Translations under genes and position numbers: made by a program | Origin: a virus | Taxonomy: Duplodnaviria > Heunggongvirae > Uroviricota > Caudoviricetes | IMG/VR virus record: IMGVR_UViG_2548876959_000009 | Direction: 5' to 3' (one strand) | Length of the DNA stretch: 16,706 nt | The notes under the pieces: model-generated | The model's database searches: none | Told to the model about the DNA's origin: nothing | Seen by the model: only the letters and a program-made list of their open reading frames with translations | Shown: piece after piece, positions 1 through 16,706 of the stretch | Position numbering within the stretch: position 1 is the first letter of the stretch | How the letters are laid out: each line of letters begins with the position of its first letter

Positions 1-2454
<2,454 letters not shown>

Positions 2455-2458
<4 letters not shown>

Positions 2459-3063
2459 GCGTTTACTCTCAGATTATCAATTAAATGAATGGCCGGGGCA
2501 GGGAAATAATCCCCTTCGACAATAATAGACTCCGGGGTGTAGGGATAAACCGTCAGGGCATCGCCGTGATAGCATCCCGTACCAACGAAAATCTTTCCGT
2601 TCACACTCAGGCTGATCGCCAGCCCCGTCAGATGGCGACTTACTGGTTTTGCATCCGCAATAAGGCGCTCAAGTTCCTGATACATTTCATCGGTGATGCC
2701 CTGATCAAGTACTCCGACAACAATGCGAAATGTTCCTGGCTCCTCGTTGAGTTGCCACCACTCCTTTACTTCAATCAGGTAGCCGAGAGGCTCCACGGCT
2801 CTTCGCAGTGCGCTGATGGTCCCTTTGTGTCGGTGTGTCAGCCATGCATCACGAATCACCTGTCGCTTTGTCTCTTCCGGCCAGTTGCGATCCCAGCGGT
2901 CAACGGAAAACGCCCAGGCGAGATAAGGCAGCAGATGCACCGGGCAGGTGTCCGGCGACCACAGCGTGTTGAGGTCTACCGGAATGTCTGTAATGCGTGT
3001 TCCGACGGCTTCGGCACAACGCATGAAATTGCTGGCTGATGGTGGTAACAGTGAATTACTCAT
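2455..3063 (-). CDS. I: Phage tail protein I (P2 gpI-like, baseplate/tail-fibre attachment)
   Basis: Motifs [25 protein letters not shown] and [11 protein letters not shown]...[33 protein letters not shown] align with P2 gpI. Start is placed at the internal ATG at 3063 (MSNSLLPP), which has an AAGGTGGG RBS and overlaps the gpJ stop; the ORF track extends to 3096. Confidence 0.85.
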
Positions 3064-3952
3064 TGCGCCCACCTTCGCTGATGGTGAATGACTCACAGCG
3101 CGCCGCCTGTATGTCGCTGATGGCCATATTCTGTGTGGGTTCGGTTATCTCCACGCGTTGCACACCGTGCACATGCAGTGCGGCAGCAATGGCGGACAAC
3201 GCCACGTCCTGACCGATAAGCCCCTGTTCAGCCAGCCACTTCCTGAATGACGATTCCGCCGCGGCCAGAATAGGTTCGGATTCCGGGCCGGGATAAAAGT
3301 ACAGTTTTGCATTCAGCCGCCATGTCACGATGCTGGCGCTCTGTACCGTCAGGCGGTCGGCCACCGGGCGGGTATCCTCTGCATTCAGAACGGCGCGAAC
3401 GGTATTAAGCAACGCCTCCGTTGCTGTGCCGTCGCCTTCAGTGGACAGAATGGAAACCGTCACACAGGCCGGAGACGGGCTGATGGCCCGCGCATCACGC
3501 ACCAGACCGTTGGCGCTGCGTGCAAAATACTCGTATGCACCTGACGGGCCAGCAACACTCAGGCCGTCATACGCCCGCTGCGCCCGCAGTCTCAGCGAGG
3601 TGTCGCTCTCCATCACCGCGTCGGTGGTATCCGTTGCCGGAGTGATAACCAGGCGCTTTGTGTTCATATTGCCCGCGAGGTTGTCCAGGTCTGTCCCGGC
3701 GCTGTGGCTTAACATGCAGGCGCGTGCCCCCTCGTTAACCCGCTGGCGTAACAGCATTTCACGAAAAGACATGGTTTGAGCGATAACGTTAAGGGGTTCC
3801 GATTCCAGCTCCAGCGCGGCGGAAACGGCTTCACGCTGTTCGGCGGGATAAGCCGCAATTATCATGGCCTTTGTGTCAGCCAGAATTGCCTCAAAGTCAG
3901 GCTCCGCGATGATGGCGGGGTCCGGTAACTGTGAAAGGTCAACGGCGGGCAT
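3056..3952 (-). CDS. J: Baseplate assembly protein J (P2 gpJ-like)
   Basis: 298 aa. Conserved blocks (LESEPL, QRVNEGARA, SPSPACVTVSILS, RPVADRLTVQSA, YFYPGPESEPI, HVHGVQRVEI) are co-linear with P2 gpJ. Confidence 0.9.
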   Translation of the reverse strand: MPAVDLSQLPDPAIIAEPDFEAILADTKAMIIAAYPAEQREAVSAALELESEPLNVIAQTMSFREMLLRQRVNEGARACMLSHSAGTDLDNLAGNMNTKRLVITPATDTTDAVMESDTSLRLRAQRAYDGLSVAGPSGAYEYFARSANGLVRDARAISPSPACVTVSILSTEGDGTATEALLNTVRAVLNAEDTRPVADRLTVQSASIVTWRLNAKLYFYPGPESEPILAAAESSFRKWLAEQGLIGQDVALSAIAAALHVHGVQRVEITEPTQNMAISDIQAARCESFTISEGGRNE

Positions 3953-3955
3953 GAT

Positions 3956-4306
3956 TTACTCCCTTAGCGTGATGGTTAATTCAACATTCTGCATGGTCTG
4001 CATGACAGTGCCCGACAGCGTCACCCCGGCGCGGCCTCCCGCTTTCCAGACAACGTCGATGGCATCCAGGGCAATGCGGGGTTCCCATCGTGTCAGCGCA
4101 ATCACGGCAGCACTCATGCATTGCAGACGCGTGGTGTTATTCATGGGTTCGTCAATCAAATCAGGCACAAGGCTGCCATATTCCCGTCGCATAACCCGGC
4201 TTGCCAGCGGGGTGGTCAGGATATCCCTGACTGACTGTTTCAGGTGCTCCATATCGTTCAGGTTTCCCGTCCCGTCCGGATTCATTCCTGTGTAGCGGGT
4301 TGTCAC
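3956..4306 (-). CDS. W: Baseplate wedge protein W (GPW/gp25 family)
   Basis: 116 aa, MTTRYTGMN...SRVMRREYGSL, similar to P2 gpW. Sits between V and J as in P2. Confidence 0.85.
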   Translation of the reverse strand: MTTRYTGMNPDGTGNLNDMEHLKQSVRDILTTPLASRVMRREYGSLVPDLIDEPMNNTTRLQCMSAAVIALTRWEPRIALDAIDVVWKAGGRAGVTLSGTVMQTMQNVELTITLRE

Positions 4307-4884
4307 TGCGGGCCTCCTGTCGAATCGCTGCCACCTTTCACGCCACCGTGTTTATGCGTATGCACGGTAATGCCGTTTGAGGTGAAGTTGCCGCCGCTGT
4401 GCGTGATATTGCCGCTCATCTTTCCTCCTTTTGTGACGTCAAGCATCGCAGTTCTCAGAAGGTCTGTGCATTCCACGACGGGCGTGTCCAGTGTCACGCT
4501 GACGGATGCCTGCAGGGTGGCTGTTTTCATGCCGCTGGCGCTCAGTGCGCCTGCGTCCGCGTCGTAGCGGAACACCGCGCCATCCGGCGCGCTGACCACG
4601 ATTTCTTTCAGGCTTTTGCCGGGTGCCGGAATGGCATCACTCCACAGGCTGCCGATTATCATGGCGGTTTCCGGGTTGCCGCCAATGCAGGCAATTACCA
4701 CCTGTTCGCCTGGTGATGGCGGCAGCCACACATTGAAGGCTCCCGCGCGCGTGGTGTTCCAGCGCAGCCAGCCTGTTTCCAGTTCGCCGCTGCGAACGCG
4801 CACGAGCCAGGACTTCTCATCAACTTCAGAGATGATCCCGGTGCGGATGATGTTGCTCAGCAGTCGCATGAGTTCTGCGCTCAC
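4303..4884 (-). CDS. V: Baseplate hub/spike protein V (P2 gpV-like)
   Basis: 193 aa with IRTGII, GEQVV, VSAPDGAVFRYD and a C-terminal GNITHSGGNFTSNGITVHTHKHGG spike motif like P2 gpV. ATGA overlap with W. Confidence 0.85.
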   Translation of the reverse strand: MSAELMRLLSNIIRTGIISEVDEKSWLVRVRSGELETGWLRWNTTRAGAFNVWLPPSPGEQVVIACIGGNPETAMIIGSLWSDAIPAPGKSLKEIVVSAPDGAVFRYDADAGALSASGMKTATLQASVSVTLDTPVVECTDLLRTAMLDVTKGGKMSGNITHSGGNFTSNGITVHTHKHGGVKGGSDSTGGPQ

Positions 4885-5525
4885 CGTACAGCCTCCGCAA
4901 TCCGGCCCAGCACGGTGTTATAAATCAGGCGTTCATCTGCCTGGCTGATACCCAACAGCTCACGTACCGGGTAATCGGTGAAAATGCCCGGCGAAACCTG
5001 ATCGCGCTCACCGAACTGATGAACGCGTGCAATACGTGCGGCCACGCCGCTGTAACCCACCGTCACACCGGAAGCATCTGCACCGGCTTTCAGGTAGCGG
5101 GCGGTGCGCAGTTTTACGAACATGGGGACGCGCTTTGTGCTGTCCTGGTTGATGCGCCGGGTGCGTATTTCCAGAAAACGGTCGATGTCATCCCGGTAAA
5201 ACGTGCGGATATTGTTTTTATCCTCATCCCACCCGGTAATGGTTCGCCCGTATTTCCCCGTGTCGTGATGCCAGTTTTTCAGCGTGCGTGCTTCGTTATT
5301 CCAGATAAAGCGAATACGTTCCTGTATCCGGGTTACGCGGCGTCTGCGTGGTGTCCATGCGGTCCCGTCCGGCGCTTTCTGTGACCGGATACGCGCCTGC
5401 TGGGCGCGGCGTAAATCCTGTGCCAGCTTTCTGGCGATGTTATTGATGGCCTGCTGATTCAGGCTGTCGCGGATGGCCTCAAAGGTTTCATCCACGCGGG
5501 TGAATGCCTTATCCATCGCTTTCAC
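4881..5525 (-). CDS. S: Phage virion morphogenesis / tail completion protein (P2 gpS family), with an internal insertion of roughly 60 aa
   Basis: The N-terminal (RRAQQARIRSQKAPDGTAWTPRRRR) and C-terminal (KLRTARYLKA...VHQFGERD) blocks look like the Phage_tail_S family. Position between R and V matches P2. ATGA overlap with V. Confidence 0.75.
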   Translation of the reverse strand: MKAMDKAFTRVDETFEAIRDSLNQQAINNIARKLAQDLRRAQQARIRSQKAPDGTAWTPRRRRVTRIQERIRFIWNNEARTLKNWHHDTGKYGRTITGWDEDKNNIRTFYRDDIDRFLEIRTRRINQDSTKRVPMFVKLRTARYLKAGADASGVTVGYSGVAARIARVHQFGERDQVSPGIFTDYPVRELLGISQADERLIYNTVLGRIAEAVR

Positions 5526-5976
5526 CCCACGTCACATCCTGGAATACATGCGACCAGTCGCCTTCGGAAGAGGGCAGACGGGGTTTTGGCTCCTGCAGGT
5601 GTTCTGCCTGCGGTGTCCCCTGACTGTTGCGCGTAATGCGAACGCGTTCCCGCAGGGGGAGCGTAAACAGGAGATCGGCGCTGTCATCGTCATTGATAAC
5701 GGCGGAAAATTTGATGTCCTGATTACGCTCCGGATTGAGCAACAACTGTGGCTGATTTTCGGATAACCACGCCAGCAGCGGCAGCGTGAGGTCGTCCAGC
5801 TCTCCGGCGTAATCCATGACAAACATCACCATCTGATAGCGGTAAACAAACGAGGGCGTTTCTCCGGTCGTTTCAATGTTGCCGCTCTCCACGAAAATGG
5901 TGAATTTCTCGGGATTAGCCTGGCACCACCGACATCCATGAAGCATGGACTCTCGCAGACTGTTTGTCTTAAGCAT
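5509..5976 (-). CDS. R: Tail completion protein R (P2 gpR-like)
   Basis: 155 aa, MLKTNSLR...LPLLAWLSENQP, similar to P2 gpR (MLKPDSLR...VPVLAWLRENQP). Confidence 0.8.
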   Translation of the reverse strand: MLKTNSLRESMLHGCRWCQANPEKFTIFVESGNIETTGETPSFVYRYQMVMFVMDYAGELDDLTLPLLAWLSENQPQLLLNPERNQDIKFSAVINDDDSADLLFTLPLRERVRITRNSQGTPQAEHLQEPKPRLPSSEGDWSHVFQDVTWGESDG

Positions 5977-5999
5977 CTGTTTTGCTCTCCTGCTCTTCC

Positions 6000-7880
6000 T
6001 TATACTGCGGGATTATTGATTTCCAGCACCAGGCTGCCGATATCGACGCCGTACGCGGCATTTTTAGTGATATCAGTTAACGTCAGCGCATTCAGCCCCA
6101 GTGTCAGACTGTCTTTTATGACCTGGAATGCCGGGCCAGCCACTCCATTCAGTTTCGGAGTAACCGTGGCACTGCCGGCGGTGAACACCAGCTCCAGCGT
6201 CTGCCAGTCGTTACTGTAATTCCCGAACTCGCCCAACTTTGTGTTTCCGGCTTTCTTGTGATGCATCAGATTCAGTTTGCCGTCTGTGGTCTGGGTGAAG
6301 AACGACATCAGGAACGGGTTACCAGTCCCGGTCATCGCCACGACGTCAGGTAACGCTACATCGGTATACAGATAAATTCCCAGACCGAACTGGTTGTTGG
6401 TCAGTGCGCCTGACAGTCGAAACTTACAGCTCAGTCTGCCACCCCGTGTCAGCAGGGAGACTGCGTCATCCACCGGATGCATCAGGGACCAAGTTTTATT
6501 GCTCTGCTTGGTAACCTTAAACACACCATCTTCCAGCGCAACACTGCCGCCGGTGATGGTCCAGCCCTGCGCAGCAGCCTCTCCGGCTGTCGGCAGCAGG
6601 GAGACTGTACGAACGGATGTGTCACCATCAGACGGCCCCGATGGAGTGTCGCCGCCGGGCGAGGGTTTGATTTCCGGTGCGGTACCGCTGATGAAGGCGC
6701 TGGTTCGACCAACTGCGTTCAGAATAGCGGTTGCCAGGCGATCCGAAATAATGCCCCTGCGCGCCCATGAACTGAAATGTGTCGGACGATTTGACGATAC
6801 CCAATTACCATTACTACGGGATTGCGCGCCGTAATAACCTGCATCAGCAATATCCGGGTCTTCTGCCGGTAAGTTGGTGGGCGTGTTGTTGCCGTTACCG
6901 TCGGTAATGAACGGCACAAAGAAAACGTTGTCGCTCTCCCTGTTTTTGTACGCGCCGTAGACGGAGTCATACTGTGTGCCGTATGTGTTTTTCCAGTAAT
7001 ACGTCGTGTCGCCACAAATCCACGGTATAACTGCAGCACTGCCGCCATGGCACTGCGCGTTAAATCCGGAAAGGTCAGTACGGAACTGCTTCAGCATGGC
7101 CGTGAACAGGTCCGGTTGCTGTGCGTAGGTGGCAGCGCTCATGTCAAATTCGCCCTGCATCCAGCACACCGCCAGCAACACATTTTTCGGGTTCTTCTGT
7201 AATGCCGCTTTGGTGCGTGCGATCAGGTCCTGATATAACGGCTTACCCGCACCCCAGCGCGCCGAATCCTGGCTGGCCCCCGTGGTCGTACTGAATGTTC
7301 CCTCCGCGCCCTGAGTGAATGCCGAACCACCACGACAGCATGGTACCAGCAGGATCCCCGCGTTATTCGGGATATACGGAAGTAGTTTTTTGGCAATATG
7401 AAGTCCCTGTCCCACACAGCCGTACTGACCTTTGCTCAGGTCCGCCTTCGGATGATTCAGCGTACTCATATCCTGCACATCATGCAGACAGTGGTCAGCC
7501 GGGATGATGTCGTTATACGTACAACCCTCTCCACCCGGGGTTACCGTACTGCGGCGCGCCAGCTGTTTAATGCGCGGATCCGGAGCATCGTAAGAATCCG
7601 GTAACGGAAGCCCTTCACCGTAAGCCATGCCGTTGGACTGCCCGGCAAGCACAACCACGTAGTACCATTCCGGCGTCTTGTTGTTTGGTAATGGCTCAGA
7701 GGGCGTCTCGGTGGCACCATCGGCCACCATGGCCTGCATGAGATACCACGGGGTGCCGGGCTCGTAAGCTACCCGTGTGTCCCCCTGAAGATGCCACCCC
7801 TTCGCAAGATATTCATTCACTTTCCGGGTCAGTTCAGCCTGTGTCATGGCTGTAATCAGTGCAAAGTTCTTACTGGTCAT
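6000..7880 (-). CDS. Prophage cargo protein: N-terminal DUF1737-like domain, SASA/SGNH-type esterase domain (GQSN motif, sialate O-acetylesterase-like), C-terminal lectin-like domain; NanS-p-like
   Basis: 626 aa. VVVLAGQSNGMAYGEG gives the GQSN serine motif of SASA (carbohydrate O-acetylesterase) domains. The ~50-aa N-terminal domain followed by a long C-terminal region resembles the prophage NanS-p esterases of EHEC lambdoid phages. Its start ATG overlaps the o-spanin stop (ATGA). No P2 counterpart exists at this position. Confidence 0.7.
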   Translation of the reverse strand: MTSKNFALITAMTQAELTRKVNEYLAKGWHLQGDTRVAYEPGTPWYLMQAMVADGATETPSEPLPNNKTPEWYYVVVLAGQSNGMAYGEGLPLPDSYDAPDPRIKQLARRSTVTPGGEGCTYNDIIPADHCLHDVQDMSTLNHPKADLSKGQYGCVGQGLHIAKKLLPYIPNNAGILLVPCCRGGSAFTQGAEGTFSTTTGASQDSARWGAGKPLYQDLIARTKAALQKNPKNVLLAVCWMQGEFDMSAATYAQQPDLFTAMLKQFRTDLSGFNAQCHGGSAAVIPWICGDTTYYWKNTYGTQYDSVYGAYKNRESDNVFFVPFITDGNGNNTPTNLPAEDPDIADAGYYGAQSRSNGNWVSSNRPTHFSSWARRGIISDRLATAILNAVGRTSAFISGTAPEIKPSPGGDTPSGPSDGDTSVRTVSLLPTAGEAAAQGWTITGGSVALEDGVFKVTKQSNKTWSLMHPVDDAVSLLTRGGRLSCKFRLSGALTNNQFGLGIYLYTDVALPDVVAMTGTGNPFLMSFFTQTTDGKLNLMHHKKAGNTKLGEFGNYSNDWQTLELVFTAGSATVTPKLNGVAGPAFQVIKDSLTLGLNALTLTDITKNAAYGVDIGSLVLEINNPAV

Positions 7881-8188
7881 TGTGTTACTCCCGTCTGGTG
7901 TGTCAGTTCGGCTATTCTCTTATCCAGTTCAGCAATGGCCCGTTTATCCGCGTTACAGGTTTCCAGTGCATCCAGAAGGCGGTCGCCCCATATTCCGAGG
8001 TTTCCCCATGTGGGTGGGTCAGGGAAGGGGGGAGGCGTTACCGGCATGGTCAGCGTCTGCGGTATAAGCCGGACTGACGGCGCTGGCCGTGGCGCGTTCT
8101 GCGTGCCTGCGCAACCTGTCAGTAAAACGAGCGTCAGGCAAAGCGTGGGCGCATTCATCTTTTGCAATATCGTTGCGTAGCTGTTCAC
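7877..8188 (-). CDS. lysC: o-spanin (Rz1/LysC-like outer-membrane lipoprotein), overlapping the i-spanin gene in another frame
   Basis: Signal peptide with lipobox LLTGC and a proline-rich stretch (PVTPPPFPDPPTW). Starts inside the i-spanin ORF and extends past its end, as in P2 lysB/lysC. An alternative start is at 8158. Confidence 0.7.
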   Translation of the reverse strand: MNSYATILQKMNAPTLCLTLVLLTGCAGTQNAPRPAPSVRLIPQTLTMPVTPPPFPDPPTWGNLGIWGDRLLDALETCNADKRAIAELDKRIAELTHQTGVTQ

Positions 8189-8426
8189 GTCTTACCTCTC
8201 CGTCCTGATTGCGTTGCTGATTTTCCGCGCGGAGTTGAGCCAGCACCTGCTGCATATCCTGTACCCCGGCGCTGATGATATTCAGTGTGTCGACGGTACT
8301 TTTCAGGGTGCTGGTCTGCGCTTCGTTTCTGGCGTTCTCCCGGCCCAGCGACCACGACAGACGCATGGATGTTCCCCATGCGGCAATCAGAAGGAAAGCG
8401 ACGCCAAGCATGGGCCAGAGCTTCAT
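8019..8426 (-). CDS. lysB: i-spanin (Rz/LysB-like), N-terminal transmembrane segment and coiled-coil periplasmic domain
   Basis: Start placed at the internal ATG at 8426 (MKLWPMLGVAFLLIAAWG), which overlaps the endolysin stop (ATGA). The Q/E/R-rich helical region is typical of Rz. The ORF track extends upstream to 8570 inside the endolysin gene. Confidence 0.7.
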   Translation of the reverse strand: MKLWPMLGVAFLLIAAWGTSMRLSWSLGRENARNEAQTSTLKSTVDTLNIISAGVQDMQQVLAQLRAENQQRNQDGEVRREQLRNDIAKDECAHALPDARFTDRLRRHAERATASAVSPAYTADADHAGNASPLP

Positions 8427-8815
8427 GCCGGATAGGCTCCGTGTGGTAACTGAAAATGCGGTCCGTCTTTCAGGGTCTTCCAGTCGCCGCCCCATTCCAC
8501 CGGAATATTCAGTTCCTGGCTGGCCTGTCTGAATGCTGCTGCGATTTTTTCGTACAGCGGCCATTCCCATGACACCTGGCTGCCGACATAAGCCACAACA
8601 TCCACGGCATGCCCCGTAAGGTGGCGGCTGTTTATGGTATGGCTCTTACCCGTGGCCACAAGTTGCTTCTGGCGGTAACGGCTGCGCAATCCTTCGGTGA
8701 TACCAAAATCCACTTCCGAAATTTCCAGTGCCCGTCGGGTCACTTTCACCAGATCAGGATTTACGCCCTGCAAATTCTTTTCGCTCCGGCTGCTGAATTT
8801 AAATGTGTTGCTCAT
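8423..8815 (-). CDS. Endolysin, peptidase M15 family (zinc D-Ala-D-Ala carboxypeptidase / L-Ala-D-Glu peptidase-like)
   Basis: 130 aa with SRHLTGHAVDV ... DGPHFQL, consistent with the zinc-binding H/D/H motifs of M15-type lysins. ATGA overlap with the holin stop. Confidence 0.8.
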   Translation of the reverse strand: MSNTFKFSSRSEKNLQGVNPDLVKVTRRALEISEVDFGITEGLRSRYRQKQLVATGKSHTINSRHLTGHAVDVVAYVGSQVSWEWPLYEKIAAAFRQASQELNIPVEWGGDWKTLKDGPHFQLPHGAYPA

Positions 8816-9135
8816 TCGTCCTTCTCCTTCACCCTGCGATTAAAGGCCGCAATAACCTTGTCGCGTACTTTCTCTGCCCCCATAAAACCGATTGATGCGC
8901 CGATAAACGTTACGGCATCTTCAGGAAACCCGAAGAAGCGCAACGACCCGGCCACGGCCATGGCAAGAACGCCGCACGCCAGCGATCCCGTTACGGTCTG
9001 AACCAGTGTTCGTCCGTCATAAAGACTCATCAGCGCGGAAATGCTGACCGCCGCGCCTACTGCATACACCGTTGGCAGGTGGTCAAAGAGCCACGCAATA
9101 ACCTGCTCTGTGATCCCTGTTTGAATGGTGCTCAC
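8812..9135 (-). CDS. Holin (about 107 aa, three predicted transmembrane segments)
   Basis: Hydrophobic segments YAVGAAVSISALMSLY, TGSLACGVLAMAVAGSL and VTFIGASIGFMGA, with a charged C-terminus (RRVKEKDE). Start placed at a GTG at 9135 preceded by GGGGGGAG; the ORF track's longer frame (to 9354) would overlap gpX. Confidence 0.65.
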   Translation of the reverse strand: MSTIQTGITEQVIAWLFDHLPTVYAVGAAVSISALMSLYDGRTLVQTVTGSLACGVLAMAVAGSLRFFGFPEDAVTFIGASIGFMGAEKVRDKVIAAFNRRVKEKDE

Positions 9136-9137
9136 TG

Positions 9138-9338
9138 CTACTCCCCCCACAACTGAATCATTTCTCGTTTCTTCTTCTCCGGCTCCGGCATCTCCACTTC
9201 CTGCCCGGCGTCCAGAAATACCTGCTGACAGAGTCCGGGGTTGGCATCCAGCACCTTTTCGGTGACGCCCTGCGTCGTGCCGTAGTACCGGAAACAGAGC
9301 GAATCCACGGTGTCGTCTTCCAGTGCCTTCACTTTCAT
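9138..9338 (-). CDS. X: Phage tail protein X (P2 gpX-like, LysM-like)
   Basis: 66 aa from the internal ATG: MKVKALEDDTVDSLCFRYYGTTQGVTEKVLDANPGL, similar to P2 gpX. Its ATG overlaps the gpL stop (TGATG). Confidence 0.8.
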   Translation of the reverse strand: MKVKALEDDTVDSLCFRYYGTTQGVTEKVLDANPGLCQQVFLDAGQEVEMPEPEKKKREMIQLWGE

Positions 9339-9832
9339 CAGCACAACTCCGCAAAGATTCGCGGGCGGCACAGAATGTCAGAGATGGCCCAGCTCACATC
9401 GCGCCACAAATCCGATGTCTGTATATCCAGTGCGTCCGCCCGGCGATCGCCCTTGTCCGTTGTGTCCGCATCGCGGTAACGCTCCAGAATCAGGGCACGT
9501 GTGGCGGTATAAACAGCATTGCGCCAGTGCCAGAGATTGACGCTTTCTCCGTTAATTACGGGTGCCGGAACATCGGCCAGCGTCTGATGGCCAGCCGCCT
9601 GCTGTTCCTGCTGCCACGCTTCCAGTTCGCGGGTAACGTGAGCCACGGCCCCAGTGGCGGTATGCAGCAGGCGGGAGGTGGTCACGCGGCCCGGCAGTCG
9701 TACCGCCAGACGCAGCTCGCGCAGCACAATATCCGGCCAGAATGCACCTGCTGAAATGCGAGTGTCGCCATCATCGGTATCGGTGATGTCGTCCTCTGCG
9801 GGTCCTGGTTCAGTTCTGGCAACCATACTCAT
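9338..9832 (-). CDS. L: Head completion/stabilisation protein L (P2 gpL-like)
   Basis: Blocks AFWPDIVLRELRL..., LADVPAPVINGESV and ERYRDADTTDKGDRRADALD...LWRDVSWAISDI match P2 gpL. Start chosen at the ATG at 9832, which has an AGGAG RBS; the ORF track starts at a GTG at 9904. Confidence 0.8.
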   Translation of the reverse strand: MSMVARTEPGPAEDDITDTDDGDTRISAGAFWPDIVLRELRLAVRLPGRVTTSRLLHTATGAVAHVTRELEAWQQEQQAAGHQTLADVPAPVINGESVNLWHWRNAVYTATRALILERYRDADTTDKGDRRADALDIQTSDLWRDVSWAISDILCRPRIFAELC

Positions 9833-9935
9833 GGAGTTCACTCCTGAAAAAAAATCGGGCGGTGGGTGCGCGGTGTAAACGGTCACGGAGTCAAACCGGA
9901 ACACCGCGCACGCCGCCCGCTGACGGGGTCAGTCG

Positions 9936-10736
9936 TTAACCGCGCTTCGCCTTCTGCGACGCGGTGGTTTTTCGTGTTGCAGGCTTCTGCGTTGTCTTTT
10001 TACTTTTGCTGCTTTCGTCCTGCGTCTGCTGTGCGCTGGCGTCTTCTGGTGCGGCTGCGGAATCGGCTTTTTTCAGGGCGCGGGAAAGGGTTGCAATCTC
10101 GCGTTTCACACCTGCGTTCGGGTTCAGGTGCATCGCTTCGCGCAGCAGCTTCAGTGATGAGGCCATGTTGTCTGCATCGGTCAGGCCACGACGGGCAAAG
10201 GCACACGCCTTGCATAATTTGGCGCGCACTTCGTCCGGCATGTCCTGGTTGGCGACAATTTCCCAAAGTGTGTCCAGTGGTTCGATAAAGGCGGATAAAT
10301 CCGCGTCGGCATCCGTCCCGGCCTGCGTCAGTACCGGGTTGCAGATTTCTTCGGTCAGTACCGTGGCAGCAGTACGGCCAAAGTTATCCGGCATGATGAG
10401 GTTGTGACGGACCACATATGCACCAATACGCAGCGCCAGCGGAAGATCGCCGCAGTCAATCGCCCACACCATCAGCGTGGCAATTACTTCGTCCTGTTGC
10501 CCGCCGTCAGTCTCCAGCGTTCCCTCAATCCAGCCGGAAAAGTCCGGCAACAACTCTTTTTTGATGGCGGCTTTCGCGCTTCTGGCCTGTACGCCCTTTA
10601 GCCTGGCCTGTGCCAGACGCAGACGATACAGCACCTCTTCATGCGCGGTACGCGCGGCGTGGTCCACACCTTCATTCGCCCGGCCTGCGCGCTGTGCCAT
10701 CACGTTCTGCCAGTGTTGTTGTGCAGGAGTAATCAT
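9936..10736 (-). CDS. M: Terminase small (endonuclease) subunit M (P2 gpM-like)
   Basis: 266 aa: MITPAQQHW...KKELLP...DMPDEVRAKL...AGVKREI, with a basic C-terminal tail, similar to P2 gpM. RBS GGAGAG upstream. Confidence 0.85.
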   Translation of the reverse strand: MITPAQQHWQNVMAQRAGRANEGVDHAARTAHEEVLYRLRLAQARLKGVQARSAKAAIKKELLPDFSGWIEGTLETDGGQQDEVIATLMVWAIDCGDLPLALRIGAYVVRHNLIMPDNFGRTAATVLTEEICNPVLTQAGTDADADLSAFIEPLDTLWEIVANQDMPDEVRAKLCKACAFARRGLTDADNMASSLKLLREAMHLNPNAGVKREIATLSRALKKADSAAAPEDASAQQTQDESSKSKKTTQKPATRKTTASQKAKRG

Positions 10737-10781
10737 TTTTTCTCTCCGTTACAGGCGGGCATGATGCCCGCCGTGAGTTGA

Positions 10782-11834
10782 TTAGCTGTCGGCGAACTTC
10801 AGGCCAGTGATCATCGCGCACTTGCCATAGTCTTCAACGACATAAGCGTCATTGATGGACTGGTAGGTGGCGATGCGGTTGTATTCCGGCTCGTCTTTCA
10901 TCAGGCGACGCATTGAACCTTTCTGCCAGTAAATCGACAGGTTGTTGAACGAGGTGATAAGCATCGTTGCATCCGGGAAGAACGGCGCAAGGAACACGCC
11001 CAGCCCGCCAATGGTGCGCGATGACAGGATGAGCTGCCCGGCAAGTAATTCCGCATTGGGATTCTGGCCGCTGATGCTGTTCAGCACGGGCAGACGCAGC
11101 GAGTTAAACAGGTTGCGCCCCATAATCACCGCGAGGTCGTCAGCTTCCTTGTGCCATTCATCCAGCAGGGATGAGCGCGCATCCTGTACCAGAGCATCGG
11201 CATTCGCATACTTACCCGCGTGCGCCACAGTGTTGTCCATGTTGCGGGAGGTCAGCGTCACGTCATTCATTACGCGCTCGCTGGCATCGGTTCTGATGTG
11301 CTCCAGCCAGCCCACGTTAACGTCCTGAAGCAGCTTGTTGGTGTGAAAATCAGACTCGTAGGCGTGGGATGTGCCGTTAAAGCCAATCATGATGCGATCA
11401 AGCGCTACCTGCCGGGCGATCTGTGTACTGATACGGGACTGAAAATCGCTGTGGGCCGCCCAGGTATCAAGCTGTGGGTACGAAATAAAGGTATCGTAGT
11501 TCACCTGTTCGCACTGGTACTGACGAGACTTCATATCGATCACGTTATTCGGGTTACGGCGTTTGATGCCGTCATAACTGCTATTCGTGCGCGCAATTGG
11601 CCCGGTGGTGTCCAGGAGGATTTTTTCGCCTTTCTGGTCGGTCACGCCGATCACGTTAATTCTTTTCGTAAATTCGGTACTTTCCTTTGAGGCGTTTTCA
11701 AAACGCTGCTGCACCGCGGGTTCCACGGTAAATCGCGATACCAGTGCAGATACCGGGATATTGTTAAGCGACGCCTGCTGCGCCATATAGCAACCCAGCT
11801 TGTTGCGGGTAATATCTGACATCACCAGATTCAT
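10782..11834 (-). CDS. N: Major capsid protein N (P2 gpN-like)
   Basis: 350 aa with FTVEP, MIGFNG, VGWL, YFPDATMLIT, NLSIYWQ and YVVEDYG blocks matching P2 gpN. AAGGAG RBS upstream. Confidence 0.9.
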   Translation of the reverse strand: MNLVMSDITRNKLGCYMAQQASLNNIPVSALVSRFTVEPAVQQRFENASKESTEFTKRINVIGVTDQKGEKILLDTTGPIARTNSSYDGIKRRNPNNVIDMKSRQYQCEQVNYDTFISYPQLDTWAAHSDFQSRISTQIARQVALDRIMIGFNGTSHAYESDFHTNKLLQDVNVGWLEHIRTDASERVMNDVTLTSRNMDNTVAHAGKYANADALVQDARSSLLDEWHKEADDLAVIMGRNLFNSLRLPVLNSISGQNPNAELLAGQLILSSRTIGGLGVFLAPFFPDATMLITSFNNLSIYWQKGSMRRLMKDEPEYNRIATYQSINDAYVVEDYGKCAMITGLKFADS

Positions 11835-11857
11835 AAAAAATTTGCTCCTTTGTCTTA

Positions 11858-12694
11858 TCAGAAGTCAGCCAGCTGGTCGGAGGCTGCGCCCGTTGCGGTG
11901 AAGCGGTTCTGCGGATCGCCGTCCTGCGTGCGCAGTTTTTCCTTCAATGCTGTCAGCTCTGTGGTCAGTGACGTGATTTTCTGGCGGTCCTGCTGATGGC
12001 GGGTTTCCAGCACATTAAAACGGTCGATAATGTCGGCCTGTGACGTTGCAACGCCTTCCACCGCTTCCTGAATTCGGGAGAAACTGGCGTCATCCGCTTT
12101 GCGGCCACGACCAATAATCCCCATTACGCGGTTAAACCACTGGGTGCCTTCTTCCTGGCGTTGTTCTGCCATTTCGATGATTTCAGACTCGATGGCTTCG
12201 GAGATAAGCGGTGCTTCACCCTGGATACTGTTGAACGTCATCACCGCCTGACGTTGCTGTGCCGTGAATTTCAGGCGCTCAGTGCCCAGGCTTGCCGGGG
12301 TGTCGGTCATCGCCAGCCCGACCAGATAGGCGCGCCCGTTAACGGAGAACTGCGGGTGCAGTTCGATACTGGAATAGATTTTCTTGCCGTCAGCGACAAG
12401 CTGCTTCATGCGCTCGGTCGGTTCGATTTCTGCATACAGCGCAGTACGTCCGGCCAGCGGGCCTTCCGTAATATCTTCCGTACTCAGCGCGGTGACATCG
12501 CCCATTGCGGAAAATTCGCTTGACGGGCATGGCGAGAGATAGTGCTCAACGTTCACGCGGGCAGCGTAAACATCCGGGTTGAAGTTCTCGGCGGCTTCAC
12601 GCAGATGTACCTGGCTGATTTCGCGGCCATCAACAGTTGATCCGGAGACAGCCACGCGAAACTTTTTGCGGGATGTCTTTTTTTCATTAGCCAT
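11858..12694 (-). CDS. O: Capsid scaffolding protein O (P2 gpO-like)
   Basis: Start at the internal ATG at 12694 (MANEKKTSRKKFRVAVSGSTVDGREIS), which has a GAGGGG RBS. YLVGLAMTDTPASLGTE matches P2 gpO. Confidence 0.85.
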   Translation of the reverse strand: MANEKKTSRKKFRVAVSGSTVDGREISQVHLREAAENFNPDVYAARVNVEHYLSPCPSSEFSAMGDVTALSTEDITEGPLAGRTALYAEIEPTERMKQLVADGKKIYSSIELHPQFSVNGRAYLVGLAMTDTPASLGTERLKFTAQQRQAVMTFNSIQGEAPLISEAIESEIIEMAEQRQEEGTQWFNRVMGIIGRGRKADDASFSRIQEAVEGVATSQADIIDRFNVLETRHQQDRQKITSLTTELTALKEKLRTQDGDPQNRFTATGAASDQLADF

Positions 12695-12848
12695 AGTTTT
12701 TGCCCCTCTGACTGGTTCTTCAGTCATGATGGCAAAGCGTAACAGGCTGATACAAAGGGCTTTTGTTGTAAGAAAACGGCCAGAACAGGGGGTTAAGGAG
12801 AACGGTTTCGCGCGCGGGTAATCTTCCTGTAATTACTCAGGGGGAGCA
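12695..12848. promoter_or_regulatory. Divergent late-promoter region between the O-operon (minus strand) and the P-Q operon (plus strand)
   Basis: A 154-bp gap between divergent operon starts, as in the P2 P/O control region. It holds an imperfect dyad TGTTGT-N-AGAACA around 12765-12787 that loosely resembles Ogr/Delta-type activator sites, though it is not the canonical TGT-N12-ACA. Confidence 0.4.
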
Positions 12849-14600
12849 ATGATTCAGGACGCTTTTGTGCGCCAGCGTGCGCGGCAACTTTACTGGCAGG
12901 GTTATCCGCCCGCAGAAATATCACGTCTGATGGGAATAAACCCGAACACGATTTATGCGTGGAAAAAACGCGACCAGTGGGATGAAACGCCACCCGTGCA
13001 GCGTGTCACGCAGTCCATCGATGCGCGCCTCATCCAGCTTACTGAAAAACAGAATAAAACAGGCGGTGACTTTAAGGAAATAGACCTGCTGACCCGGCAG
13101 CTTAAAAAAATGCATGATGGCCAGCCGGATGCGACGGCCACAGGAAAGAAAGGTCGGGCGAAAAAACTCAAAAATCATTTCACGCCGGAACAGATTGCCG
13201 CACTGCGGGAAAAAATCATCAGCAGGCTGGAGTGGCATCAGCGGGGCTGGTTTGACTCCCTGACCCTTTGCAGGGAAGCCGGGATACGTAACAGGATGAT
13301 CCTGAAATCCCGACAGATTGGCGCGACCTGGTATTTTGCACAGGAAGCACTGCTGATGGCGCTGCGTGACGATGTGGCGCAACCTTACCAGCGTAACCAG
13401 ATTTTTTTGTCTGCGTCGCGTCGTCAGGCGTTCCAGTTTAAAAGCATTATTCAGAAGGCCGCGGCTGAAGTTGATGTGGAGCTGAAAGGGGGCGATAAAA
13501 TCATCCTCTCCAACGGCGCAGAGCTGCATTTTCTCGGCACTTCTGCTGCGTCGGCGCAGTCCTATACGGGCAATTTTTATTTTGATGAATTTTTCTGGGT
13601 CAGTCGCTTTGCTGAACTGCGCAAGGTGGCTGGCGCTATGGCAACCCTCAGCGGATTGCGGCGCACCTACTTCTCCACGCCATCCACCGAAACGCACGAA
13701 GCATACGCCTACTGGAACGGCGACCGCTGGAACGAGAAAAAGGCCACGCATAAACGCCAGCGTTTTTCTGTGGACTGGAAAACGCTGCATAACGGGCTTA
13801 TCTGCCCTGACCGGACGTGGCGGCAAATTGTCACGCTGGAAGATGTGGTTAATCACGGCTGGAAACACACCGATATCGACGAAATTCGTGATGAAAACAC
13901 CGAAGACGAGTTCCTCAATCTCTATATGTGTGAGTTTGTCCGCGAAGGGGAATCGGCATTTAACCTGAATATCCTGATTGGCTGCGGTGTTGACGGATAC
14001 GACGACTGGAAAGACTGGAAACCTTTTGCTCCCCGCCCGATGGGGAATCGTCCGGTATGGATTGGGTATGACGCAAACGGCAGCAGTGGCAACGGCGACA
14101 GCGGCGCTGTGTCCGTGGTGGTTCCTCCGGCTGTTCCTGGTGGCCGTTTTCGAACGGTGGAGACGCGACGCGTTCAGGGGCTGGAGTTTGAAGAACAGGC
14201 CAGAGTCATTGAAGATTTCACGTATCGCTACAACGTGGAACACATCGGCATTGATGTGACGGGCGGGAACGGGGAGGCTGTTTATCAGATAGTGAAACGG
14301 TTTTTCCCTGCCGCTATTCCGTACACCTTCACGCTGTCATCAAAACGGTCGCTTGTACTGAAAATGCTGCAAATAATGCGTGCCGGGCGGTGGGAATACG
14401 ATCGCGCCGAACGCGAGCTGGTCGCGGCCTTTAACGCCGTGCGTAAGGTGAAAACACCGGGCGGCTTTATCACTTACGAAACGGACCGCGCGAGGGGGAG
14501 CAGCCACGGCGACCTTGCGTGGGCAACCATGCTTGCTGTCATTAACGAACCAATTGGCGGCGAAGGAGAAAACGAGCGTTTCACAGTTATGGAGTTCTGA
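12849..14600 (+). CDS. P: Terminase large (ATPase) subunit P (P2 gpP-like)
   Basis: 583 aa. The N-terminus RQRARQLYWQGYPPAEISRLMGINPNTIYAWK and the overall architecture match P2 gpP. Its stop overlaps the Q start. Confidence 0.9.
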   Translation: MIQDAFVRQRARQLYWQGYPPAEISRLMGINPNTIYAWKKRDQWDETPPVQRVTQSIDARLIQLTEKQNKTGGDFKEIDLLTRQLKKMHDGQPDATATGKKGRAKKLKNHFTPEQIAALREKIISRLEWHQRGWFDSLTLCREAGIRNRMILKSRQIGATWYFAQEALLMALRDDVAQPYQRNQIFLSASRRQAFQFKSIIQKAAAEVDVELKGGDKIILSNGAELHFLGTSAASAQSYTGNFYFDEFFWVSRFAELRKVAGAMATLSGLRRTYFSTPSTETHEAYAYWNGDRWNEKKATHKRQRFSVDWKTLHNGLICPDRTWRQIVTLEDVVNHGWKHTDIDEIRDENTEDEFLNLYMCEFVREGESAFNLNILIGCGVDGYDDWKDWKPFAPRPMGNRPVWIGYDANGSSGNGDSGAVSVVVPPAVPGGRFRTVETRRVQGLEFEEQARVIEDFTYRYNVEHIGIDVTGGNGEAVYQIVKRFFPAAIPYTFTLSSKRSLVLKMLQIMRAGRWEYDRAERELVAAFNAVRKVKTPGGFITYETDRARGSSHGDLAWATMLAVINEPIGGEGENERFTVMEF

Positions 14601-15646
14601 TGAGCAGAAAAAATAAAAAAGTGCGCATGAGTTCACGCATTGATCTCGCTGATGCGCTCAGGAAAGAATCGTCGCTCAGTGCATTCACTTTTGATGGTCC
14701 TTATCGCCTGACCGGGCATGATTTGCTGGACAATATGTACTGTGCTGATAACGGGCGGTGGTATGAAACCCCGGTGGACTGGTACGGTCTGGCAAGAGCC
14801 GCCCGGCAAACGTCCTGGCATCAGTCTGCGCTTTACTTTAAGCGCAACGTATTGCTCGGGTGCTACATCCCGCACCCGCTGCTTTCCCGGCAGGATTTCT
14901 CGGCGCTGGCGCTGGACTGGTTTGTGTTCGGTAACGCATTCCTTGAGCTTCGAAGCAATATGTTCGGCGAACCGCTTAAATTACGGCACGCCCTGGCGAA
15001 ATACATGCGACGCGGAAGCGATCTTGAATCATGGTGGTATGTGCAGGATGGCAAGGATGCGTTTCAGTTTCGCCCTGGCAAAGTGTGCCACCTGATGAAT
15101 CCGGACATTAACCAGGAAATTTACGGCATGCCGGAATATCTTGGCGCATTACTCTCGGCCAGCCTGTCTCATTCGGCGGACATGTTCAGAAAACTGTATT
15201 ACGACAATGGATCCCACGCCGGGTGCATCATCTACATCGGTGCAGCGCAGGTAAACCGCGAAAGCATGGACTCCCTGAAAGAAACGTTACAGGGTGCGCG
15301 TGGTGGTGGCGCGTTTAAAAACGTGCTCATCCATGCGCCCAACGGGGGCAAAGAGGGGGTGCAAATTTTGCCGTTCCAGCAGATCACCGCAAAGGATGAG
15401 TTCATGAATGTTAAGGCGGCATCCCGTGATGATGTGCTGGCTGCGCACCGCGTTCCGCCGCAACTGATGGGGGCGATGCCGGGCGAAAAAAGTGCGTTTG
15501 GTGATGTGGAGAAGGCCGCGCGGGTTTACGCAATTAACGAGCTGATGCCCGTCATGGAGGCCATGAAGCACATCAATGACTGGCTTGGCGAAGAGGTGAT
15601 CCGCTTTAACCCTTACGCACTGTTAGACACCCAACCCACATCCTGA
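14600..15646 (+). CDS. Q: Portal protein Q (P2 gpQ-like)
   Basis: 348 aa at the P2 gpQ position immediately downstream of P, with the same length class. Confidence 0.9.
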   Translation: MSRKNKKVRMSSRIDLADALRKESSLSAFTFDGPYRLTGHDLLDNMYCADNGRWYETPVDWYGLARAARQTSWHQSALYFKRNVLLGCYIPHPLLSRQDFSALALDWFVFGNAFLELRSNMFGEPLKLRHALAKYMRRGSDLESWWYVQDGKDAFQFRPGKVCHLMNPDINQEIYGMPEYLGALLSASLSHSADMFRKLYYDNGSHAGCIIYIGAAQVNRESMDSLKETLQGARGGGAFKNVLIHAPNGGKEGVQILPFQQITAKDEFMNVKAASRDDVLAAHRVPPQLMGAMPGEKSAFGDVEKAARVYAINELMPVMEAMKHINDWLGEEVIRFNPYALLDTQPTS

Positions 15647-15939
15647 CGCGCTTCGCTTGTCTGCTGCTTCGCTGGGGCATAAAAAATTTATGCCCCGACT
15701 CTCCAGCTCCTGTATCAATCAGATAATTTCACGACGCTTTCCTGCTTATTGCCATCATCGACAGTCAGACTCTTACGCAATCCCACCGCGTTGATTGCAT
15801 GTTCTCGCCGTCTCAGTGCGATTTTGACGGCCTTACCTTTCACCTCATCAAATCAAAAGCCCTCACGTCTTTTTCACGCTCAGCGTGAGAAATACAGCCA
15901 TTCTGTTGTGTCGCTGCGACATCGTTCAGGGGATGCTAT

Positions 15940-15980
15940 TTACCCCCTGAAACGCGGGCTGTTCCCCCGTCACCTGCGCG
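15940..15980. other. Candidate cos (cohesive-end) site of the prophage
   Basis: The reverse complement of GGGCTGTTCCCCCGTCACC resembles the G-rich 19-nt cohesive end of P2/186 as I recall it (GGCGAGGCGGGGAAAGCAC type). The location downstream of the portal gene is as in P2. This is a memory-based comparison, not an alignment. Confidence 0.2.
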
Positions 15981-16000
15981 CAGAAAAAGCGCGTTTTTTT
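15976..16000 (+). terminator. Intrinsic terminator for the P-Q late operon
   Basis: GC stem CGCGC (15977-15981) pairs with GCGCG (15989-15993), loop AGAAAAA, followed by seven T at 15994-16000. Confidence 0.6.
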
Positions 16001-16070
16001 GTGCACGCACGGATCCTTGACGGATCCAGCCGCCATACGGGCCGGAAGGGTAAAAAGTCGTTCAAAAAAA

Positions 16071-16100
16071 TTGTGCAAATTTGTGCACTTTTGTGCAAAC
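16071..16100 (+). repeat. Three phased 10-bp direct repeats: TTGTGCAAAT, TTGTGCACTT, TTGTGCAAAC
   Basis: Read directly from the sequence; helical-period spacing next to the terminator hairpin, in the non-coding post-portal region. Confidence 0.5.
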
Positions 16101-16102
16101 AA

Positions 16103-16123
16103 AAAGCGCCCCTGAGGCGCTTT
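16103..16123 (-). terminator. Hairpin terminator (possibly bidirectional) ending the convergent minus-strand small operon
   Basis: AAAGCGCC-CCTGA-GGCGCTTT: an 8-bp stem with 5-nt loop, with a T-rich run after it on the minus-strand transcript and TTTAGTGTTTT on the plus strand. Lies 35 nt downstream of the 87-aa ORF stop. Confidence 0.5.
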
Positions 16124-16157
16124 AGTGTTTTATAGGTTGTGTATATTTGCTGGGTCC

Positions 16158-16421
16158 TTATCCTGCTGTGCTTTCAACTGATGAGGGGAACAAAATCTTT
16201 TCATCAAACCCTGCATTCATATCATGGACAGCAACACACCAATCCATTGACGAACGATTATCAAGAGCCTCCATGATTTCATCCATGCGGCGTAGGTCAT
16301 ACAGGTAAATGCTTTTATCGCCAATGGTGTAAAAACCAATTTTTTTCGGTGATGGACAGCGATCAAGAACGTCCTGTAATTCGCTCAACCATGCTTGTTC
16401 TTTTTTTGTCAAAGTTGCCAT
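16158..16421 (-). CDS. Hypothetical small protein (87 aa), last gene of a convergent operon in the post-portal variable region
   Basis: Strong RBS AAAGGAGAG 4 nt before ATG (MATLTKKEQAWLSEL...). Acidic, no predicted transmembrane segment, no recognisable motif. The ORF track's longer version starts at an upstream TTG (16442). Confidence 0.5.
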   Translation of the reverse strand: MATLTKKEQAWLSELQDVLDRCPSPKKIGFYTIGDKSIYLYDLRRMDEIMEALDNRSSMDWCVAVHDMNAGFDEKILFPSSVESTAG

Positions 16422-16422
16422 A

Positions 16423-16599
16423 TCACTCTCCTTTGATGCCAATGTCTACAGCTTGGCAAGCCTCTTTGGTCACCCAGTCAATAGCGTCTTTCCATACTCC
16501 AGTTTCGACTGGCGGATTCTCACGCTTTACCTGTTCATAGAAACGCACCGCTCTAACCAGTCCATCTGGTACTGCTGGCGCTGGCGGCTCTCGATACAT
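16423..16599 (-). CDS. Hypothetical small ORF (58 aa) translationally coupled to the downstream 87-aa ORF
   Basis: ATG at 16599; stop TGA sits 1 nt before the next ATG (TGAtATG). Weak RBS, below the ORF-track size cut-off, no recognisable motif; its coding status is uncertain. Confidence 0.3.
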   Translation of the reverse strand: MYREPPAPAVPDGLVRAVRFYEQVKRENPPVETGVWKDAIDWVTKEACQAVDIGIKGE

Positions 16600-16706
16600 A
16601 GGGATAACACGTCGCAGGTCCGCGTATTTATCTGGCGGACACTGATATATCGTAAGCGTGCAGCAAGAACCGTATTGACGGGGATGTGTTATTCAGTCGG
16701 CAGTGC

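Follow-up and report, generated by a model that had tools for sequence, protein, structure and literature searches.

The 626-aa open reading frame between the o-spanin gene lysC and the tail completion gene R of the window (the whole stretch of DNA analyzed here, 16,706 nucleotides of the virus record IMGVR_UViG_2548876959_000009) is a nanS-p-type gene in the late operon of a P88-type prophage. The overall reading, which we consider likely, is that its esterase and lectin-like domains form a modular payload while its N-terminal DUF1737 domain is specific to the head of the carrier phage and perhaps docked on the capsid. Judging from the sequences compared, the new point would be this modularity, a near-identical esterase-lectin core combined with a divergent DUF1737 tracking the head. 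As already recognized in a preceding sequence-only reading of the same DNA, the ATG of the gene overlaps the lysC stop codon as ATGA; the coding strand is the minus strand.

Features of the window, listed from the gene outward:
6000..7880, minus strand: nanS-p-type gene, 626 aa, ATG start, with DUF1737, SASA esterase and DUF6645 lectin-like domains
7713..7880, minus strand: DUF1737 N-terminal domain, P2-type variant (aa 1-56; Pfam PF08410, 27.5 bits versus a cut-off of 24)
7674..7712, minus strand: linker 1 of NanS-p (aa 57-69, TETPSEPLPNNKT), 8% identity among P2-type copies
6696..7673, minus strand: SASA/SGNH esterase domain (aa 70-395), from residue-by-residue alignment to NanS 3PT5
7635-7637 and 6777-6779, minus strand: codons for Ser82 and His368, respectively, of the esterase domain
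6003..6590, minus strand: C-terminal lectin-like jelly-roll domain (aa 431-626, DUF6645; Pfam PF20350, E = 2e-19; 6YP6, E = 4e-30)
6015..7674, minus strand: block common to lambdoid nanS-p copies (codons 70-622), with blastn boundaries
5936..7932, no strand assigned: segment replacing 92 bp of phage P88, from blastn of the window versus P88
7877..8158, minus strand: lysC, o-spanin (Pfam LysC PF23793, E = 3e-14), stop at 7877-7879; its translation from the ATG at 8158 has the lipoprotein signal MNAPTLCLTLVLLTG, followed by C
8019..8426, minus strand: lysB, i-spanin (PHROG 214 Rz-like spanin, E = 5e-41; RefSeq annotation of a 99.8% identical locus)
8423..8815, minus strand: endolysin, peptidase M15 (Pfam PF13539, PHROG 465)
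8812..9135, minus strand: holin (Pfam Phage_holin_3_1; start from RefSeq annotation)
5509..5976, minus strand: tail completion gene R, gpR (Pfam P2_Phage_GpR, E = 2e-38)
4881..5516, minus strand: tail completion / virion morphogenesis gene S, gpS (Pfam Phage_tail_S; RefSeq annotation)
10782..11834, minus strand: major capsid protein gpN of the P2 family, proposed docking partner of DUF1737 (Pfam Phage_cap_P2, E = 1e-115)

Identity of the encoded enzyme

All three domains are detected by Pfam above the gathering scores (DUF1737 at aa 4-53, SASA at 75-271 and DUF6645 at 477-587), and PHROG 143 is matched over the full length with 1078 bits. The esterase domain aligns at about 65% identity to the NanS crystal structure (3PT5, E = 3e-122, aa 69-388) and the C-terminal domain to the lectin domain of NanS-p from phage phi24B (6YP6, E = 4e-30). 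Since PHROG 143 is matched with 1078 bits and 3PT5 with E = 3e-122, the family match is far beyond chance. Hence, on sequence grounds, the gene is a true NanS-p homologue and a member of a known family, in line with the SASA esterase of NanS-p layout with a GQSN motif that had been proposed before.

The GQSN motif is present as AGQSNGM with Ser82, and His368 is located within RPTHFSS. All four NanS blocks, as defined in PMC10792757, are kept: GQSNG, RGGSAF, MQGEFD and THFS (HFS in the alignment to 3PT5). The Ser-His-Asp triad canonical for SGNH enzymes, which had been anticipated from the sequence, is not present, with block V reading R-P-T-H and bearing no Asp two residues before His. Block V of NanS is R-x-S-H, likewise without Asp; mutagenesis of NanS confirmed Ser and His, whereas the acid was not identified and the canonical one is listed as absent (PMC10017367). 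Because NanS departs in the same way, the missing Asp is no argument against activity, and a complete triad was not to be expected. Judged by these residues, the gene product is probably a functional NanS-p, that is, a sialate 9-O-acetylesterase employing Ser82 and His368. Prophage-encoded NanS-p enzymes of EDL933 and O104:H4 are active esterases on Neu5,9Ac2 and mucin (PMC8065619). Chromosomal NanS (YjhS, nanCMS operon) has the catalytic domain with GQSN, RGGSAF, MQGEFD and HFS in common with the P88-type enzyme but is a single-domain protein of the sialoregulon (PMC10017367), bears neither DUF1737 nor a lectin domain and is not phage-borne.

The AF2 model, derived from a shallow alignment with a mean pLDDT of 65.6 and values below 50 for aa 55-161, was used for the N- and C-terminal domains only. 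It predicts a strand-helix-strand-strand fold for DUF1737, and pLDDT is about 80-93 in the C-terminal domain. The best Foldseek matches are 3PT5 and 6YP6 (TM 0.85 to 6YP6), followed by L-type lectins. Purifying selection acts on all three domains (dN/dS 0.07-0.3), including DUF1737 with dN/dS values of 0.08-0.22.

Insertion into a P88-type backbone

From the window, the P2-type gene set and order can be deduced (O N M L X, holin, lysin, lysB/C, R S V W J I H, with divergent P Q), with Pfam matches to P2_Phage_GpR, Phage_tail_S, Phage_GPL and Phage_cap_P2. The backbone is of the phage P88 type (Xuanwuvirus, Peduoviridae), with about 97% nucleotide identity to P88 outside the insert. As both flanks are matched at about 97% in blastn by P88 and close relatives of it, all of which lack nanS-p, the gene is an insertion relative to the P88 backbone, just as previously supposed. 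Altogether, 1,997 bp of the window stand in place of 92 bp of P88, the replaced segment comprising nanS-p plus a diverged 3' end of lysC (about 17 codons) and a diverged 5' end of R (about 14 codons).

Among 5,426 complete E. coli genomes, the site is filled in 373 and empty in 689, corresponding to about 65% (about two thirds) of P88-type sites without nanS-p. In addition, more distant P2-like phages hold NanS-p in the same lysC-R slot. The view of the gene as a rare and independent find is contradicted by this distribution; in P88-type prophages, nanS-p is a frequent but polymorphic accessory gene, belongs to a known family and is not a one-off. In complete genomes and phage records, nanS-p-bearing P2-like prophages come from EAEC 55989, a host of O25b:H4-ST131 type, isolates from human stool and from animals, and river water; P88-type phages with the gene include the 55989 prophage and vB_EcoM-705R2. 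In E. coli genomes matching this stretch, a median of 2 and a maximum of 11 matching places each were counted. When two of the distant P2-like loci (L098 and L101) were compared with phages in GenBank by megablast, no match was obtained, and the scan of genome contigs yielded five loci only and was uninformative. The tail-fibre gene of this prophage copy looks interrupted and, therefore, this copy may not make infectious particles.

Embedding in the late operon

The late operon has the order O-N-M-L-X-holin-endolysin-lysB-lysC-nanS-p-R-S. The nanS-p ATG (7880-7878) and the lysC TGA (7879-7877) form a 4-nt overlap, with the Shine-Dalgarno sequence GGGAG 7 nt upstream of the nanS-p start. At the other end, the nanS-p TAA is 23 nt from the ATG of R, and R has a GGAGAG of its own. 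Of nanS-p in P2-like phages, the N-terminal part is nearest to the head genes. In consensus scans, promoter-like and terminator-like sites were not above shuffled expectation, and none of them lies in either nanS-p junction. Since R and S lie downstream, late transcripts must cross nanS-p, and a gene without own signals would therefore be transcribed and translated together with the lysis and virion genes. From the embedding and the start/stop overlap, we naturally infer late co-expression with the lysis genes, as the sequence-only reading did. NanS-p has no signal peptide and, therefore, would reach extracellular substrates only at cell lysis.

Classical P2 accessory genes ("morons") are orf30, Z/fun, tin and old. 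The P88-type nanS-p resembles these in being non-essential and variably present in a P2-like genome, but it occupies another slot (lysC-R), lacks own transcription signals and is read through for the essential genes R and S. The designation as a moron in the classical sense of an autonomous transcription unit was rejected on account of the absent promoter and terminator.

Lambdoid NanS-p proteins (933W L0105/z1466, phi24B gp84 = vb_24B_21 and JLK-2012 yjhS) have the same three-domain architecture. Both the lambdoid and the P88-type genes are prophage-borne, belong to a late operon, adjoin lysis genes and encode proteins without signal peptide, whereas the carrier here is a myovirus of the Peduoviridae with a gpN capsid. 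The claimed equivalence of the lysis-adjacent slot holds only in part. Lambdoid nanS-p lies between Q/stx and holin, thus upstream of the latter, while the P88-type gene follows the spanins, overlaps lysC and precedes R/S; in a Mu-like relative the gene is located elsewhere. P2-type late genes rely on a late activator and lambda ones on Q antitermination. Accordingly, expression of P88-type nanS-p would depend on the P2-type late activator and not, as in the lambdoid case, on Q antitermination.

Mosaic structure of nanS-p

The esterase and lectin domains of the P88-type protein are 96-99% identical to those of the lambdoid locus L018, about 85-89% to JLK-2012 and 70%/38% to 933W. In contrast, its DUF1737 is a distinct variant showing only 34-37% identity to lambdoid NanS-p N-termini. 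At the nucleotide level, the block shared with L018 (codons 70-622) is 95.6% identical and breaks off sharply at codons 70 and 622 in blastn. The P2-type DUF1737 variant is found only beside P2-type lysis genes or in P2-like phages, and the P2-type nanS-p copies are not monophyletic in their core. Distant P2-like phages have kept this DUF1737 at 57-67% identity, whereas their core is only about 51-55% identical. Moreover, hybrid junctions within nanS-p are present in public contigs. As judged from these alignments, P2-like and lambdoid prophages exchange the esterase-lectin payload (codons 70-622) by recombination, while DUF1737 stays head-type-specific. Convergent acquisition by an unrelated phage, as might be read from the earlier proposal, is rejected, the cassette itself recombining between the two phage groups. 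With about 1.7 kb of near-identical DNA in common, unrelated prophages of one chromosome have a substrate on which to recombine with each other.

When the 69-aa N-terminus was compared with an index of 5.8 billion proteins, only truncated fragments of the same gene were obtained. An exhaustive HMMER search with the same N-terminal domain resulted in 7 matches, namely members of the lineage already known, one false positive due to low complexity and a few short DUF1737 proteins lacking context. A stand-alone ancestor gene of the P2-type DUF1737 was not found in these protein index and HMMER searches.

DUF1737 variants and head types

Of the 50 loci with a visible head gene, 49 have a DUF1737 variant in agreement with their head module; these loci span four head types, stem from prophages of related E. 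coli and are not phylogenetically independent. The head types correspond to four families of major capsid proteins, that is, Phage_capsid_3, an S78-Phage_capsid fusion, a ClpP-Phage_capsid_4 fusion and Phage_cap_P2. The single discordant locus is L162. Another locus, L106, with a 933W-type N-terminus and no matching head, was rejected as counter-example, being a degraded prophage with frameshifted nanS-p and deleted head genes. The same core cluster (≥95% aa identity) and the same upstream clusters pair with different DUF1737 variants. Among lambdoid phages, the variants differ mainly at residues 31-56 (approximately), a segment which in the 933W/phi24B-type N-terminus includes Tyr42, the capsid-anchoring residue of phi24B gp84 (bioRxiv 10.64898/2026.04.10.717836).

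In that 2026 preprint, cryo-EM and proteomics showed that the DUF1737 of gp84 forms hexamers on capsid hexons of phi24B, a T=9 podovirus in which face-centred hexons only are occupied and the esterase is cleaved off the virion (bioRxiv 10.64898/2026.04.10.717836). The N-domain of gp84 belongs with the hexon-centre decoration proteins T4 Hoc and T5 pb10 (cited in bioRxiv 10.64898/2026.04.10.717836). The P88-type DUF1737, with one helix and three strands in the AF2 model, appears to agree with the description of the gp84 N-domain. However, its anchoring loop differs from phi24B in length and sequence, and binding to the T=7 capsid of P2 type is a proposal. The P2 capsid has no face-centred hexons, and the report on capsid docking is one preprint.

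The head-matched DUF1737 and the phi24B findings point to virion display as a live alternative to lysis release. The earlier proposal of an enzyme released at lysis stands insofar as lysis is needed to reach the substrates, whereas free enzyme is one option only. The most likely reason for the head-type specificity would be a docking of the enzyme on the capsid by means of DUF1737, as described for phi24B, with the gpN shell as the capsid in the present case, and we give this about even chances of being correct. As a wider and more tentative proposal, which we hold with somewhat less than even confidence, DUF1737 might be a family of capsid-type-specific docking domains, with the NanS-p esterase-lectin part as an exchangeable payload plugged onto the adaptor of each phage family. 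Under the docking reading, the families plugging on this payload are lambdoid podoviruses and siphoviruses, P2-like myoviruses and, by means of a different N-terminus, Mu-like phages.

In the proposed course of events, nanS-p would be made with the lysis and virion genes from the late operon, and DUF1737 would attach the enzyme to the gpN capsid shell. Cell lysis would then give NanS-p access to its putative substrates, either mucin-borne O-acetylated sialic acids or Neu5,9Ac2 in free form. Virions would exit the cell with a mucin-directed esterase/lectin still attached or already lost, and leftover free enzyme might serve sialic acid foraging by surviving lysogens.

Alternative explanations

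The foraging aspect might also be the whole function, although we judge this unlikely. NanS-p would then be cargo purely benefiting the lysogen, a soluble esterase provided as public good by the lysing fraction and enabling survivors to use O-acetylated sialic acids, with DUF1737 having no role in the virion. The published growth data on EHEC NanS-p alleles are consistent with this (PMC8065619; PMC5923452). If gene conversion acted on the conserved core patch by patch, N-terminus and head would stay associated even when no function connects them. The backbone-specific DUF1737 pattern could be a by-product of gene conversion homogenizing only the core. Gene conversion is favored by the number of matching places per matching E. 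coli genome (median 2, maximum 11) and by shared-block ends that are sharp where nucleotide similarity falls. Moreover, in P2-like phages the N-terminus adjoins head-proximal genes, and linkage alone would hold them together. On the other hand, DUF1737 is under purifying selection and has long been kept in divergent P2-like lineages. In lambdoid prophages, the variable segment can be flanked by near-identical upstream and core sequences and yet is in keeping with a head module located about 5-10 kb downstream of the gene. Finally, capsid binding has been seen directly in phi24B by cryo-EM and proteomics (bioRxiv 10.64898/2026.04.10.717836).

Quite improbable, in our view, is a receptor-modifying enzyme that de-O-acetylates bacterial surface polysaccharides, either O-antigen or capsules such as O-acetylated polysialic acid, and like a receptor-destroying enzyme exposes receptors at infection or keeps progeny off debris. 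This idea has been raised for NanS-p in the literature (PMC8065619), a virion-attached position would suit it, and a near-identical prophage possesses a gene resembling hexapeptide-repeat acetyltransferases, which may act in the opposite direction through lysogenic conversion. However, the catalytic domain shares about 65% identity with NanS, an enzyme with 9-O-acetyl sialic acid as substrate, about two thirds of the P88-type prophages lack nanS-p, and in phi24B the domain is on the capsid and not on the tail, with the enzyme being shed (bioRxiv 10.64898/2026.04.10.717836). Least of all do we expect a structural component conserved throughout the P2-like phages or a functionless decaying passenger, for which only a location among structural genes and the possibly defective tail fibre of this prophage copy would speak. 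The former was rejected in view of 689 empty sites, about 65% of the P88-type sites, and the absence from P88 itself, and the latter, or a pseudogene, in view of an intact ORF, kept catalytic residues and a low dN/dS of 0.07-0.3.

Implications and a Mu-like relative

The pairing of DUF1737 with the head provides independent comparative support for NanS-p as a capsid-decorating protein and makes the claim testable in the simple and well-understood P2/P88 capsid system. If the docking reading is true, about 7% of sequenced E. coli, among them the ExPEC ST131 and EAEC 55989 lineages, would release P2-like virions that display a mucin-directed sialate O-acetylesterase, and NanS-p would primarily be a phage-particle function for mucus adherence or penetration and not a bacterial metabolic gene.

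So far, NanS-p has counted as a property of lambdoid prophages of EHEC (Stx and non-Stx) feeding the lysogen on mucin sialic acids. With the same enzyme cassette circulating in P2-like prophages and a relative in a Mu-like prophage, the gene pool and the range of recombination partners are therefore much wider than described. The Mu-like relative is a SASA plus DUF6645 protein (P0096, 682 aa) with 60% identity over 89% of the query, which has no DUF1737 but an unrelated N-terminal region of about 110 aa without Pfam match. Its gene is located between gin and com/mom, away from lysis genes, and is followed by DUF1378 and DUF826 genes.

Identity and genomic context of nanS-p

Nearly all genes of the window lie on the minus strand and make up a P2-like late region, in which nanS-p is a real 626-aa ORF with an ATG start. 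Its neighbours were assigned from Pfam and PHROG matches together with the RefSeq annotation of loci 99.8-99.9% identical.

Genes of the late region in transcription order
Minus strand: scaffold O, first in order, then N, M, L and X
10782-11834, minus strand: capsid N (Pfam/PHROG and RefSeq)
After N and before the holin, minus strand: terminase M, then L and X (Pfam/PHROG and RefSeq)
8812-9135, minus strand: holin (Pfam/PHROG and RefSeq)
8423-8815, minus strand: M15 endolysin (Pfam/PHROG and RefSeq)
8019-8426, minus strand: LysB (Pfam/PHROG and RefSeq)
End at 7877, minus strand: LysC (Pfam/PHROG and RefSeq)
6000..7880, minus strand: nanS-p (626 aa), between LysC and R
5509-5976, minus strand: tail completion R (Pfam/PHROG and RefSeq)
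4881-5516, minus strand: tail completion S, then V, W, J, I and H (Pfam/PHROG and RefSeq)

The nanS-p start codon overlaps the lysC TGA (ATGA) and is preceded by GGGAG 7 nt upstream, and R, which has its own GGAGAG, starts 23 nt past the nanS-p TAA. Consensus scans for promoters and terminators across 4800-10000 gave no excess over shuffled sequence and no candidate in either junction. For lysC, RefSeq (PGAP) gives a 62-aa protein (7877-8065) without lipoprotein signal; reading from the ATG at 8158 yields MNAPTLCLTLVLLTG|C, a proper o-spanin lipobox (window 7877-8188), and the public start is probably too short.

Three Pfam domains exceed the curated cut-offs, DUF1737 (aa 4-53), SASA (aa 75-271) and DUF6645 (aa 477-587), and PHROG 143 matches the protein end to end (1078 bits). 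Residues 69-388 match the E. coli NanS/YjhS structure 3PT5 (E=3e-122) and residues 431-623 the C-terminal domain of phi24B NanS-p, 6YP6 (E=4e-30), bearing out the SASA-type, NanS-p-like esterase proposed in the sequence-only reading. Moreover, the four NanS sequence blocks GQSNA, RGGSAF, MQGEFD and R-x-SHFS (PMC10792757) are all present, as GQSNG (Ser82), RGGSAF, MQGEFD and RPTHFS (His368). The protein thus belongs to the NanS-p family, and its active site is intact. The previously expected Ser-His-Asp triad is inapplicable to this subfamily, since the canonical Asp is absent here just as in NanS, for which mutagenesis confirms only Ser and His (PMC10017367). The AF2 model (mean pLDDT 65.6, weak at aa 55-161) folds the N-domain as strand-helix-strand-strand and, with confidence, the C-domain as a beta-sandwich; Foldseek matches are to 3PT5 and 6YP6 and next to L-type lectin carbohydrate-recognition domains. 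At the N-terminus no hydrophobic signal sequence is found, DUF1737 starting at once, so that extracellular glycans would be reachable via lysis alone.

The NanS-p family of Stx and non-Stx prophages is already well known, and RefSeq gives the window gene only the generic label 'DUF6645 domain-containing protein'. A search of the accessible literature found no account of nanS-p in P2-like phages, one paper having both terms but in unrelated passages, and DUF1737 function came up only in a 2026 preprint (bioRxiv 10.64898/2026.04.10.717836). New here are the P2-specific N-terminal variant, the payload exchange across phage families and the match between DUF1737 variants and head types.

Occupancy of the lysC-R slot and probable origin of the insertion

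Among 5,426 complete E. coli genomes, 373 show the whole R/nanS-p/lysC arrangement, including EAEC 55989 as well as human, animal and river-water isolates. An uninterrupted P88-type junction is found in 689 of the same genomes, which rules out a gene universal in P2-like phages. The gene also occurs in three GenBank P88-like phage records (PV468777, ON470623 and ON470599; one host is O25b:H4-ST131), all of them cut within it and labelling it hypothetical or DUF1737 protein. Furthermore, seven IMG/VR contigs represent divergent P2-like phages with a lysozyme-type endolysin (gpR 56-58%, gpS 45-48% and LysC 41-54% identical). Six of these have a full-length DUF1737+SASA+DUF6645 gene of 642-656 aa just past lysC and 300-400 bp ahead of R, and the seventh ends within this gene. 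Given filled and empty E. coli sites and divergent carriers, nanS-p is a widespread polymorphic occupant of the slot; it is no one-off, yet not every P2-like phage has it. The earlier reading was accordingly right about a NanS-p-type gene, though the feature is a common one.

Apart from nanS-p, the window shares about 97% identity with P88 and related phages (Xuanwuvirus, Peduoviridae), which align to it as two pieces, with 92 bp of P88 replaced by window 5936-7932 (1,997 bp). In P88, the R start codon sits within the final lysC codons. In the window, ~17 codons at the lysC end and ~14 at the R start are unlike P88; nanS-p therefore came with foreign lysC-3' and R-5' ends, which points to recombination with a P2-like phage already having the gene and not to a fresh illegitimate insertion.

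Exchange of the esterase-lectin core

Compared with the protein of a lambdoid nanS-p locus (L018), identity is 34% in DUF1737 and 0% in linker 1 versus 96% in the esterase, 100% in linker 2 and 99% in the lectin domain. The common DNA block, from 7674 to 6015, corresponds exactly to codons 70-622 and is 95.6% identical with sharp ends. Core nucleotide identity among P2-type copies ranges from 85% to 99.9%, certain P2-type cores are 98% identical to lambdoid ones, and the window's core cluster (single-linkage, 95% or more aa identity) mixes both types. Such mixing shows that P2-like and lambdoid prophages exchange the esterase-lectin cassette. DUF1737 identity is 84-100% among P88-type copies, 57-67% versus distant P2-like phages and about 35% versus any lambdoid DUF1737, and the domain is under purifying selection (dN/dS 0.08-0.22).

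In two further viral contigs, L016 (IMGVR_UViG_2529292998_000004) and L017, the lysis genes and the DUF1737 upstream of nanS-p are of P2 type, but the holin downstream is lambdoid and the endolysin of 933W type; the P2-to-lambdoid junction falls where the shared block ends 3', close to the nanS-p stop (window homology ends at 6015). Together with the three GenBank records cut within the gene, these contigs suggest either that recombination between P2-like and lambdoid prophages is mediated by nanS-p or that the gene causes breaks in assemblies and prophage predictions.

DUF1737 variants and head modules

In phi24B, DUF1737 of gp84 (NanS-p) is reported to form hexamers plugging the central pore of capsid hexons via a Tyr42 loop, the esterase being processed off (2026 preprint, bioRxiv 10.64898/2026.04.10.717836). 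For this reason, variants and head modules were compared across the 160 IMG/VR loci that two NanS-p scans gave, together with eight phages from GenBank and the seven distant P2-like loci, revealing four of each.

DUF1737 variants and their head modules
933W type: Phage_capsid_3 MCP
JLK type: S78 protease-Phage_capsid fusion
L126 type: ClpP-Phage_capsid_4 fusion and lambda-like gpA terminase
P2 type: Phage_cap_P2

Variant and head agree in 49 of the 50 loci with a visible head gene, these loci not being phylogenetically independent; counted as distinct sequence pairs from full-length-gene loci, 16, 15, 9 and 6 are concordant and 1 is discordant. The sole discordant locus, L162 (IMGVR_UViG_2541047174_000010), combines a JLK-type DUF1737 (100%) with an L126-like head (ClpP-MCP fusion 94%, terminase 72%) and would be a useful test case on whether the matching matters.

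One core cluster (at least 95% aa identity) occurs with 933W, JLK and L126 variants, and individual upstream-sequence clusters (2.4 kb) pair with several; the pairing is thus not a consequence of neighbouring sequence. Between 933W and an Stx2c phage, upstream DNA (94%), core (96%) and downstream DNA (95%) are alike, and the second half of DUF1737 and the head module differ. Lambdoid variants have residues 1-30 in common and diverge at residues ~31-56, where Tyr42 of the 933W/phi24B-type N-terminus falls, described as the capsid anchor in the preprint (bioRxiv 10.64898/2026.04.10.717836). On the other hand, gene conversion acting in patches on the conserved core could passively preserve the association of N-terminus and head. 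In P2-like phages, the N-terminus is also just the head-proximal gene end. Docking of the P2-type DUF1737 on the capsid is given an even chance.

Separately, L106 (LC727845, Stx2a_JNE112618) has nanS-p broken into two ORFs of 268 aa and 369 aa, and none of the terminase, portal or capsid genes of the four head types is detected from the lysis region to the lambda-like tail-tip genes; although deposited as a complete phage genome, it looks like a degraded Stx2a prophage.

Proposed role of NanS-p

From the gene arrangement, nanS-p would be transcribed within the late operon from which R and S are also expressed, with translation probably coupled to lysC. DUF1737 may attach the protein, at least transiently, to the gpN capsid; the alternative that NanS-p serves the lysogen population as a soluble public good only is less likely. 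Lacking an export signal, NanS-p would leave the cell at lysis only. Homology and the assays published for other alleles (PMC8065619) suggest that it would strip 9-O-acetyl groups from mucin sialic acids or free Neu5,9Ac2, the lectin domain presumably targeting glycans. A receptor-modifying role on bacterial glycans appears quite improbable.

Related genes and further prophage features

A Mu-like prophage (L093-L095), recognised by Mu gp45-48 baseplate genes, gin invertase and com/mom, encodes a SASA+DUF6645 protein of 682 aa that lacks DUF1737 and has no Pfam match in its first ~110 aa; the gene lies between gin and com/mom, followed by DUF1378 and DUF826 genes. Phage 434 (OL657226, H142) has a SASA family esterase with DUF1737 N-terminus in the '434B nonhomology' region; as this is a classical lambdoid phage, NanS-p relatives are not confined to pathogen prophages.

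The tail-fibre gene H (window 443-2458, minus strand) appears interrupted: a 496-aa ORF (2458->968) stops within the Collar domain, followed by a 107-aa ORF (886->563) in a different frame, and a near-identical RefSeq locus is labelled 'tail fiber protein, frameshifted'. This prophage copy may fail to form infectious particles, or the interruption may be a sequencing error. Just left of the window, the same prophage in strain 2013C-3342 (L005, 2850-3422) encodes a 190-aa 'serine acetyltransferase', with weak hexapeptide-repeat matches under the Pfam cut-off, in an accessory slot adjoining the tail-fibre assembly gene; this gene and the O-acetylesterase may be functionally linked. Past portal gene Q, small ORFs in window 15749-16706 have no Pfam matches; in the sister genome (L005, 19753-21201), the genes coming after these ORFs are one of the plasmid partitioning/stability family and a ParM gene, unusual neighbours of a P2-like late region.

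Follow-up and report, generated by a model that had tools for sequence, protein, structure and literature searches.

The right end of the window, by which we mean the whole 16,706-nt stretch of DNA that was analyzed, taken as a whole is very probably the variable slot next to cos in a P88-like (Xuanwuvirus) prophage of the P2 family, in which a terminator is followed by an intact gene of 87 codons (orf87), a gene of 143 codons (orf143) cut by an insertion sequence (IS), and the end of that IS. We demonstrate the anatomy of this region, the disruption by the IS, the coding status of orf87 and the selection acting on it, the variety of its neighbors in other phages, and the lack of a match to any known defense model. 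The layout at this locus is an ordinary one that has already been catalogued, and a hidden defense system is not indicated. The region had been placed in a variable locus of P2 in an earlier note on this DNA, and it corresponds indeed to the cos-proximal slot between the portal gene gpQ and the replication gene A (Rousset 2022, PMC9122126). The locus is a well-described P2 hotspot with one of its most common non-defense layouts, i.e. partition genes and two small hypothetical genes, here damaged by an IS. A literature search by accession gave no match.

The portal gene gpQ (14600..15646, plus strand, 348 aa) is the final gene of the P-Q packaging operon in the open reading frame (ORF) list, and the prophage of E. 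coli 55989, which is 100% identical, has it annotated as 'phage portal protein'. As previously noted, it is followed by about 0.5 kb of structured non-coding DNA (15647-16157); no credible gene was found there, the longest ORF having 5- and 7-nt indels in related phages, and an Rfam search of this interval identified no family, with a single sub-threshold chance match. A hairpin with a perfect 10-bp stem and a 3-nt loop (GGGGCATAAA-AAA-TTTATGCCCC; 15674..15696, plus strand) starts 28 nt past the gpQ stop codon at a relative place equivalent to that where the tQ terminator is annotated in P2. This tQ-like hairpin has no T-run after the stem, folds with -16.0 kcal/mol (z = -3.5), and does not differ among the six P88-like phages of the alignment.

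Further to the right, a core (15968..16097) that was nearly invariant in a six-phage alignment of P88-like (Xuanwuvirus) phages probably contains the cos site. In P2, cos is located between Q and old, i.e. at the same position as this putative cos core, which is also conserved within its lineage; the 19-nt cohesive-end sequence of P2 had no match in the window when up to 3 mismatches were allowed. The core contains two copies of ACGGATCC (16010-16028) and three TTGTGCA repeats with a 10-bp spacing (16071-16097; tandem repeat, period 10), and the ends of the linear P88_4B11 record, a single database record, meet at 16052/16053. The TTGTGCA repeats were considered as candidates for parC or for a terminase-binding site, and the two roles are inseparable because every repeat-bearing phage examined also has parMR.

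The homology among P88-like phages breaks in the alignment at 16097/16098, where the variable cargo starts (16098..16157), and the megablast matches of other P88-like phages stop at query positions 451-476 (query from 15647). A terminator scan and folding identified at this edge a Rho-independent terminator of the minus-strand operon (AAAGCGCCTCAGGGGCGCTTT then TTGTTTG; 16103..16123, minus strand), which has 9 pairs, lies 34 nt beyond the orf87 stop codon, and folds with -16.3 kcal/mol (z = -4.04), a stability that was reached by 0 of 200 shuffled sequences. Terminator-like sites numbered 5 in the region versus 1.1 ± 1.1 in shuffles. The previous proposal that the operon ends at a hairpin terminator was confirmed by the hairpin and T-run at 16123-16103 on the minus strand, as was the convergence of the minus-strand genes, which close at this terminator, with the portal operon. 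The terminator hairpin is symmetric, so that it was scored on the plus strand too. To the right of the portal gene, the tQ-like hairpin is thus followed by the conserved cos region, by the cargo boundary at 16097/16098, and by the terminator of what is very probably a leftward early (replication) operon.

The orf87 gene (16158..16421, minus strand) encodes an intact, acidic protein of 87 aa (pI 4.67; WP_000224220.1). In agreement with the strong ribosome binding site and TGAtATG junction that had been described for it, the start codon is located 6 nt after AAGGAG, across TGAtATG. A profile search against PHROGs assigned the protein to phrog_1714, a family of 'unknown function' (E = 1e-50), and no match was found in Pfam, NCBIfam, or PADLOC. 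Length and motifs were conserved in 143 close homologues, and a profile search of 1.84 billion representatives retrieved 196 clusters at 50% identity, nearly all of them stand-alone proteins of 80-90 aa; informative fusions were not found, and ten longer members of the family lacked a Pfam domain. The dN/dS values were 0.04-0.14, and the substitutions with respect to a P22-like copy were 10 synonymous and 2 non-synonymous. The GC content of orf87 is 41% versus 54.6% for the window. Its AlphaFold2 (AF2) model had a pLDDT of 89, and no relative of the predicted fold was found in the Protein Data Bank (PDB), nor any relative of known function by fold or sequence. The dN/dS values, the strong Shine-Dalgarno sequence, the hairpin terminator, the invariant motifs, the fixed length, and the confident AF2 model indicate that orf87 is a real gene.

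The second ORF of the supposed pair, with 58 aa (16423-16599, minus strand), turned out not to be a gene. Its ATG is the internal Met86 codon of the 143-codon orf143, which is intact in E. coli 55989 (L001:9777-10208), no Shine-Dalgarno sequence precedes this ATG, and the frame remains open upstream up to the IS junction. The window contains the 3' remnant of orf143 (16423..16651, minus strand; WP_000201254.1, phrog_660), comprising codons 69-143, the stop codon, and 1 nt of codon 68, as defined by the junction alignment and by 100% identity to E. coli 55989. Therefore, what had been regarded as a two-gene operon is one intact gene, orf87, and one recently disrupted gene, orf143. The latter matched phrog_660 in PHROGs, also a family of 'unknown function', and no Pfam family at E <= 1 and none in NCBIfam or PADLOC. 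Its structure model was of low confidence (pLDDT 67.6) and showed two helical hairpins with a disordered middle; a PDB sequence search gave no match, and the best PDB structure match, the phage anti-activator Aqs1 (E = 0.68), was taken as a trivial helical-hairpin match.

The window is 100% identical to E. coli 55989 over 15647-16651, and then identity breaks, the junction alignment showing a switch to the IS end at 16651/16652. The last 55 nt (16652..16706, minus strand) correspond to the right end of an IS66-family (ISEc22-like) element according to genome matches and the junction alignment, with a terminal repeat that begins GTAAGCGTGCAG at 16652 and the 3' end and stop codon of tnpC at 16689-16706. 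This assignment is supported by the start of the terminal repeat (GTAAGCG), by the position of tnpC adjoining the end of the element, and by the C-terminus of tnpC (ALPTE*), identical to that of TnpC of pETEC_73; moreover, this IS end is present in 2103 E. coli genomes, where its annotation is IS66-like ISEc22 family transposase. The reference IS66 copy in pETEC_73 has a tnpA-tnpB-tnpC layout, whereas only 55 nt of the element are present within the window, its second end and the expected 8-bp target duplication falling beyond the right edge. An upstream gene had been suggested to end near 16690, and there is indeed a gene on the minus strand whose end lies at 16689-16691, but it is the tnpC gene of an IS66-family element. 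The 8 bp that abut the junction (16644-16651) are GATATATC. The junction itself was not found in the genome contigs searched, and among complete E. coli genomes no match to the query extended past position 1005. The element would have inserted into codon 68 of orf143, leaving a 75-codon stump with tnpC directly upstream in the same orientation, and orf143 would now be a pseudogene; instead of a simple insertion, an IS-mediated deletion or rearrangement may account for the junction.

The intact locus of E. coli 55989 encodes, in order, the portal protein, the 87-aa and 143-aa proteins, a Plasmid_stab_B protein, ParM, and a replication endonuclease. The set WP_000686557 + WP_000211293 + WP_000201254 + WP_000224220 is listed as one arrangement in Table S5 of Rousset 2022, and a partition system is present at the hotspot in about one-quarter of P2-like phages according to that paper (PMC9122126). 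As expected for a member of this hotspot, gpQ is present in the window, gpA lies beyond parMR at the locus of 55989, 100% identical to this one, and the flanks are conserved while the slot genes differ in P88_4B11, 569R5, Chuche, and PhiR44_2; parMR belongs to the backbone of the lineage, as seen in each of the five further P88-like phages that were examined. The order of the operon in the intact phage would be gpA, parM, parR, orf143, orf87, terminator, and cos, with orf143 and orf87 as the final two genes of the leftward early operon. In the 55989 locus, the four genes are separated by 1-19 nt, and a scan for consensus promoters on the minus strand, a crude consensus search, found none from gpA to the terminator. 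Terminator-like matches on that strand in this interval were limited to two weak 5-pair stems inside parM, which were discounted. It would be consistent with this arrangement that orf143 and orf87 are transcribed with the early operon and are silent in the lysogen, and an internal promoter, e.g. a ParR-regulated one upstream of parM, may exist. In the IS-carrying prophage, transcription of orf87 may persist by read-through from tnpC. The partition genes themselves resemble the R1 ParMRC system and AlpAC, an actin-like system of the prophage CGP3 (PMC4446434), in that the replication gene of the intact relatives adjoins genes for a full-length ParM (PF06406 + PF21523) and for a ParR-like protein with Plasmid_stab_B. 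Nevertheless, the par genes lie outside the window, orf87 and orf143 are not members of the ParMRC module, and no R1-type parC iteron centromere was found upstream of parM.

The Shine-Dalgarno sequence of orf87 (AAGGAG; 16428..16433, minus strand) lies within the final K-G-E codons of the upstream gene and is part of a conserved joint, ATCAAAGGAGAGTGAtATG. This joint has the form …AAAGGAGAG TGA n ATG, and it was found also in lambda ea22 and in other phages; at 115 of the 127 joint sites in viral contigs the start codon is located 1 nt past the stop codon, and the joint precedes at least 19 unrelated downstream genes. It would stitch shuffled genes to their neighbors by giving a Shine-Dalgarno sequence to whichever gene comes next. 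A C-terminal K/R-G-E motif has been described in Ea22 proteins (PMC7093339), and this tripeptide of Ead/Ea22-like proteins is present at the C-terminus of orf143 (IKGE). The K-G-E tail is attributable to the Shine-Dalgarno joint and is, therefore, a weak sign of Ea22 membership. Assignment of orf143 to the 'Ea22-like' family was rejected, as the protein had no match to PF13935 (Ead_Ea22), a model matched by lambda Ea22 and by a VSe13 protein, and BLASTP against lambda Ea22 gave E = 1.5. The coincidence of the '+GE' tail of Ea22 with a joint that is reused by many unrelated gene pairs provides a simple explanation both for the motif and for the points of mosaic exchange.

The neighbors of orf87 differ among phage groups. 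At least six different upstream neighbors were observed, including gpA, an 80-aa ORF, Ead_Ea22, a Mom-like gene, and orf143. The orf87 gene lies directly after gpA in Pectobacterium P2-like prophages and follows a Mom-like gene in PhiR44_2 and an Ead_Ea22 gene (Pfam match) in VSe13; it lies 0.5 kb downstream of an ead/Ea22-like gene in the ea region of ST64T, in the exo-xis region of an Edwardsiella lambdoid phage, and among small early genes in the Chivirus BSPM4. Its place in the lambdoid, P22-like, and Chi-like phages, as well as in further P2-like ones, was always amid early accessory genes. Because the neighbors differ across phage groups, orf87 is independent of orf143 and is neither a toxin-antitoxin (TA) partner nor part of a larger system. 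Copies of orf87 with 95-98% protein identity are found in the early accessory regions of phages of the lambdoid and P22-like types (the exo-xis region of lambda with ea22, the ea region of P22/ST64T, and the nin region), and orf143 shares with Ea22 proteins a modular build, the K-G-E end, and the joint that links the genes, although it neither matches the Ead_Ea22 Pfam model nor shows similarity to lambda Ea22. The lambdoid accessory genes belong to the pL operon, whereas those studied here are attached to a P2-type replication operon. The two genes, orf87 and orf143, are very probably independent, horizontally shuffled accessory genes of a mosaic early operon, similar to those that occupy exo-xis in lambda, ea in P22, and the nin region.

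The earlier note had regarded the two small ORFs as a TA-like or accessory pair of a larger defense or cargo system to the right of the window. The known gpA-gpQ hotspot, the tight coupling of the genes by TGAtATG, and the lack of Pfam domains in both would fit such a proposal, but it now appears highly improbable. One of the two genes is an IS-cut fragment of a 143-codon gene, the coupling joint is a generic one found before at least 19 unrelated genes, and many different genes, including gpA, lie upstream of orf87 elsewhere. Two small adjacent genes with overlapping signals do resemble type II TA pairs, but conserved pairing is absent and neither gene has a type II toxin or antitoxin domain in Pfam or NCBIfam, orf87 also lacking a PDB fold relative. 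The check with a defense predictor gave 0 PADLOC families at E <= 1 for orf87, orf143, the ParR-like protein, and ParM, and the view of the region as the edge of a larger cargo system is close to refuted, since the intact 55989 locus has only the backbone genes parR, parM, and gpA beyond these ORFs, and an IS lies to the right in the present DNA. A role of orf143 and orf87 as accessories to the neighboring ParM/ParR partition module is equally hard to credit: both lie directly downstream of parR in one co-directional string, an arrangement that is the same in Rousset's table, but ParMR is missing where orf87 is found in lambdoid, P22-like, and Chi-like phages and in the P2-like ones of Pectobacterium, and other P88-like phages retain parMR with quite different slot genes.

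The slot is the same as that of old/tin in P2, with the portal gene and cos on one side, the replication gene on the other, conserved flanks, and variable content, which together with the low GC content and moron-like composition raises the possibility that orf87, alone or together with orf143, is expressed from the prophage as an exclusion or defense gene and protects the lysogen from other phages. We consider this improbable. P2 old/tin have their own promoter and point away from cos, opposite to gene A, whereas orf143 and orf87 are co-directional with gpA and continue its operon with gaps of 1-19 nt and no promoter-like site; unlike P2 old/tin, the slot holds no recognizable defense protein, PADLOC giving no match, and only about 0.7 kb of cargo, interrupted by an IS. 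Homologues of orf87 are also present in Chi-like phages, which are virulent, so that the defense of a lysogen gives them no benefit. Somewhat less remote, but still unlikely, is a role of orf87 and orf143 as modulators of lysis and lysogeny of the lambda exo-xis type. The location of orf87 in exo-xis or ea regions near Ead/Ea22 genes, the K-G-E tail of orf143, the presence of PF13935 or DUF551 modules in some orf143 relatives, and the fact that exo-xis genes influence the developmental decision, with Ea22 favoring lysogeny (PMC7093339, PMC3824215), would agree with it. However, orf143 itself has no match to PF13935 and no similarity to lambda Ea22, its tail is explained by the joint rather than by a common function, and orf87 is found also in Chi-like and large phages without a nearby lysogeny module.

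Within the reading of the region as a variable slot with mosaic accessory genes, the context, charge, and composition of orf87 suggest, tentatively, that its product is small, acidic, and made early, and that it acts in host takeover or anti-defense on a factor of the host or of a competitor. More speculatively, phrog_1714 could be a previously unrecognized host-takeover or anti-defense effector with a new small alpha/beta fold, exchanged as a module among temperate (P2-like, lambdoid, P22-like) and virulent (Chi-like, larger) phages and acting via an invariant RCPSPxKxGFYTIGD / LYDxR surface and a conserved C-terminal FPSxVESTAG tail, a combination that we regard as rather doubtful. With its strong conservation and a confident fold that has no solved relative, orf87 is a sensible choice for accessory-gene screens, although not one that stands out, and its family occurs in several lineages of phages and, among complete E. 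coli genomes, in approximately 18%.

The 58-aa ORF (16423-16599, minus strand) that the earlier note had taken for a gene proved to be the stump of a longer one. In a megablast comparison with complete E. coli genomes, the sequence from 15647 to 16651 was 100% identical to that of E. coli 55989 and others, and no record matched past query position 1005. In the 55989 prophage (L001, the intact reference locus), the frame ending at 16423 is a 143-codon gene, WP_000201254.1 (L001:9777-10208; orf143), and the ATG of the 58-aa ORF is its internal Met86, with no Shine-Dalgarno sequence before it (the sequence upstream is CGTGTTATCCCT). A three-way alignment showed that the window tracks 55989 to ...CACTGATATATC and then changes to GTAAGCGTGCAGCAAG..., where an IS66-family element has its end; this 55-nt end is found in about 2100 E. 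coli genomes with the annotation 'IS66-like element ISEc22 family transposase'. The reference copy in pETEC_73 has the order tnpA-tnpB-tnpC, and its tnpC stops 37 nt short of the element end. Because the last six minus-strand codons of the window, ALPTE*, are the same as those of pETEC_73 TnpC, the upstream gene reported to end around 16690 is tnpC; a minus-strand gene does end there, and it belongs to the insertion sequence. The element entered orf143 at codon 68, and codons 69-143 are retained (16423-16651). The insertion appears to be recent, since no difference from intact alleles has yet arisen in the stump (100% identity), and it may represent either a simple insertion or a rearrangement, the left end of the element lying beyond the window. 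The junction with orf143 had no match in one-genome-per-species contigs.

The intact 55989 locus is a co-directional string of gpA (replication endonuclease), ParM (PF06406 and PF21523), a ParR-like Plasmid_stab_B protein, orf143, orf87, a terminator and cos, with 1-19 nt between the four genes downstream of gpA. A crude consensus scan gave no promoter on the gpA-to-terminator strand, and the only minus-strand terminator-like hits ahead of the final terminator were two 5-pair stems inside parM, discounted as weak. On the simplest reading, orf143 and orf87 would be co-transcribed with the early replication operon. The 76-nt gap between gpA and parM (L001 11507-11582) holds only a short inverted repeat (GGATTTCAGAATCC) and none of the R1-type iterons that would mark the centromere of the phage partition module.

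The identification of a P2 variable locus was correct, as this is the gpA-gpQ hotspot defined by Rousset et al. 2022, where about one-quarter of P2-like phages have a putative partition system (PMC9122126). It is not the edge of a larger cargo system, as had been proposed, because beyond orf143 and orf87 the intact locus has only parR, parM and gpA. In all five other P88-like phages examined parMR also adjoins gpA, and the genes from parR to cos are quite different there; beside the constant parMR, this makes parR-to-cos the true variable slot of the lineage, which in the 55989 type contains orf143 and orf87 only. The suggested defence-system prediction, run with PADLOC on ParM, the ParR-like protein, orf143 and orf87, matched no model to any of the four. 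The arrangement is already catalogued, and its disruption by the insertion sequence is a trivial variant.

The 348-aa portal gene runs to 15646, and 28 nt past its stop a hairpin with a 10-bp stem (15674-15696), perfectly conserved when five P88-like (Xuanwuvirus) phages are aligned to the window, occupies the place of the annotated P2 terminator tQ. It is followed by a moderately variable stretch that we consider non-coding, because indels of 5 and 7 nt in the relatives break its 128-codon TTG ORF, which was thereby ruled out as a gene. The broken longest ORF bears out the earlier description of about 0.5 kb of non-coding DNA after the portal gene; Rfam had no family match in this stretch. 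A nearly invariant core (~15968-16097) comes next, and homology among the aligned phages ends abruptly at 16097/16098. Since both ends of the linear P88_4B11 record meet at 16052/16053, although the termini of a single record are weak evidence, and P2 has cos at the matching relative position, between Q and old, the core was taken as the putative cos region; a search allowing up to 3 mismatches gave no match to the P2 19-nt cohesive end. Right at the border of this core all the aligned phages conserve three TTGTGCA repeats with 10-bp spacing (16067-16099), and a fourth copy, TTTTGTGCA, lies at 15997-16005. The repeats may bind terminase or may serve parMR as its centromere, two roles that are inseparable because every phage bearing them also has parMR. 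Also in the invariant core, just left of the inferred terminus, ACGGATCC occurs twice, 11 bp apart, at 16008-16029 (CACGGATCCTTGACGGATCCAG). In the RefSeq record of phage 503458 the terminase, portal and replication genes are split into several CDS, and 1-nt indels are numerous when it is compared with related phages; these are probably sequencing errors, and the indels were left out of the evidence.

The description of orf87 (WP_000224220.1; 16158-16421, minus strand, 87 codons) as an intact gene with a strong ribosome-binding site and a terminator was confirmed. An AAGGAG precedes its ATG by 6 nt, the stop of the preceding frame is 1 nt away from that ATG (TGAtATG), and 34 nt past its own stop there is a terminator hairpin (16123-16103, minus strand), a 9-bp GC-rich stem followed by TTGTTTG that folds with -16.3 kcal/mol (z = -4.0; none of 200 shuffles folded as well).

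The TGAtATG coupling had been regarded as the sign of a two-gene operon. In the window, the K-G-E codons AAA GGA GAG TGA that end orf143 include the Shine-Dalgarno sequence of orf87 (joint at 16419-16445, minus strand). K/R-G-E terminates all Ea22 proteins, with unknown significance (Dydecka et al. 2020; PMC7093339), and GGCATTCGCATCAAAGGAGAGTGA also ends lambda ea22, the Ead/Ea22 gene of VSe13 and the unrelated Mom-like gene of PhiR44_2. When viral contigs were scanned for GCATCAAAGGAGAGTGA, at least 127 sites were obtained, and among the sites listed the start codon was exactly 1 nt past the stop in 115 of 127. The proteins upstream of the joint form at least 8 clusters and the ORFs downstream at least 19 unrelated ones, with orf87 at no fewer than 18 sites; therefore, TGAtATG with a strong ribosome-binding site marks a generic module joint and gives no sign of a dedicated two-gene system. 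Judged from these sequences, AAAGGAGAGTGAnATG seems to serve as a translation signal in common use and as a mosaic recombination linker, which could also account for the '+GE' tail of Ea22.

Alignment of orf143 relatives revealed a mosaic of modules, in the order variable helical N-terminus, conserved IALASLEAEPVAW hinge, middle, PPAP linker and C-terminal segment. The middle has at least three alternatives, the C-terminal segment (~45 residues) is conserved and ends in IKGE, and some relatives contain PF13935 or DUF551 modules. As orf143, unlike lambda Ea22, does not match PF13935 and is not similar in sequence to lambda Ea22 itself, it was not filed as Ead/Ea22. Its structure was modelled with low confidence (pLDDT 67.6). 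Among PDB entries its helical hairpin came closest to Aqs1 (6v7u), a quorum-sensing anti-activator of phage origin, with 30% identity across 44 columns; the match was insignificant (E = 0.68) and is probably a generic helical-hairpin match.

The orf87 protein aligns over its whole length with phrog_1714 ('unknown function') and has no match in Pfam or NCBIfam. Its 143 close homologues across Enterobacterales are nearly all 87 aa long, with invariant C21-P22-S23-P24-x-K26-x-G28, Y40, D41 and R43 and a conserved FPSxVESTAG tail. When its profile was run against 1.84 billion representatives, a family of 196 clusters emerged, almost all stand-alone, and ten longer members that were scanned had no Pfam domains. 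Comparison with a P22-like copy revealed 10 synonymous and 2 non-synonymous differences, and dN/dS among close copies was 0.04-0.14. Among complete E. coli genomes, 979 of 5426 carry the gene; its GC content is 41% (54.6% for the window), and the protein is acidic (pI 4.67) with a confident small alpha/beta AlphaFold model (pLDDT 89.4). The widespread family is, together with the joint, the main remaining point of interest of the locus.

In Pectobacterium P2-like prophages orf87 lies 4 nt after gpA, in an Edwardsiella lambdoid between recT/Ead_Ea22 and xis-int, and in the Salmonella P22-like phages VSe13 and ST64T within the ea region. In an E. coli lambdoid it belongs to a series of small genes, some annotated Ea22 and EaA, that separates replication gene O from antiterminator Q. 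A Mom-like gene precedes it in PhiR44_2, and in Chivirus BSPM4 (3501-3764) a homologue has small early genes around it and a DNA methylase nearby. All these contexts are co-directional runs of early accessory genes in which the upstream neighbour is never fixed, which rules out an obligate pair; the toxin-antitoxin idea is likewise unsupported, as this neighbour varies among phages. Chi-like Salmonella phages of ~59 kb, as well as phages with sizes of 77-134 kb, have homologues with 45-74% identity, so that the family is not confined to temperate phages. Chi-like phages are virulent, and this, with the contexts of orf87, makes a role in protecting lysogens unlikely. We prefer, tentatively and at somewhat less than even chances, to regard orf87 as a small acidic early protein that may act on a host or rival factor.

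Elsewhere in the window, adjoining the lysis genes in the late region, 6000-7880 (minus strand) encodes a protein of 626 aa that combines DUF1737, SASA (sialate O-acetylesterase) and DUF6645 domains, for which PADLOC had no match and whose architecture resembles that of the NanS-p esterases of Stx prophages.

What the first reader, a model, noticed from the sequence alone, without database searches (positions are those of the whole stretch)
16071..16123. Three helically phased TTGTGCA repeats abutting a hairpin
Three 10-bp direct repeats (TTGTGCAAAT, TTGTGCACTT, TTGTGCAAAC) lie immediately next to an 8-bp-stem hairpin, with GTGCAC motifs also just upstream (16001-16010). Same-face phased repeats are typical of protein-binding arrays such as terminase small-subunit sites near cos, iterons or operators. 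Their position between two convergent terminators in the cos-proximal gap favours a packaging or DNA-architecture role over promoter control.
Basis: seen in the sequence. Interest (0 to 1): 0.45.

Follow-up and report, generated by a model that had tools for sequence, protein, structure and literature searches.

The report
Phased repeats ending a prophage cos site
The three 10-bp-spaced TTGTGCA repeats are the outer edge of the DNA-packaging (cos) signal of a P2-family prophage, and the same repeat layout sits at the same distance from the cutting site in P2, its satellite P4 and relatives from four bacterial orders, so it is very probably a docking site for the packaging enzyme.

Summary
TTGTGCAAAT/TTGTGCACTT/TTGTGCAAAC lie at 16071-16100, 2 bp from a 8-9-bp-stem hairpin (16103-16123); the pattern occurred in 0 of 200 shuffles.

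The window is the P88-like (P2-family) prophage of E. coli 55989. The repeats end a conserved module of about 145 bp. It starts at a 19-mer (about 15956-15976) homologous to the P2 cohesive-end sequence.

All 78 close E. coli relatives keep the three repeats. Homology stops right after the third one, where 20 different cargo junctions begin.

TGC(A/G) motifs sit about +26 and +98/+108(/+118) bp from the cos 19-mer in P2, P4, 186, PSP3, and in Ralstonia, Pseudomonas and Stenotrophomonas phages. This holds even in 47 P2-type variants with unrelated spacers.

ParMR centromere, promoter and known-RNA readings are rejected. The hairpin is a cargo-specific terminator.

Best explanation: a distal, cosB-like terminase docking array. 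The reader of the sites is inferred and more likely the HTH at the N-terminus of the large subunit gpP than gpM, which is predicted TPR-like.

Binding, the exact nick sites and packaging direction are untested. Ordinary in kind, but apparently undescribed beyond the published 55-bp core.

The parts
15956..15976 (.). Candidate cosN: a 19-mer homologous to the P2-family cohesive-end sequence. It is GGGCTGTTCCCCCGTCACC at 15956-15974, or 15958-15976 if the alignment is held ungapped to the TGCA sites. The nick positions are uncertain by about 2 nt.
   Evidence: It matches 13 of 19 positions of the reverse complement of the P2 cos sequence, GTGCTTTCCCCGCCTCGCC. Intermediate lineages carry CTTGCTCCCCCGCCTCGCC in the same place. 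It is nearly invariant in 24 unique sequences from different genera. It has not been mapped experimentally.
15976..16000 (+). Terminator-like hairpin GCGCGC-agaaaaa-GCGCG plus a T7 run, directly after cosN. It corresponds to CGCCCGCTTCACGGGGCGGTTTT in the P2/P4 55-bp core.
   Evidence: The T-run is conserved in all lineages. The stem pairing is not conserved.
16001..16010 (.). Proximal GTGCAC(GCAC) element. It is equivalent to AATGCA at the edge of the P2/P4 55-bp core.
   Evidence: TGCA starts at +26/+28 after the cos 19-mer in all reference phages, in 42 of 47 P2-type spacer clusters and in nearly all GTDB loci.
16010..16055 (.). Central G+C-rich spacer. It holds a CGGATCC-N4-CGGATCC direct repeat (16010-16016 and 16021-16027, two Dam GATC sites) and CCAGCCGCCATACGGGCCGGAAGGGTA.
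   Evidence: It is moderately conserved. Other lineages carry a G+C-rich dyad at this place.
16064..16070 (.). A7 tract directly before the repeats.
   Evidence: It is conserved as TCAAAAAAATTGTGCA in both cos types.
16071..16100 (+). Three direct TTGTGCA repeats at 10-bp spacing (R1 16071-16080, R2 16081-16090, R3 16091-16100). Conservation ends at 16097. Proposed distal terminase docking array.
16103..16123 (-). Intrinsic terminator of the convergent cargo operon. It is specific to this cargo and is not part of the conserved cos module.
   Evidence: 9 pairs, then TTGTTTGCAC. The last cargo gene ends at 16158. Only loci with the same cargo share this hairpin; other cargo variants have their own hairpins at this place. 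Phage 186 has the annotated terminator t95b at the equivalent place.
12849..14600 (+). gpP, the terminase large subunit. Its N-terminal HTH (residues 6-63, nt 12864-13037) is the candidate reader of the TGCA sites.
   Evidence: PF06056, PF03237, PF17289, HTH_23; the N-terminal 100 aa hit the N-termini of PHROG 'terminase small subunit' and 'DNA binding protein' families; this domain is highly conserved across lineages. predicts three short helices followed by two long ones.
9936..10736 (-). gpM, the terminase small subunit (PF05944). It is predicted to be an all-alpha TPR-like repeat with a disordered basic C-terminal tail.
14600..15646 (+). gpQ portal gene. The cos module begins about 310 bp after its stop codon.

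Best explanation
The three repeats are the distal element of the cos packaging signal of this P88-like, P2-family prophage. The signal has five parts: a 19-bp cosN (about 15956-15976); a T-run with a proximal GTGCAC (15994-16006); a spacer of about 65 bp; an A-tract (16064-16070); and three TGCA elements on one DNA face (16071-16097). Together they hold terminase at a fixed distance, about 100-125 bp, from the nick sites. The complex can then be assembled on the circular phage genome, positioned to cut cosN, and hand one end to the prohead. In function this resembles lambda cosB.

What is shown: the element exists, it is rigidly placed relative to cosN, it is conserved independently of flanking sequence and cargo, and it is shared by the satellite P4, which uses the P2 terminase.

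What is inferred: terminase is the binder; the sequence reader is the small-terminase-like HTH at the N-terminus of gpP, with TPR-like gpM as oligomerising partner; and phased, flexible TG/CA steps plus A/T-tracts help wrap or bend the DNA.

The adjacent hairpin is a separate, cargo-specific terminator. It keeps early and cargo transcription out of cos.
For: (1) Identity of the locus. The window is 100% identical to E. coli 55989, and the same region occurs in 1142 of 5426 complete E. coli genomes. The layout is gpM, N, O, P, Q, then the gap, then cargo, ParR, ParM and gpA.

(2) Homology of cosN. 15956-15974 matches the P2 cos sequence at 13 of 19 positions. Lineages with ...CCCCCGCCTCGCC bridge the two forms.

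(3) Conservation among genera. In 24 (window-type cos) plus 15 (P2-type cos) unique sequences from GTDB species genomes (portal 54-78% identical; two loci at 99%), conservation runs from about -24 to +124 and ends right after the third TGCA.

(4) Conservation among close relatives. 78 of 78 E. coli P88-type viral contigs keep all three repeats. 20 distinct downstream sequences start immediately after them.

(5) Fixed register. TGC(A/G) starts at 26/98/108/118-121 in P2, P4, 186 and PSP3. It starts at 26/97/107 in Ralstonia RSA1 and Pseudomonas phiCTX, and at 26/99/109 in Stenotrophomonas Smp131. In the window it starts at 28/100/110/120, which becomes 26/98/108/118 with the ungapped 19-mer.

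(6) Selection rather than shared ancestry. 64 unique P2-type cos regions fall into 47 clusters whose spacers are unrelated (mean ungapped identity 0.32). TGCA is still present at +26 in 42, at +97-99 in 37, at +107-109 in 34 and at +117-118 in 18. Background is 1.1 per position. Site 1 to site 2 spacing is exactly 10 bp.

(7) P4 shares the layout with P2 although the 65 bp between the core and the distal sites are unrelated.

(8) Experimental hint. P4-cos cosmids with longer flanks around the 55-bp core transduced 11,597- and 50,828-fold better (PMC9594776).

(9) Candidate readers. gpP has an N-terminal HTH resembling the N-termini of small terminases. gpM is modelled as TPR-like with a basic tail.
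Against: No binding or packaging experiment exists for these repeats.

Secondary citations describe only a 55-bp core as the conserved cos region 'required for packaging' (PMC5694545; PMC3931495). That core excludes the distal repeats. The original paper (Ziermann and Calendar 1990) could not be read, so the repeats may be stimulatory rather than essential.

The third site is weaker in P2-type phages (18 of 47). About 10 of the 47 P2-type clusters lack a TGCA at +97-99.

The linear record LR595891 (P88_4B11) starts at the equivalent of window 16052|16053, not at my cosN. Its paper does not mention determining termini, so this is weak evidence, but it is unresolved.

The direction of P2 packaging could not be checked. 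A role like lambda cosB at initiation cannot therefore be told apart from a role at the end packaged last.

The structural support for the gpP HTH is weak: a single-sequence model with pLDDT 76 and no Foldseek match below E = 0.6.
Confidence: 0.68

Rival explanations
1. Terminase binds the repeats, but they act at the end packaged last, like lambda cosQ, or in holding or nicking the second strand, rather than in initiation.
For: The repeats lie on the side of cosN away from the terminase and portal genes. In lambda, cosB lies on the Nu1 side (textbook knowledge). P2 packages monomeric circles (from memory), so one cos supplies both ends.
Against: Nothing found here separates this from the best explanation. 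The multipartite, phased layout over about 100 bp resembles initiation sites more than the short lambda cosQ (from memory).
Confidence: 0.12
2. A host DNA-binding or architectural protein binds the repeats, not terminase. One example is a LacI-family protein such as CytR, whose half-site as I recall it is GTTGCATT/AATGCAAC.
For: The P2-type consensus cATGCAAAtTcATGCAc and P2's GAATGCAAC resemble the CytR octamer as I remember it. This is a lead from memory, not a test.
Against: The same layout occurs in phages of Ralstonia, Pseudomonas and Stenotrophomonas, with the motif drifting from ATGCA to CTGCR. That fits a factor encoded by the phage better than one host regulator. The fixed distance to cosN has no obvious meaning for a transcription factor. 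No conserved promoter or CRP context was seen.
Confidence: 0.07
3. The repeats are a transcriptional element: a backup terminator or insulator on the minus strand, or the -35 region of an outward cargo promoter as in P2 old.
For: On the minus strand GTGCAC-aaattt-GCAC plus AATTTTTTTG is scored as terminator-like. In P4, distal sites 2 and 3 form the stem of a hairpin followed by a T-run just downstream of psu. By my reading against the transcript starts annotated, the third P2 repeat overlaps the likely -35 of the old promoter.
Against: The stem has only 5 pairs. P2 and most P2-type variants have no T-run there. Each cargo brings its own strong terminator just outside the repeats. Cargo orientation varies, and in the window no gene is read outward from the repeats. 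No promoter-like site was found there. A fixed distance from cosN is not expected for any of these roles.
Confidence: 0.06
4. There is no function of its own: the repeats are conserved only because they sit at the recombination boundary of the cargo hotspot and hitch-hike with cos.
For: In P88-type phages the whole module is conserved by descent, and the cargo breakpoint lies exactly at the third repeat.
Against: In P2-type phages the breakpoint is about 90 bp closer to cos (at about +33), and the spacer is unrelated between 47 clusters. The TGCA pair nevertheless reappears at +98/+108. It is also kept across bacterial orders.
Confidence: 0.04
5. The repeats are the parC centromere of the ParM/ParR partition cassette that lies between gpA and cos in this prophage.
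For: Helically phased 10-11-bp direct repeats are typical of parC (textbook knowledge). ParM and a ParR-like gene lie 1.1-2.4 kb away.
Against: Only 2 of about 40 loci that have the repeats encode ParM or ParR within 3 kb. phiT5282H, P2, P4, 186 and others have the repeats with quite different cargo. The repeats lie downstream of two further genes, not upstream of parM.
Confidence: 0.01

Closest known systems
P2/P4 cos site (19-nt cohesive ends plus the 55-bp core of Ziermann and Calendar 1990)
   Same: It has the same position downstream of the portal gene. The 19-mer is homologous. The same T-run plus RTGCA lies at +25/+27. P2 and P4 themselves carry the same distal phased TGCA sites at +98/+108/+118-121. 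The terminase gene set is the same.
   Different: The 19-mer differs at 6 of 19 positions. The repeat is GTGCA instead of ATGCA. The spacer is conserved here but hypervariable in P2-type phages. In the literature I could read, the distal repeats are not part of the published 55-bp core.
Lambda cosB (R3-I1-R2-R1 sites bound by the small terminase subunit gpNu1, with IHF bending)
   Same: Both have several short repeated elements on one side of cosN, spread over about 25-125 bp, with a gap that could be bent. The presumed role is the same: anchoring terminase next to the nick site.
   Different: No sequence relation is apparent. The candidate reader here is an HTH fused to the large subunit, and gpM is predicted TPR-like rather than a winged-helix protein. 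No good IHF consensus is present; ATCAA-N5-TTG in relatives is off by one from WATCAANNNNTTR, by eye. The repeats lie on the side away from the terminase genes.
phiCTX cos region repeats (annotated 'region3 containing R4,R5,R6 repeats' and an IHF site)
   Same: phiCTX is a P2-family phage in which repeats around cos were annotated by its authors. CTGCR motifs lie at 26/35/81/97/107 after the cos sequence.
   Different: The motif is different (CTGCR). I could not read the paper, so I do not know whether R4-R6 are these motifs or what role was proposed for them.
Phage 186 right end: cos, then terminator t95b (Dodd and Egan 1996, cited in PMC5694545)
   Same: A terminator stops early or cargo transcription just outside the distal repeats. 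It bounds the region that is replaced by cargo.
   Different: In the window the terminator abuts the third repeat (a 2-bp gap), whereas in 186 it lies about 35 bp beyond.

Membership tests
P2-family cos site | A G+C-rich 19-nt cohesive-end sequence homologous to GGCGAGGCGGGGAAAGCAC, downstream of the portal gene | tested here: met
   13 of 19 positions match at 15956-15974. Bridging forms CTTGCTCCCCCGCCTCGCC occur in 15 GTDB lineages.
P2-family cos site | The flank of the 55-bp core: about 20 bp, then a T-run, then RTGCA on the side away from Q | tested here: met
   T7 plus GTGCAC at 15994-16006. TGCA at +26/+28 in all reference phages.
P2-family cos site | Staggered nicks that give 19-nt 5' cohesive ends in virion DNA | not testable with these tools
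   No data on termini. The start of record LR595891 (equivalent to window 16052|16053) is not documented as an experimental end.
P2-family cos site | Cognate P2-type terminase (gpM PF05944; gpP PF06056+PF03237+PF17289) encoded nearby | tested here: met
   gpM is 36% and gpP 44% identical to the P2 proteins.
Lambda-type cosB | Multiple repeated protein-binding elements on one side of cosN | tested here: met
   Proximal GTGCAC plus three distal TTGTGCA, all on the side away from Q.
Lambda-type cosB | The elements are bound by the DNA-binding domain of terminase | not testable with these tools
   Only candidates were identified: the gpP N-terminal HTH and the TPR-like gpM.
Lambda-type cosB | An IHF site between the repeats | tested here: inconclusive
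   By eye, CATCAAAAAAATTG in relatives and GTTCAAAAAAATTG in the window miss WATCAANNNNTTR by one spacer base. The phiCTX record annotates an IHF site, but about 290 bp from cos.
Lambda-type cosB | It lies at the chromosome end that is packaged first | not testable with these tools
   The direction of P2 packaging was not found in the papers I could read.
parC centromere of a ParMR (type II) partition system | Iterons that occur together with parM/parR and lie next to them | tested here: not met
   ParM or ParR was found in only 2 of about 40 loci that carry the repeats. The repeats are also present in phages with other cargo.
Rho-independent terminator | A G+C-rich stem-loop followed by a T-run, downstream of a gene | tested here: met
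   This is met for the hairpin 16103-16123 on the minus strand, 35 nt after the stop codon at 16158. For the repeats themselves there is only a weak 5-pair stem, which P2 does not share.
Known RNA families (Rfam) | A match that reaches the family's gathering score | tested here: not met
   The only hit is SprD at 17.7 bits against a gathering score of 100, E = 0.35.

The most novel reading that the evidence does not exclude
Across the Peduoviridae and their P4-like satellites, cos would be a bipartite signal. Four to five TGCA elements sit at a fixed register from the nick site (+26, +32, +98, +108, +118). They would be read by small-terminase-like HTH domains fused to the large subunit gpP, possibly one per protomer of the assembling motor. 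A TPR-like gpM would bridge the protomers, and the roughly 70-bp spacer would be looped or wrapped. The published 55-bp core would then be only half of the signal. The distal half would travel with each cargo cassette of the defence hotspot.
Probability: 0.2. Interest if true: 0.65.

Novelty: new member of a known kind. Interest (0 to 1): 0.45.

Why it matters
The P2/P4 cos site is used to build cosmids and transducing particles for delivering antimicrobials. Published constructs differ more than 1000-fold in efficiency depending on unexplained flanking DNA around the 55-bp core (PMC9594776). A defined distal element at a fixed distance gives a concrete, testable reason for that difference and a rule for design.

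It also marks the exact inner boundary of the cos-proximal defence and cargo hotspot in P88-type prophages, which about a fifth of complete E. coli genomes carry.

Finally, it points to an unusual split of terminase functions, with the HTH on the large subunit and a TPR-like 'small subunit', in a phage family that has no solved terminase structure.

Tried and rejected
- parC of the neighbouring ParMR cassette. Rejected: ParM or ParR is found in 2 of about 40 loci with the repeats.
- Promoter. No promoter-like site lies at the repeats, and no gene is read outward from them.
- Known RNA. Nothing in Rfam.
- The abutting hairpin as part of the element. Rejected: it is shared only by loci with the same cargo, and other cargos bring other hairpins.
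- The hairpin after cosN as a conserved structure. Rejected: its 3' arm varies without compensation in P2-type variants, and there is no stem in several lineages.
- Using the ends of LR595891 to map cosN. Its paper mentions no determination of termini. Sister P2-like records start at the P2 cos site, probably by homology.
- Contig ends in IMG/VR as a proxy for physical ends. None fall inside the module.
- Distant portal relatives from Shewanella, Pseudoalteromonas, Colwellia and Porphyrobacter. No cos anchor and no exact phased 5-mers were found, so they are uninformative.
- More P4-like cos sites. Only 3 were found and all are near-identical to P4.
- Reading Ziermann and Calendar 1990 and the Christie and Calendar review. 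Neither is held.
- Direction of P2 packaging. Not found in the library.
- Solved structures for gpM or the gpP N-terminus. None.
- Foldseek search with the gpP N-terminal model. The top-ranked matches are mostly HTH or other DNA-binding proteins, including Sf6 small terminase at ranks 8 and 37, but none is significant (E at least 0.6).
- The ORF at 15749-16135 (128 aa, TTG start) that spans the module. I treat it as spurious, because the conservation pattern is non-coding and the spacer is replaced wholesale in P2-type phages.

Full report
**Observation.** The sequence is as described. TTGTGCAAAT lies at 16071-16080, TTGTGCACTT at 16081-16090 and TTGTGCAAAC at 16091-16100, so the spacing is exactly 10 bp. 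An A7 tract (16064-16070) precedes the repeats. The hairpin AAAGCGCC/GGCGCTTT (16103-16123) follows them. GTGCAC is at 16001-16006. The triple pattern, allowing up to 2 mismatches, occurs once in the window and in none of 200 dinucleotide-preserving shuffles. The two flanking terminator-like sites also exist: 15976-15994 plus T7 on the + strand, and 16123-16103 plus TTGTTTG on the - strand.

**Context.** The region is 100% identical to the chromosome of E. coli 55989. It is present in 1142 of 5426 complete E. coli genomes and in P88-like phages of the genus Xuanwuvirus, family Peduoviridae. The gene order is gpM, N and O on the - strand, gpP and gpQ on the + strand (Q stops at 15646), and then the gap. 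After the gap come two small genes, a ParR-like gene, ParM and the replication protein gpA, all read towards the gap. In P2 the cohesive-end site lies exactly here, between Q and the old/tin cargo.

**The repeats end a conserved cos module.**
- 15956-15974 (GGGCTGTTCCCCCGTCACC) matches the reverse complement of the P2 cos 19-mer at 13 of 19 positions.
- Prophages from other genera carry CTTGCTCCCCCGCCTCGCC at the same place. This form shares its last 12 bases with P2 and bridges the two.
- 52 loci were recovered from GTDB species genomes with the portal protein. Among them, 24 unique window-type and 15 unique P2-type sequences were aligned without gaps. Conservation runs from about -24 to +124 relative to the 19-mer and collapses right after the third TGCA.
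- Among 78 E. coli P88-type viral contigs, all keep the three repeats. R1 is TTGTGCAAAT in 62, R2 is TTGTGCACTA in 72, and R3 is TTGTGCA in 56 and TCGTGCA in 19.
- 20 distinct downstream sequences begin directly after the third repeat.
- More distant Klebsiella phages match only window 16050-16103.
- The abutting hairpin is found only in loci with the same cargo. Other cargos bring different hairpins to the same spot. Phage 186 has the annotated terminator t95b there. The hairpin is therefore the terminator of the convergent cargo operon, 35 nt after the stop codon at 16158, and is not part of the repeat element.

**The same layout in the reference phages.** I counted from the end of the P2-equivalent cos 19-mer to each TGC(A/G) start.

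| Phage | TGC(A/G) starts |
|---|---|
| P2 | 26 / 98 / 108 / 120 |
| P4 | 26 / 32 / 98 / 108 / 121 |
| 186 and PSP3 | 26 / 32 / 98 / 108 / 117 |
| Ralstonia RSA1 | 26 / 32 / 97 / 107 |
| Pseudomonas phiCTX (motif CTGCR) | 26 / 35 / 81 / 97 / 107 |
| Stenotrophomonas Smp131 (motif CCTGCG) | 26 / 99 / 109 |
| Window and Enterobacter phiT5282H | 28 / 100 / 110 / 120 |

- If the window 19-mer is taken without a gap as 15958-15976, the window values become 26/98/108/118.
- Across the GTDB loci, the P2-type cos lineages give 26/98/108/118 and the window-type lineages give 28/100/110/120. The two sets differ by a constant 2 nt. That offset is the 2-nt ambiguity in placing the 19-mer.
- P2 and P4 share only the cos core. 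The 65 bp between the core and the distal sites are unrelated, yet the sites coincide.

**Selection, not shared ancestry.** 80 P2-type loci (portal 99% identical to P2) gave 64 unique cos-flanking sequences. These fall into 47 clusters whose spacers are unrelated, with a mean ungapped identity of 0.32. TGCA nevertheless starts at +26 in 42 clusters, at +32 in 30, at +97-99 in 37, at +107-109 in 34 and at +117-118 in 18. The background is 1.1 per position. When the sequences are registered on site 1, site 2 is exactly 10 bp away, with A in 37 of 37, T in 33, G in 32, C in 37 and A in 35. The consensus is cATGCAAAtTcATGCAc. This parallels GTGCAAATTTGTGCAC in the window, including the AAA after site 1 and the C after site 2.

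**Rivals tested.**
- A parC centromere for the nearby ParMR cassette is excluded. ParM or ParR occurs in only 2 of about 40 loci that have the repeats.
- No promoter-like site lies at the repeats, and no gene is read outward from them.
- Rfam has nothing there.
- A weak 5-pair stem plus T-run exists on the minus strand. P2 lacks it, and strong cargo terminators sit just outside it.
- A host regulator is made unlikely because the layout persists in phages of Ralstonia, Pseudomonas and Stenotrophomonas with a drifting motif. I noted from memory a resemblance to the CytR half-site.
- Pure hitch-hiking at the hotspot boundary is contradicted by the P2-type data. There the boundary lies at about +33, yet the sites recur at +98/+108.

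**Who reads the sites (inference).**
- gpP is 44% identical to P2 gpP. It has an N-terminal PF06056/HTH_23 domain at residues 6-63. Its first 100 residues hit the N-termini of PHROG families named terminase small subunit and DNA binding protein.
- This gpP domain is 75-86% identical across lineages whose portals are about 68-78% identical.
- A single-sequence model shows three short helices and two long ones. Foldseek ranks mostly HTH or other DNA-binding proteins first, but none is significant.
- I therefore think the gpP HTH is the more likely sequence reader, with gpM as partner. This is not shown.
- TGCA contains two flexible pyrimidine-purine steps. Phased copies next to A/T-tracts could also favour wrapping through indirect readout. 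This too is inference.

**Literature.**
- The papers I could read describe only a '55-bp core' conserved in P2-related phages (PMC5694545; PMC3931495; PMC9122126). By my alignment of P2 and P4, that core runs from TGCAT at +26 to GCGCGC on the Q side. It therefore includes the proximal site but not the distal ones.
- PMC9594776 reports that longer flanks around the P4 cos core raise cosmid transduction 11,597- and 50,828-fold, but gives no boundaries.
- The phiCTX GenBank record annotates repeats R4-R6 spanning cos.
- The original cos paper and the P2 review are not held.

**Open points.**
- The exact nick sites are unknown.
- The linear record LR595891 starts at the equivalent of 16052|16053. 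Its paper describes no mapping of termini. Sister records start at the P2 cos site.
- The direction of packaging is unknown, and so is whether the distal sites are essential or only stimulatory.

**Verdict.** This is a real, strongly constrained element. It is worth a specialist's attention because the distal TGCA array seems to be an unreported, family-wide half of the P2/P4 cos site.

Noticed in passing
L002 7235-8513 (NC_011748, just beyond the window end); window 16158-16706 holds the two small genes before it: This P2-family prophage carries a ParM/ParR-like plasmid partition cassette between gpA and cos (RefSeq annotation). Among the GTDB loci only the two closest relatives share it. It may hint at a plasmid-like or carrier state, or it may simply be cargo.
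   Followed up: partly
window 12864-13037 (gpP residues 6-63) and 9936-10736 (gpM): The terminase 'small subunit' gpM is predicted to be a TPR-like helical repeat with a basic tail and no HTH. A small-terminase-like HTH is instead fused to the N-terminus of the large subunit. No solved structure exists for either protein.
   Followed up: partly
window 16010-16055; P4 +47..+70 (L060); 186 +50..+70 (L141); L017, L037: A G+C-rich dyad sits in the middle of the spacer in many lineages. Examples are ACCGCGCC-gggaat-GGCGCGGT in P4, CCGCGCCAG-ca-CTGGCGCGG, and GCGCAGCCC-gtca-GGGCTTGCGC. The arms differ between lineages but stay complementary. Folded as single-stranded DNA, the z-scores are -3.4, -3.2 and -2.4. 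In the window the place is taken by GGATCC-N5-GGATCC (z = -1.05).
   Followed up: partly
window 16010-16027: CGGATCC-N4-CGGATCC is a direct repeat with two Dam GATC sites. One GATCC at about +38-42 is conserved across window-type lineages from different genera. Dam sites regulate cleavage of the P1 pac site (from memory; the paper is only cited). They have no known role in P2.
   Followed up: no
L061-L140 (P2-type) versus L144-L223 (P88-type): The inner boundary of the cos-proximal cargo hotspot differs between the two groups. In P2-type phages sequence identity is lost at about +33, right after the 55-bp core, so each cargo variant carries its own spacer and its own ATGCA sites. In P88-type phages it is lost at +125, right after the third repeat.
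   Followed up: yes
L060 about 270-310 (P4 right end): In P4, distal TGCA sites 2 and 3 are the two arms of a hairpin followed by a T-run (GCCATGCA-N9-TGCATGGC, then TTTGCATGCGTTTT) that lies just downstream of psu and reads like its terminator. One sequence would then serve both roles.
   Followed up: no
LR595891.1 ends (L001 1906-1908, L003 6001), equivalent to window 16052|16053: The deposited linear genome of P88_4B11 starts and ends 78 bp to the right of the homology-inferred cosN, inside the spacer. The source paper gives no mapping of termini.
   Followed up: partly
L185 (IMG/VR), first repeat: One natural P88-type variant has TTATGCAAAT in place of TTGTGCAAAT, which is the P2-type ATGCA motif. 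Other variants have TGCG in place of TGCA in R2 (1 of 78) or R3 (3 of 78). The base before TGCA and the last A therefore tolerate change.
   Followed up: no
window 15749-16135 (+): A 128-aa ORF with a TTG start spans the whole cos module. Some phage records annotate hypothetical proteins here. The conservation pattern is non-coding, so the ORF is probably spurious.
   Followed up: no
L228 (phiCTX 35250-35580): Beyond the CTGCR sites, phiCTX has several AGGTAATT repeats and an annotated IHF site 170-300 bp from cos (annotated as R3). They are probably not related to packaging.
   Followed up: no
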